DNA of 64,000 nt from a virus. The notes under the pieces were generated by a model, which was given only the letters and a program-made list of their open reading frames with translations, made no database searches and had not been told where the DNA came from. Position 1 is the first letter of the stretch. Each line of letters opens with the position of its first letter. Position numbers and translations under genes: made by a program. The stretch lies in UHGV virus genome UHGV-0038496. The stretch is one strand, 5' to 3'. Below, one piece after another: positions 1 to 64,000 of this stretch.

Positions 1-498
1 GTGTGGGCAGAAAAAAGCTGCCTGTTTCTGACCAACATTGATAAGGCAGTACTGAGTCATCTTGCTGACCAGAACAGAATCCAGTTCAAGTGCTACCAGA
101 TTCGTAAGCAGACAAGCTACGAAGATATGCACAGGAACAACTGGTGCGGTGATTCCACACATGTGATCGCCATGGAAGCAGGGTTGCCGTACGACAAGAA
201 CCACAACAGGAACCGGAAGGTGGCAGAGAGTATCAAATTCCTAGAGTCAATCGGCCTTGTGATTAGCAAACCACATGCACGGAGATTAGCGACTATTGAT
301 GAAATATCCACACACGAAGACGTGGAATATTTTCTTCTGCACCCTTCTAAAGACAGAACTTTAAGATCTGTTTTCAGCAGCAGAGCAGGTTTCCTGAAAT
401 GGGTAGAAGAAAACAGAGGTTGTGGATACAGCCAGTTACCTTACCAAGAGCATCATATTGACACGGATGTTCTCTTGTGGTATCCTTGTTACGATTAA
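1..498 (+). CDS. hypothetical protein, possibly 5'-truncated at window edge
   Basis: Open frame from position 1 (GTG); no recognisable motif. Confidence 0.3.
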   Translation: MWAEKSCLFLTNIDKAVLSHLADQNRIQFKCYQIRKQTSYEDMHRNNWCGDSTHVIAMEAGLPYDKNHNRNRKVAESIKFLESIGLVISKPHARRLATIDEISTHEDVEYFLLHPSKDRTLRSVFSSRAGFLKWVEENRGCGYSQLPYQEHHIDTDVLLWYPCYD

Positions 499-515
499 AA
501 ACAGGAGATGGGCTT

Positions 516-914
516 ATGACAAATTTAGGGCAGTACCACAAAATCTACTGGGAGATGACAGAGATAAAATACATCAGAAACAAGAAAGATGGTGGAGTAA
601 TCAGAGTAAAATCTGCACACATTTTAATCTACTCATACCTCCGTAGCTGTTTTGAAAAATATCTCAAAGCTATCAAGTTACGCAAAAACCAAGGTATGAA
701 GGTTGTTCGGGCAGAGTTATGTGAGAAAGCAATGGTTGACAAATCTGTAGTCTGCAAAACTCTTAACGACCTTTCAGATGCTGGGTTGATATCTTTAATG
801 AGTAACTCTGGTAAAAGGGGGTACGTATTCAATTTTGTAGCGGATGTTGAGTCTTTCTACAAAGCAGCAGTTGATGAGGATGGAGAGTCTATCTATGCAG
901 TGGATACAGAGTGA
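516..914 (+). CDS. putative winged-helix DNA-binding protein (possible iteron-binding protein)
   Basis: ATG at 516 preceded by AGGAG; helix-turn-helix-like segment KSVVCKTLNDLSDAGLISL; iteron cluster lies immediately downstream. Confidence 0.45.
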   Translation: MTNLGQYHKIYWEMTEIKYIRNKKDGGVIRVKSAHILIYSYLRSCFEKYLKAIKLRKNQGMKVVRAELCEKAMVDKSVVCKTLNDLSDAGLISLMSNSGKRGYVFNFVADVESFYKAAVDEDGESIYAVDTE

Positions 915-954
915 TTATGACTGGTGCATTTTTGGCGGTTATAACCTCTCATCA

Positions 955-1076
955 GTATGGAAACCATACCGTTTATCGGTATGGAAACCATTCATTATCG
1001 GTATGGAAACCGAAGAAAAAAGTGCGGTTTTATTTTTAAGAATATACCGATAAGAGGCGGTTTTCATACCAATAAG
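955..1076. repeat. iteron-like repeats, core GTATGGAAACC (3 direct copies plus 2 inverted, degenerate copies)
   Basis: Direct copies at 955-965, 973-989, 995-1011; inverted degenerate copies at 1043-1053 and 1059-1076. Confidence 0.55.
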
Positions 1077-1129
1077 AGGTGGAAATCGCCTAAAAACTCC
1101 AGAATTATCTTTATAAATCCTAGGGTTAA

Positions 1130-1460
1130 GTGCTGACAGATCAGATCAGATCAGGGATAGTAACTTCGTTAGCATTCCCTCTAACTCGTTACTATGTAGT
1201 ACTAAGCTCGTACTCTCGCTTACTACCGTAAGCTCGGTACTCACTAAGTACTACCATAAGCAATGTCTTGCTTAATTAATTTATCAATTAATTTTATCAG
1301 TACAAAATCAATCAATAAATTAATTAATCAATCCATTGATACCACTAAGTTCGTTCCTCACTAAGTGGTATACATGCTGATAGCATTCCCTCTATCAGAT
1401 GATACTAAGTTCACACTTCGTATCCACTCGTGTTCACTAAGTATCATTGATCCATTATTG
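1130..1460. repeat. short CACTAAGT-type repeats flanking an AT-rich TTAATTAAT tract
   Basis: Multiple ACTAAG(T/C) copies; AGCATTCCCTCTA present twice (about 1170 and 1385); AT-rich palindromic tract 1260-1330. Confidence 0.4.
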
Positions 1461-1827
1461 CTCAAATTTATTTTTTCTTTTCCCACAAATATGGCGCTCC
1501 TTTTACCGCTCGCTCGCGCTCGGCGGGTCGCGCCTGATCATCGTCTGCTATCAACAAGTGGGCCTGTGGCAACAGAGCTGCCTGAGTTGTGTGGGAAGAT
1601 CACCGACCGTAAGGGAGGTGCTAATGTGGGGATGACGGTGAAAAGCGAAGCTGCCGAGAGGAACCGTCGAATTGTCTGCGCCGCCGCTTCAACCATACCC
1701 AGATACCAGAAATCAGTTTTGAGGCCTCTGGTAGCTTCTGTGGTTAGCTAATAGTGCCTGATGGCTACAGTTGCATTACTAAACTATCAACATCGTTACA
1801 GAGCGTTTGAGAGCGTTTAAATTAGTA

Positions 1828-1856
1828 TTGACAGCAGATGAAAATTATGTTATTGT
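1828..1856 (+). promoter_or_regulatory. sigma70-like promoter (TTGACA, 17 bp spacer, TATTGT)
   Basis: TTGACA at 1828-1833, TATTGT at 1851-1856; upstream of CDS 1898. Confidence 0.5.
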
Positions 1857-1897
1857 TCGCCTACTGGTAAAAGTATGCATGAGAAGAGAGGTGCTAC

Positions 1898-2371
1898 ATG
1901 CAAGACGGTCGTAAAATGCGTGAAGAGAAAATGCTGATCGTTCAGCTTATCCCTAAACCGTTGTGGGGAGTAGCAGGACGTGAAGCTATTGGTCGTAGCT
2001 TGTGGGATAAAGCTCGTAAACGCTGCTATAAAGAAGCAGAGTACAGATGCGAAGTCTGCGGTGGTAAAGGGCCTAAACACCCTGTGGAAGCCCATGAGTT
2101 GTATCTGTTTGAAGATCACAAGATCACCTGTGTGGGGCTGATCGCATTATGCCCAGACTGCCATATGAGCGTGCATCCTGGACGCTGCAACTGCCTCGGC
2201 AGAGATGTTTACCTCAAGGCAAGAAAGCATTTTGCTGACGTAAACTGGTTGACAGAACAGCAGGCACAGGAGTATTATGAAGAGTGTTTCGAAGAGTGGA
2301 GAGAACTAAGCAAGATCAAGATCTGGGAAACTGATTTTTCATGGTTGGAGAATTACGCAAAAGGTAACTAA
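1898..2371 (+). CDS. Cys-rich putative zinc-binding protein
   Basis: CEVCGG ... CPDCH cysteine clusters; GAGAGG RBS upstream. Confidence 0.45.
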   Translation: MQDGRKMREEKMLIVQLIPKPLWGVAGREAIGRSLWDKARKRCYKEAEYRCEVCGGKGPKHPVEAHELYLFEDHKITCVGLIALCPDCHMSVHPGRCNCLGRDVYLKARKHFADVNWLTEQQAQEYYEECFEEWRELSKIKIWETDFSWLENYAKGN

Positions 2372-2372
2372 G

Positions 2373-2651
2373 ATGAAACTGAAAGATCTCGAAGGAGACT
2401 TCGTGTTCGGTGGACAATTCGCTGCGCTGAAGGGCATTGTTCAGGATATTGAACACAAGTTTGATGAAAAATTGTACTTTGATACCTGTGTGGTGAATGG
2501 TAGTAACTGGCGTAATGTCTGTGTAGGCCTGCACGGTGATCGTAACTTGATCAACCTTGTGGTGATCCGATTTATCAGCTGGCAACATATGAATGTACGT
2601 TACGATGATTGCCACTTGTTAGTTTACCCTGTTGAGGAGTTACCGGAATGA
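2373..2651 (+). CDS. hypothetical protein
   Basis: ORF directly abutting upstream gene, co-oriented. Confidence 0.4.
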   Translation: MKLKDLEGDFVFGGQFAALKGIVQDIEHKFDEKLYFDTCVVNGSNWRNVCVGLHGDRNLINLVVIRFISWQHMNVRYDDCHLLVYPVEELPE

Positions 2652-2917
2652 AATTTGAACTGATTAAACCGATTGAAGCACACCAGTTTGATGGATCAAG
2701 CACAAGCGTGTCTGAATTGCAACACTGGCATGATACTGAGGTGTTTGTTCGTCATGCTGTACGGACGAGAGATATCCGACCACAAGCCCTCATCTATGAC
2801 GATTTTGGTGGGTATGTCCTCCATCGTGGTGACTGGTTGGTGAATTTCTTCGGGGATTTTTTGGTGATGAGCGATGAATCGATGCACCAGATATTCAAGG
2901 AGGTGGAAGATGCCTAA
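2648..2917 (+). CDS. hypothetical protein
   Basis: ORF with 4-nt overlap to upstream gene. Confidence 0.4.
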   Translation: MKFELIKPIEAHQFDGSSTSVSELQHWHDTEVFVRHAVRTRDIRPQALIYDDFGGYVLHRGDWLVNFFGDFLVMSDESMHQIFKEVEDA

Positions 2918-3203
2918 GGCAAAACAGCCGAAGAAAGCGCCTTTTGATAAAACAGCTTTTGTGTTTGATACCCCGCTCGATGATATTATTGCTGGTATGC
3001 AGAAGCTGTACCGAAAAGCAGAAGAGGAGAAGCTGACAGAGAGTGAGCTGTATTGGCTTGGCTGGTGGGAACTAAATCTTCCGATAGCACAAGCCTACGG
3101 TCTGAAAACAGTCAAAACATGTGCCCAGGAGAACGCTGCTCTCGATATCTACCACAAACGCCGCAGAGCTACGAAGAAAGTGGCAAGGAAATCTGCAAAA
3201 TAG
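2910..3203 (+). CDS. hypothetical basic protein
   Basis: ATG at 2910 preceded by AAGGAGG; Lys-rich termini. Confidence 0.4.
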   Translation: MPKAKQPKKAPFDKTAFVFDTPLDDIIAGMQKLYRKAEEEKLTESELYWLGWWELNLPIAQAYGLKTVKTCAQENAALDIYHKRRRATKKVARKSAK

Positions 3204-3220
3204 GGAGAAGGGGTGTATAG

Positions 3221-3418
3221 ATGTTTGTAAAATGTACGAAAACACCAGCAATAGGTGATTACCTGTTCTCAACAGGTGGTGTTTACTACGCTTACCTCGA
3301 AGGTTGGGACTTAATGGTGGATTCACCCAATGGTGGTCTGGCGATCCGGTTGATAGATCTCGTGGTCGCCGGATACGAGTTCGAGGAAGAAAACGGTGCA
3401 GCTTGCCCGGAGGAGTAA
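3221..3418 (+). CDS. hypothetical protein
   Basis: Small ORF, co-oriented. Confidence 0.35.
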   Translation: MFVKCTKTPAIGDYLFSTGGVYYAYLEGWDLMVDSPNGGLAIRLIDLVVAGYEFEEENGAACPEE

Positions 3419-3437
3419 TCCTCCGGGCTATTTCCAC

Positions 3438-3467
3438 TTGACAATGCATGGATGTTTTGGGTATAAT
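3438..3467 (+). promoter_or_regulatory. sigma70 consensus promoter (TTGACA, 18 bp spacer, TATAAT)
   Basis: TTGACA at 3438-3443 and TATAAT at 3462-3467. Confidence 0.6.
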
Positions 3468-3496
3468 TGATAATCACACAGAATAAGGAGAGTAGC

Positions 3497-3781
3497 ATGT
3501 ACACGTATAGAGTTCACCACCTTGAATCTGATGATATTAAAGAGATTTCTCATGGCCTGAGCACTATGGTAATAGCTCTGAAGCGCAAGAAAGGTCTGCA
3601 TGAGGTTTACATCCAGCCGAACGATGTTCTCCAGCTGGGAGATATGAAAGGGGTTAAAGTGAACCAGGTGGCAGGTGTGGATCAGAAAAGGTTTGTGAAA
3701 GGAAGCAAATGGAACGTAGTCTTCTTGTGTGCAACAAGTGAAGAAGCGTTGTACTACACAGTGACAGAATTTTGGTATTAA
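3497..3781 (+). CDS. hypothetical protein
   Basis: ATG at 3497 preceded by AAGGAG. Confidence 0.45.
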   Translation: MYTYRVHHLESDDIKEISHGLSTMVIALKRKKGLHEVYIQPNDVLQLGDMKGVKVNQVAGVDQKRFVKGSKWNVVFLCATSEEALYYTVTEFWY

Positions 3782-3795
3782 CAGGAGCACCACGC

Positions 3796-5073
3796 ATGAA
3801 TCAAGTAAAAACAACCCTCTATGCACTCAACCGTGACGGAAGCGTACAGCGGTGGAAAGTGTTTACAGAGGGTGAAAAAGTAATAGTTGAGTTCGGTAAG
3901 AAAGACGGTAAAATGCAGTACAAGGAGACGATCTGCAAAGCTAAAAACGTAGGCCGTGCCAATGAGACTACTCCAGAGCAACAGGCCGTTCTGGAAGCAA
4001 CCAGTAAGTGGGAGAAGCAAGTTCGCCTGGGTTATGTTGAAGATGAAAGCAATCTTGTGGTGGAAGAAAATCTGATTCCGATGCTGGTCCATGATTACCT
4101 GAAACGCGGTAAATCACTTATTCTGCCGTGCTGGGGATCACACAAGCTGGATGGTCTGCGGCTGCTGGTAAACTTCGAAGGGGATACTCCTGTGTTTATC
4201 TCACGCGGTAACAAATCGTATCCTATCGAAGGGGACATTATCAAACAACTTAAACAGCTCCGTATCCGCACTGGATTCAGCCGTTTTGACGGTGAGATTT
4301 ACATTCATGGTCTGCCGTTGCAGAAAATAGTGTCTCTGGCGAAACGCTGGCGCACACAGGAAGAAATTCAGGCCGAGATCGATAAAGACTATGCCGCCGA
4401 CATAAAACGCCGTCAGGCAGCGATTAAGGCAGGAAAACCGACGTATCTGAACTTCAACAAAGAAGAGTTTCCTGTTGAAGTCGAACCTGTGCGTGATGAC
4501 ATGCGTTACGGTGGTTACTCAAGCTACGATCTGCAATACCACATCTTCGATATTCCGAGTAACAAAGTATGGTGGGATCCTGAAACAGAGCAAGGGCGTT
4601 GTGCAGATCTTCTTGGCATCAAAGATTTCATTGAAGATCTTGACCACATCTTCACTGCTGAGCCGGAACTGTTCCACACGGTTGAAGAGTGTGAAGAATC
4701 GGTGGGACGCTACATGGCTGAAGGTTATGAAGGTACAGTACTGCGTAATTTCTGTGGTGAATATGAATACGGTCAACGTTCATGTAATGCTTTGAAATGG
4801 AAGAAATTTAACACGGATGAGGCCAAAGTTGTCGGTGCTGAAGAAGATAAAAACGGTGAAGGTGTATTGATTTGCCAGCTGAAAAATGGTAAAGTATTTA
4901 AGTGCAAAATGAAAGGCACACATGGTGAACGGTTGTACTGGAGGATGGCTAATCTGAAAGGTAAATTTATCACGTTTAAGTACCAGGCTCTCACAGAAGA
5001 CGGTCTTCCTAGTTTCCCTACAGGTATAGCGGTACGGGATGTAGACCCAATTACCTGGGAGGTTTTAGAATGA
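3796..5073 (+). CDS. DNA ligase (nucleotidyltransferase motifs I, III, IV, V)
   Basis: Motif I HKLDGLR, FDGEIYIHG, EGYEGTVLRN, ALKWKKF; ATG at 3796 with AGGAGC RBS; ATP- versus NAD-dependence not resolved. Confidence 0.8.
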   Translation: MNQVKTTLYALNRDGSVQRWKVFTEGEKVIVEFGKKDGKMQYKETICKAKNVGRANETTPEQQAVLEATSKWEKQVRLGYVEDESNLVVEENLIPMLVHDYLKRGKSLILPCWGSHKLDGLRLLVNFEGDTPVFISRGNKSYPIEGDIIKQLKQLRIRTGFSRFDGEIYIHGLPLQKIVSLAKRWRTQEEIQAEIDKDYAADIKRRQAAIKAGKPTYLNFNKEEFPVEVEPVRDDMRYGGYSSYDLQYHIFDIPSNKVWWDPETEQGRCADLLGIKDFIEDLDHIFTAEPELFHTVEECEESVGRYMAEGYEGTVLRNFCGEYEYGQRSCNALKWKKFNTDEAKVVGAEEDKNGEGVLICQLKNGKVFKCKMKGTHGERLYWRMANLKGKFITFKYQALTEDGLPSFPTGIAVRDVDPITWEVLE

Positions 5074-5714
5074 AAAAGAGAAATAGAAAACCTGTAGAGT
5101 GGTATTTGTTAGATTTTGACTTTAAATTCAGAGATGGTACATGGTGCAACTGTACTGAAGTTGTTGTAGGTGATAAATCTTACAAAGTTTTAACAAAAGC
5201 AGGTATGATATGGTTTAATATCAAACAGAGAACAAGGTTGGGGTCAGCTTACCAGAAAAATAAGCCCACTTATGCTGGAGTAAAAAATTGTTTTAAGGAT
5301 TTTCAAGATTTTTGTGATTTTTGCCAAACAGCCCCAGGGTATCACATGAAGGATAAGTATGGTAGAAACTATGCTTTAGATAAAGACATTCTTGATAGAA
5401 GTGGTAGAAAAGAGTATAGTAGAGACACCTGTTGCTTTGTTCCTTTGGATGTAAATAATATGTTGTTAACTAGAGGAGGTAAAAAGGCTTCAGACTGTCC
5501 ACCAGGTATATGTATGACTTCTTGTAAAAAATATGTAGTTCGTGATGGTCGTGGTAAAAGCAAAGTCTGTAATACGTTAGAGGAAGCCATAGCTGTTAAA
5601 AATAAGTTAAAAGCCGAGAGAATCTTGAGCAAGGTGGAAAGTGGTTATCTCGATTATGACAAAAGGATAGCTTTGCGTTTAACGGAGATAGCTGAAGATC
5701 TTCTAGGAGGGTAG
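5070..5714 (+). CDS. putative homing endonuclease-like protein (HNH/AP2-like)
   Basis: YALDKDIL ... CCFVPLDVNN segment plus AP2-like C-terminus; overlaps ligase stop. Confidence 0.4.
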   Translation: MKKRNRKPVEWYLLDFDFKFRDGTWCNCTEVVVGDKSYKVLTKAGMIWFNIKQRTRLGSAYQKNKPTYAGVKNCFKDFQDFCDFCQTAPGYHMKDKYGRNYALDKDILDRSGRKEYSRDTCCFVPLDVNNMLLTRGGKKASDCPPGICMTSCKKYVVRDGRGKSKVCNTLEEAIAVKNKLKAERILSKVESGYLDYDKRIALRLTEIAEDLLGG

Positions 5715-5718
5715 TCAA

Positions 5719-6219
5719 ATGGCTATAATAGATCGGATGCCGATGCTGCAAAAAGCATTGCTGTACATACTGATTTTCACGCTGTGTAACATTGCGGTTG
5801 GTGTTTGGGGATGGTTGGTTATCCCGATAACGACTTCTTGCTGTGTTGCTGCAAACATGTTTCTGCGTGACAACGTGATCCACCAGTATGGAGCATTCTG
5901 GTCTATAAGCATGGTGGCAATAGCTGGTATGGTTACAGCAGCTGTATCTCCTGTTGCCACACAGGCCGCGATAGGTTGCTTTGTGGCTGTTGTAGCAAGC
6001 TGCGGCGCTGCTAACATACTTTATAGATTCACAGATAACATAGTGGTTGTTAATATCTGCACTGCTGCTGTAGATGCATTGATATTCAGTCCGGTTGCAT
6101 TCCTGGAGATTATGCCAGGTGTTATGGCTATGCAGTTTGGGGTGAAATGCATTGCGGTTGTGCTGGTTGGGGTACTGATTGCTAAACTTGAACGAAGAGA
6201 GGCTCACAACAATGATTAA
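5719..6219 (+). CDS. multi-pass membrane protein
   Basis: Four to five hydrophobic helices. Confidence 0.45.
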   Translation: MAIIDRMPMLQKALLYILIFTLCNIAVGVWGWLVIPITTSCCVAANMFLRDNVIHQYGAFWSISMVAIAGMVTAAVSPVATQAAIGCFVAVVASCGAANILYRFTDNIVVVNICTAAVDALIFSPVAFLEIMPGVMAMQFGVKCIAVVLVGVLIAKLERREAHNND

Positions 6220-6916
6220 ACTGTACCGTAAGCTGGAAGAACTTTCACTTAGTAATAACTTCGTATGGGCTGCTGACCACGTACGAGACTGGAACCTCAC
6301 TGCTGCACAGGCCAAAGGTGGTAAGTTTACACCTCTGGATCTGCAACTAAGTTTTGTGGAAGAAGAGTTCAACGAGGTGCTGGAAGCAATTGACGAAGGA
6401 AATATTGATCATCTGATGAAAGAGGCTTGTGATCTCTTCGTGGTGACAAGCTATGCCGGATACTTGCTCCGTGAAACATTGGTCTGGAGGGATTTATTCG
6501 AGCGTGACACAGAAAGCAAGTTTGAAATCGGAACGTTTATGCATCTCCTGAGTCGTGCGATGGTTGGTGATCATCAGTCAATGAACGTTGCTAAACTTTG
6601 CCGTATGTCAACTGCTCTGCTGTTCCAGCTCCGTGGCGATACTGAAGGCATGATGAAAAAAGTTCTGGAATCAAACGACAGTAAGTTTGCCACATTACAG
6701 AAACTTCGTGCAGCACACGGTGTTCCTGCTGTGCAGGTAGATATTCCGTCACTGATAGGTTTGGAGCTAAAAGAGTTGACAAACCGCTTCGAAGGGCGTT
6801 ATACTGGTTTCACTTGCTCAGAAGTCGTCTACAAAGGTGAAAAACGCTTCGTCTTCCTTGACGGAAAAGGTAAGATCATGAAGCCTTCGAGCTTTGTAGA
6901 TGTTGATGAACTGTAA
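6212..6916 (+). CDS. MazG-like nucleotide pyrophosphohydrolase domain protein (putative)
   Basis: EEEFNEVLEAIDEGNIDHLMKEACDLF resembles the MazG/HisE EExxE...E..D signature; ATG at 6212. Confidence 0.4.
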   Translation: MIKLYRKLEELSLSNNFVWAADHVRDWNLTAAQAKGGKFTPLDLQLSFVEEEFNEVLEAIDEGNIDHLMKEACDLFVVTSYAGYLLRETLVWRDLFERDTESKFEIGTFMHLLSRAMVGDHQSMNVAKLCRMSTALLFQLRGDTEGMMKKVLESNDSKFATLQKLRAAHGVPAVQVDIPSLIGLELKELTNRFEGRYTGFTCSEVVYKGEKRFVFLDGKGKIMKPSSFVDVDEL

Positions 6917-6975
6917 CAACAATCGCCAGGGCTAGTCCCTGGCTTTGATCGTTGAAACTGCACACGGAGACTACT

Positions 6976-7539
6976 ATGAAAGTGACAGACGATAAAGATC
7001 GTGAAGAACTTGCCAAAAAATACGAAATCCCAGGTAAAACGTTCACATGGACACACGGTTATCAGAGAAACCATTCTGATATTAATGACCGTAAACACCC
7101 TGATTTGTGGTTGAAACCTCCTGTACAAGAGGAGGAGAAGAAACACGAAACAGTTACCCCACGCAAAGATGGTAACTACATTAAGTGTGGTAAATCATCC
7201 ACACAGAAAGAGGGCTATGCCCTTGATGAGGTGTTGCATGATGTAGAAACTGTTGTTGATGAGCGCAAACAGCTGATGCTGCAATGGTATCAGAAAGGTT
7301 TCTTTGATATGCAAGCTATCAGGAAAGTTTGTGATGTTAAGAAATCTCAATACGATGATGACTCATTGCATCGTGCACTAAAACACTACGCAGAGCGCTA
7401 CGGTATGGCTTTGGTTGAACTTGATAAAACAGTACTGTACCCGCTTGAAGCGATTGCTGGCAGGTTTGGTGATGCTTACGGCGAGATGCTTGGCAACGGG
7501 GACGATGTGCTGTTCAATAAAATTTATAGCGGCAAATAA
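6976..7539 (+). CDS. hypothetical protein
   Basis: ATG at 6976 preceded by ACGGAGA. Confidence 0.45.
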   Translation: MKVTDDKDREELAKKYEIPGKTFTWTHGYQRNHSDINDRKHPDLWLKPPVQEEEKKHETVTPRKDGNYIKCGKSSTQKEGYALDEVLHDVETVVDERKQLMLQWYQKGFFDMQAIRKVCDVKKSQYDDDSLHRALKHYAERYGMALVELDKTVLYPLEAIAGRFGDAYGEMLGNGDDVLFNKIYSGK

Positions 7540-7551
7540 CAGGAGGATACT

Positions 7552-8691
7552 TTGAGAGACTACCCATTACTTACCTCTATTGAGGAGTTAAAAGATCTTC
7601 TTGAACCTGATGCTAAAATCTACTACGACTTTGATCAGGTGGCTTATCAGGCTGCTGCAAGCTGTGAGAAACGCACCATCGAGGTCACTCACAAAGCGTC
7701 AGGACACAAGAAAGAGTTCAAGACCAGAACAGAGTTCTGGGGCAGACAGAAAAAAGCTGTAGGTGGTTGGCTGAAAGCTGAGAATGCTAACCGTGAAGCA
7801 CGTTGCAAGAAAGCTGGTAAAGAGTTCGTACCCTGGACCCGCGATGATTTTGATGTGCTGGATATACAGACACCTGAGCCTGTTGAGAATTGCCTCCACA
7901 CACTGAAATGCAAAGCTAACGCAGTGCTCAACCACCTCGGTATCCCAGTTGAAAGATGTGTTGGCGTGCTCGGTGGGGAAGGGAACTTCCGTCTGGATCT
8001 CCCTATGCCGGAACAGTACAAGGCCAACAGGGCTGACATGCTGCGACCCCTGATGCTGCCGGATGCACGTAGATACCTGCGAGAGCACTTCAACGCACAA
8101 GTGATCGACGGTATGGAAGCCGATGACTGGTTGGCAATCCAGCAGTATTCCGGTTGGCTACATTACCAACAGACAGGTAAATTCGACAAACTGGTGATCA
8201 GTATCGATAAAGATCAACGCCAGACTCCTGGCCTGCTGTTTGATCCGATGCGTAATGACAAAGGTGATTTTGTTCGTGAAACACCGATGCTGATCGACGA
8301 TTCCATAGGCCACATCTTCATGAAGCCGAACGGGGATGTTGGTGGCTGGGGCCAGATGTTCTTCCATTACCAAATGTTGTGTGGGGATACCGCTGATAAC
8401 ATCAAACCCTATCAGGGGTTGATTGCTAAAGGCCGTTTTGGTGATGCTTCTGCATTCCAGCTGTTATCCGTATGCGAGAGTGAACTGGAGCTGTGGGAAG
8501 CAACGATCCAGCAGTATAAAGAGTGGTTCCCAGATGGGCGGGTGAAATACACCGACTTCAACGGCATTGATCGGGACATTTCGGTTGGTCAGTGGATGGG
8601 CGTTATTTTCGATGCTGTCTATATGAAGCGTGTTTTCAATGACAAAACTTCTTTATCTTCGACTTTACGTCGAGTGGGGATTATCAAATGA
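7552..8691 (+). CDS. 5'-3' exonuclease / flap endonuclease family protein
   Basis: GMEADDWLA (EADD) and GDTADNIKPYQG (H3TH-like) motifs; TTG start with AGGAGGA RBS. Confidence 0.65.
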   Translation: MRDYPLLTSIEELKDLLEPDAKIYYDFDQVAYQAAASCEKRTIEVTHKASGHKKEFKTRTEFWGRQKKAVGGWLKAENANREARCKKAGKEFVPWTRDDFDVLDIQTPEPVENCLHTLKCKANAVLNHLGIPVERCVGVLGGEGNFRLDLPMPEQYKANRADMLRPLMLPDARRYLREHFNAQVIDGMEADDWLAIQQYSGWLHYQQTGKFDKLVISIDKDQRQTPGLLFDPMRNDKGDFVRETPMLIDDSIGHIFMKPNGDVGGWGQMFFHYQMLCGDTADNIKPYQGLIAKGRFGDASAFQLLSVCESELELWEATIQQYKEWFPDGRVKYTDFNGIDRDISVGQWMGVIFDAVYMKRVFNDKTSLSSTLRRVGIIK

Positions 8692-9020
8692 ATAAAATCG
8701 ATGGCGGTGACTTAGCAATTATGGCAGCAGTGTTCGAAGACGAACATAAAGTTGGTGTAACACAGCTTAAGCCGACGTTCATCGTAGCCACAGGGATGTG
8801 GCGTTTGTACGATGAAAATGACTTTGCTTTCATCCTTTGTACAGATGATTTTGCGAGTGATCGTGTTTTCGCATTGACTCTGAATAAGGATTGTGAGATA
8901 ATTGAGGGTGAAAACTTATGTGTGTTCACCAGTGTGCAGGAAGATGCGACTGGTCCAGCATATTCTCTGGTACTTTTCAAAGAAAAAGCGTGGGATGGTG
9001 AGGAGGTTCCCGAAGAATGA
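8688..9020 (+). CDS. hypothetical protein
   Basis: ORF overlapping neighbours by 4 nt. Confidence 0.4.
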   Translation: MNKIDGGDLAIMAAVFEDEHKVGVTQLKPTFIVATGMWRLYDENDFAFILCTDDFASDRVFALTLNKDCEIIEGENLCVFTSVQEDATGPAYSLVLFKEKAWDGEEVPEE

Positions 9021-9571
9021 AATTCGTAACAGCAGATCTACACCTATTGCATAAAAATATCCTGAATTTTGATTCATCGCAAAAACACAGGGGTATGTAC
9101 AAAGGTAATCTGGACTCCATGCACAGGGGAATTATCACTACGTGGAATGATCAAGTGTCTCCTGATGATACTGTGTTCCTTCTGGGGGACATTTGTTGCG
9201 CTAAGGATAAAGATATCGCACACGATCTGCAATACTTTTTGGATATTATGAACGGTCATATTATTCTTGTCCGTGGGAATCATGATACCGAAACCACAGT
9301 GCGGATCATGAAAGAGTTTGGTCATGAAGTGGTTGACTACTACGAATGCCGGGACTTCGAAGATCTGATCTGCATGAGCCACTACCAGTTTGCTACATGG
9401 AATAAGAAACGCTACGGTGCAAGGCAGCTGTACGGGCATGATCATGGTACGGGGACTGAGTGCTACGGCAGGCAGATGGATTGCGGCTGGGATCTGTGGG
9501 GCAGACTGTTAACGCTGGAGGAGGCCTACAACATGACAGGCGCACTTCCGGTATGGAATAAACATTGTTAA
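9017..9571 (+). CDS. calcineurin-like metallophosphatase (Ser/Thr phosphatase-like)
   Basis: DxH (TADLHL), GD (LLGDI), GNHD (VRGNHDT), GHDHG motifs. Confidence 0.65.
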   Translation: MKFVTADLHLLHKNILNFDSSQKHRGMYKGNLDSMHRGIITTWNDQVSPDDTVFLLGDICCAKDKDIAHDLQYFLDIMNGHIILVRGNHDTETTVRIMKEFGHEVVDYYECRDFEDLICMSHYQFATWNKKRYGARQLYGHDHGTGTECYGRQMDCGWDLWGRLLTLEEAYNMTGALPVWNKHC

Positions 9572-9580
9572 GGAGAACAA

Positions 9581-19269: not shown

Positions 19270-20244
19270 TGTAGAAGTTTCTTGAGTAAATACAACGATC
19301 CTGTAACAGGTGAAGAGAAATATCTCGGTCGTTTCAACTTAGGTGTGGTAAGCCTGAACCTACCTATGATTGCAGCTCGTTCCAAAGCTGAACAGGTAGA
19401 TTTCTTCAAACTGCTTGACGAGTATCTTGAACTGGCGTATGATGCTCATATGGTACGTGTGAACCGTTTGAAAGGCACAAAAGCTGGACAGAACCCGATC
19501 ATGTGGTGTGAAGGTGTTCTGGCTCGTCTTGATCCTAATGAGGAGATTGACAAACTGTTCTACGATGGCTATGCTTCTATAAGCATCGGCTATATTGGTG
19601 TTTATGAAACATGCCAGATCCTTGGCAGAGAAGGCGACAAAAACCTTGCTCTGGGTATCCTCCAGCACATGAAGGATAAATGTGTTGAGTTCAAAGAACG
19701 CAGCAGATTAGGTTTTAGCCTGTACGGCACACCAAGTGAAAATCTCTGCTATAAAGCGGCTACTTGCTTAGACAGGGCGTATCCTGGAGTTCTGGAGCAC
19801 GAAAGGGAATATCTGACTAATTCGTTTCATCAGCCAGTCTGGATCAAGAGCAGTCCTTTCGACAAGTGGGACTATGAAACCGGATTCGCAGCGATCTCCA
19901 ACGGAGGGTTCATAGGTTACGTTGAACTACCTAATTTACGTAACAATCTCGATGCTTTGGAAAAAATTGTTGATTACGGGTACACCCATTTGCCATATTT
20001 CGGCATCAACATGCCTGTTGACCAATGCTTCAAATGTGGCTTCCGTGGGGAATTTTCTGCCACTGCAAAAGGGTTCTGCTGCCCTGAGTGTGGTAACCAT
20101 GACGAAAGTAGCATCAGTGTGATCCGAAGAGTATCAGGCTATCTGTCTGCACCTAATGCTCGCCCATTCAATCGAGGGAAACAATCGGAGGTGTTAGAAA
20201 GGGTTAAACATGTCGGCAACGTAGATTGTTGTAGTATCTGTTAA
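19270..20244 (+). CDS. nrdD: NrdD, exon 3 (glycyl-radical domain)
   Basis: CRSFL ... GRFNLGVVSLNLP ... CFKCGF ... CPECG zinc ribbon and RVSGYL glycyl-radical motif; the three exons total 712 codons. Confidence 0.75.
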   Translation, partial: CRSFLSKYNDPVTGEEKYLGRFNLGVVSLNLPMIAARSKAEQVDFFKLLDEYLELAYDAHMVRVNRLKGTKAGQNPIMWCEGVLARLDPNEEIDKLFYDGYASISIGYIGVYETCQILGREGDKNLALGILQHMKDKCVEFKERSRLGFSLYGTPSENLCYKAATCLDRAYPGVLEHEREYLTNSFHQPVWIKSSPFDKWDYETGFAAISNGGFIGYVELPNLRNNLDALEKIVDYGYTHLPYFGINMPVDQCFKCGFRGEFSATAKGFCCPECGNHDESSISVIRRVSGYLSAPNARPFNRGKQSEVLERVKHVGNVDCCSIC

Positions 20245-20298
20245 CAGAGGTAGGAGCCACCTCTGGTGGGTGGCTCTATACCTTCGTAGGGAGGAGTT

Positions 20299-20808
20299 AT
20301 GAATGGAAGATGTTCTATACCTGTTCCTAAAGGTAGTAACGGAGAAATCTTATGGGATGAAATTTTCATAGCCAAAGATAAAGGTTTAGTGTGGAAATAC
20401 GACAGAAGGATGGTTAAAGCTGGCGAGAAGGCAGGTACAAAACAGAAAAATGGCTACTTTGCTGTCTATGTTTGTGGGAAACAGTATTATGTTCACCGAA
20501 TAGTTTGGGAAATGCATAATGGTCCTATACCGAAAGGTAAAATGATTGACCATGTGGATCACGACAGAGAAAACAATGATATAAGCAATCTTAGGCTTGT
20601 TGATGATAAAGGCAATACGAGAAATGTATCCTTGAGAGCAGACAACAAGTGTGGTTGCCCTGGTGTGTGCTTCGACAACACAAGGCAGAAATGGCTTGTC
20701 ACTATTTGCGGGAAATACATAGGTAGGTTTGATACCTTGTTTGAAGCAATTTGCGCCAGAAAATCTAGAAACGCAGAGCACGGCTTCCACAAGAACCACG
20801 GGAGGTGA
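20299..20808 (+). CDS. HNH homing endonuclease with AP2 domain (free-standing)
   Basis: HRIVWEMHNG ... IDHVDHDRENNDISNLRL; GVCFDNTRQKWLVTI AP2-like; GGGAGGAG RBS. Confidence 0.75.
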   Translation: MNGRCSIPVPKGSNGEILWDEIFIAKDKGLVWKYDRRMVKAGEKAGTKQKNGYFAVYVCGKQYYVHRIVWEMHNGPIPKGKMIDHVDHDRENNDISNLRLVDDKGNTRNVSLRADNKCGCPGVCFDNTRQKWLVTICGKYIGRFDTLFEAICARKSRNAEHGFHKNHGR

Positions 20809-21051
20809 CTATCGTAGCCCATAGAGGCCATTTAAATAAGGATAGCCAAAGAACACAAAGAGGTGCTGTTAAGATAAGCAAATGCTGATTGTTAGGTAAA
20901 GAAGAGGTTTAATTGATTAAAGAAAAGGTTGAGGAAATTGTCGAAAGTCCTGTAGAATGGTGTAAGCGAATGCAGGATGAAGCCGAGACAACAGAAGATG
21001 TGATGAATCACTATAAACTGGCCCAGATGTGGATGGGACGGGAGAAAAAAG

Positions 21052-21537
21052 ATGAACATAGTGGGGTATGACTCTACCTCTTATACAGAGGGTCCAGGTA
21101 TCAGGGTTGCTGTGTGGGTGTCTGGTTGCGTACATCACTGCAAGGGGTGTTTTAACGCTCATTATTTCGATCCGAAGGTAGGTACACCATTTTCAGAAAA
21201 ACATCTTGACAAAATACTTCAAGATCTGGATAATAGCTACATCGACGGAATCAGTTTCCTCGGTGGTGAACCTCTTGCACCTTACAACGTGGAAGGCGTT
21301 CTTTCAGTAATGCGAGAAATCCGCAAAAAATTTGGTGACAAGAAGACAATTTTAGTGTATACTGGCTACGTATTGGAAGAACTACCGATTTGGGTACGTG
21401 CCCAGGTAGAATGCCTTGCTGACATGATTATCGACGGCAGATATGAGAAAGACCTGCCAACAAAGAAACCTTTCCGTGGTTCTGATAATCAGTGCTTTTA
21501 TGTTAAGAAAGACGGCATCTGGCACAAGGTTGATTGA
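21052..21537 (+). CDS. nrdG: anaerobic ribonucleotide reductase activating protein NrdG (radical SAM)
   Basis: GPGIRVAVWVSGCVHHCKGCFN (CxxxCxxC) closely parallels E. coli NrdG. Confidence 0.85.
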   Translation: MNIVGYDSTSYTEGPGIRVAVWVSGCVHHCKGCFNAHYFDPKVGTPFSEKHLDKILQDLDNSYIDGISFLGGEPLAPYNVEGVLSVMREIRKKFGDKKTILVYTGYVLEELPIWVRAQVECLADMIIDGRYEKDLPTKKPFRGSDNQCFYVKKDGIWHKVD

Positions 21538-21574
21538 AAAGCAAGCAAACAATACGTAATACTTAAAAGATTGG

Positions 21575-21604
21575 TTGACAAAGCCCAGTAAACTTTGCTA
21601 TACT
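21575..21604 (+). promoter_or_regulatory. sigma70-like promoter (TTGACA, 18 bp spacer, TATACT)
   Basis: TTGACA at 21575-21580, TATACT at 21599-21604. Confidence 0.5.
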
Positions 21605-21757
21605 TAGTTCAACAAAACAGAGGAGGAGCCTTGAAATGGCTAAGAAAATGCTGAAAAAAGCTCTGAAGAAAGAAATGGCACTAGAGCTTAAACGTAGGCG
21701 TAAACACGAAGAGATTGAAAGGGCAAAACGTAAAGCAAAAGAAGAGGAAGAAGAATA

Positions 21758-22117
21758 ATGCCGATCAATGTAGACAAACGCAGAGCTTTGGCTCAGGAAT
21801 TTGTGGATTTAGTATTTCCACGTATGATGGCAGGCCATGCTGAAAGTATTCAGTTTGAACTGGAAGGTATTCGCCTGTTACTACAGAAATCTACCGATCC
21901 TCGTTTGATGAAAGACCTGGAAGCAAAAGCCAAACAGCTTGAAAAAGCATTGTTAGCTGAAACTCAGGCCAAAGTGCGGGAGATTATGGTGGATGCGATG
22001 GCGAAAGAGTTCTCCGTGAAAGAGTTGGAAGAACTGATCCACACAGAGAAACTTAACATTCGTGTACAAGGTGTAGCAGCCGGACTTGATCAATCTTTAA
22101 CTGAACTCCTGGGATGA
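21758..22117 (+). CDS. hypothetical protein
   Basis: ORF preceded by a small Lys-rich ORF (21636-21757). Confidence 0.45.
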   Translation: MPINVDKRRALAQEFVDLVFPRMMAGHAESIQFELEGIRLLLQKSTDPRLMKDLEAKAKQLEKALLAETQAKVREIMVDAMAKEFSVKELEELIHTEKLNIRVQGVAAGLDQSLTELLG

Positions 22118-22211
22118 TTCAAGAAAACAGCCGTTGATTAGGCCGTGCGGTGCTGAAGTGTAGCGGTCTGAAACAATATTCCCCAATTATCCTCAACTAA
22201 GGAGTCCCAAA

Positions 22212-23021
22212 ATGGGCAGAAGTTTAGAGACTAAAATGCGTCGTCAAGAGGCTCGTGAGGCTCGTAAAGAAAAACGCATGAAACATGCTGTTGAGAAATT
22301 TGCAGAGGAACGTGAAGAGATTCAGAAAGTTGAACCTCTGGTGGGCCTCAATCCTAAGCAAAAAGCTATGCTCCGTGCTCTGCGTGAAAAAACTCTTATT
22401 GTGGTAGACGGTTTAGCAGGGACTGGGAAAACATATCTTGCGGCGGCTTTTGCAGCAGACCTTTTCCGTGAAAACCAGATCGATAAAATCGTTGTTACTC
22501 GCCCTTTAGTATATTGCGGGGGGAAAACAAGCGGTTACAAACCTGGTGGCGTTGTAGAGAAAATGGGGCCGTATGTACGACCAATGCTGGAAGTAATTAT
22601 GTCTCGCCTGGGTAAAGGTGCTTATAAAACTGCACTGGCGAATGGTACTGATGGTCGTATTGAAATTCTTGAGTTTGAAAGTGTGCGTGGTCGTTCTATT
22701 GGTTCAAGCAAGTGCCCGACAATTCTGATTGTTGACGAAGCACAGAACGCAACACCAGAAGAACTTTTCAGTATGATCACTCGTATTGGTGAAGGCTCTA
22801 AAGTTATCTTACTTGGCGACGTATACCAACGTGATACTCGCAATTCTGGTCTGAAATGGTTAACAACTTTCATTGAAAACCATGAAGGTCTTGACGAGTT
22901 TGCTGAGGTTATTCACTTCAACCGTCCAGAAGATATTGTTCGTTCTGGCTTAACTAAAGCTATGATTACTGCTGTTATGGAAGATGCTGATGACGGTCTG
23001 TATGTTCCTATCAGTAAATAA
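22212..23021 (+). CDS. phoH: PhoH-like ATPase
   Basis: Walker A GLAGTGKTYLA, DEAQN and GDVYQRD motifs; AAGGAG RBS. Confidence 0.85.
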   Translation: MGRSLETKMRRQEAREARKEKRMKHAVEKFAEEREEIQKVEPLVGLNPKQKAMLRALREKTLIVVDGLAGTGKTYLAAAFAADLFRENQIDKIVVTRPLVYCGGKTSGYKPGGVVEKMGPYVRPMLEVIMSRLGKGAYKTALANGTDGRIEILEFESVRGRSIGSSKCPTILIVDEAQNATPEELFSMITRIGEGSKVILLGDVYQRDTRNSGLKWLTTFIENHEGLDEFAEVIHFNRPEDIVRSGLTKAMITAVMEDADDGLYVPISK

Positions 23022-23032
23022 TTGACAGGAGG

Positions 23033-23055
23033 GAGGGGTGTCATGCCCCTCTTTT
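23033..23055 (+). terminator. rho-independent terminator
   Basis: GAGGGG-tgtcat-CCCCTC hairpin followed by TTTT. Confidence 0.5.
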
Positions 23056-23061
23056 GCATAA

Positions 23062-23598
23062 ATGTCAAAAGCAAGAGAGATAGAGTTAAAATACGGTCAA
23101 GAAGGCTTCAATAAATTATTCCTTATAGACCAAAAGAACAATTTGGTGTGGAAAGTAAATAGAGGTGGTGGAGCAAGAATCGGGGATGTATCTTGCAACA
23201 GCAAAGACACTTCTGGTTACTTCATTGTTACAGTAGACGGTGTGCATCTGGCAGCTCATAGGGTTATTTGGATTATGAGGCACGGCGATATACCGGATAA
23301 CATGCAGATTAATCATATAGACCTGTGTAAAACCAATAATGCTGACTCTAACCATGAGCTTGTGGCACATGCTACAAATTGCAGGAGGAGAGGTCCCCAG
23401 AGGAAAAGCAAAACGGGTTATGGTGGTGTGCATTACCGTAAAGATCGGGATAAATGGAGAGTTTGCACAAGAAACGAGAAAGGTGAACGTGTAAACCTTG
23501 GGTGCTATGACGATCTCGACATGGCTAATACAGTTGTTACTTTGTACAAGATAACATTAGAAGCATTATTCGGAGAAGATTTTAAATATTTGTGTTGA
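23062..23598 (+). CDS. HNH homing endonuclease with AP2 domain (free-standing)
   Basis: HRVIWIMRHG ... INHIDLCKTNNADSNHEL; GVHYRKDRDKWRV AP2-like. Confidence 0.7.
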   Translation: MSKAREIELKYGQEGFNKLFLIDQKNNLVWKVNRGGGARIGDVSCNSKDTSGYFIVTVDGVHLAAHRVIWIMRHGDIPDNMQINHIDLCKTNNADSNHELVAHATNCRRRGPQRKSKTGYGGVHYRKDRDKWRVCTRNEKGERVNLGCYDDLDMANTVVTLYKITLEALFGEDFKYLC

Positions 23599-23623
23599 CA
23601 ACCATCGTCGTTTCTGTTATAGT
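23595..23623 (+). promoter_or_regulatory. sigma70-like promoter (TTGACA, 17 bp spacer, TATAGT)
   Basis: TTGACA at 23595-23600, TATAGT at 23618-23623. Confidence 0.5.
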
Positions 23624-23649
23624 TAGTCCCATCAAGAGGAGAACGAAGT

Positions 23650-23967
23650 ATGGCAGAAAAGAGATTTCTATCATTGCAAGAAAGACTTAACAAAGTGTAT
23701 TGCCTTGTCCCTAAAGGTGAAGGTTATATCGTAGCCAACAAGGGAACACGTAATGCATGGGTCAAGAATCCTGACGGTTCTGTAGAAAGTGTGGCAATCT
23801 TGACAAATTCGTCTTACAAGATGTTCACAGAGTCTATGGAATATTTCACAAGTGAAGTAAAATTTGTTGGAGAAAAGGTTGACATAGACGGTGTAATCTG
23901 GTACATTGTTGACATTGCAGGAATCCCAGAGAACGACAACACTTACAAATACGTTGTAGCAAGATAA
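23650..23967 (+). CDS. hypothetical protein
   Basis: ORF with AAGAGGAGAA RBS. Confidence 0.45.
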   Translation: MAEKRFLSLQERLNKVYCLVPKGEGYIVANKGTRNAWVKNPDGSVESVAILTNSSYKMFTESMEYFTSEVKFVGEKVDIDGVIWYIVDIAGIPENDNTYKYVVAR

Positions 23968-24021
23968 GGTGGTGATGCAGTAACGCTACAACAAGTCTAC
24001 CCTCACATAAGGATCGCTATC

Positions 24022-25035
24022 ATGAACAAATTTTATAACAATCGTCGTCAGCCTGAACGCAACGAGAAAGCAGTAGAACCGATGCAGAACAAAATGTTTG
24101 GTATGCCTGGTGGCATCATGGAAACATACAGCTATCCTGCTCCGGTTATGGATCACGTCATCTATATTGATGACTTAGAAGACCTTCAGGACCATCTATC
24201 TCGTTTACAACTGATCCGTATGCTGCAACCTGATGATTCTATTCGTATTATCATCAATAGCCCAGGGGGTTGCGTTAACATTGCTATGGCTTATCTCCAG
24301 GCAATGCGTGAATCTCAGGGCCATGTAGTTACTCATGCGGAAGGTATGGTTTGCTCTGCTGGTACTATTTTGTGGTTAGGTGCAAAAGAACGTACTTTGT
24401 CTCCGAACTGTGAGTTCATGTTCCACAACTATCAGGGCGGTACTTTCGGAGACGGTGCTAACATGCACGATCAGGTGACTTTCTTCAAACGTCATTTTGA
24501 TCGCTTGATTGATAAAATGTATACTGGGGTGTTAACTGAAGAAGAGATTGCTAAAATTAAAGGTGGTGGTCAGGTTTGGTTGAACGAAGAAGAGATCGCT
24601 GAACGTACTGGTGCAATCATCCTTGACGAAGAGAATATTGCACGTATTCAGGCTGGTCAGCAGGCTTTACCTTTCAACAAAGACCGTGGCGTGTTAGGTG
24701 AAGAAGGTTTACCGGAAGTTCATCAATGCAGCTCTATGGAAGAACTGGTAAAAGCTATCCATGAAGCGAAAGCAAAAAGCAATGAAGAAGATAAACCGAA
24801 AGATGTTTATCTGAATCTGCTGATGGACGATGGTCGTAACTTTAAACTGAACGTTGCAACGTTAAGTGAAGAAGAGCTGAAAGACTTCACTGTTGCAGAA
24901 CTTCGTGAGATTCTGGTTCAATTACACGGTGCTTTAACTGGTGAAGAAATTGAAGTTAAAGACAACAACCGTGGTCGTCTGGTTAAGAAAATCATCAAAG
25001 CTGGCAAAGATCTTCATGATAAATTGCTGGGCTGA
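24022..25035 (+). CDS. ClpP-like serine protease
   Basis: INSPGG, GMVCSAGTILWLGA, NCEFMFHN parallel ClpP active-site regions. Confidence 0.7.
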   Translation: MNKFYNNRRQPERNEKAVEPMQNKMFGMPGGIMETYSYPAPVMDHVIYIDDLEDLQDHLSRLQLIRMLQPDDSIRIIINSPGGCVNIAMAYLQAMRESQGHVVTHAEGMVCSAGTILWLGAKERTLSPNCEFMFHNYQGGTFGDGANMHDQVTFFKRHFDRLIDKMYTGVLTEEEIAKIKGGGQVWLNEEEIAERTGAIILDEENIARIQAGQQALPFNKDRGVLGEEGLPEVHQCSSMEELVKAIHEAKAKSNEEDKPKDVYLNLLMDDGRNFKLNVATLSEEELKDFTVAELREILVQLHGALTGEEIEVKDNNRGRLVKKIIKAGKDLHDKLLG

Positions 25036-25048
25036 TTAACATAACGCT

Positions 25049-25072
25049 AAGCCCTCTTCGGAGGGCTTTTTT
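25049..25072 (+). terminator. rho-independent terminator
   Basis: AGCCCTC-ttcg-GAGGGCT hairpin followed by TTTTTT. Confidence 0.75.
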
Positions 25073-25089
25073 GATCTGGAGATTTATTT

Positions 25090-25608
25090 ATGACCTGTGC
25101 TCGCAAGCCAGATAGTGAACGTAAACCCTATGATGAGTATGTCACCCCACAATATTTAGCGGATGCACTGTTTGAACTGATTGACTTCCCTGACCACTTC
25201 ACATTCATGGAGCCATGCAGAAACAGTGCAACAGGGCCGTTCTACAGTAATATGCCGTTAGGTTCAGCCTGGGGTGAGATTCAGGAAGGTGTAGACTACC
25301 TTGAAACAGATTATCCACATGTTAACTGCATTGTGACCAACCCGCCATTCTCTAAAGCCAAAGAGTTTATTGAGAAAGGCATGGACGATGCTGATGTGGT
25401 GATCATGTTACTCCGTCTTAACTTCCTTGAGTCAAAGACACGTTATGAGTGGTGGCAAACTCACCAACCCACAACGATAATCACCATTGCCAAGCGTCCA
25501 TCCTTCCAGGAGAACGGCAGAACCGATGGTCAGGCCTATGCCTTCTTTGTGTGGGATAAACAGGACCTGCTGAAACTTCCACCATTTATGTGGATAGGGC
25601 CAGAATAA
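25090..25608 (+). CDS. putative DNA N6-adenine methyltransferase-like protein
   Basis: IVTNPPFS (motif IV NPPF) and FMEPCRNSATGPF (motif I-like); unusually short at 172 aa. Confidence 0.45.
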   Translation: MTCARKPDSERKPYDEYVTPQYLADALFELIDFPDHFTFMEPCRNSATGPFYSNMPLGSAWGEIQEGVDYLETDYPHVNCIVTNPPFSKAKEFIEKGMDDADVVIMLLRLNFLESKTRYEWWQTHQPTTIITIAKRPSFQENGRTDGQAYAFFVWDKQDLLKLPPFMWIGPE

Positions 25609-25886
25609 TGAACGCCAGAGATACGCTACACAACCTAGCCAAAAAAGCTCCTATAACACTCCCAAAAGAGATGAACGAGCTTTATGATGCAGTTGTGGCT
25701 ACAGCCAAAGAAAAGGCGGTTGCAGGCTTCTTTGGCTGCTCATTTACGCTGAAAATACCTGAGCATCTGTCAGATTACATTCCTCACATGATAGCTGACC
25801 TAAGATCTGGCGGCATATCTGTAGATGTGATCGGGATGAATCCAGAAAAAGATGCCGTATTTGTGTTTTTGATGTTGACATGGTAA
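25608..25886 (+). CDS. hypothetical protein
   Basis: ATG overlapping upstream stop (TAATG). Confidence 0.4.
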   Translation: MNARDTLHNLAKKAPITLPKEMNELYDAVVATAKEKAVAGFFGCSFTLKIPEHLSDYIPHMIADLRSGGISVDVIGMNPEKDAVFVFLMLTW

Positions 25887-25923
25887 GAGAGGTGTGCTAC
25901 TATTCACAACATCGGAGGTGCTT

Positions 25924-26154
25924 ATGGCTTACGTTAAATTCAATATCTGGTTCCGCAAAAACAAACACTATACAGAGCTGTTCATCACACAAGGTGAAAA
26001 GCCTGAGGGGAATGGTTGGTGGTGCCGTGAGATGCTGCGTAAGGATGAGCACTTCAAAAGGCTGATTGGCATGATTCCGGCTGATGAAATTTATGATCTG
26101 GATCATGGCAGAGATGTGTTAGATTTAATAAAATACATGAACACTTGGAAATAA
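25924..26154 (+). CDS. hypothetical protein
   Basis: ATG at 25924 with GGAGGTG RBS. Confidence 0.4.
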   Translation: MAYVKFNIWFRKNKHYTELFITQGEKPEGNGWWCREMLRKDEHFKRLIGMIPADEIYDLDHGRDVLDLIKYMNTWK

Positions 26155-26166
26155 CAGGAGTCCACG

Positions 26167-26577
26167 ATGAAAATCGAAATCGTAACAGGTGAGAGCGGTA
26201 AGAAAGAAGTGAACGGTGAATTCGCCACAGTGGTGAAAGACACAATGTTCGAGAAAACTCATTTCGGTGAAAGTGTTGTTGGTGACACTGTTCAGGTGAT
26301 GGGTTTTGTACCTAAAGGTGCAACAATCCTGATCCTTGTAGCAGGTCAGGAACCTATGGAAGGTACTGTTGGCACAGACGGATACATCTGCATGACTGAA
26401 CACCCTCGTATGCAGATGGAAGATAGTGCAGGCAATCGTATCGGTTGCAAATTTGATGAAGTGGCTCTGATTTATGCAGAAGACCCTGAAAACTGCGAAA
26501 AAGAAGATATCATTGTTGGTAACGAACTCTTTGCTATTGAAGAGTTGTCAATGGTAGCTCCGAAAACAGTTCAGTAA
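26167..26577 (+). CDS. hypothetical protein
   Basis: ORF with CAGGAG RBS. Confidence 0.45.
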   Translation: MKIEIVTGESGKKEVNGEFATVVKDTMFEKTHFGESVVGDTVQVMGFVPKGATILILVAGQEPMEGTVGTDGYICMTEHPRMQMEDSAGNRIGCKFDEVALIYAEDPENCEKEDIIVGNELFAIEELSMVAPKTVQ

Positions 26578-26618
26578 GTTTCTTTAGCCTGCCAGGGATG
26601 GCCTTTCAGGAGGTTTAA

Positions 26619-26852
26619 ATGAAAGTTAAATTCCTTACCGACCACGGTTACCCATCCCTTTGTGATTGTGTTGGCAAAATTGTCCCCTGTAAACGCTTGA
26701 CAACCGATCCAACAATTGTTATAATCCGTGGTGTTGACTTACTGGAGGCAGGTGCAAAAGAGGGAAGAATATCTCCCGGATACACCTACTACATGTCCCT
26801 TCTGCCACTCCCAGAGCATGGCGGCTTGGGGTTCGAAATAGTTGAGGAGTGA
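26619..26852 (+). CDS. hypothetical protein
   Basis: ORF with AGGAGG RBS. Confidence 0.45.
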   Translation: MKVKFLTDHGYPSLCDCVGKIVPCKRLTTDPTIVIIRGVDLLEAGAKEGRISPGYTYYMSLLPLPEHGGLGFEIVEE

Positions 26853-26857
26853 CCACT

Positions 26858-27364
26858 ATGAGCAAGCTACTGTACACTTGGAAAGACTTTTACGTATCAC
26901 CGGATAAGATCCACACATATTATTACTATGCTTCAGGAAAACATACTGAAGCAGATGTAAAACGTCATCAAATCATGATGGCTAAAGCTAAATATGCTTA
27001 CTTTATCGCTGGTGTTTCTGAGGCAGTAGCTGCTTTTGTATCTTGCATGGATAAAGCGTTCGATGATAATACGCTTTACTTTGTTGAAGGTGAGGAAACA
27101 GGCCATCCAGAGCGCCGGGTAACACCATTCACTCTCGAAGGTCATGACCTGCCTGTTAAAATTGCTGTGAATTGGTATGATGGCTACAATGAATGTGGTC
27201 TGTATTCTTACAAAACTGTAGAAATAGAAGAGGAAGGACTCCTAACTAAAGCTGAGCGAGATTACATTGCAAGATTTATCTCTGAAGTGTTTGAAGAGTG
27301 TATGCGTGCTCATCACAGAAAAGCTCGTGATCGGATGATCCGCAATATGGCAGAATTTAAATAG
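26858..27364 (+). CDS. hypothetical protein
   Basis: ATG at 26858 with GAGGAG RBS. Confidence 0.45.
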   Translation: MSKLLYTWKDFYVSPDKIHTYYYYASGKHTEADVKRHQIMMAKAKYAYFIAGVSEAVAAFVSCMDKAFDDNTLYFVEGEETGHPERRVTPFTLEGHDLPVKIAVNWYDGYNECGLYSYKTVEIEEEGLLTKAERDYIARFISEVFEECMRAHHRKARDRMIRNMAEFK

Positions 27365-27375
27365 GAGTTGACACA

Positions 27376-27594
27376 ATGGGCATTGTTGAGCTATATTTCG
27401 GGGTAGCAGGATTGCTAATGATTGTTCTGGCAATTCTGTGTCTGAAGACTAAACGTCGGATCGATGGTGATGACGTTCACAATATCCTTGGGTTGGCAGG
27501 ACTGTGGCCTTTCCTGTTCCTGGGTTTACTGATCGGCGTAATCGATTGGGTTAAGAATATGCGTAAGTTGAGAGGAGGTGGTGATGGAAGATAA
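27376..27594 (+). CDS. small two-helix membrane protein
   Basis: Two hydrophobic segments. Confidence 0.4.
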   Translation: MGIVELYFGVAGLLMIVLAILCLKTKRRIDGDDVHNILGLAGLWPFLFLGLLIGVIDWVKNMRKLRGGGDGR

Positions 27595-27825
27595 TATTCA
27601 TGCCCAATTGCTGTGGCAAGTTCTCCACATCATAAAAGACCACAGAAACAATGCTGAAACGTTGGCTGATCAAATGTTGTTGCAAAACTTGCTGCATGAA
27701 GTTGTTGAACTGATCGAAGAGGTTGACCATGGGCCAAGCAATGCTGGTTGAGATGTTGACTGGGGTGTGCCTGTTCTTTGTTATCTTAGCGGGTGCAATT
27801 ATCCTTTATCACAAACTGAAAGAGG

Positions 27826-28038
27826 ATGATGAAGATGATTGACATTTCAAAGATTAATCCTGACAACATGTCTCTTGAACAGGCCAAAGAGTATATGCAC
27901 CAGCTAATAGATGTGTGGGAGATGGACTACCGCGCCCACAACGTTGAGCATGGTGATGAATCTTGGCCTATGATCCGTTCTAATTGGGACTGGATTGATG
28001 ATTTTAACTTCTTTTTGACTTTCGGCAAGGAGGATTAG
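27826..28038 (+). CDS. hypothetical protein
   Basis: Small ORF. Confidence 0.4.
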   Translation: MMKMIDISKINPDNMSLEQAKEYMHQLIDVWEMDYRAHNVEHGDESWPMIRSNWDWIDDFNFFLTFGKED

Positions 28039-28494
28039 ATGTTTGTGAAGTACGTCAGGTCTGGTCTTGAGAATCTGGATAAGAAGCACTGGATGATGCT
28101 CCTTGAGGCTGGTAAGATTGAAACGACAACTGGTGTGATTAAACTTTCACCATCAATTGACCATACCAAAGAGGTTCTTAGCATTTATGATTCTGAGGCG
28201 AATACACATTATTCTGTGTCAATGAATCGACTCATTGTGACTCGTGGTTCTGGAGGTAGCACAAAAGACTACGCTTTCGATGTGGTTACGGAGAAAGACG
28301 AAGGATCTGATAGTTTTAAAATGGCTGTCCATGATATGAATCGCTCAGTTGAGCGTATCCTGAAAGCTCTGCCTGAATCACGTTCTGAAAAGATTCGTAA
28401 AATTGTTAACAATAAGGTCAACTGGGTAGTTCTTGCCATCGTGATAGTGCAATTAATGCTTATTTTACACCACGTAGAGCTACTCTTTGAATAA
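28039..28494 (+). CDS. hypothetical protein with C-terminal membrane anchor
   Basis: ORF; C-terminal hydrophobic helix. Confidence 0.45.
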   Translation: MFVKYVRSGLENLDKKHWMMLLEAGKIETTTGVIKLSPSIDHTKEVLSIYDSEANTHYSVSMNRLIVTRGSGGSTKDYAFDVVTEKDEGSDSFKMAVHDMNRSVERILKALPESRSEKIRKIVNNKVNWVVLAIVIVQLMLILHHVELLFE

Positions 28495-28626
28495 ATGTTA
28501 CACAAGGATGTGTAAGAGGAGATGGTAACATGAAAAATTCATTAAGGAGTTGGCAGAGGGGGTGTACTGGTTTGCGTTCGGTGCAGTGTTAGGTCTTCTG
28601 TTTGTTGAAGCTATGAGGCTCATTGT

Positions 28627-29016
28627 ATGAAAAATTTTCTGTTCAGTGTTGCTTTCGCCAAGTGTATGCTTGCTTTAGGTATCCTTCTGTTTTGCGGATT
28701 AGGCCTAGGATTCATTATTCATACACTGGGTGAAGATTATAAAGATCAGGAGGCTTACGCTTGCCAGGTTGCAACGTACACGCTCCAACAAAGTGGCTAC
28801 GAAGAAGTCTGTGTTGAAGCGACAATTGATGAAAAGTTGACTAAGAACAAAGATTTCTTCCACGGTTATGCTATTCTTTCTTCTGGTGAAGAGATAGAGT
28901 TCTGGCTTTATATGGATGAAGACCAGGCTCAGATGAGAATGGAAGCTCCAGCCGCCAGTGATCCGGTAACGGAACCTGAGCGGTACTCTGGGCCAGCAGA
29001 TGGGGTTCGTATATGA
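28627..29016 (+). CDS. hypothetical protein with N-terminal membrane anchor
   Basis: ORF; N-terminal hydrophobic helix. Confidence 0.45.
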   Translation: MKNFLFSVAFAKCMLALGILLFCGLGLGFIIHTLGEDYKDQEAYACQVATYTLQQSGYEEVCVEATIDEKLTKNKDFFHGYAILSSGEEIEFWLYMDEDQAQMRMEAPAASDPVTEPERYSGPADGVRI

Positions 29017-29216
29017 CAAAAGAGCAATTTGAGGTATTCCAACGCATTTTTGACGAACTGGATCGGGATATCGTAGCTCGTCGCTACAACCCAACAATGG
29101 AGTCTCCTCTGGAAGATATGTTGCGTCAGCAGGGTTTTGACGTTGCATATGATGCCATTATGGATATCTACCACCAGATGTTGAAGGAGGAAGACAATGC
29201 TGTGGATCCATCATAG
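29013..29216 (+). CDS. hypothetical protein
   Basis: Small ORF, stop-start overlap. Confidence 0.4.
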   Translation: MTKEQFEVFQRIFDELDRDIVARRYNPTMESPLEDMLRQQGFDVAYDAIMDIYHQMLKEEDNAVDPS

Positions 29217-29505
29217 TGACGGTACACTTTTCTACACGGCAGGTGTCCGTTATGAGACAGAAGAAAACGGGAAAACAATTATTATAAAAACATTTGACAA
29301 GGACGGTAAACTTCTGTTAGAATTGCCATACAAGGTCGGAGAGGTTGAGTCAGTAGAGATTGACATTGAAGAACATGACAATCCTTTGAAGAAACCTGGC
29401 CTTGGAAAGAACTCTCAGGCACATCTCATGCAGATGTTTAATGCAGATGATGAAGCTGGGGAATCTAAGAAAACAGCAAAAAGAAAAGGTAGAGGTAGAC
29501 GCTGA
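29197..29505 (+). CDS. hypothetical protein
   Basis: ORF with basic C-terminus. Confidence 0.4.
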   Translation: MLWIHHSDGTLFYTAGVRYETEENGKTIIIKTFDKDGKLLLELPYKVGEVESVEIDIEEHDNPLKKPGLGKNSQAHLMQMFNADDEAGESKKTAKRKGRGRR

Positions 29506-29702
29506 TGGCTAACGAATTTAAATATGACACTTATTACTTCAACAAGCAGAACGGCCTGTATTACATCGTGCACTCAGACGCTCCTGGTGTTGTAATGGTG
29601 TGCAGACCTGAAAATATAAGTAAGGGTAAGGCTTCTGCTTTCACGCAGGATCTTATGATAAAAGCTATTCAAATAGGTATTTTTGAAGAGGAGATCTTCT
29701 GA
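29505..29702 (+). CDS. hypothetical protein
   Basis: Small ORF, stop-start overlap. Confidence 0.4.
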   Translation: MANEFKYDTYYFNKQNGLYYIVHSDAPGVVMVCRPENISKGKASAFTQDLMIKAIQIGIFEEEIF

Positions 29703-29896
29703 TGCCTACAGAAACAACTTTCATCATATCTGGTCGTATGTCTGTTGACGAAGACTGGCATTTGGTCAGGGTTCTTGTTTTTAAAGAAGGCACGACTCCT
29801 GAGTACATCCGTGATACTCTTGATGACGCTGGTGCCCTCTATAGCCGGACGTGGCGCTATGTGAAGCTGGAGGAGGTTACAGATGTGGCTCTTTAA
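29702..29896 (+). CDS. hypothetical protein
   Basis: Small ORF, stop-start overlap. Confidence 0.4.
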   Translation: MPTETTFIISGRMSVDEDWHLVRVLVFKEGTTPEYIRDTLDDAGALYSRTWRYVKLEEVTDVAL

Positions 29897-30152
29897 CTGG
29901 TGGCAGAAACGTAAATTCCACACAGTAGCTTATTGCCGCTGGAGTATAGAGTGGCTTGATGAGAGCGGCATGAAAATACCTGGAGATGCTGACACAGGTT
30001 TCTGGCTCTTCCAGGAGAACGGTTATGGTGAACGTCGTTTCTGCACCACAACTAAACCTTGTGGAATATCCCGCATTCCAGGGTATGCTCAGTGCGAGCT
30101 TTGGGTTGAAACAGGTATTTATCCAGCAGGTGCACAGCTGGTGGGAGGGTGA
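29883..30152 (+). CDS. hypothetical protein
   Basis: Small ORF. Confidence 0.4.
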   Translation: MWLFNWWQKRKFHTVAYCRWSIEWLDESGMKIPGDADTGFWLFQENGYGERRFCTTTKPCGISRIPGYAQCELWVETGIYPAGAQLVGG

Positions 30153-30155
30153 CCG

Positions 30156-30419
30156 ATGGAAGTGGAATTTAAAATCTTCTTTGATGGTGTATGGTGGAGA
30201 GCACAGGTGAAGAAAGTTCACTTTGGCTTTATACCAATGTGGCATGATATCTGGCTAAACGGTCAGCGTAAATGGCACGCTGAAGAACAGGCCGTTTGGG
30301 CTGCTGATTGCTACTTGAAAGACAGAGCTTTAACAGAGCAAGGTGCACAGTATTACACTGCTGACCAGATTCATGCTAAAGCTCATATGCCTAAGGCAGC
30401 ACCGCCAAAAAAGCCGTAA
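30156..30419 (+). CDS. hypothetical protein
   Basis: Small ORF. Confidence 0.4.
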   Translation: MEVEFKIFFDGVWWRAQVKKVHFGFIPMWHDIWLNGQRKWHAEEQAVWAADCYLKDRALTEQGAQYYTADQIHAKAHMPKAAPPKKP

Positions 30420-30491
30420 AGGACGATAAACCACGTCCACCTGAACCACCACAACCAATTATCCGCTATGAAGGCTGGTAAGGAGAGAGTT

Positions 30492-30767
30492 ATGCGTCAT
30501 GTTCGTTTACTTGATGGCCTCGATGACGATCCGGTAGTAAACCGGGTAGCTGAATTAGTCAATAAGATGATGGAATACCAATACCGTTTGTCAAACGGCA
30601 CATTCCGCATGTTCCGACGCAAAGATGCACAACGTATGGAAGAGACGGTTGAGAAAATCCGTCGCCATATAGGCATACTGCTGGGTAAAGTTTATCCAGG
30701 TGGTGGCTACTGGGAGGTAACTGGGGTGCCGGATACTCGTATCTTGCTCATGTATGTAGATGAGTAG
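30492..30767 (+). CDS. hypothetical protein
   Basis: ATG at 30492 with AAGGAGAGAG RBS. Confidence 0.4.
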   Translation: MRHVRLLDGLDDDPVVNRVAELVNKMMEYQYRLSNGTFRMFRRKDAQRMEETVEKIRRHIGILLGKVYPGGGYWEVTGVPDTRILLMYVDE

Positions 30768-30776
30768 AGGTGGGTT

Positions 30777-31139
30777 ATGGTTATCGAGACAGTAATCCCT
30801 TCTGACTTCATGTATCAATTTTACATGGAGTACAGGAGCTGGGCATGGGGAGGTGCTAAAGACACTGATCCTGTGTTCCAGGATCATCGCGGTTTATGTG
30901 GTAACCTGGCTGAGTATGCCTCTTATCAAGGTCTTGATACAGAGACGTACCATCAGCTCCAGGAAGAGCTGGAAACTGCTCTGGAAAAAGTTTATGGTGA
31001 CACACAATTTCCGTTTGACAACGGGGATGCATACGTGTATTATAGTCGTAAGAACAAACACCTCAACGTTATGAGGATGTTGTTTGTAGATGCCATGATT
31101 CTGAACTATGAGGAGGCCCACAGAGGTGAATCTCTATAA
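30777..31139 (+). CDS. hypothetical protein
   Basis: ORF with GAGGTGGG RBS. Confidence 0.45.
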   Translation: MVIETVIPSDFMYQFYMEYRSWAWGGAKDTDPVFQDHRGLCGNLAEYASYQGLDTETYHQLQEELETALEKVYGDTQFPFDNGDAYVYYSRKNKHLNVMRMLFVDAMILNYEEAHRGESL

Positions 31140-31512
31140 AATAACTGCGCTGGTGGAAGATGCCTGGGATGTTGAGGATGACCACCAGAAAAGAAAACGT
31201 GTAATTGGCTACGCCATTGCGGGGGATGGTGTCTCTGCTGGCTGGTTAGCCGGATATTTATTTGCAAGATCGAATTTCGACCGTGGATATCAACGTGGTG
31301 GGTTTAATGGTAAAGTCCACGTAGATTTTGAAAAAATTGACTTGACAACAGCACCTGAAGTGTTTATAATCAAACATCCTGATAGCAGATCTCCTTACTA
31401 TTGGGACAATGATAAAAAACAGTGGACACCAGATAAAAACTGTGCTACAATGCTTAAAAATAGCAATCTTGATGACATGCCTCCGTATGGCAAAATTGAG
31501 ATTAAAAAGTAG
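31126..31512 (+). CDS. hypothetical protein
   Basis: GTG at 31126 preceded by AGGAGG. Confidence 0.4.
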   Translation: MNLYKITALVEDAWDVEDDHQKRKRVIGYAIAGDGVSAGWLAGYLFARSNFDRGYQRGGFNGKVHVDFEKIDLTTAPEVFIIKHPDSRSPYYWDNDKKQWTPDKNCATMLKNSNLDDMPPYGKIEIKK

Positions 31513-31513
31513 T

Positions 31514-31542
31514 TGACAACACGATTTGAATCTGGTATAGTT
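31514..31542 (+). promoter_or_regulatory. sigma70-like promoter (TTGACA, 17 bp spacer, TATAGT)
   Basis: TTGACA at 31514-31519, TATAGT at 31537-31542. Confidence 0.5.
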
Positions 31543-31570
31543 ACCACATCAAAACAAAGAGGGTGCCAAG

Positions 31571-31831
31571 ATGAAACAAGAACTCGTTATCGACAACAAC
31601 GGTGCATTCGGCCTTATCGCTGGTGTAGATTACGTTGAAGAAAGTATGGACCAATCTTGTCCTGGGGTACTTCCGGTACGTGGTGAACTCCATGCGGAAG
31701 ATGGTGAGTTGAAAGCAGTACTCGAAGCATTACGCTTCGATCCTCAAGACGGACTTTCTCCTTTGGAACACGCCAAAGCGGTTCGTCAACTGGCCGACGC
31801 GCTCATTAAACTGGCGCAAGGTCACTTTTAA
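31571..31831 (+). CDS. hypothetical acidic protein
   Basis: ORF with AGAGGG RBS. Confidence 0.45.
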   Translation: MKQELVIDNNGAFGLIAGVDYVEESMDQSCPGVLPVRGELHAEDGELKAVLEALRFDPQDGLSPLEHAKAVRQLADALIKLAQGHF

Positions 31832-32205
31832 TTAACTAACTGGAGATTGCACTTATGGCATGTGGCAAAAAAGGTGGTTGTAAAGGAAAAGGTAAAGGGA
31901 AAGGTAAAAAATAATTTACCTCTTTTCCGAATTTTAACTTTACACGAGCAGCAAGATGGTGTAGTATGTACGACATGATTTTGATGTTTCTCATCTATAC
32001 TTTTCTTGTCTGTGGAATCATTGGAGGGCTGGACTTTGTAATCCAGCTCCTCCGTGAACACTACAAACAAGATAAATAACTACCAACTAAGGAGAATATG
32101 TAATGCGTTTAGAGATAGCTTGTCTGTTAATTATGATTTTCTTGATAGCTGTTGTTAACTTCTTAGGCTACGGCTATTAATTCTACCCAAAAAGAGGACC
32201 TTCTG

Positions 32206-32478
32206 ATGAAAATTAAATTACTGAACACTGAAATTGCTGATCCAATCCATGGCCTGACTGAAGGTATGATCGTAGAAGCTAAAATGCCTACACCGGAAGA
32301 TGTTGCTCGTGATGCTCTGGGCGACGAAACATTCGAAGGCATGGGCGAAGCTGAACGTGAAGCTCTGCTCACTATGGTTGAACTGCACCTGCCAGAAGGT
32401 ATGGCTACTTTTGATGCCCCAGGGAGCGGTGAAAACCTGATTGTTTTACCTGAAAACTACGAGGTAGTTGAGGAGTAA
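32206..32478 (+). CDS. small acidic protein, tandem paralog family member 1
   Basis: 90 aa, acidic, MKIKL start, ends YEVVEE; similar to the next three ORFs. Confidence 0.5.
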   Translation: MKIKLLNTEIADPIHGLTEGMIVEAKMPTPEDVARDALGDETFEGMGEAEREALLTMVELHLPEGMATFDAPGSGENLIVLPENYEVVEE

Positions 32479-32651
32479 AGCATGTTAGCGGTCGCTTATC
32501 TCTTAACTGTCGTAACAGCACCTGTAGTTCTTGCTTATGGTGTCTTTATGGTCACTCAAGCTAAAGTTTTGAAAGAGTTTCTCTGATAAACTTGCAGTTA
32601 CCTCACTAACTTAGGCACAGCGGATGTGCCCTTTTACAAAAGGTACTCACA

Positions 32652-32945
32652 ATGCGCCAACCAGATTTTAAAGTAGTGCTTAAAGGTGTAGACGAAGAAA
32701 CAGCAAAAATCTTCGGTATCAAAGACGGCGAAATTCATGATGCATTTGTCCCAAGTCCGGCAGATGTGTTGAAAGAGATCACTTCTCACGGTGATCCTGA
32801 TCCTGGTGAAGATGCATTACAGCAGGTCACTCTGATGATGATCCTCGAAGGTGTTGTTTTCATTTTCCCGAATGGTGATGAAAGTAACGGTCTGGCTATA
32901 CCTGGTGATTTCTGGGATGTTGTTGAAGAAGAGGAGGACGAATAA
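32652..32945 (+). CDS. small acidic protein, tandem paralog family member 2
   Basis: 97 aa, acidic, ends DVVEEEEDE. Confidence 0.5.
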   Translation: MRQPDFKVVLKGVDEETAKIFGIKDGEIHDAFVPSPADVLKEITSHGDPDPGEDALQQVTLMMILEGVVFIFPNGDESNGLAIPGDFWDVVEEEEDE

Positions 32946-33217
32946 TGAAAATTCGCCTGACTAAAGTTGAAGACGGCATGACTCCTGATGACATGAAAGA
33001 AATGGTTGAAGCAACTGGGATGATCAAGGTAGGTGCGGTGCTTGATGCACACTACCCGGATAAAGAAGAACTGCTTCGCTTGGGTGTCGCAGAAGAAGAT
33101 GTTGGTATTCTCCTGGTTATGCTGACTCTCGACCAAGCGATCGTTCTTGAAAATATCCCTGGCTTCGAAGCAGACCCAATGATTGTTTGCGGTGATTGCT
33201 ACGAAGTAATCGAATAA
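32945..33217 (+). CDS. small acidic protein, tandem paralog family member 3
   Basis: 90 aa, acidic, MKIRL start, ends CYEVIE. Confidence 0.5.
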   Translation: MKIRLTKVEDGMTPDDMKEMVEATGMIKVGAVLDAHYPDKEELLRLGVAEEDVGILLVMLTLDQAIVLENIPGFEADPMIVCGDCYEVIE

Positions 33218-33232
33218 CAGGAGGACTCTCCC

Positions 33233-33508
33233 ATGCTGGTTAAAGTTAGATTGATTGGTGTGGGAGATGTTTTAGCAGAGTACGGGGTTCACGAAGGTGA
33301 CAAAGTTGTTGGTGAAACTCCTACTAAAGAATCTGTAGCTAAAGCACTCTCACACGAGGACCTCTCCACTTGTGGATTGACTGAAGATGATATCTTATTC
33401 CACATGGTAAGAGACAATGTAATTATCTGTTACTTCTATCGTAATGGTGCACCAGAAGCCTTCATATTCAAACCTAACCATTATGAACTTTTGGAGATCA
33501 TACCATGA
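33233..33508 (+). CDS. small acidic protein, tandem paralog family member 4
   Basis: 91 aa, MLVKVRL start, ends YELLEIIP. Confidence 0.45.
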   Translation: MLVKVRLIGVGDVLAEYGVHEGDKVVGETPTKESVAKALSHEDLSTCGLTEDDILFHMVRDNVIICYFYRNGAPEAFIFKPNHYELLEIIP

Positions 33509-33597
33509 ATAAAGAGATGCTGAAATTGTTTTTAGGAACAATGGCTATTACAGCGGCAGCAGTTATCGCACTTATCATTCTGATCTAAGGGGACTTT

Positions 33598-33855
33598 ATG
33601 GTGGTCAGTACATTGACCGCCATTCTTCTGGCAATCTTGATCCTGTTTATTATTTGCAGGGTTGCCGTAGAATGGTGTAAGATAGAACTTCGTAAACAGG
33701 GTTTCAGTGAGTTTGATATCAGCCGTCTGGAACTTCGTGGTGAACTGTTTGTAGCCTGCCGCTTGTGTAAAGAATACTACTACACAGCGGAAGAAGTTAT
33801 CCATGCGATTGACGAAGGCTATAAACTTGAAGATATCCTGAAAGGTATTCGATAG
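33598..33855 (+). CDS. membrane-anchored small protein
   Basis: N-terminal hydrophobic helix. Confidence 0.4.
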   Translation: MVVSTLTAILLAILILFIICRVAVEWCKIELRKQGFSEFDISRLELRGELFVACRLCKEYYYTAEEVIHAIDEGYKLEDILKGIR

Positions 33856-33998
33856 GGGGTGGCTTGTGGACGTTTCCATGGTAGATATCTATGTCCTGTT
33901 GTTGATCTTCGGTGTATCCATTGTACTTGGCGGGATACTTGCTGGGGTATCGTATCTGCTGAAAGTGGCTTGTGACCGGATTCGTGAGGAGTTGAAAA

Positions 33999-34217
33999 AT
34001 GACAAACGGTGATTGCTTCGCAGTGAAATGCCTCGGTGATTACTGGGGGTTCACTAAAGGTGGAATCTACGATGGTTACGTTGTCCACCATCCGAATATT
34101 GAAAGTGAGTTAGCTTTCTATACGATTGATGACGATGGGGATAGCCGTTACATCTGCCTGAATGTGATTGAATCGCCAGAGTACTTCAAAATCGTAGATA
34201 TTTTTGATCAGGAGTAG
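33999..34217 (+). CDS. hypothetical protein
   Basis: Small ORF. Confidence 0.4.
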   Translation: MTNGDCFAVKCLGDYWGFTKGGIYDGYVVHHPNIESELAFYTIDDDGDSRYICLNVIESPEYFKIVDIFDQE

Positions 34218-34221
34218 CACT

Positions 34222-34557
34222 ATGCACTGTAAACATTGTGGTCACAAAGTATTAGACGAAGCTGTTATTTGCCCATCTTGTGGGTGCGAATTGAAAGAAA
34301 AGACTCAGGTTGGTAAATCGAAATGGGTTGCATGGATACTCAGCTTTTTCTTTGGTGGCTGGGGTATTCACCGCTTCTACATGGGCAACCCGATGATTGG
34401 TATCATCTATTTGTTAATTAACCTGGCTGGTTGGTTGGTTACTGGTGGTATTCTCAGTATGTTCTTGTACATCTTCTTAATTTTTGAAGGTATCTACATC
34501 ATCACTCGTAACGACGAAGACTTCCAGAACATGTGTGGCAAGAAAGGGGACCTCTAA
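34222..34557 (+). CDS. zinc-ribbon plus TM2-like membrane protein
   Basis: CKHCGH ... CPSCG followed by GGWGIHRFYMGN membrane motif. Confidence 0.5.
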   Translation: MHCKHCGHKVLDEAVICPSCGCELKEKTQVGKSKWVAWILSFFFGGWGIHRFYMGNPMIGIIYLLINLAGWLVTGGILSMFLYIFLIFEGIYIITRNDEDFQNMCGKKGDL

Positions 34558-34558
34558 G

Positions 34559-34864
34559 ATGGCACGTACTAAAGTTGAACTGTTTACTTCTCTTCCGGCT
34601 GATCCAGCAGAACGTGAACGTCTGCGTAAAACAGTTGAAGAACTGGTTGATCTCCAGTTGAAAATTAAAGACATGAAGGAAGCAATGAAGGATATCATCA
34701 AGGTGGAAAAAGAAGACCACCTGATTTCTCCTAAATTCCTGAAGTCACTGGTGGCTACTGAATTTGACCGTCGATTTGAAGCAGAGAAACGTCGTGCAAG
34801 ACTGGAAGCCGAAGTGGATGCTATGGAAGAGACTGATATCCTCTTCAAGCGTTCAGCAGAATAA
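34559..34864 (+). CDS. hypothetical coiled-coil protein
   Basis: ATG at 34559; followed by terminator. Confidence 0.45.
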   Translation: MARTKVELFTSLPADPAERERLRKTVEELVDLQLKIKDMKEAMKDIIKVEKEDHLISPKFLKSLVATEFDRRFEAEKRRARLEAEVDAMEETDILFKRSAE

Positions 34865-34870
34865 CCTGGA

Positions 34871-34892
34871 GGGAGCTTCGGCTCCCTTTTTC
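34871..34892 (+). terminator. rho-independent terminator
   Basis: GGGAGC-ttcg-GCTCCC hairpin followed by TTTTT. Confidence 0.75.
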
Positions 34893-34908
34893 TTTATCTG
34901 AGGTTTAC

Positions 34909-35214
34909 ATGTTCAGTGATCACGAATTGTTACCTGGTGACAGCCCTACACTTGTAGCTGTCTGCACAGGTATTGACAGAACATTCAATATCATTAGCCC
35001 CGATGATAGCACTATCGATGAAATCTTTCCAAACCTTGACAAGAAAGATGCTCTGGATAAGATGCTACCCAGGGACTTCTGTCAGGTTATGATAGATCTG
35101 CACTGGCTGAACACATGCAGAGAATCTTTGTGTACCAGGACTGATGCCGATCTCAATGCTTTGCAGGATTTCACGAAAAACCGCAGGGCCGCTTGTGAAG
35201 CAATCTTTGGATGA
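34909..35214 (+). CDS. hypothetical protein
   Basis: ORF. Confidence 0.45.
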   Translation: MFSDHELLPGDSPTLVAVCTGIDRTFNIISPDDSTIDEIFPNLDKKDALDKMLPRDFCQVMIDLHWLNTCRESLCTRTDADLNALQDFTKNRRAACEAIFG

Positions 35215-35501
35215 TGGAGGACGAGATGAGATACACTATGCGAGAACTGAGCAAATTGACCTGTGAAGAAGGTTTATACCCTCTCATGAGTGTCATGTGC
35301 GTAAAAACAGGCAATATCGAAGGGTTGTACCTCGGTGAGATCTATACGGTGCTCTATGCCCATCAGAGAAATTTTGAATGCATCGTTACAGAAACTGGGC
35401 AGACTATCTTCCTGCAAGGTCTTACTACTGGTGAAGTTGTTGCCCCTGGCCTTGATTGTGAATTTCTCCCCTGGAAAGACTATGACGCTGATCATAAGTG
35501 A
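35211..35501 (+). CDS. hypothetical protein
   Basis: ORF with 4-nt overlap. Confidence 0.45.
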   Translation: MMEDEMRYTMRELSKLTCEEGLYPLMSVMCVKTGNIEGLYLGEIYTVLYAHQRNFECIVTETGQTIFLQGLTTGEVVAPGLDCEFLPWKDYDADHK

Positions 35502-35517
35502 TCGGAGGTAATGCAAA

Positions 35518-35733
35518 ATGGAGTTCAGTGTGCTCTGCTCTGAAGGTGAGGTGCATAATTACCCTTTCGAGAACTCTTATCTAGCCAGTATGCCTCTGGA
35601 CTTCTGGACAACAATAACTGCGGTGCACAATAGAAACACCAGACGTGCACTTGCACAGGATCTTGATATGATCACAGACACTGCCTGGCTTGAAGAGTTC
35701 ACTAAAATACTTCGTGAAAGGGAGGAGTTTTAG
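35518..35733 (+). CDS. hypothetical protein
   Basis: ORF with GGAGG RBS. Confidence 0.4.
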   Translation: MEFSVLCSEGEVHNYPFENSYLASMPLDFWTTITAVHNRNTRRALAQDLDMITDTAWLEEFTKILREREEF

Positions 35734-36016
35734 CGTACCCTAAGACTAAAAACAGGCCCCAGATTTCAAATTTAAGGGGCCTAGACGCAATTCTGACGCA
35801 TTTTTCTCAGGAATGTGAGCAAACGCCTTACCCTAACATAAAAACCCTTCACAGGCCTTCTTATAGCGTTTTAGGAGGTCTGTATACTTTCTCGCCAGCG
35901 GCGAGCTGTCCAAAATTTTTCCCATCTTACCTTCACTGCTCAGAAAATGTACTATTTTCTTCGAGGCTCTGCCGAGATACTGCCAGAAAATGTACTATTT
36001 TCTTCGCGGTTTATGC

Positions 36017-36045
36017 TTGACTCCTTCTCCTGTTTGTGCTATTAT
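36017..36045 (+). promoter_or_regulatory. sigma70-like promoter (TTGACT, 17 bp spacer, TATTAT)
   Basis: TTGACT at 36017-36022, TATTAT at 36040-36045; follows a 23-bp direct repeat CAGAAAATGTACTATTTTCTTCG (two copies). Confidence 0.5.
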
Positions 36046-36070
36046 CAGTTTGCATTTGAAAGGAGGGGCT

Positions 36071-36223
36071 ATGTACAAGCTGATAATCGTTTTACAATCG
36101 GGTGAGCGTATAGAGCTTGGAGATCGCTTCCACACAATTGAAGAAGCAGACAGGGAGGGTTATCGTATCCTGCAAGAATCAAGATATGCAGACTATTTTG
36201 AAGTAGCAAAAGCAATGCAATAG
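36071..36223 (+). CDS. small hypothetical protein (50 aa)
   Basis: ATG with AAAGGAGGGG RBS. Confidence 0.45.
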   Translation: MYKLIIVLQSGERIELGDRFHTIEEADREGYRILQESRYADYFEVAKAMQ

Positions 36224-36232
36224 GAGGAGCGT

Positions 36233-36373
36233 ATGAAATCAAGTGAAGTCACAGACGGAATCATCGTCTATTGTCTGGTTACACTGGCAATCCTGTGTGC
36301 TGTATTGTGTATAGCTGGAGCATATACAATGCTATCTTTGCTACTGGAGTATGTTGCAGGGCTATTGTTCTGA
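36233..36373 (+). CDS. small membrane peptide (46 aa)
   Basis: ATG with AGGAGGAG RBS; hydrophobic. Confidence 0.4.
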   Translation: MKSSEVTDGIIVYCLVTLAILCAVLCIAGAYTMLSLLLEYVAGLLF

Positions 36374-36883
36374 CACGTAACTCCTCTGCCCACACATCCA
36401 CAACAATCGCAAGCTCTGTTGCCTGAAGAGTCAGACAAACTTCAGCGATAAGTGCTTTAGCAAGTAGCTTTTAGCTAATTGTGCTGTTCACACATGCCTA
36501 CCAATTCTGGTAGGTATCTTCCGTATTGCAATTCCTTTCATCTCCTGCTATAATTTAGATCTTCTCTCTCTTTTCCAGAATACGCTTCTGGGTTTCTCTC
36601 TCTTCGGATTGAAGGAGATAGGGGAATATCGACTGAGTGAACAGTGTGAACATCCGAACGAATGGAGTATCGCACGAGCTTGTCGAGGTTGGAGAGCGGG
36701 AGCGGTTATAGCGACCAGCCAACTGCGATGTAATATAGGCAGTAAGGCACAATAACGGTAGAGTTTAAGTACCAGCGTTGTTGGGGAGACTAGAACCGGG
36801 GGTAGGGGGTTAGGCACATATAGATACTTAGCCTGCTAATTATTGCATAACTAAGTGATTATAATGGCTTCCTTGCCTGAAAA

Positions 36884-37594
36884 CTACATTCCATAATCCT
36901 CATCCTGCTTCTGAGCCATTCCATGATAAACTTCCCAGTACTTAGAGGCATACACCATATCCCATTCTTCCTGAGTCACCCATGCAATCATCCCACTGAG
37001 AATGTCTCTCACCTGTTCCCATTCTTCCCTTTGAGCAATAGCCTCTTCCTGTGTTTTGAATGCTTTCGCTATACGTTTTGTAACGGTATGACGAGTGACA
37101 GCAATACTTGCCCTCCAGTAAGTGTACGGGCCATTATGATATTCACTTACCCCACAAATACCAGACTTGTTAGTTTTGTGCATACCACTGTTAGTCATGT
37201 TCTGTAGGCGACTAACCAGTCTGAGATTGTCCAGGTGGTTGTTACCAGGGTCACGATCAATATGGTCAATCTCCATACCTTCCGGGATTGGACCATGATG
37301 CATCACCCAGATAATCCTTGCACCCTGGAGCAGAGTCTGTTTCCCGTCCACCAGCCAGCCTACAACATAGCGACCATCTTTAGCTGCATAGCTACCAGCA
37401 ACAGCCCCCTTCTTCGCATTAGAAGAACGAGTAAATTTATTCCTCAACACACCAAACTCAGCATCATAAACGAAATAGATGCTCCAGTCTGTAGTGTTAT
37501 ACACCTCCTCAAATTTCACCACAACTGTTTTGTTGTGATTGTTCTTCACAGCGTTATCATAATACGCCTGGGCATCAGCCTTGAACTCAAACAT
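36884..37594 (-). CDS. HNH homing endonuclease with AP2-like domain
   Basis: IDHIDRDPGNNHLDNLRLVSRLQN HNH motif; GICGVSEYHNGPYTYWRA AP2-like. Confidence 0.7.
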   Translation of the reverse strand: MFEFKADAQAYYDNAVKNNHNKTVVVKFEEVYNTTDWSIYFVYDAEFGVLRNKFTRSSNAKKGAVAGSYAAKDGRYVVGWLVDGKQTLLQGARIIWVMHHGPIPEGMEIDHIDRDPGNNHLDNLRLVSRLQNMTNSGMHKTNKSGICGVSEYHNGPYTYWRASIAVTRHTVTKRIAKAFKTQEEAIAQREEWEQVRDILSGMIAWVTQEEWDMVYASKYWEVYHGMAQKQDEDYGM

Positions 37595-38357
37595 CCTGAC
37601 CTCCGAAACCTTTTACCAGTATCGAAAATATACCACAAATGGCCTGAAGAGTCAAATCATTTCCCCTCTTTAAGCCTCTTTGATCCGATTAACATGCTAA
37701 TTATTCACAGAAAATACCCACACATAGCCTAAGCACTTGATTTCATTGTGAAATATGGCCTGAAGAGCACCACATATTTTAACATACCTTTAACATAATA
37801 CTTCCCCCGTATATACCTCCCCGCCCTGTCCAGGAGTCCCGTAAATACTGGCTTCCCCACAAATATCAGCACCACAAATATCACAGGCCTGAAGAGGGCC
37901 TCATTTTTTTTTATTCGCACCTCCCCCTCCCCCGTAGGGCGGTACATAGCCTGAAGAGGCATTCATACAATCAGGGGCAAATATCCCAGACTTACATTTG
38001 AGGTATTAGGCAGGCGAAACGCGACTCCTTCTCATAATGCGAATGATTCTCAAATATCACGGCTGCTTTCGTTATTGATAGCCTGGGCCTTGCAGCTATT
38101 GGCCTGGTTATTGCACGGTAGTTACTCACAGCGATTAATAGTTACACACAGAGATTATAGGGTTGACTGTTCACGCCCTCATTGTGTGGGGTTGAATAAT
38201 AACATGCGTTACAGTTTTCCACAGGAGCATTTAAGTTGATGATAAGCCTTCTCATTTGGGAATAATTATTACTTCGTATTGTTCATCATACGTAACACCA
38301 GTTATACGCACTTATGATCATCTGTACAGTAGTTCCACACAAAGGTAGGACACTGGG

Positions 38358-38397
38358 TTATCCACAGGTGGCAGGGTTATCCACAGACTTATCCACA
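38358..38397 (+). promoter_or_regulatory. cluster of three perfect DnaA boxes (TTATCCACA)
   Basis: TTATCCACA at 38358-38366, 38377-38385 and 38389-38397, same orientation. Confidence 0.6.
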
Positions 38398-39410
38398 GCT
38401 CACGTATGACGCTACGCGGAATAATCACAGGTCAAACGACAGGAAACGAAAGGAAACGAAAACAATCGAAAGAAGATTAATTGCGGTTTATTACAGCACG
38501 AAAAGATTAATCATTGCAATAGTTAGCCTGCTATTAATTATATTTACAGGGGTGACAGTTACGTCATGTTACAGATGACTGGGCATCATATTGCACTGGC
38601 ACACTACCATACCAGCTATATAACATGCCCCACAGATGCATCTTATAACTGGTCTGACCACTTACGCATAAAAAATCGTTGACAAAAAGAGCGAAATTTG
38701 TTAGGCATACTTTCCCCATACTTCGGTCATACTCCCCCCACAGTTTACAGTTTGAAAAGCCCATAATCACACCTCAGGCCTCTGGCCTTCGAGGTAACGC
38801 AGTTACGAGACACGCATTGAAATCATAACATCCCATGACTGTTTACACAGCGTAGCACTGAGGCCCCGCCGATTTTACACATCTGACAGTTTACACGCAT
38901 GACAGTTTACGCCTTGATTTACAAGGAAATAGTTGCGACATGTAACTACCGCAAGACGGTATAGTTGCGCCGTGTTATCGTTGCATGTGTAACTTTACCG
39001 TGAAGCCATAGGCTGAATGTGTAACATTACTTCAGCGTTATTGTCACAGATCTGATAGTTTGCACTCTACTCTTAACCAGTGTTATAGTAACACCTGTTA
39101 CTACTACTTTTGACATAATAACGCTGGGAAAACGTAACCGTTTTTGATTATTAACATGTAATAACCCAGCGTTACCATAACAATTTTTATTGTTATTGGA
39201 GGACATAATAACGCTGAGGATTATTACATGATAATTTATGATATAATTTCGCTGGCTATGCCAGGTGGACTACGTCCACCCCGTAGGGCGTTATCATAAA
39301 TTAGCGAGATAATAATGCTGGATAATAACACGGGGGTGTTATTGTCACTCAGCGTTATTATGTCGCTCCCTCCGGTCGCGCCATGTTATCGTTGCATAAT
39401 GTGATTATTG

Positions 39411-39545
39411 CATTCGCAAATTATTATTTATCTTATTTTACTTTATGCAATTTATATATTTTCATTGATTGTAATTTTATTTATTTTATATTTTATTGTA
39501 TCTCATAATCTAATTATATTACTAATATTATACTATATAGATTAT
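39411..39545. other. AT-rich tract (candidate DNA unwinding element)
   Basis: About 130 bp of very high A+T with short ATTTTAT-type repeats. Confidence 0.45.
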
Positions 39546-40092
39546 TGAGATACAGAATAATCACCGCCTGAAAGTATATTAATCCCACAGCAGAATAGTC
39601 ACTGCATGAAATAATGTGGGGTGGGATAGTCACACCTCGGCATGACTGCCTTGCGGAATAATCACCATATTTACCACACCTGCCAGGTTGTTGAGAATAT
39701 TTCTCATATGTTAGCTATGCACTAATATTGCATAATTAAAACATACCTATCAGATGCATCTTATCGTGACGCTACGTGAAAAATAGAATTTTGCGCCTAT
39801 AGTTATACCCGATTTTTCAAAAAATGGACTTTATAACTCACTGTTTTATAAAGATTTATAGTTGTTGACACAGCCATATAAAATGTGCATCAGCCGAAAA
39901 GTGTGAGATACTTCACAAAATGCCCTACATTTGACAGCCGAAAACTGAAAAAACTTAAAAACTATGTATGCAAATACAGCTATTTTACTGTGTGGTTAAT
40001 TTTTAGGCATTTTATTTTATGCATTGTTTGAATACCGGATTCACAGCTTGCCCATGAAGCTACGCTGAATAAATCACTATATTACAGACAAC

Positions 40093-40115
40093 AAAAAGGC
40101 CGCTTATTTGCGGCC
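40093..40115 (-). terminator. rho-independent terminator (minus strand)
   Basis: GGCCGC-ttattt-GCGGCC hairpin with T-run on minus strand; directly after stop of 40137-40556. Confidence 0.6.
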
Positions 40116-40136
40116 CCTTATTATTTCGTTGATAAA

Positions 40137-40556
40137 TTATAGCGCTTCGTATATTTCATAGATTCGATTTGCAAGGTCGTTACGGTAGCGGAATTTTTCG
40201 TCACGCTTGATCATTAAATCTTTATAGCCATACTCCTTAAGCACTTCATTAACTTTATGGCGGCATACCTGCATATTGTCCTGAGCGTCACCAATAAACT
40301 TGTTGCTGTGGTGCATTGCTTTAATTTCTTCTTCCAGGACCAGGGCAACTACCCGGACCGGATCAAGCTGGTAGGCGTTAACATCCATGCGGCACTGTAG
40401 GCGGCTTTTAACATCGTTTACCGGATATACTGCAACCTCTTCCCCGTCCACGTTGACAATAACCAGCTTGTCGCCGATCTCGAATCCTTTAGCCGCTGGA
40501 CCGTGGCAAAAAGCGTTATCAAAACTATATGCGGGATTGTTTGATTCAATGTTCAT
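40137..40556 (-). CDS. hypothetical protein
   Basis: First ORF of the minus-strand array; terminator downstream. Confidence 0.45.
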   Translation of the reverse strand: MNIESNNPAYSFDNAFCHGPAAKGFEIGDKLVIVNVDGEEVAVYPVNDVKSRLQCRMDVNAYQLDPVRVVALVLEEEIKAMHHSNKFIGDAQDNMQVCRHKVNEVLKEYGYKDLMIKRDEKFRYRNDLANRIYEIYEAL

Positions 40557-40613
40557 GGTGTTTTCCTCTTCGTTGTGTCTTAGTTGGGCCTTTCGGCCCT
40601 TGCAATTATCTTA

Positions 40614-40886
40614 TTACTTGATGCGGCAAAATTCAAGCGTTTTTAATTGATAATCTTCTTCGGCTTGCATCACCACGCAATTGATCATGTGGTCGGCGTT
40701 ATCGAATCCACATTTCACAGCGAAATCATCGGCCCCGCCTTTGTGGTCATGTTCTGCGTTCATAGCCTCTACAAAATGGTACTCAAGATTATTCAAGTAA
40801 GGGCTAGATGTGCCGTCTTCTTTTTCAATAAGATCCCAGATAGCATTAAAACGTTTTTCAGTCGCCTTTTTAATCCACCCTTTCAT
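40614..40886 (-). CDS. hypothetical protein
   Basis: ORF in minus-strand array. Confidence 0.4.
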   Translation of the reverse strand: MKGWIKKATEKRFNAIWDLIEKEDGTSSPYLNNLEYHFVEAMNAEHDHKGGADDFAVKCGFDNADHMINCVVMQAEEDYQLKTLEFCRIK

Positions 40887-41165
40887 AATTTTGCCCCTTA
40901 TTGTGTGAGATATTTACTTCTTCCATTTTCATTATAGCCTATTTGTGGATTGATGCAAGATTGTTTTTTAGTTACAACATTCCAACCCCCTCCAACCGGA
41001 CCGGACCGCCGTCACGGCCTGGACCGGACCACAGGAAACGCAACAGGAAGCATTTTAGGGGCATGAAAAAGGAGGCTATGCACTTGCAAGGCCTCCTCCA
41101 GTTTATCCCGCCTGTGTGGCGATTATGTGGGCTATTTTTGATTTGCAGCTTTCGAGTATAGTCGG

Positions 41166-41471
41166 CTATTCTTCAACAGGGAAAACATCGTTCACGAAAG
41201 CGATGATCGCACCCTGGACCAGGTAGCGCGGGAAGATGGCTTGATCCCCTGCCTCCTGGTGACCGTCTTCAAAGAGGCGATAGATCACCAGATAACTTTT
41301 TTCGTCAACCTTTTGGATCTCGACCTCCAGCCATCGATCATGGTCATGGTCATCACGGAATGCCATCACCTGGCCGCCGTTTTTGTTGGCAATCTCAACC
41401 ATTACAGCGGCATTGTCGATCATGCCGTCAAAGAAGAATAAACCGTTTGCAGGGATAAACATAATAATCAC
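41166..41471 (-). CDS. hypothetical protein
   Basis: ORF in minus-strand array. Confidence 0.4.
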   Translation of the reverse strand: MIIMFIPANGLFFFDGMIDNAAVMVEIANKNGGQVMAFRDDHDHDRWLEVEIQKVDEKSYLVIYRLFEDGHQEAGDQAIFPRYLVQGAIIAFVNDVFPVEE

Positions 41472-41521
41472 TCCTTTCGATTTGGTGGATAGCTGGCGGG
41501 GTATCGTCCCCGCCTGGTTGC

Positions 41522-41812
41522 TTATTTGTTTTCTTTAATCATTTTGCCGATATACTCGATCACTGCTTTCAGCTGGCGGCGATCCTTGATCCAGGCTGGG
41601 AGGTCTTCCAGGTAGCTGCATAAGCTGCCACGGAAAAACATTTCTTCACCCTGTAAGTGATACAGTACTAAAGGCTCGCATTCATTTTCAAGATCCCAGA
41701 TCCAGACTACGGGAACGGCCTTTTCTTCCACCTCGTTCCATGCTTCTTCAATCGTTACGTCCACACCGCGATTATTAGCAAAGTTAATTAGTTTTTTATC
41801 GATGATGCTCAT
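41522..41812 (-). CDS. hypothetical protein
   Basis: ORF in minus-strand array. Confidence 0.4.
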   Translation of the reverse strand: MSIIDKKLINFANNRGVDVTIEEAWNEVEEKAVPVVWIWDLENECEPLVLYHLQGEEMFFRGSLCSYLEDLPAWIKDRRQLKAVIEYIGKMIKENK

Positions 41813-41889
41813 TTTATTTTCCTCCCTTCCTGCTCTTTATGATTAGTTTAATACCCTGGGGACTGCATTGCAAGCCCCTATCTTAAAAT

Positions 41890-42054
41890 TTACATAATTA
41901 CCGCCTTTTTGCCTTCGGCTATTGCGATCCGGTAAACTTCCATTGCTCGCATCCAGTCGCCTCCCTCGTACATCAAACGATAATTGCCGTTTTCCAACAC
42001 TTCATAAATGGCATAGGCGGGAGCGCCATAATCTTTTACTAAATCTGCGTTCAT
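41890..42054 (-). CDS. small hypothetical protein (54 aa)
   Basis: Below ORF-track cutoff; ATG preceded by AAGGGGGAA. Confidence 0.4.
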   Translation of the reverse strand: MNADLVKDYGAPAYAIYEVLENGNYRLMYEGGDWMRAMEVYRIAIAEGKKAVIM

Positions 42055-42364
42055 GATGTTTTCCCCCTTAAGCTACCACGATTGCCACAGCTGCCACTAC
42101 ACCTATTACAACTGCCGCCATAGTCAGAGCTAACACACTGCCTACGAATAAAGTTGCCATAATCTTTTCCTCCCCTTCGTGTTACTGTTTACTGCCTTCA
42201 CCTATAGAATACAGTATGGGGGGCAGTAGTCAACACCTTTTGTAAAAAAAAATCCTGGTAGTCGTTGGCATCGGCGGCACTGACTAACCAGGATGGGCAA
42301 ACATCAAAAATAAGGCATCAAACGGGGCGTAGGACGCAAAAAACTTAGTTCCCTTTGTACTTCT

Positions 42365-42718
42365 TCATAGCTGGATAATATAGCCCTTAGAATCGTATAG
42401 ACGGCGTTCCAGCGCTTCATAATAAAAACCCGCAAGGCTAAAAAGGCAGTGATTAGCACGTAAAACTTCCGCTGCATAAGCCGGATCCGCTTCCATTCGT
42501 TTGATTAGAATATTCTGCCACGCCAGGCGACGGATCTCACCGTTAACGTTACGTTTGATCAAAGTGTCTACTTTGTAGAGTCGTGCGGCTTGAGCGGCTT
42601 TTTTCGCTTTTACCCGCAAGGCCTCTTTTTCGTAGGCTATCACCGCGCCGATGGCCTCATCCTGGGCTTTTGCTGCCAATAGGTCGAAAGTTAACAGGCT
42701 AACGCTTGCACGTTTCAT
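42365..42718 (-). CDS. hypothetical protein
   Basis: ORF in minus-strand array. Confidence 0.4.
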   Translation of the reverse strand: MKRASVSLLTFDLLAAKAQDEAIGAVIAYEKEALRVKAKKAAQAARLYKVDTLIKRNVNGEIRRLAWQNILIKRMEADPAYAAEVLRANHCLFSLAGFYYEALERRLYDSKGYIIQL

Positions 42719-42744
42719 AGTAATTTACCTCTTATGCTGTTGCA

Positions 42745-42972
42745 TTATTTATTATCATTCCGGTAAATAACTTTTCCGTTCCGGTCCATCAGCACGCCGA
42801 TTAATCCGTGGCGTTCGTGGTAGTATTTTTCCATTTTGAAGATTAAAAAATCTTCTGCTTTATCATATTCATAGCAAGAAACGATATAATCAGGGCGAAA
42901 ATATATAAAATGGTTAGCATGTGGATTTTTTTCTTTTGCCTGATTAAATGCTTTGCTGTCAACGATAATCAT
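42745..42972 (-). CDS. hypothetical protein
   Basis: ATG at 42972 preceded by GGGGAG. Confidence 0.4.
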   Translation of the reverse strand: MIIVDSKAFNQAKEKNPHANHFIYFRPDYIVSCYEYDKAEDFLIFKMEKYYHERHGLIGVLMDRNGKVIYRNDNK

Positions 42973-42989
42973 GATCTTTACTCCCCTTG

Positions 42990-43238
42990 TCAACCGTGCA
43001 ATGCCTGCACATTGAAAGCGCCATAGATAGGATCAGCCGGAACATCAATTTTGTATTTTTCGCATTTAAAGACGATATAAACATAGTCTTTTTTGTCCTG
43101 CCTGATCGCACGTTCGACCATTTTCCCATTGTGCACAAATACAACGTAACCGCTTGCGATGTACTGGTTAATGGCGACAGGTATCATAGTACGGCGAACG
43201 TTAGTACCCTTGTCGATTAAAGCGCTTAGATTTTTCAT
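42990..43238 (-). CDS. hypothetical protein
   Basis: ORF in minus-strand array. Confidence 0.4.
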   Translation of the reverse strand: MKNLSALIDKGTNVRRTMIPVAINQYIASGYVVFVHNGKMVERAIRQDKKDYVYIVFKCEKYKIDVPADPIYGAFNVQALHG

Positions 43239-43279
43239 TTTGCTTACTCCTCTTTTCTTGTTGGACTTAAGGCCCTGCC

Positions 43280-43459
43280 TTACAGGGCCATTTTTAACAA
43301 TTCATGCATGTCGAAATTTTCAAGGTTTTTAGCCAGGTAGACGGCTTTTTCTGCCACCTCCTCATCGATATCGTCATCGGGGAGAAGGTCCAGAGCATTT
43401 TCACGTTCACGCATTGCAACATTTACCAGGTTGTTAACTTTTTTGATATTCCGTTTCAT
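43280..43459 (-). CDS. small acidic protein (59 aa)
   Basis: Below ORF-track cutoff; ATG preceded by AGAGGAG. Confidence 0.4.
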   Translation of the reverse strand: MKRNIKKVNNLVNVAMRERENALDLLPDDDIDEEVAEKAVYLAKNLENFDMHELLKMAL

Positions 43460-43536
43460 GATTTAGTACTCCTCTTATTTGGTGTGGTACTTCTTTTATT
43501 TACATCTTACAACAACCTGGCAGCTTGTCAACCTTT

Positions 43537-44067
43537 TTATTTCATCATTTTGCGAATTTTGTTAGCCATTGCCGGGTTATCTAGTACAAGGTTGTAGAGG
43601 TCTTTAAAATTCTCGGCGGCATCCTCATAACCATTCAGGCCATAGCCTTTTACCATTTTGTTAAAACCTGCTTTATCTTCCTCTATAACTTCCTCTTTTT
43701 CTTTGAAAATTAATTCGCCGTTATCATCAACCAGGTTGGCCCCATTGTCAAAAACCAGATTCCCTTTTTCCCCTTTATAAACATGGTCACGGATCACGAC
43801 CTCTTTTAAAGCCTCCTGTATAACATATTTTGCATCATTTGCACAATTGCGATCCGCCTTTTTCAACCAGGCCCCTTTTTCCTTGATATCCGCATCAGGA
43901 TTAAAGGCGACCATAGGGGCAACAACTTCCCCGGCGCAATTCATTATAATTTCTTTCACATAGACGGGATTGATATGCTCAGGGGCTTCAACTTTAAAGC
44001 CGCCAGCGTTTACATTCGCACCGATAACCATCGCCAGGGCAGCTAAAACATATTTGAATGCTTTCAT
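43537..44067 (-). CDS. secreted/periplasmic protein (signal peptide)
   Basis: ATG at 44067 with AAGAGGAAAA RBS; MKAFKYVLAALAMVIGANVNA signal-peptide-like. Confidence 0.5.
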   Translation of the reverse strand: MKAFKYVLAALAMVIGANVNAGGFKVEAPEHINPVYVKEIIMNCAGEVVAPMVAFNPDADIKEKGAWLKKADRNCANDAKYVIQEALKEVVIRDHVYKGEKGNLVFDNGANLVDDNGELIFKEKEEVIEEDKAGFNKMVKGYGLNGYEDAAENFKDLYNLVLDNPAMANKIRKMMK

Positions 44068-44147
44068 GATTTTTTCCTCTTTCAAGTGGTTAATACTGCT
44101 TTCAGTTTTATAATATACTATCCTGGCAAGGTGTCAACACTTTTATC

Positions 44148-44333
44148 TTATTTTGCTTCTCTTTCTCTTCGTGCCAGGTACTTACACCGGGCCAGGGCTA
44201 GATCGAAATCTGCGTAAGCGCTATCACAAGTAGAATGTGTTAAACCTTTTACCATCACCTGGTAAACTTCCGGCCTAACCTCAAGGATCCAGTAGTTGCC
44301 CTCTTCGTAAAGTATTTGAGATTCTTTAATCAT
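44148..44333 (-). CDS. hypothetical protein
   Basis: Small ORF in minus-strand array. Confidence 0.35.
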   Translation of the reverse strand: MIKESQILYEEGNYWILEVRPEVYQVMVKGLTHSTCDSAYADFDLALARCKYLARREREAK

Positions 44334-44381
44334 GGTGTTTACTCCTTTTAGTGCTTTATGTTGTGTTTTTATGTTCTGTCG

Positions 44382-44657
44382 TTATTTATGAGCGCCTTTT
44401 ACGCCAACCAGGCGATTATATTCTAAGTGCTCAACAATTAACCAATCTTTGAAATCGCCGTCACGGTTTAACAGCCGCCAATCTTTGTTGATATTGTATT
44501 TATAGCCATAGCCGCAATTTAACTTAGTAGGATGCACCGCTTTCGCGTTGTGTGCTTCCAGGATGCTCAGGGCTTTTTTAAGAACGTTTGCGGGAGTATT
44601 TTTTTGCATTTTAACGTTCTTGATACCTTTAACGTCGATCATTTTCATGATGGTCAC
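44382..44657 (-). CDS. hypothetical protein
   Basis: ORF in minus-strand array. Confidence 0.4.
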   Translation of the reverse strand: MTIMKMIDVKGIKNVKMQKNTPANVLKKALSILEAHNAKAVHPTKLNCGYGYKYNINKDWRLLNRDGDFKDWLIVEHLEYNRLVGVKGAHK

Positions 44658-44744
44658 CTTTTTGTGTTTTGTTAGTCTTAACTACTTCTTTTAATTTAAT
44701 TGTATATCTTTTAGATTCTGTGTCAACTACTTTTTTCTAACTTT

Positions 44745-44954
44745 TTACCCCTCCCTGGCAAGGCGTTCAAGCCGGATAACCATTCTTGCGACCGCCCTCC
44801 AATCCGCATCATTAAATTCATCCATAGGGGCCGGATTGTTCATTACTTCCAGGTTGTTGATATTGACGTGATACGGTACAGCTTTTACAGGTGCGGCCTT
44901 TGCTGCCGCTTTTCTTGCTTTCGCCGCTTTGCGTTTATCTCTACCCATGCCCAT
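44745..44954 (-). CDS. hypothetical basic protein
   Basis: Lys/Ala-rich N-terminus. Confidence 0.4.
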   Translation of the reverse strand: MGMGRDKRKAAKARKAAAKAAPVKAVPYHVNINNLEVMNNPAPMDEFNDADWRAVARMVIRLERLAREG

Positions 44955-45047
44955 GATTTGTTACTCCTCTGGTTGTTGGCCTTACTTCTTTCTTCATCTT
45001 TATAGTAAGAAAAAGGCCTGCACATTGCAAGCCTTTATGAAGATTTT

Positions 45048-45329
45048 TTAAAACAACGCATGTAGCGGGTAACGGTTACCAGGGTAATAAATCACCTTGA
45101 TCATTTCGTCCGGCAGGAAGAAGTTAAACCATTCGCCAGTGTTATCGTCTGGATCTTCGTCCGCATACATGAAGAAGTAGTCTACAGTTTCCTCGCCAGG
45201 GGCCTGGCCTTCGTTGTATTCTACCCTAGTTAATTTCAACGGGCGATCATTACGGATTATAACCATACCAGCCTGTAAATAACGGGCTTCAAAATTGATA
45301 ACCGCGCCAGGTAATAAGTTAGGGAACAT
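45048..45329 (-). CDS. hypothetical protein
   Basis: ATG at 45329 with AGAGGAG RBS; a C10 homopolymer lies in the 5' leader. Confidence 0.45.
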   Translation of the reverse strand: MFPNLLPGAVINFEARYLQAGMVIIRNDRPLKLTRVEYNEGQAPGEETVDYFFMYADEDPDDNTGEWFNFFLPDEMIKVIYYPGNRYPLHALF

Positions 45330-45636
45330 AATTTTAACTCCTCTGTTGTTGGTGGGGGGGGGGTATTCCCCTTTCAAGAATAAGTATACACACAACAGAC
45401 CACATTGCAAGAAAAATTTTATCAGATGATAACTATTCTCATTTTGCAGGAGGCAACACTTTTGAGTCTGGATCGCTTCGAGGTTGGCAATAGTGGAAGC
45501 GTTGAAATCGATTTTTAGGCACCTGGCAGGGCCTGTAACGGCCTGGAATGGTGGGGGCTTTACACTTGCATATCTTGCTGGTAAATCTTGATGGCGGGGC
45601 TTACAGGAAGGATTTAAAACACAGGAGGCAGGGCCA

Positions 45637-45661
45637 TAAAAAAGGCCGCTGATTTGCGGCC
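45637..45661 (-). terminator. rho-independent terminator (minus strand)
   Basis: GGCCGC-tgattt-GCGGCC hairpin with T-run on minus strand; near-identical to the 40093 terminator. Confidence 0.55.
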
Positions 45662-45682
45662 CTTCATAATAGTTTCACATTG

Positions 45683-45799
45683 TTATCTTTTCGCGTCGTG
45701 TTTATCGCCAGCTATACCGAAGACCTTCCAGCCTACACCGATCCCGATGATACAGATAAACCAGACAACCAGGGCACCAAGCCCGATCAAGATGTGCAT
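45683..45799 (-). CDS. small membrane peptide (38 aa)
   Basis: Below ORF-track cutoff; AGAGGG RBS; hydrophobic. Confidence 0.35.
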   Translation of the reverse strand: MHILIGLGALVVWFICIIGIGVGWKVFGIAGDKHDAKR

Positions 45800-45804
45800 T
45801 GTCG

Positions 45805-46155
45805 TTACCCTCTAAAATAATGTTTTACGATTGCAATAATTACAGGCGCAACATAATAGACCACTGCACCCAAGACGGCCCACGGGGCCAGTTTTTTGGC
45901 GACTGGATAAATGTATTCACCGCACACATAGCACACGATCCAGGCCAACATAATTTTAATCGGTGCATTGTAAAAGATGTTATGCACCCAATCAATATAA
46001 GCGTATGCCATACCGAAAAGCACCGCACCGATAGCGGCCCCACGGCATTTAATTTTACGGGCCGCTTTTTCGGCAGCTTCTCGATCAATGGCGTTCATCT
46101 CTGGGGCCATCTCGTTGACGTCCGGCATACGGTTTAACAGGTCGATGATTCTCAT
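45805..46155 (-). CDS. multi-pass membrane protein
   Basis: Three hydrophobic helices. Confidence 0.45.
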   Translation of the reverse strand: MRIIDLLNRMPDVNEMAPEMNAIDREAAEKAARKIKCRGAAIGAVLFGMAYAYIDWVHNIFYNAPIKIMLAWIVCYVCGEYIYPVAKKLAPWAVLGAVVYYVAPVIIAIVKHYFRG

Positions 46156-46369
46156 TGTTTTTCTTCCTCATGGTTGTTTCCTTCTGCGTCAATTATAGAT
46201 CGCTATAAAGTAAATGCCAACCCCCATAAGTGTTTCAATCGCCAGGATCTCACACCACGTTATCAAGTGGCTGATTGTATCATTGCAAGGTCGAGGCTTG
46301 TCTTTCATTTTCTTATTCCCCTTGTTGGTTGATGATAGGGCCGGACTTCCGGCCCTGGTTGAAATTGTG

Positions 46370-46600
46370 TTACATGATAGTAAGTTTACGGCCTTTGATC
46401 ATGATGTAACCGTGTCCAGCATTGCCCCAGATATCAACGTAGACGCGGCGCATCCGGCCCTCGAAGTTGATCATCCAGTTAGTCGGTAATTTTTTACCGT
46501 AACCGCTTGCAGGCATTTTGGCGTTGACTGGTTTTTCAATCATGACTACATCAAAAAAGTTTTTATAGTCAAATGTTGCAACAGCTGGCATAAGGTCCAT
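46370..46600 (-). CDS. hypothetical protein
   Basis: ORF in minus-strand array. Confidence 0.4.
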   Translation of the reverse strand: MDLMPAVATFDYKNFFDVVMIEKPVNAKMPASGYGKKLPTNWMINFEGRMRRVYVDIWGNAGHGYIMIKGRKLTIM

Positions 46601-46681
46601 GATGTTTCCCCTTCTTACTGTGTGGTTGAGTTCTCTTTATTGATGATCCACTTTCTCATCGTGGACCATCTAAAAGCTAAC

Positions 46682-46876
46682 TCATGCGGCTATTGCAATG
46701 ATTCGTTCTGCTGCCTCAACCGCTTCATAGTCCAGATTATTGTGGTGCGCTACATCCAGGAGGAAAGTTAGTGCATCTTTATAATCTTCGTAGTCGCAAC
46801 GATAAGCCTCTACACCTTCAACAAGAATCGCAATTTTACCAGCTTTTTTCAGGTTTACGATGTTAATGTGTTTCAT
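46682..46876 (-). CDS. hypothetical protein
   Basis: Small ORF in minus-strand array. Confidence 0.4.
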   Translation of the reverse strand: MKHINIVNLKKAGKIAILVEGVEAYRCDYEDYKDALTFLLDVAHHNNLDYEAVEAAERIIAIAA

Positions 46877-46951
46877 GATTTGTCACTCCTTTTAAATTGT
46901 TTACTGCTTTCGATTATCAGTATACTTGTTTTTTCTGATTTGTCAACCTTT

Positions 46952-47179
46952 CTAGACTTCTTCCGGTGCCGCTTTAAAGAATCCTCTAATGATCCGGCCT
47001 CCCCTTACACTTCTTGAAAAAATTGCGTCAACCTCGCGCCTGAATGCCTCTACCCAGATATCGCCCTTACTATCGCTATTCCTAACAATCCAGGCCATAC
47101 GGTAGACCTTGTTATCGAAATTAATCACACCTTTAGATGGTTTAACTCGATTCATGGGGAACTTGATAACGTTGCTCAT
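46952..47179 (-). CDS. hypothetical protein
   Basis: ORF in minus-strand array. Confidence 0.4.
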   Translation of the reverse strand: MSNVIKFPMNRVKPSKGVINFDNKVYRMAWIVRNSDSKGDIWVEAFRREVDAIFSRSVRGGRIIRGFFKAAPEEV

Positions 47180-47843
47180 TTTATTTTCCTCGCTTAGTTG
47201 TTTATTTTTGTAGTGGGAGGTTTATAACCTCCCTCCTCTGTGTTTATAATGCTGCCCGTATATGATGTACCAGATGTTTAAAAGCTCGCGCCAGGTAAAT
47301 TTATCATCTTCGGGCTTTTCTTTATCGTTTTTCATACCCAACCTCATTTTTTGTTATTCAGACCTTTTAACATTTCTTTAATGAAATCTTCCACCCTTTC
47401 ATATTCGTTTGCTTTGTAGTAGTCTTTCATTTTATTTTCCTCGTTTTCTTTCAGCTTCCCCCGGTTTATCCGGTCCTTGTTGCCTCCCTGCATCCTTTCC
47501 TTTCAACTTTATTTTACTGCTTTGTGTTACCTTGTCAACCTTTTTTACTTCTTTCTAGTTTTAGGGCTTTTCGGCTCCCTCGGTCCTTCGGTTAGCTATG
47601 CTTCAAGGCTTTTCCTTTACCCTTCTTTTCCCGCTCCCGGAACTTTCCTTTCTGTTCCCTTTCTTCTCCTTTCGACTATAGAATACCAAACCGGGGGGCC
47701 GTGTCAATACCTTTTTCACAACTTTCTTAAAAATTTTTACTTCCGCATGTTGCTTAAGATAAAACCAACAACCAGGCAGCAGATAACCACAAAGGCCAGG
47801 CCCACAGCGATAAACGGATTCATCAGCATTTCAAGTAACATGA

Positions 47844-48053
47844 TCAGGCCTCCAATACCATAATTTCAAAGCGTGCGACGATAGGGCTAACGTCTACGAG
47901 GCACATCGGATCGACTACGCGATGGATAACGACTAGATGATCATCATGCTTATCGATGTAATAATCCTCGTTATCAATTATTTCGCTTAGGTCATAATAA
48001 CGGCCTTTCTCATAGCGGCCCCGTGCATCATTGGCATAATCACAGTAGACCAT
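47844..48053 (-). CDS. hypothetical acidic protein
   Basis: ATG at 48053 with AGGAGGA RBS. Confidence 0.4.
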   Translation of the reverse strand: MVYCDYANDARGRYEKGRYYDLSEIIDNEDYYIDKHDDHLVVIHRVVDPMCLVDVSPIVARFEIMVLEA

Positions 48054-48209
48054 TTTGCTTTCCTCCTGCTGTGTTTCTTCTTTCAATTAAAATAATACGC
48101 AGATCCTACAAGAAGTAAATAAGGTTTTACCTATTGATTTTTGCGTTAGATGTGTTTTACAGGTTGGGGAGTGGCAAACGAAGAAAGGCCCCACCAGGGG
48201 GCCTATCGG

Positions 48210-48431
48210 TTAAATTTCGTCTGCTTTCATGCGTTCACGCCGTGCTGCATATTTCATTTGCTGGCGTTCACGTTCAAGTAACAGGCGGCGTAAATTACGG
48301 TCGTAATAGTTGCGCCACAGTTTACCGAAGCGGCGCGGCTTGTTCAATTTGTTGTTACGCTGGCGGCGTTCCGGCAGTTCATCAGATAAATGATTGCGTT
48401 TAGTGATTTTTTCAAAGTTTACCATGTTCAT
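48210..48431 (-). CDS. Arg-rich basic protein (possible nucleic-acid binding)
   Basis: About 25% Arg/Lys; AGGAG RBS. Confidence 0.4.
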   Translation of the reverse strand: MNMVNFEKITKRNHLSDELPERRQRNNKLNKPRRFGKLWRNYYDRNLRRLLLERERQQMKYAARRERMKADEI

Positions 48432-48445
48432 AATCGGCGCTCCTG

Positions 48446-48784
48446 TTACTCGTTATCGTCGTTTTCTTCTGCTGCAATATTTGCCGCTACTGCTTTAATA
48501 AATTTTTTCGCGTCACCGTTGCGGCCCCACAGGTCAACGATTAAAAATCCTGCCTGCTTTATCTTATTCGTGTACTCCAGCAAGTTGTAAGCCGGGATCG
48601 GCGACGGCGTTACATATTGTTTCCCGTGTCGGTCCTGGTACTTGATAACATAATCAGCACCCGGATCAATATCCCACGGATTCACCCGAAAAGCCTGGCA
48701 CCTGGCGTAATAACTTTGATTTCTTACTTTGTTCCAGACTACCCCGATTGCAATAAATGTAAGTATGCACGTCACTAGATCCAT
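48446..48784 (-). CDS. membrane-anchored protein
   Basis: ATG at 48784 with AAGAGGAAAA RBS; N-terminal helix. Confidence 0.4.
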   Translation of the reverse strand: MDLVTCILTFIAIGVVWNKVRNQSYYARCQAFRVNPWDIDPGADYVIKYQDRHGKQYVTPSPIPAYNLLEYTNKIKQAGFLIVDLWGRNGDAKKFIKAVAANIAAEENDDNE

Positions 48785-48871
48785 AGATTTTTCCTCTTTG
48801 CTATTGTGTGGGCATAATGTCACCTCCTCCTGGTTGGATAGGGGGCCGGACTCCCGGCCCCGCCTGGTATG

Positions 48872-49120
48872 TTATCCTAACATTTTAAAATAGTTGACGT
48901 TCAAAATTTTTTCAATATCGTCAACCGCTTTGATATGCATGAAAGCAATCAATTTACCATCGATGCGGATAACCGGGCGGCCCAGGTGATAACCTTTAAT
49001 CATACGCGCTTTTACTTTTCCACCTGCTCCCCCTTCACGCCACCAAATGGCTTTTCCGTTGCTGTAATACCAATCAGCTTTTACCAGGTCCACCGCTGCA
49101 AAGTTAATTAATTTAGCCAT
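48872..49120 (-). CDS. hypothetical protein
   Basis: ORF in minus-strand array. Confidence 0.4.
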   Translation of the reverse strand: MAKLINFAAVDLVKADWYYSNGKAIWWREGGAGGKVKARMIKGYHLGRPVIRIDGKLIAFMHIKAVDDIEKILNVNYFKMLG

Positions 49121-49197
49121 TGCGTAACTCCTCTCTTATTGTGGTTACACTAAATTATCTTTATGGATGGCCCCGCCAGGGCCATCTAAAAGGCAAC

Positions 49198-49536
49198 TTA
49201 GTTACGTAACGCTTCCTCTACTTCCTGCAATTCTGCTTCAAGGTCGGCCAATTCGTCGCACAAATCACAATAGTTTGCGTCATCGCTTACGTCTACGCTG
49301 TCTACATAGTCATTCAATCCGCAACGATAAGCAATCGGATCCAATTCGCGTAAGATTCTAGACGGTAAAAATTCGCAACCGCCTACCACTACCGCACCGC
49401 CTTCGTCTAGTACTTCATTGTAGTCATCTTCATAATCAGCCGGATCGATTTCAAAATTCTCGATTTTATTGTTCAGTTGTTCGATAGCTGCAACCAGAGC
49501 GGCACGACGTGCAATCATTTCGACGTTAGCGTTCAT
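49198..49536 (-). CDS. hypothetical acidic protein
   Basis: Acidic, Cys-containing. Confidence 0.4.
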   Translation of the reverse strand: MNANVEMIARRAALVAAIEQLNNKIENFEIDPADYEDDYNEVLDEGGAVVVGGCEFLPSRILRELDPIAYRCGLNDYVDSVDVSDDANYCDLCDELADLEAELQEVEEALRN

Positions 49537-49634
49537 AATGTTTTCTCCTCTGTTGTTACTTATTACTGTGGTTAGTTTACTTTATTGATGGCCCCGTGTC
49601 AATACTTTTTGAGGCCATCTAAAAGCAAGCTATT

Positions 49635-49994
49635 TTATTTGTATGCTAGTTCCACATAAAACCGCGCCATCAGTTCAAACCATTCTTCAATGTAACGTTC
49701 TTTAGTATCTTCTTTAGTTTTTTCATCAATGATCCCGAACTCACGCAGGCGGTTTAAAATGTCATCGTTGCAAAAATCGATATCAACACCGCTAGGAAGA
49801 CCAGCCAGCCAGTCAGCCATAGCCTTCACACGATTGCCATTGAAGCGACGGATATAATAGCCGTCGAAATGCTCAGCTTCAAAGCGTGCTTTCAGTTCCT
49901 CAACGTCGTTGTCGTGTTCCATGTCATCAAAGTTCAAGCTATCAACTACATACTCACGAATTGCGTTAGCCATAGCCTTATTGATGCGTTTCAT
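49635..49994 (-). CDS. hypothetical protein
   Basis: ORF in minus-strand array. Confidence 0.4.
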   Translation of the reverse strand: MKRINKAMANAIREYVVDSLNFDDMEHDNDVEELKARFEAEHFDGYYIRRFNGNRVKAMADWLAGLPSGVDIDFCNDDILNRLREFGIIDEKTKEDTKERYIEEWFELMARFYVELAYK

Positions 49995-50261
49995 AATATT
50001 TTCCTCTTTGTGATTTACTAATTACTTCTTTCAGTTTTAAGTTTACTTATTTTTGCTACCGTGTCAACTAATTTTTTGAATTTATTTTACATCATTACAC
50101 GAAAGACCAACATAACCAGGTAGACCAGTACCATAATCATAACATCGCGGCGGATCTGATAGCGAGAATAATTTTTCATGATTGTTTCCCCTTCGTTGTG
50201 TGGATTTTTAGGTTACTTTATAGATGGCCCGGTGTCAATATCCAGGCCATCGAAAAACAAC

Positions 50262-50672
50262 CTATAAGCTCATATAGTCACGATGTGCAATCATCCATGC
50301 AGCGTCTTTGTTTTCACAATAGCCGACGTGGCGAGACTCCCCATCATAACGATAGATAACCTGGTAAACTGCTTCCCCTCTAAGGTCCAGGACGTGGCGC
50401 ACTTCGTAACGTTTGCAACGTTTAACTTGTGCGATACGTGCCCCGAAAATTAGTTTTACCAGTTCTTTCCAATGGCGACGGGCATCAGTTAAAGACACCA
50501 CACTAAACCATGCTTGCCGCTCGCCATCAGCATTAAAAGCGCGAACATGGTAGCAACCGTGGGCCTTAAACAGATCCACCATTTCACGATCCCGCCCCTC
50601 TACCATTTGAACATATCCGCAAGCTAAAGCGAACGCAGTTAAACCATTTGCATTACGGAAAGTAGTTTTCAT
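50262..50672 (-). CDS. hypothetical protein
   Basis: ORF in minus-strand array. Confidence 0.4.
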   Translation of the reverse strand: MKTTFRNANGLTAFALACGYVQMVEGRDREMVDLFKAHGCYHVRAFNADGERQAWFSVVSLTDARRHWKELVKLIFGARIAQVKRCKRYEVRHVLDLRGEAVYQVIYRYDGESRHVGYCENKDAAWMIAHRDYMSL

Positions 50673-50721
50673 GATCCTTTCTCCTGTGTTTTATTAATCT
50701 CGTTTACTGCTTTCATTGTTA

Positions 50722-50749
50722 AGTATACTTGTTTTTTATCGCCTGTCAA
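50722..50749 (-). promoter_or_regulatory. sigma70-like promoter on minus strand (TTGACA, 16 bp spacer, TATACT)
   Basis: rc TTGACA at 50744-50749 and rc TATACT at 50722-50727; drives gene starting at 50672. Confidence 0.5.
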
Positions 50750-50936
50750 CTCTATTTTTCATCTTTTTTAAAGAAATCGATCAGGCCTTTGATAACTGCC
50801 GCCAGGTGCAAGCCCAGCAAAAAGAAGGCATAGCCTACAATGATTGCCGCGATAATGTTCATAATGTTGCCTCCTGTTGTGTGAATAGTAACTTTATTCA
50901 TGGGGCCGTTGCTACAGCCCCAGGGTAAAGCGGCTA

Positions 50937-51182
50937 TTAGTGCGGCATTCCTACCATAGCGGCGCGGATGTTAGTTTTATTGTAAGGCACTCCATCAGGC
51001 GTATGAGTGATCCCCTCTTCTTTCAAGCGGTAAACCATTAAATCAGCTGCCGCGTCTTTATTGCCACACTCATTAATCAGGCCCATCGCTAAAAACCATA
51101 AACCTTCGTCATTGTTGATCCAAAGTGCGACGTTCCATTGATTGTAATTTTTCCAACCGTTATAACCTTTATTGCCTTTCAT
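50937..51182 (-). CDS. hypothetical protein
   Basis: ORF in minus-strand array. Confidence 0.4.
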   Translation of the reverse strand: MKGNKGYNGWKNYNQWNVALWINNDEGLWFLAMGLINECGNKDAAADLMVYRLKEEGITHTPDGVPYNKTNIRAAMVGMPH

Positions 51183-51262
51183 AATTTTATCCTCTTTAGT
51201 TTTTGCCTCTGGGGAAATTTCTTTCCCTTTCGGTTTATATACTACATCTTTATTCTACCGTG

Positions 51263-51496
51263 TCAACATTTTTTAAAGAATTTTTCTACCGTGATATCTT
51301 TCCCAGCAGGTTTAGCCACTTTCAGAATTTTATCATGCACCGGGCGCCCGAAAGAATAAGCGCCATACACAGTAAGCCAATAATCCCCGTTAGGCTGTAC
51401 TATTACCGCTGCATATGGTACGCCTTTCTCGTTATCGTTGACAAAATAGATCACATTGCCATTAATAGCCTCAGCGCGTTTAATTTGTTCCTTCAT
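51263..51496 (-). CDS. hypothetical protein
   Basis: ORF in minus-strand array. Confidence 0.4.
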   Translation of the reverse strand: MKEQIKRAEAINGNVIYFVNDNEKGVPYAAVIVQPNGDYWLTVYGAYSFGRPVHDKILKVAKPAGKDITVEKFFKKC

Positions 51497-51582
51497 GATT
51501 GTACCTCTCTTTTTGACTGTTGTTTGCCTTTCACTTATAGAATAACAGAACGTTCGGGCGTGTCAACTATTTTTTCTCCAGG

Positions 51583-51768
51583 TCATTGATCGCGGTCGCC
51601 AGTATTGTAAACCTCACCGCCGATCTTGTGTTCAACGTAACGATATAACATGCAATACAACCATTTTAAAACTTTTGCTATAATAGCCACCGCCATAATA
51701 ATAGCCTCTTTAAACCAGTATATTACTATCAAGACGGCGGCAATGTTGACTAAAGTATCATTGCTCAT
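51583..51768 (-). CDS. small membrane protein
   Basis: Two hydrophobic helices. Confidence 0.4.
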   Translation of the reverse strand: MSNDTLVNIAAVLIVIYWFKEAIIMAVAIIAKVLKWLYCMLYRYVEHKIGGEVYNTGDRDQ

Positions 51769-51838
51769 AACCGGATCCCCTCTTCGTTGTTTAAACTGCC
51801 TTTATTGATGGCCCCGCCAGGGCCATCTAAAAGGCAGC

Positions 51839-52240
51839 TTAAGCGTGTGCCTCAATCACTTTAGCTTTTTCATAACCGAAGTAGTGAGCAAGCTGAATTA
51901 AGAATTTTTCAGGATAAACATAATCACCAGCTTTTACACCCATTGCCTCGATTGCTTCCCGTAATGCGGCCTCTTCTTTATCGTAACCATAGCCACCAGC
52001 TTTCCCGCCAACAGTAGCATAAAATTCGTGCCCTGCTTCATGTACCCAAACTACACAGTAAACAGTGTTACCGCGCGGCGCCTGGTAGAAACGAATCGTT
52101 GCTACTTCTTCCAGGTCCATTTTGTGGTCCAGTGCCACCAGGTCAAAAGACTTATAAAAACCATTTTCGCGGCGGCAGTTACGAAGATCGCGAACTTCTT
52201 CCAGACCAGAGAAATCGAAATTTGTGTTAAAAGCGTTCAT
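51839..52240 (-). CDS. hypothetical protein with HExxH motif
   Basis: VWVHEAGHEFYA contains HEAGH. Confidence 0.4.
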   Translation of the reverse strand: MNAFNTNFDFSGLEEVRDLRNCRRENGFYKSFDLVALDHKMDLEEVATIRFYQAPRGNTVYCVVWVHEAGHEFYATVGGKAGGYGYDKEEAALREAIEAMGVKAGDYVYPEKFLIQLAHYFGYEKAKVIEAHA

Positions 52241-52289
52241 GATGTTACTCCTTATATTTTGTTAACCTTATGTACTGCTTTCACTATCT

Positions 52290-52318
52290 ATAATACTTTA
52301 TTTCTTTCTGGTGTCAAC
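52290..52318 (-). promoter_or_regulatory. sigma70-like promoter on minus strand (TTGACA, 17 bp spacer, TATTAT)
   Basis: rc TTGACA at 52313-52318 and rc TATTAT at 52290-52295; drives gene starting at 52240. Confidence 0.55.
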
Positions 52319-52323
52319 TCTTT

Positions 52324-52518
52324 TTAAAATTTTTTATCTTTAAACCAGTGTTTGATCTGGCCAGGTGTTAACGCACAACGGTTAAGATACTGGATTGTAT
52401 AGCTATTCCCCCGTTTAAACTTGTAAAGACCTTGCCCGTTGTTGATTGTTACGTCTACCTTTGCCGTTACCTGGTCGGCAACTGTCCGGCGGCGGCCTGG
52501 AAGGTTGTAAGCTAACAT
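52324..52518 (-). CDS. hypothetical protein
   Basis: ATG at 52518 with AGGAGAGG RBS. Confidence 0.4.
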   Translation of the reverse strand: MLAYNLPGRRRTVADQVTAKVDVTINNGQGLYKFKRGNSYTIQYLNRCALTPGQIKHWFKDKKF

Positions 52519-52537
52519 TTTTTGTCCTCTCCTGTGG

Positions 52538-52711
52538 TCATTTGTGGTTAAATTCACCAGCGGCGGCACCTGCTGCCATTACCATCATTTTTTCATAATC
52601 CAACCAGTTGATAAGCGCGTCACGCATTGCTTTACGGCGTTTATCGTCAACTTCACGACCATTAACGATAATTTCTCTTTCTTTTACGTTGTTGTTAACC
52701 ATGCCTTTCAT
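52538..52711 (-). CDS. small hypothetical protein (57 aa)
   Basis: Below ORF-track cutoff; ATG with AGGAGGA RBS. Confidence 0.4.
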   Translation of the reverse strand: MKGMVNNNVKEREIIVNGREVDDKRRKAMRDALINWLDYEKMMVMAAGAAAGEFNHK

Positions 52712-52719
52712 TTTATTTT

Positions 52720-53860
52720 CCTCCTACCTTGCGGCCTGATGTTTTGCTTTCCGTTTCCCCTTTGTTTCCCTTCACCTATAGAATACACCAGGCCATAGCC
52801 TGATCAATAGCTATATGGTAAAAGGTTGACATAGATCACACTACCAACCAGGTTGCAAGCCGGACTCCCCACCGGACCAGGGGAGGCGGCCCAGTGTACC
52901 AGGGCGCGGCCTGTTGGCCCCGCCAGGTTGCAGACTATCGGGGGATCGGTCGTGTGAATGTTGTAACTAATATTTTTCGAAAAAAGCTGTTGACATGGGG
53001 GCCGGATCTGTTATTATATAATCAAGCCGGGGCACCAGGGGCCGGGAGACAAACACCGGGGATGCGCGAAATATATTTTGAGAATGATTATCATTTAAAA
53101 AAATAGTTACTTACGGTGATTGATAGTAACCTAAGCAAATCGAGGTAATAACGCACGGTTAGTAATAGTTTTCTATAGAAATAGTAACTGACCGTGATTT
53201 ATAGTTGCGTGGTGTAATTAAAATAGTAACGCACGGTGATTTATAGTCACAAAGATTTGTAGTAACGGTGATAATCACTCATGAAACTATCTAAAATTTA
53301 GTTAGCAGGCTAATTACGTACCGTGACTATCCACCAAAAATGGTAGGGGGTAAATTTTTTCTATATAGAAATTCAAAATCCACTTTCAAAAATAAAAAAG
53401 TGCTTTCGTGCCTCAGGCGCAGGCCTAGCCAGAACCAGACCGAGATCCAGAATCCAAAATCGAAAATAAAAAACCTATCGAGAACCGAGGAAAAAGGCTG
53501 TCGAGATTTTCAGAATCCGCTTTCGATTTTGAAAAACAGATCGAGTACTTAGGGAAATTGCTGGGAAAGTCTCAGGATAAGTTGACAGGTCAATAGAGTA
53601 CTGTGTGGAAATGTGGGAAAAGATGTGGGGGAATATGTGCAATGCATATGCAAATACATGCATACATAATAGCAATAGGCTAAAATCTATTTGGCTAGTT
53701 TTCTAAAGTGTTGCTTATGCTTCTAAAAAATCCATTTTCGTACTCTCCTAATTGCCTAAGTTTTTTATAATTCCCAAATATCTGTAAGTATCTGATAAAT
53801 AAGGAGAAATCCACTACAGATTTCTCCTTGTAACCTAAAACTTTTATAATTCTCAAATCA
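52720..53860. repeat. second ORF-free repeat region with iteron-like ATAGTAAC...CGGTGAT repeats and 35-bp imperfect direct repeats
   Basis: At least four ATAGTAAC(N)ACGGTGAT(T)TATAGT copies in 53100-53290; three imperfect repeats in 53360-53545; palindromes 53600-53680. Confidence 0.55.
52992..53020 (+). promoter_or_regulatory. strong sigma70-like promoter on plus strand, opposite to flanking genes
   Basis: A-rich upstream tract, TTGACA, 16-17 bp spacer, TATTAT/TATAAT; no downstream plus-strand ORF; coordinates approximate. Confidence 0.5.
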
Positions 53861-54184
53861 CTTTTTCTTAAGCATCCGTTTTGGAGTTACCTCTGTCACC
53901 TCCCATCTGAATAATCCTACCCACCACCAACCATCAGCATGATAACTTTCAATGCAGCTCAAGCGTGCATGATCGAATGTGTAAGATAGTGCAATACTAT
54001 ACAAAGTGAACCAGTCTTTTACAGGTTGTGGGCCATATGCTCTATGCCAGCAATGACACAAGCTGAATGCTTCAAGGAAAGGCAGGAGTGCCATCTTGTA
54101 TCCTACCAGCGCCAGAGCAATAACCAAAGCACCTATAAACGTGATTCCTGCTACGTCTACACAGATTTCCCATACTTCATTCAT
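53858..54184 (-). CDS. membrane protein
   Basis: Hydrophobic helices. Confidence 0.4.
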   Translation of the reverse strand: MNEVWEICVDVAGITFIGALVIALALVGYKMALLPFLEAFSLCHCWHRAYGPQPVKDWFTLYSIALSYTFDHARLSCIESYHADGWWWVGLFRWEVTEVTPKRMLKKK

Positions 54185-54375
54185 TCTTTAGCACCTCTGT
54201 CAATGTACACTTTGCTTCTCATCCGCATGTACACTTGGTATCCATTCTCAAAAGTGAACAGGAGAACACGGTTACCTACAGACTCAATGCTTTTAACCTG
54301 TAGGATTTCGTGACGGCCTGGGATACGGATGCGATCCCCCGGTGCTACGATTGTGCAAGATTTAAGCTCGAACAT
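54181..54375 (-). CDS. hypothetical protein
   Basis: ORF in minus-strand array. Confidence 0.4.
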   Translation of the reverse strand: MFELKSCTIVAPGDRIRIPGRHEILQVKSIESVGNRVLLFTFENGYQVYMRMRSKVYIDRGAKE

Positions 54376-54387
54376 AGTACACTCTCC

Positions 54388-54729
54388 TTATTCCACCAGG
54401 AAACGGCGGCAGCAGAAGCAGAATAAATCGTCCCGTGCCATACCGATATCAGTGCTACCACAATGTGGGCAACGGCGTTTACCATCCTGAATCGGCACAT
54501 AGTCTGGGATAACCATGTATGCTACGATTGGTGGAAATTCAAAATAGAATTGACCATTGATCACGCCAACCTTGTGTGCATACTTGCCCTGACCAGCCAT
54601 AACAACTTCGCATACACCATATTCTTGCAGACCATTAATGTCTCGCATACAGACAAAGTATATACCGATTGGCATGTTCTCCACGCCATCAACATCTATC
54701 CATTGCATTGTTACTGTCTGATTCTTCAT
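54388..54729 (-). CDS. hypothetical protein with C-terminal zinc ribbon
   Basis: CPHCGS ... CFCC. Confidence 0.4.
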   Translation of the reverse strand: MKNQTVTMQWIDVDGVENMPIGIYFVCMRDINGLQEYGVCEVVMAGQGKYAHKVGVINGQFYFEFPPIVAYMVIPDYVPIQDGKRRCPHCGSTDIGMARDDLFCFCCRRFLVE

Positions 54730-54741
54730 TGATCTCTCCTG

Positions 54742-55086
54742 TTATTGTGGAAGCCAGAAAACAATCTCACCTTTCAGGCGAATGTTTTTACCAGTGATGA
54801 TATCGATTCCCCGCATACGTTCATTGTTCAGGCTAACAGGGTTTCTTTCCTCGAACCAGCAGCCCAGTTGATCAGCCCAGACGTAAGATTGTCCGAACTT
54901 ATCCCATGCCCTTTTCACCAAGCCATTCTTAGAGATGGCTACAATCACTGGTGTTGGGAACAGGATTCGTGCTGTCTCCCACATGTTGTGAGTATCGTAT
55001 GGATCTGAAACGTTGAAGATATCGCACAGTACCATAGCAATACTATTACGTTCTCGAAGATAGAGTGGATGTGTACGGTTTTTCAT
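54742..55086 (-). CDS. hypothetical protein
   Basis: ORF in minus-strand array. Confidence 0.4.
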   Translation of the reverse strand: MKNRTHPLYLRERNSIAMVLCDIFNVSDPYDTHNMWETARILFPTPVIVAISKNGLVKRAWDKFGQSYVWADQLGCWFEERNPVSLNNERMRGIDIITGKNIRLKGEIVFWLPQ

Positions 55087-55087
55087 A

Positions 55088-55300
55088 TCAGTCCTCGTTC
55101 ACCAGTAAGTAAATGTATTTGCCAGTTGAAGTACGTGCGAAGTGGTAACCCGGATAATCGCAGCTCTTGTGGAACCACCATGTTTCACCGTCACGGGCTT
55201 TCACCAACAAAGTAAACTCATTTGGCTCACCGATGACCTCGTACTCTTCGAAGAGTTCCCACTTGTCATGCTGTGTAGATACACATGTTGCAGTAGCCAT
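55088..55300 (-). CDS. hypothetical protein
   Basis: ATG at 55300 with GAGGTG RBS. Confidence 0.4.
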   Translation of the reverse strand: MATATCVSTQHDKWELFEEYEVIGEPNEFTLLVKARDGETWWFHKSCDYPGYHFARTSTGKYIYLLVNED

Positions 55301-55308
55301 GATGCACC

Positions 55309-55503
55309 TCACAGGTTGCATTCTACAGGAATAAACCAGCAACCAAGATCTGGCTCTCTTACACGAAATGCTTCGATGTGGTGAATGTCAATCTTGCTGA
55401 AGCTAGTACCTTTGAGGATATACAGGTTGCCGAGTACAGTTTCATAAATTGGGCCATACAAAGTGTTGTGGCATTTAATAGCCATAAGATGTACAGTTGC
55501 CAT
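55309..55503 (-). CDS. hypothetical protein
   Basis: ORF with AAGGAGAGAG RBS. Confidence 0.4.
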   Translation of the reverse strand: MATVHLMAIKCHNTLYGPIYETVLGNLYILKGTSFSKIDIHHIEAFRVREPDLGCWFIPVECNL

Positions 55504-55580
55504 AGCTCTCTCTCCTTCTTCTTAAGATGGGGAAAGTATAACACTCTCCCCTACAGTTGTCAATAGAAAATGAATGAAAA

Positions 55581-56012
55581 TTACTGCCGACGGCTTCTTA
55601 ACACTTCCCTTTCTCTTTCCACAATCTCGAAGAACTCTTCCCAGTCATTAGGGAAGTTAGTCTCACCGAAATGGGTTTCAAAGTAGATAGTCTCACCTGA
55701 AGGTAAGTGGATATCGCAAACGCAATAATCACCGCAGTCCTCGCATTCTCCTTCAGCGAACTCTACATCTTTAGGTTTGATGATACCTGCAACACCTAAC
55801 AGCATTTCTACTTCTTCGAAGTACATCTCCCCGTTTTCATCGAAGTAGACGTTATAATCGTAGCCGTCCCATTCAATAGAGTATTCTTTAAAACGTTCAC
55901 CGTTGAACACGTAGCTATCGATTTTACCAGTGACAAGGATACCTGCAATCATTACCTGAAAGCGAGAATCGTTGTCATATACAGGAATCAGTTTAGGTAC
56001 AGGGTAGATCAT
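55581..56012 (-). CDS. hypothetical acidic Cys-cluster protein
   Basis: CEDCGDYCVCD. Confidence 0.4.
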   Translation of the reverse strand: MIYPVPKLIPVYDNDSRFQVMIAGILVTGKIDSYVFNGERFKEYSIEWDGYDYNVYFDENGEMYFEEVEMLLGVAGIIKPKDVEFAEGECEDCGDYCVCDIHLPSGETIYFETHFGETNFPNDWEEFFEIVEREREVLRSRRQ

Positions 56013-56203
56013 TTTTCAGGCACCTCACGTCCTACATATTTTAAGAAACTGCACAAACCACCCAGCATAATAGCTGAATATGAAGCACGTACCCATGCAG
56101 GGAAGTCTGCATAATGTGCAGCGCTAATAGCTACAAAACCTACTGCCGCAAACATACCGATAAGAAGCAGGACAGTAAATAAGATTTTCTGTAACTCACT
56201 CAT
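56009..56203 (-). CDS. small membrane protein
   Basis: Two hydrophobic helices. Confidence 0.4.
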   Translation of the reverse strand: MSELQKILFTVLLLIGMFAAVGFVAISAAHYADFPAWVRASYSAIMLGGLCSFLKYVGREVPEK

Positions 56204-56214
56204 TGTACGTACTC

Positions 56215-56373
56215 CTAGTGAAAAATGATTCCAGCTTCATACATAGAGCTGATGATAATAAACAGCAGAATCAGCGTAATGAAGAACACTTTGTTAGCTG
56301 TTGACAGCTTCATAAGGCTGATAAGAAACACAACCAAAAGGCAAAGTGTTACAGCTATACCTAAGACTTCCAT
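56215..56373 (-). CDS. small membrane peptide (52 aa)
   Basis: Below ORF-track cutoff; GAGGAGG RBS. Confidence 0.4.
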   Translation of the reverse strand: MEVLGIAVTLCLLVVFLISLMKLSTANKVFFITLILLFIIISSMYEAGIIFH

Positions 56374-56394
56374 CGGAGAACCTCCTCGATCATT

Positions 56395-56613
56395 TTAACT
56401 CTGGTAGCAAAGTGCATCTTCCCAGTCTACAAAATCGTTGCAAGCTGCATCAAATGCACGTTCACCATGCACACCAGAGTAATAAACAGGGTCCTCTACA
56501 ATATTGGCAAAGCGACTGTGAATTTCAATAAGACGCAAGTCCGATGCCATTTGCTGAGGGTAATTCGTTGTGATCATATGACACATATGTGCTGCATGTT
56601 CTTGAATATTCAT
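56395..56613 (-). CDS. hypothetical protein
   Basis: ORF in minus-strand array. Confidence 0.4.
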   Translation of the reverse strand: MNIQEHAAHMCHMITTNYPQQMASDLRLIEIHSRFANIVEDPVYYSGVHGERAFDAACNDFVDWEDALCYQS

Positions 56614-56624
56614 TTTTCGTCCCC

Positions 56625-56852
56625 TCAGTAAGAATAATAACCTGGTATAGAATCGAAAGCTGGCTCGACTTCAAACAAACCTTGCGCTATACCATCTGCA
56701 ATGTAGAGTTCCTCTTCAAGTTCCTCTTCATTGTAGAGGCAAGCATTGTACTTGATATCAGTACAACCCTCCATCGGAGCAAGCAAATACCAGCCTGCCC
56801 ATTCAGCCCACGGACCCTGAACATCCGCTGCTACTCTAATACGATACAGCAT
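56625..56852 (-). CDS. hypothetical protein
   Basis: ORF in minus-strand array. Confidence 0.4.
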   Translation of the reverse strand: MLYRIRVAADVQGPWAEWAGWYLLAPMEGCTDIKYNACLYNEEELEEELYIADGIAQGLFEVEPAFDSIPGYYSY

Positions 56853-56944
56853 AGTGTGTGCTCCTTCTCTTTTGTATGGGATGTACTGTACCAGATTCCA
56901 CGCCTGTTGTCAATCAGTTTTTAACTGGTGTGGGGATCAAATAC

Positions 56945-57136
56945 TTACTTGTTGTTAAGGAGTTCCAAAACTTTCTGTTTTACTTCATCAAGGTTTGTTG
57001 ATTCAAAAACTGTGCGATATTCCCAACTTTGCCCATAGGAATAACTGCAATCCCCGTAACACCATTGCTCGACTTGATAGTATTCAAGGAATTGGTGCTG
57101 TCGGACTATGATACCATCTCGATTAAAAATTACCAT
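56945..57136 (-). CDS. hypothetical protein
   Basis: Small ORF. Confidence 0.35.
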   Translation of the reverse strand: MVIFNRDGIIVRQHQFLEYYQVEQWCYGDCSYSYGQSWEYRTVFESTNLDEVKQKVLELLNNK

Positions 57137-57192
57137 AATGCGTCACTCTCTGTTGGTTTATGTGCTGTATTATACACCATAGTTTCCTGGTG

Positions 57193-57654
57193 TCAACCCT
57201 TTTTGCAGTACTCCACTACGATCACTCTTATATCAGGAGTCGTGAGGTTGATGATATTCTCTACATGCTCCCACATAAGACCTCCTATACCGCACCCAAT
57301 CTTAGGGATGTAGAACGGTAACGACATACCTTCGAATACCTCATTGACTTGCTCAAAACCTTTCATGATTGAAGAGTAATCAGCATTAGGTCCCGGTCGG
57401 AATTGAGTATACATATTAATACCGTATACAATCCTGTTCTTGGCAAAATGCTCCCAACAAGAGAGTGTGCCCAGCTTGTCTGGATCACCATAAGCAGTCA
57501 TTTTGTCAGTTTCCAACGCTTGAGGAAACTCCCTGACAATTTGTCTTGCTATACCTGCACCCATTGTGTGGAAGCAGTTGCAACCGTGGATTAGATGACC
57601 AGCCCCGCTCTTAAAGATAGAGATTAAATCTCCATTTACAGTACCGATAATCAT
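57193..57654 (-). CDS. macro-domain-like protein (putative ADP-ribose binding/hydrolase)
   Basis: GDLISIFKSGAGHLIHGCNCFHTMGAGIARQI and IPKIGCGIGGL resemble macro-domain glycine-rich motifs. Confidence 0.5.
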   Translation of the reverse strand: MIIGTVNGDLISIFKSGAGHLIHGCNCFHTMGAGIARQIVREFPQALETDKMTAYGDPDKLGTLSCWEHFAKNRIVYGINMYTQFRPGPNADYSSIMKGFEQVNEVFEGMSLPFYIPKIGCGIGGLMWEHVENIINLTTPDIRVIVVEYCKKG

Positions 57655-57666
57655 AGTGCCCCTCTT

Positions 57667-58122
57667 TTAGCGATCTCCGTACTCTGCTGCGTGTTTGTGC
57701 AGGTAGTCTAACACAACCTTTAACTCGTTTTCAAGGTCTTTTAAAAACTCGATAGAAGTAAAATGATTGATGCGGTAGCAATCAGAGATACAAAACTCTG
57801 GATAGCAAGCCCCTTCCATCCCGACATGCCAGCAACAACGAGCCAGCATCTTGAATGCTTCCTCGCTCCAATCCAGGTCAACTTTACCACAACTTTTCTC
57901 ACCGTTGTCAACTGCTCTCAGAAACTCACACAGGCAGTTTTGCAGTGTCTCGACCTTCATCAGGAAGTGTTCAAAATGGTCGTTGTGCAAACGAACAACA
58001 CGCTCCGCTTTTTTGATGCACAGTTCGAACACGCAAGGCAGCTTTTTGTTCAGTTCTATGTGGTAGCTGATTGCGTAGTAGTCATCACCGTACCATTTGC
58101 CACCGTCACTGCCGAAAATCAT
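57667..58122 (-). CDS. hypothetical Cys-rich protein
   Basis: ORF overlapping downstream stop. Confidence 0.4.
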   Translation of the reverse strand: MIFGSDGGKWYGDDYYAISYHIELNKKLPCVFELCIKKAERVVRLHNDHFEHFLMKVETLQNCLCEFLRAVDNGEKSCGKVDLDWSEEAFKMLARCCWHVGMEGACYPEFCISDCYRINHFTSIEFLKDLENELKVVLDYLHKHAAEYGDR

Positions 58123-58556
58123 AATGCACCCCCATAAACGTCATGAGTTTTGCAATACTGGATTGCTTTAAGGATATTGCAAAGTTCTTTGTGCAGCAAT
58201 TTTATTTGATTCATCTGGTAAGGAGAAAAATACAGCCGTTTCTGACAATCAGCTAAAGTGAAAGTATCATCGCTACGATCACCATCATCGCAGACCTCGA
58301 AAGTGCAATTCCCGTGCATGTGGCCTTTGGCGTGAGAGTTGTCTAACCAGACGCGATCACTGCATTTAATGTTGTTATCTAAAGCAAACATCCAGCGCTC
58401 AATCATATCGCGGATAAGATCGTATTTGGCATACATTTCGTCAGGAGTTACGTCACCATCCCCTGGTGGATAGTGATTCTCGTAGTGTAAATCTGGACAG
58501 ACAGTGTAGCATAAGTCTCTTGCTTGTCCTGATAACCAGTGAACTTCTCTACACAC
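58119..58556 (-). CDS. hypothetical protein (possibly frameshifted continuation of a short upstream ORF)
   Basis: GTG start without good RBS; a 57-codon ORF with good RBS starts at 58623 in another frame. Confidence 0.35.
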   Translation of the reverse strand: MCREVHWLSGQARDLCYTVCPDLHYENHYPPGDGDVTPDEMYAKYDLIRDMIERWMFALDNNIKCSDRVWLDNSHAKGHMHGNCTFEVCDDGDRSDDTFTLADCQKRLYFSPYQMNQIKLLHKELCNILKAIQYCKTHDVYGGAL

Positions 58557-58711
58557 CAGTCAATACCAAAAAGTTCTCTGTCAACAAGACCGCCAAATTC
58601 GTGTTTCAGACAAAGTGCCATGATGTGTATCTCCGAAAATAAAAAAGGCTAACAATTTCTGTTAGCCTTTAATGTACTCTTTTTTGTTGGTGTTGTCAAG
58701 TGGTAAAACTG

Positions 58712-58957
58712 TTAATTTTTTCCCTTCAACCCAACACAGATTCTTGACGGCTCTTTACCGTACCACATCAGGTAAAGTCCGTTAATGCGACCCTGTTTCG
58801 TATATGATTCTTTCCTGAGCTTCTTGTAGTACCGCGTTTCCATAACTGACATTTTAGAATACCTGTCATAAAGGAAGAGGTACAAAGGCCAGCCCTTAGC
58901 GTCCTTAATACACTTACTTAAAAATGCCTTGTTGCGCTTAATTAGTTTTCTTTTCAT
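58712..58957 (-). CDS. hypothetical basic protein
   Basis: Lys/Arg-rich. Confidence 0.4.
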   Translation of the reverse strand: MKRKLIKRNKAFLSKCIKDAKGWPLYLFLYDRYSKMSVMETRYYKKLRKESYTKQGRINGLYLMWYGKEPSRICVGLKGKN

Positions 58958-58977
58958 GAACTTAATACCTTAGCTTA

Positions 58978-59448
58978 TTAGTTGAACACTTTAGTGGCTA
59001 TGTAAAAATCTGGGCCATGAACTTTTGGAGGCTCACTGATACAAAGTATAGCTGAACCTACCTTAATGTAGTAGAACAGACTAAACTCACCTTTGAACTT
59101 ACGCCACTGTGCAACACAAGTTTGCTCATAACGATCAAGAATCTTGAAATAATCATCCAGACAAGCATCTTCTGGGATAATTATTGTAGGCATAAACTTG
59201 TTGTGACCGCAGCAACAGTTCATAGTCTGCAAACCTGCTGCCCACAGACTGACCAGCCGTTTAGCCATACACTTATCAACTGCGATAGTGCGTTGTTCAG
59301 TACCATCCATCCGTTTTGTACGAAGACGTTTAGGAACTTCCAGAATAACATTAGGGTGCTTAGCACCCTTCACTTTCTTGTTGTAAGATTTGCATTTACA
59401 CATGTGGTGTACCTCTGCTTTGTGGGAAGGCATCAGGCTAAAGCCCAT
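58978..59448 (-). CDS. hypothetical Cys/His-rich protein
   Basis: HHMCKCK ... CCCGHNK. Confidence 0.4.
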   Translation of the reverse strand: MGFSLMPSHKAEVHHMCKCKSYNKKVKGAKHPNVILEVPKRLRTKRMDGTEQRTIAVDKCMAKRLVSLWAAGLQTMNCCCGHNKFMPTIIIPEDACLDDYFKILDRYEQTCVAQWRKFKGEFSLFYYIKVGSAILCISEPPKVHGPDFYIATKVFN

Positions 59449-60071
59449 TCAAGGTGCTCTTTCATTTTGTCACCCCAACCGTTGACAACAGCGTCAACAC
59501 GCGTCCAATCCGTGCAACTCTGATCGTAAGGAGTATCCATCAGAATAGTGCTTCCGGTGTGAGAATCTTTCCGAGAAGGAAATGCTTCTATGCGGTCATC
59601 GATGAGCACGTCCCACTCAAAATTTATCTTCTCCTGCATGTCTTTCACACGGATCAGTTCATTCTCGTGCCTGTCCCCGTGGCCTCCCCATTTTATCTCC
59701 AGAAAAGGACACCATCTGTTGATGAAATCAAATTTATTGACATGCTGTTTGTGGCTTAAAGACCCAGTTAAAAACCAGATGATGGCTCCTTCGTCATGTA
59801 GCCACTTAATAGTGTCAACAGCACCAGGCAACGGCTCAAGGTTGTCATAGATGCCGCCTAACTTCCAGAAAAGCCTTAAGTCTCTCTTGTAGCATTCAGG
59901 AAAGTATTTTGTTAGGTCGTAGTAGAAACGCATCTGTGGATTCTGTGGCGGCAGAAAGACGTTAATGGGCAGACCAGTCCTTTTCTGACACCAGTCTAAC
60001 CATGCACGACCAGAATCAACAAAAGTAAGGTCCACATCTACAGCCACCACCTTGCCAATAAACTTTTTCAT
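59433..60071 (-). CDS. HAD-superfamily phosphatase (5'-nucleotidase-like), paralog of 14700-15302
   Basis: VDVDLTF motif I, YDLTKYFPE, VLIDDR; ATG at 60071 with GAGAGG RBS. Confidence 0.5.
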   Translation of the reverse strand: MKKFIGKVVAVDVDLTFVDSGRAWLDWCQKRTGLPINVFLPPQNPQMRFYYDLTKYFPECYKRDLRLFWKLGGIYDNLEPLPGAVDTIKWLHDEGAIIWFLTGSLSHKQHVNKFDFINRWCPFLEIKWGGHGDRHENELIRVKDMQEKINFEWDVLIDDRIEAFPSRKDSHTGSTILMDTPYDQSCTDWTRVDAVVNGWGDKMKEHLEWALA

Positions 60072-60081
60072 GGAATACCTC

Positions 60082-60336
60082 TCACAAACGTTCCAAACGG
60101 AACATGATTTTGAAAGCATAATCACGAACAGTTATGCCTAAACTTTCTAACCTGCAAAGTGTGTACTCAGAAATTTTAATGCTGATATTGTTTTTCATCA
60201 CTTCCCGCTGCCCATTGACCATATCAGTCAGTGCTTCACGGATAGCTTGGTAAGTCCGTGCAAAACGATAACCCCGATCAAGAGCTTCTTCCACTGTCAA
60301 CTGTTTGCGTGCTTTGATAATATCTTGTTTAATCAT
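60082..60336 (-). CDS. hypothetical protein
   Basis: ATG at 60336. Confidence 0.4.
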   Translation of the reverse strand: MIKQDIIKARKQLTVEEALDRGYRFARTYQAIREALTDMVNGQREVMKNNISIKISEYTLCRLESLGITVRDYAFKIMFRLERL

Positions 60337-60398
60337 GATGGTAGTCCTTATCTTTCTCTTAGTGGTCGCATTATATCCTAAAATTTTTCTCTTGTCAA

Positions 60399-60423
60399 TA
60401 AAAAAGGCCACCCGAAGGTGGCC
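60399..60423 (-). terminator. rho-independent terminator (minus strand)
   Basis: GGCCACC-cgaa-GGTGGCC hairpin with T-run on minus strand. Confidence 0.6.
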
Positions 60424-60486
60424 TTGTCGTTACACATCCCAGTTTTCTTCGTTGAACATGGCTAGAATCCTCTGTAAGTCATTGAT

Positions 60487-61740
60487 TTAGAAGGGGATAT
60501 CATCATCAAAGGCCCACTTTGTCGGATTAGGTTCCCCCTCTTCGATAGGTGGAGCATCTACAGTATTCTGCTGAGGCTCCGGTTGTGGTTCTGGTTTCTG
60601 TTCCGGCACAGGTTCCTGTTTGGCTTCCTGTTTAGGAACAGCAGTTGTGCTGCCAGTTTTGATCCACTTATACAAAGGTTCAGCCAGATTTACCAGAACG
60701 TTATTGGCTTCAGCTTTGATATCCTTGAACAGACAATCAAGATTCTGTAGGTTGTTGATGTTAACACGGCGACATGCGTTAAGTACAGCGTTACCTACAG
60801 TTGCCCCAACGGCATCCTCTTCATTCCCTGTTGCCTTAGCATACTCCATTTTGAGGTCAATTGTCAAGGTGTGGAGTTGCATTGCGATACCTAAATCTGT
60901 CGTACTGCCCGGATTCAATCCACGATCCAGAAGGATTTGCATTGCATTAAGAGCATGACCAGTGCTCACACCAATAGGGTCGTAAGTTGATTTACGAGGT
61001 GTTTTGTTTTCCAGTGGTGGATATGCTTTAAAACCACTTAAAACGTTACCTGCTTTATCACATACAGCTGCAACACGACCACCTACAACCAGTTCTTTCA
61101 GCTGATTCGGGTTGTTGACAACCATCACACCGACACCGATCTTCTGGTCATCAACGGTTACCGATTTACCATCGATAGCTGTGATAGTGCCATAGATGCG
61201 TAAAACGTCATTAGCCCCTTTCTGAGCAGGTTTTTGTTGGTTGCCTTGTGGTTGTTTACCCTGACCCTGTTTAGGCTGTTGTTGGCCTTTCTGCTGCGCT
61301 TTAGGAGCACTTGCAGGTACTTCACCAGTCCCTAACACAACAATTTTAGCCAGAGAGCCTTTGTAATAGGTCTTACCGTTGTACTCGTTGGATTTGAGAG
61401 GGATGTTAACAATCCAGCCCGGTACTACAGTTTCCCATTTGTCATTAATCTTAATGCTAACAGAATCCTGATGACCTGGTTTCAGGAGTTTATCACCCAT
61501 GCTAACCCACATCTCTTCACCACCCTGGATCAGTTTGTCGTTCTCATCCAGTTCAGCGATCAGAAGAGCAATCGTATGCGAGGATTCGATTTTCTTACCT
61601 TGCCACGTAGTGGTTTTGATACCAGTTTCAGGATCAGCCCCTTTGATAGGTTTGATACTCACCCGTTTGATGATACCGTGAGCCATGAGGATAGTTTCAC
61701 GAGGATTCATCGGGTTTTTAAATTCTTGTACAACGCTCAT
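60487..61740 (-). CDS. SSB-like protein with host-SSB-type C-terminal tip (DDDIPF)
   Basis: C-terminus FDDDIPF identical to the E. coli SSB tip; Q/P/G-rich linker; AAGGAGA RBS. Confidence 0.55.
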   Translation of the reverse strand: MSVVQEFKNPMNPRETILMAHGIIKRVSIKPIKGADPETGIKTTTWQGKKIESSHTIALLIAELDENDKLIQGGEEMWVSMGDKLLKPGHQDSVSIKINDKWETVVPGWIVNIPLKSNEYNGKTYYKGSLAKIVVLGTGEVPASAPKAQQKGQQQPKQGQGKQPQGNQQKPAQKGANDVLRIYGTITAIDGKSVTVDDQKIGVGVMVVNNPNQLKELVVGGRVAAVCDKAGNVLSGFKAYPPLENKTPRKSTYDPIGVSTGHALNAMQILLDRGLNPGSTTDLGIAMQLHTLTIDLKMEYAKATGNEEDAVGATVGNAVLNACRRVNINNLQNLDCLFKDIKAEANNVLVNLAEPLYKWIKTGSTTAVPKQEAKQEPVPEQKPEPQPEPQQNTVDAPPIEEGEPNPTKWAFDDDIPF

Positions 61741-62132
61741 TATTTGTCTCCTTCGGTTTGTTGTGGTTGCTCTGCTTCTTGTTGCTGATCACCAGCCTGG
61801 AAGCCAACTTTGATTAAGGTATCCTGTACTTTAGCCAGTAAGCCCAGTGCAAAATTGCAGGTTCCTACCAGAGCCAGGATATCATCCCGGTTGCGAGCTA
61901 CCCAACCTAAAGCATAGTCTAAGCGTCTGTAATTTGGTTCTTCAACCAGTGCCTGGAAGAGTCGATCAGCATCTTGTTGCTTCATGACTTCGGTAAGGTT
62001 GGAGAAGAAGGAAGAGAGAACAGCCAGCAAAGCCACCTGATCTCGTGATAACCCTAAGAATACAGCTTCTTGAGGTTGTTCTTCGTTTGGCACGTTCATT
62101 GCCGCCGTTTGTTGATCGTTCATTTGTTCCAT
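61740..62132 (-). CDS. hypothetical protein
   Basis: Gln/Glu-rich termini. Confidence 0.4.
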   Translation of the reverse strand: MEQMNDQQTAAMNVPNEEQPQEAVFLGLSRDQVALLAVLSSFFSNLTEVMKQQDADRLFQALVEEPNYRRLDYALGWVARNRDDILALVGTCNFALGLLAKVQDTLIKVGFQAGDQQQEAEQPQQTEGDK

Positions 62133-62228
62133 TGTAGGAAGTCTCCGATTAGTTGAACAACGTATTAAAGGGAGATACTATTTTAGCACCTCCCTCAGAG
62201 AATAACAATACTGATTGTCTATACAGTG

Positions 62229-62489
62229 TTACACTGGGCGTGCAAAACCCCACAGGCCGTCACCAAGCACACCTACGATCAGATCGCCTTCATCATCACG
62301 GATTTCAAACATACCTGGTAACAGGATTTCAGCATCAATGCCGAACAGTTGTGTGTGTTTGTAAGTAGGAGTTACAACTTTATACTCTTTACCTACTGTC
62401 AGGTTTTCACATGCTTCCGCACCAGGACCTAACTCATCGAATACGATTTTGTCACCTTCACTGAATACATGGTCTGTTAAGCGTTTCAT
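62229..62489 (-). CDS. hypothetical protein
   Basis: ORF in minus-strand array. Confidence 0.4.
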   Translation of the reverse strand: MKRLTDHVFSEGDKIVFDELGPGAEACENLTVGKEYKVVTPTYKHTQLFGIDAEILLPGMFEIRDDEGDLIVGVLGDGLWGFARPV

Positions 62490-62806
62490 ACTGGGTAGCC
62501 TTCGTCAAGTTGATAAAACTCTGCAACCGTTTTATCGAATGCAGGGACCCCGATATTGTTGACCAGGTGCCAGATAATCATATCTTTACCTGTTTCAAGA
62601 ATATCTATCTTGCGCCACAAGGCATACATGCCACCAGGACCCGCATAGATTGGAAGCTCATCACCCGCCTCTTCGAGGTAAGAGGCAAGTAATTCATCTT
62701 CCAAAGTGATCTCGTTTTGCGAGTTCATTACGCGGCGTAAGATTTTCAGAAAGTCTTCAGGATCCATATTTTCGTAATCAATCCTCATCAGCACCTCCAA
62801 TTGCAT
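62486..62806 (-). CDS. hypothetical protein
   Basis: ORF; start may be the internal ATG at 62788. Confidence 0.4.
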   Translation of the reverse strand: MQLEVLMRIDYENMDPEDFLKILRRVMNSQNEITLEDELLASYLEEAGDELPIYAGPGGMYALWRKIDILETGKDMIIWHLVNNIGVPAFDKTVAEFYQLDEGYPV

Positions 62807-63176
62807 TCTTTAAATCTTCCATCGCATCACCCACTTTGAGGATGATAACGTCGTTTTTAGCCCGTGGGTCGTGATCGTTAAGGCTGCACATTTTCTTGAC
62901 TGTGCAGATCACCAGATACGGACCTTGTTGTGTGACCATCACGTTGACCTTACAATCAAGGTCTGCTTTTGCACCTTTACGGAAATTGAACGGCTGTAAA
63001 CGGTCAAACAGATCAGCTTTTGGATTGTCATCTGTACGTACCAAAGCCATATCTTCAAGCAGGAATTGCTGACCGTTAAGGTTAAGCACAGCCACACCGT
63101 CACGGACTGTGATAACACCGAATGAATCGTCAAATCCAGTAAGGTCGAAGAGGTCTAAATCCCAGATTTTTTTCAT
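62778..63176 (-). CDS. hypothetical protein
   Basis: ORF in minus-strand array. Confidence 0.4.
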   Translation of the reverse strand: MKKIWDLDLFDLTGFDDSFGVITVRDGVAVLNLNGQQFLLEDMALVRTDDNPKADLFDRLQPFNFRKGAKADLDCKVNVMVTQQGPYLVICTVKKMCSLNDHDPRAKNDVIILKVGDAMEDLKNAIGGADED

Positions 63177-63188
63177 CTTGTGGCACCT

Positions 63189-63449
63189 TTAAAAGCTACG
63201 GAAGAGTTCTGTGTAAGTAGTTTCGTAGACTTCACCTTCTTCTACGATTTCCAACTCTGTTGTTGTGCAGTAAACATCATCACCATGCCCATCGATCAGG
63301 ATACATTCTTTGCCCAGTTGAGGATCATCTTCGTCATCCAGATTGATAATAGCATCATAGATGACACCTGGTTCACAATCGCAGAATGCACAGTCTTCTT
63401 CAAGGCAGAAACGTTTTACTTTAGCTTTGACACGTTGTGCTTTCATCAT
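63189..63449 (-). CDS. acidic Cys-containing small protein (paralog pair member)
   Basis: ILIDGHGDDVYCTTTELEIVEEG; similar to the next gene. Confidence 0.4.
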   Translation of the reverse strand: MMKAQRVKAKVKRFCLEEDCAFCDCEPGVIYDAIINLDDEDDPQLGKECILIDGHGDDVYCTTTELEIVEEGEVYETTYTELFRSF

Positions 63450-63507
63450 GGCTCTCCTTTTTTGTTAACGGGGCTATTATACATAACCCCGCTGTACTTG
63501 TCAATAG

Positions 63508-63765
63508 TTAATAGTGTTCAGGTTTTACAATAATCACATCTTCGAAAGTGCAATATACATCCTCTCCTTCATCATCTTGGAAGAGGAGACATTGCAGACC
63601 TTCTTCGGCGTAACGAATATCTTCTTCAGTGAGGTGAATACCAAGTTGTTCACAAAGTGCAATTAGCGGATTTTCACACATTTTCGCTTCATAGACTGCA
63701 CCAGCAGTGCAATCACGGAAAGTTTCATCAGAAATCAGTTTGTCTTCTTTGATCATAATTTTCAT
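63508..63765 (-). CDS. acidic Cys-containing small protein (paralog pair member)
   Basis: ATG at 63765 overlapping upstream stop (ATGA); LLFQDDEGEDVYCTFEDVIIVKPE. Confidence 0.4.
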   Translation of the reverse strand: MKIMIKEDKLISDETFRDCTAGAVYEAKMCENPLIALCEQLGIHLTEEDIRYAEEGLQCLLFQDDEGEDVYCTFEDVIIVKPEHY

Positions 63766-64000
63766 TTGGCTTCTCCAACTGGAATTCTTAACTGGAATAT
63801 TGCGTTCTCTACCCAACCACGGAGATAAATATACTCTACAACCTCCTCTGTTGTCAAGTCTTTTATTTTCTCATCAATGCCAACATCGTTGTGGTAGTCC
63901 CAGTCGGCATCAATTTCCCACAATTGGTACACAGATGTACCATCTTCTTCGTAACGCTGCCGTACGCAAAAAGATCCTTCAAAACCTGCAACCCGCTCGT
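63762..64000 (-). CDS. hypothetical acidic protein, 5'-partial (start beyond window end)
   Basis: Open minus-strand frame to window edge; stop at 63762-63764. Confidence 0.35.
   Translation of the reverse strand, partial: ERVAGFEGSFCVRQRYEEDGTSVYQLWEIDADWDYHNDVGIDEKIKDLTTEEVVEYIYLRGWVENAIFQLRIPVGEAK

Follow-up and report, generated by a model that had tools for sequence, protein, structure and literature searches.

The SSB of E. coli (PF00436, 178 aa) has one OB fold per chain, forms its tetramer through the OB itself, and ends in a disordered G/Q/P-rich linker followed by a free FDDDIPF tip. In phage T7, gp2.5 combines an OB fold with an acidic, Phe-ended C-terminal tail. The T7 gp4 protein has a tail of the same kind, and the acidic Phe-terminated tails of both proteins dock on the phage polymerase.

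The closest described protein is Bas52_0087 (QXV84166.1) of Escherichia phage RudolfGeigy (Bas52, Vequintavirus), which was reported in an April 2026 preprint (10.64898/2026.04.29.721553). The authors employed Phold and AF2 and predicted an SSB-like protein with two OB folds and the FDDDIPF tip. Genetics in Bas52 revealed that the protein is required to trigger the DRT10 reverse-transcriptase defence, and that the host ExoI dampens DRT10, its dosage modulating the defence. The escape mutants of Bas52_0087, D252V and Y351C, are both missense, and missense-only escape is what an essential gene would give. The helical bundle of the protein was proposed to be an oligomerisation interface (10.64898/2026.04.29.721553).

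The window analysed here, a stretch of 64,000 nucleotides of the virus genome UHGV-0038496, encodes an orthologue of Bas52_0087, with about 62-63% identity over the full length (E 1e-179). The two proteins share the domain order, the FDDDIPF tip, the coupled upstream gene and the neighbourhood, and differ by 38% sequence divergence and by a longer linker 1 in the window protein. With Bas52_0087 already described, its diverged orthologue in the window is no longer new, and the finding confirms and extends existing work. At the DNA level the phage is divergent: about 6% of the 24-kb flank is alignable, at about 82% identity, and a megablast search of the SSB-like gene against GenBank phages gave no match. 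The features of the locus are as follows:

60487..61740, minus strand: complete coding sequence of the SSB-like protein (PHROG 4477; orthologue of Bas52_0087 and rV5 ORF 214)
61748..61751, minus strand: Shine-Dalgarno sequence GGAG, 7 nt 5' of the ATG, read from the sequence
61738-61742, minus strand: TAATG overlap of the upstream gene's TAA stop with the ATG of the SSB-like gene, read from the sequence
61740..62132, minus strand: upstream, translationally coupled gene of 130 aa (PHROG 7310, unknown function), from the ORF list
60404..60425, minus strand: intrinsic terminator hairpin (9-bp stem with 6 GC pairs, then a T-run) that closes the transcription unit with the SSB-like gene

The initial annotation had called an ORF of 417 aa at 60487..61740, and the ORF list contains exactly this frame, with an ATG start and 417 codons plus a stop, on the minus strand. 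Read on the plus strand, the same interval has many stops. The Shine-Dalgarno sequence, the TAATG overlap and the terminator, which lies 62 nt past the stop codon, make the gene look real. It is the last gene of an operon that this terminator ends within the window. The coupled upstream gene and the SSB-like gene stand in the same order in Bas52 (bas52_0086), Bas59 and rV5, and the PHROG 7310 product may be a functional partner of the SSB-like protein. A tRNA scan of the window found none.

The protein matches PHROG 4477, a family of "unknown function" whose members occur in rV5-like and related phages, with E 7.5e-122 (residues 1-417 on profile positions 1-393). Its relatives amount to 79 homologues, and a profile search gave 241 representatives; nearly all listed records of the gene are named hypothetical, while two GenBank records name short-form members SSB. 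No Pfam match was obtained at E <= 1, and phmmer against the PDB returned noise only. The family profile, when run against the PDB, matches E. coli SSB via the tip only (E 0.026), together with myosin constructs that carry an SSB tag, and hhalign of the N-domain profile against the OB of E. coli SSB gave a probability of 0.1%. At the sequence level the protein is homologous to no known SSB family, the tip excepted.

The short-form members (about 260-320 aa), found in Stephanstirmvirinae and metagenomic phages and including phi92 gp156 and Phapecoctavirus proteins, all match PHROG 4477. With the window protein they share the N-terminal OB fold and the helical bundle, and in them too a disordered linker with charged residues leads to an acidic ...[DE]x[IV]PF tip; neither linker 1 nor the second OB barrel is present. 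The tip occurs in several versions (DEDVPF, DDQDVPF, DDPIPF, DDGAPF, DDDIPW).

At the structural level, an SSB-type OB fold is predicted. The predicted structure contains two OB folds, for which a search by structure prediction had been suggested, and divides the protein as follows (all on the minus strand):

61318..61740, residues 1-141: N-terminal OB fold of SSB type with long beta hairpins, predicted
61210..61317, residues 142-177: linker 1, disordered, basic, Q/K/G/P-rich, net charge +6, pLDDT <50
61009..61209, residues 178-244: second, compact OB-like barrel, predicted
60646..60987, residues 252-365: four-helix bundle, predicted, with no detectable known relative
60979..60981: codon of D254, a nearly invariant column, equivalent by pairwise alignment to the D252V escape site of Bas52_0087
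60670..60672: codon of Y357, equivalent by pairwise alignment to the Y351C escape site of Bas52_0087
60517..60645, residues 366-408: linker 2, disordered, acidic, P/E/Q-rich, pLDDT <50
60490..60516, residues 409-417: acidic tip WAFDDDIPF, free, with the stop codon directly after it

In the second barrel, R222 and the F237-K238-x-Y240 motif are invariant; in the four-helix bundle, H262, N265, H290 and G316 are invariant and D254 nearly so. A Foldseek search against the PDB had no match at E <= 0.001 and yielded no informative result for the bundle. Residues 370-417 have pLDDT <50. The initial annotation had described a Q/P/G-rich linker in front of the tip; a linker is indeed present there, but residues 366-408 are acidic (net charge -5) and rich in P, E and Q, with 11 P, 8 E and 6 Q, and the basic Q/K/G/P-rich stretch is a separate linker that joins the two beta domains (residues 142-177).

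The protein ends in ...EGEPNPTKWAFDDDIPF*, i.e., WAFDDDIPF and then the stop codon. The claim that this end reproduces the tip of the host SSB exactly holds: the E. coli SSB chain in PDB 1eqq (...SNEPPMDFDDDIPF) finishes with the same seven residues, FDDDIPF. Among 22 non-redundant members the tip is the most conserved region, with a mean consensus frequency of 0.86 as compared to 0.33 in linker 2, 0.36 in linker 1 and 0.5-0.6 in the folded domains. It is retained in homologues as distant as 27% identity; the C-termini of 58 homologues reveal that it is exactly DFDDDIPF across most of the family, such distant clades included. Relatives with variant tips (FEDVPF, WDESIPF, FCDDIPF) keep the acidic-x-PF pattern. 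Family conservation rules out a chance origin of the tip.

The window protein shares with E. coli SSB a disordered linker and an identical free tip. The OB domain of E. coli SSB has no sequence homology to it, the host chain is less than half as long (178 vs. 417 aa), and the linker before the tip is G/Q/P-rich in the host protein but P/E-rich and acidic here. In contrast to E. coli SSB, each chain would have two different OB folds and a four-helix bundle. With T7 gp2.5 it has in common an OB fold and an acidic Phe-ended C-terminal tail. The likeness, which is functional only, extends to a Pol A plus gp4-type replisome that the window protein presumably serves, and to a cognate primase/helicase that also has an acidic Phe-ended tail, as observed in Bas52. 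However, the tail of gp2.5 is T7-specific whereas that of the window protein is the host SSB-Ct, the window protein adds an OB fold and the helical bundle, and no gp2.5/DUF2815 match was found for it by sequence or Pfam.

In the relatives, the primase/helicase and DNA polymerase genes are co-oriented with the SSB-like gene, which follows some 3 kb downstream. The replication set of these phages is T7-like, with a Pol A polymerase and a gp4-like primase/helicase, and the Bas52 primase/helicase has the acidic C-terminal end ...GFEDDETPF. The search for another SSB covered the rV5 genome paper, the genome of Bas52 (the about 63%-identical relative) and the ORFs of the window. No SSB is named in the rV5 paper or in the 231 features of the Bas52 annotation; a phmmer search with the E. 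coli SSB sequence gave no match in the complete ORF sets of the window and Bas52, and no SSB/gp32/gp2.5-type Pfam domain was found in 60 Bas52 hypothetical proteins. In the literature, the retron Eco2 paper brings up Vequintavirinae and SSBs in contexts that do not bear on this protein, and in the phage Jab paper "SSB" belongs to the name of a phage.

The most probable explanation is that the product of this gene, from an rV5-like phage of E. coli, is a putative SSB of unusual build that belongs to the phage itself. The SSB-like tail, a disordered linker and an acidic tip that is the most conserved region, suggests this reading. One of the two alternatives raised initially, a phage SSB, fits the two predicted OB folds, the replication gene block of relatives, the lack of another recognisable SSB in a relative's complete genome and the description of Bas52_0087 as SSB-like, and it stands as a putative assignment. 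Against it weigh the missing sequence homology to known SSBs beyond the tip, the viable phages whose tip is masked, and the location of the DRT10 escape sites in the helical bundle. We infer ssDNA binding, the tip partners and oligomerisation. The OB folds, and perhaps also the basic linker, would coat ssDNA from the phage's T7-type replisome (Pol A plus the gp4-like primase/helicase). The helical bundle may mediate self-association or partner contact, and the flexible acidic tail would present the SSB-Ct motif. This motif might dock in the pockets of host ExoI/SbcB, RecQ, PriA and chi and/or in phage replisome proteins. In this way, the ssDNA intermediates of the phage would be linked to the SSB interactome of the host or would be made to compete for it.

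Phages of the rV5-like and related groups (Vequintavirinae, Stephanstirmvirinae and relatives) are widely isolated and have been proposed for therapy and biocontrol. The PHROG 4477 family most likely fills the missing-SSB gap of the rV5-like phages. The arrangement OB, OB, helical bundle, tail would represent an SSB architecture that sequence methods do not link to known SSBs, and the tip would connect phage replication with the host SSB interactome and with DRT10, which is dampened by ExoI.

The same T7-like replication set leaves some room for a variant of this explanation, in which the protein is a real SSB whose tip, like the T7 tails, chiefly serves contacts within the replisome of the phage itself, and in which the identity to the host sequence is secondary, a convergent acidic-aromatic motif. 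The ...GFEDDETPF end of the Bas52 primase/helicase speaks for it, as do the variant tips of the relatives, which keep acidic-x-PF and not the exact host sequence. Nevertheless, this is a somewhat doubtful possibility: in most of the family the tip reads exactly DFDDDIPF, like the SSB-Ct of proteobacteria, a much more specific sequence than an acidic stretch with a Phe, and the only genetic link so far, via DRT10, is to ExoI/SbcB, a client of the host SSB-Ct.

It was also proposed initially that the protein is a decoy. Its mimic tip would titrate SSB-interacting proteins of the host such as ExoI, thereby protecting ssDNA ends or disabling repair, and the OB domains would serve as a scaffold. 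The identity of the tip to that of the host and its rank as the most conserved element are consistent with this, and so are the effect of ExoI dosage on DRT10 and the model of the preprint, in which Bas52_0087 competes with or displaces SbcB (10.64898/2026.04.29.721553). However, expression of Bas52_0087 alone leaves the viability of E. coli unaffected (10.64898/2026.04.29.721553), whereas the bacterium does not survive deletion of its own SSB-Ct (PMC10164576). Two OB domains that are conserved in the family, with the invariant R222, F237, K238 and Y240, would be superfluous in a pure decoy, and the phage replisome would be left with no other SSB that could be found. The decoy reading is thus less likely than that of a phage SSB and, on the whole, quite improbable.

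Another function that could be built on OB folds, in place of a primary role as replication SSB, is that of a recombination mediator or single-strand annealing factor, RecO-like or with gp2.5-like annealing. The annotation of Bas52 has EndoVII, a 5' exonuclease and a DnaQ-like exonuclease and is without a recombinase of the RecA/UvsX, RecT or Erf type, which leaves an annealing activity unassigned. RecO itself lacks such a tip and is instead a protein that binds the SSB-Ct. The similarity to RecO is limited to the generic OB fold, with the same Z as dozens of SSB/RPA matches, and Foldseek gave no match of the helical bundle to the helical domain of RecO, all of which makes this role unlikely.

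Both DRT10 escape residues of Bas52_0087 are conserved in the window protein (D252 corresponds to D254 and Y351 to Y357). By pairwise alignment the two sites map to the helical bundle, outside the OB folds and the tip. Since the escape substitutions lie in the bundle, the property sensed by DRT10 may be neither ssDNA binding nor tip docking.

The rV5-like phages also provide alleles in which the tip is masked. A homing endonuclease is inserted at the last codon in about a quarter of the sequenced rV5-like phages, rV5 included, and the insertion places 15 residues, APVGLQYGKSRIHAL, after the tip in at least 27 of them; rV5, MaxBurger and EmilHeitz carry such masked alleles, whereas the BASEL phages Bas52 and Bas59 (EduardKellenberger) have free tips. 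While the window protein has a free and perfect tip, rV5 ORF 214 (ABI79279.1) has the 15-aa extension together with a degenerate tip, FCDDIPF. In canonical SSB-Ct pockets, the alpha-carboxyl group at the chain end is held as an anchor (PMC10164576). Since viable phages, including rV5, have the tip buried under 15 residues, viability does not depend on a free tip. Hence, the importance of the tip that the initial annotation implied is borne out by its conservation but qualified by the many viable laboratory phages with 15 residues after it. That masked alleles are common among viable phages also argues against a decoy. If the terminal Phe has the same use as in T7, these HEG-masked alleles should also hamper docking on a phage partner, which argues against a tip devoted mainly to the phage's own replisome.

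A further and rather unlikely extension of the phage SSB explanation is that the tip is a hijacking handle. A phage SSB of a new structural type would compete with the host SSB for ExoI and other clients, DRT10 would guard this axis, and the endonuclease-masked alleles would be tip-masked variants with altered sensitivity to defence. The orphan bundle (D254/H262/N265/H290 plus both escape sites) would then be a new partner-binding or oligomerisation module, and the one that is actually sensed.

The natural endonuclease-masked alleles offer a ready means to test the role of the tip. In the window, the clean stop codon and the terminator rule out read-through or frameshift as the source of a post-tip extension; in the relatives, the extension is explained by the homing-endonuclease insertion.

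The SSB-like gene appears in the ORF list as a frame of 417 codons with an ATG start; read on the plus strand, 60487..61740 has no open frame and many stops. The gene and its immediate neighbours are arranged as follows.

61740-62132 (-), coupled upstream gene of 130 aa, PHROG 7310 (unknown function), joined through TAATG
60487..61740 (-), SSB-like CDS
60425-60404 (-), terminator with a 9-bp GC-rich hairpin and a T-run, 62 nt past the SSB-like gene
59433-60125 (-), NT5C-type 5'-deoxynucleotidase, just downstream
57193-57654 (-), Macro-domain protein (also PHROG 335 'phosphatase'), just downstream

A Shine-Dalgarno GGAG was read in the sequence 7 nt 5' of the SSB-like gene, the ATG of which shares bases with the TAA stop of the gene before it. 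The PHROG 7310 protein has acidic Q/E-rich ends. Its gene is found at this position in Bas52, Bas59, rV5 and the window-like clade as well; the Serratia-type locus L007 is an exception. Directly past the terminator, a sigma-70 promoter (60370-60398 (-); perfect 12/12 consensus, TTGACA, 17-nt spacer, TATAAT) starts the next minus-strand transcription unit.

The SSB-like product ends ...PIEEGEPNPTKWAFDDDIPF, with TAA immediately after; E. coli SSB, as in PDB 1eqq, ends ...SNEPPMDFDDDIPF. The last seven residues are identical, just as the initial annotation had claimed. It had also described a Q/P/G-rich linker before the tip. A linker is indeed present, but its composition is different: residues 366-408 are P/E/Q-rich and acidic, and a basic Q/K/G/P-rich segment forms a separate second linker at residues 142-177. 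Conservation was expressed as the mean frequency of the commonest residue in 22 members with mutual identity below 80%.

Tip, last nine residues: consensus frequency 0.86
Middle domain: 0.60
N-terminal domain: 0.51
Helical domain: 0.51
Linkers: 0.33-0.36

Given these values the tip is the most strongly conserved element, and its conservation across the 22 members rules out a chance origin.

The protein shows no match to Pfam or to PDB sequences. It matches PHROG 4477 ('unknown function') over its full length with E 7.5e-122. A word-indexed search returned 79 homologues, the lowest at 26% identity, and searching 1.84 billion representatives with a profile returned 241. Many of the latter are short forms of 260-320 aa from Phapecoctavirus, Justusliebigvirus (phi92 gp156) and related phages, which lack the middle domain and retain the N-terminal beta domain, the helical domain, the charged linker and an acidic ...PF tip; two GenBank records name them 'single-stranded DNA-binding protein'. 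Megablast of the gene against GenBank phages gave no match. With tblastn, full-length homologues were found in 346 phage records, the best (about 63% identity) in rV5-like Vequintavirus phages of E. coli and remoter ones in Klebsiella, Cronobacter, Pectobacterium, Serratia and Erwinia phages. All 30 phage records listed carry the annotation 'hypothetical protein'. Two homologous proteins have a patchwork relation to the window protein: for the N-terminal OB, the second OB and the helical bundle in turn, identity is 45%, 99% and 56% with P0041, and 95%, 99% and 58% with P0028. Such domain-level mosaicism suggests intragenic recombination between domain-coding segments.

An AlphaFold2 model from a 59-sequence alignment contains three confident domains and two segments predicted to be disordered.

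Residues 1-141: all-beta domain, pLDDT 83-92
Residues 142-177: disordered, pLDDT below 50
Residues 178-244: small barrel, pLDDT 83-87
Residues 252-365 (60646-60987 (-)): four helices, pLDDT 87-94
Residues 370-417: disordered, pLDDT below 50

The alignment to 3e0e differs between two structure searches (63 aa at 1.9 A vs 79 aa at 3.1 A); therefore, the full-model matches represent the middle barrel, which gives the protein two predicted OB folds, 1-141 and 178-244. Structure prediction for OB folds was one of the checks proposed in the initial annotation, and the result is consistent with the preprint 10.64898/2026.04.29.721553. In an hhalign comparison, the N-domain profile showed no homology to the E. 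coli SSB OB (probability 0.1%); the relation is one of shared fold, and a common family is not demonstrable. By sequence the protein belongs neither to the bacterial SSB family (PF00436) nor to the gp2.5 family, although it has in common with both the OB fold and the logic of a linker plus acidic tail. That it acts as a RecO-like or annealing mediator is quite unlikely, since the likeness is that of a generic OB fold only. Foldseek against PDB gave no informative structural match for the helical bundle. The bundle has a conserved polar set, namely a nearly invariant D254 and invariant H262, N265 and H290, in addition to G316.

Experimental data exist for a relative. DRT10, a defence composed of a UG17 reverse transcriptase, SLATT and an ncRNA, is escaped by Bas52 through D252V or Y351C in Bas52_0087 (bioRxiv 30 April 2026, 10.64898/2026.04.29.721553). 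According to the same preprint, wild-type Bas52_0087 in trans enhances DRT10 restriction, its presence without infection neither triggers DRT10 nor is toxic, and host ExoI (SbcB) dampens DRT10. Bas52 is phage RudolfGeigy (MZ501102), and bas52_0087 (QXV84166.1) is among the tblastn matches of the window gene. The two proteins share 62% identity over their full length (E 1e-179); the window protein belongs to PHROG 4477 and is orthologous to Bas52_0087. In the alignment D252 corresponds to D254, nearly invariant in the family, and Y351 to Y357. Both positions fall in the four-helix bundle, neither in an OB fold nor in the tip. At D254, one of the two escape sites, the phage tolerates D-to-V. Together with the conserved polar set, this is a hint that the bundle may bind a partner or a metal and that its role is not structural alone. 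An SSB-like phage protein with the host SSB tip was thus already published in April 2026, as a 62%-identical orthologue. Added here are domain-level fold evidence, the short-form relatives, the placement of both escape sites in the orphan helical bundle, a quantified tip conservation, the lack of another SSB in a relative, and endonuclease-generated tip-masked alleles.

The window (GC 0.43) is collinear with rV5-like genomes, as compared with the Bas52 map. Its plus-strand arm encodes DNA ligase, a DnaQ-like exonuclease, NrdD, PhoH and ClpP; in the minus-strand arm, the NT5C-like and Macro-domain genes come right after the SSB-like gene. The primase/helicase and DNA polymerase genes of Bas59 and Bas52 have the same orientation as the orthologue, which follows them about 3 kb downstream. 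For the window phage, whose primase/helicase equivalent is outside the window, these genes would be expected past position 64000. No SSB is mentioned in the rV5 genome paper; among the proteins it does list are a Pol A-type polymerase, a T7 gp4-like primase/helicase, a PIF1/RecD helicase and a ligase. None is named in the complete Bas52 annotation (231 features), and phmmer with E. coli SSB found no match among all stop-to-stop segments of the window and Bas52. A Pfam scan of 60 Bas52 hypothetical proteins (annotated, 95 aa or longer, encoded outside the structural module) detected no SSB, gp32 or gp2.5-type domain. Since these searches were blank, PHROG 4477 is the only SSB candidate for the T7-type replisome.

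In the same scan of the window and Bas52, only one further replication protein had an acidic C-terminus with an aromatic last residue, namely the primase/helicase (...GFEDDETPF).

MZ501102.1 67612-69690, Bas52 primase/helicase, bas52_0075, acidic tail ...SDPVPGFEDDETPF

This tail resembles the tip of the SSB-like protein. In T7, the acidic Phe-ended tails of gp4 and gp2.5 are paired, and the two Bas52 tails recall that pair. It is possible, short of probable, that the tip works for the phage's own replisome in the manner of T7, which is compatible with an SSB role.

The initial annotation had offered two readings, a phage SSB or a decoy sequestering host SSB partners. The first gains from the predicted OB folds and the lack of a rival SSB in a relative, with ssDNA binding being what we infer. 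A pure decoy for host partners is very unlikely: Bas52_0087 is not toxic, the OB folds are conserved, and no alternative SSB was found in a relative. The protein is probably a non-canonical phage SSB. It would coat ssDNA generated by the T7-type replisome, may oligomerise through the bundle, and would offer a host-type SSB-Ct on its flexible acidic tail to host SSB-interacting proteins, phage replisome proteins, or both.

In 12 of 58 homologues, a conserved extension of about 15 residues continues past the tip (DDDIPF-AP[IV]GLQY...). Its source, in relatives, is an insertion of about 640 bp that interrupts the SSB-like gene precisely at its last codon. The insertion encodes a 207-aa Zn-finger endonuclease (PHROG 1035 'endonuclease VII', E 5.7e-40; HNH matches are weaker) and at its 3' end restores the original ...TTTTAA. 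In rV5, ORF 213 'endonuclease VII' comes directly after ORF 214, whose product terminates in ...DFCDDIPFAPVGLQYGKSRIHAL.

L006 3640-4460, endonuclease insertion in a relative
L008 2928-3542, endonuclease insertion in a relative
L007 3217-3660, endonuclease insertion in a relative
L009 (rV5 DQ832317.1) 1372-2128, endonuclease insertion in a relative

Three clades, one of them at about 27% protein identity, have related endonuclease ORFs at this junction, and the EndoVII/HNH-type enzymes measure 147-207 aa over three loci. The junction occurs in at least 27 GenBank records of rV5-like phages, and 32 records contain the endonuclease (95-99% identity); carriers include the BASEL phages MaxBurger and EmilHeitz. 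This looks like recurrent homing into the conserved tip-coding DNA, its apparent homing site. The window carries no such insertion (60404-60489 is clean), and its gene is the uninterrupted allele with a free and perfect tip.

In a typical SSB-Ct pocket the terminal Phe is buried, and a basic lip holds its alpha-carboxyl group (PMC10164576). The extended alleles are therefore expected to be poor at canonical docking; phages with these masked alleles are viable nonetheless. In a speculative and rather unlikely scenario, the tip would be a hijacking handle watched over by DRT10, masked alleles would alter sensitivity to defence, and the sensed element would be the bundle, as a new module.

About 20 GenBank records MG0656xx (e.g., MG065635.1 'Campylobacter phage C12') with C. 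jejuni as stated host carry rV5-like genes, the endonuclease-interrupted allele included, at the same identity as E. coli phages; their host assignment looks doubtful. The window itself has two free-standing HNH_3 endonuclease genes, 9581-10315 (+) and 36884-37594 (-). Its NrdD ORF (19192-20244 (+)) aligns with the Pfam model only from 263 to 562, which suggests a split gene for the anaerobic ribonucleotide reductase; the Bas52 CDS is likewise joined from two pieces.
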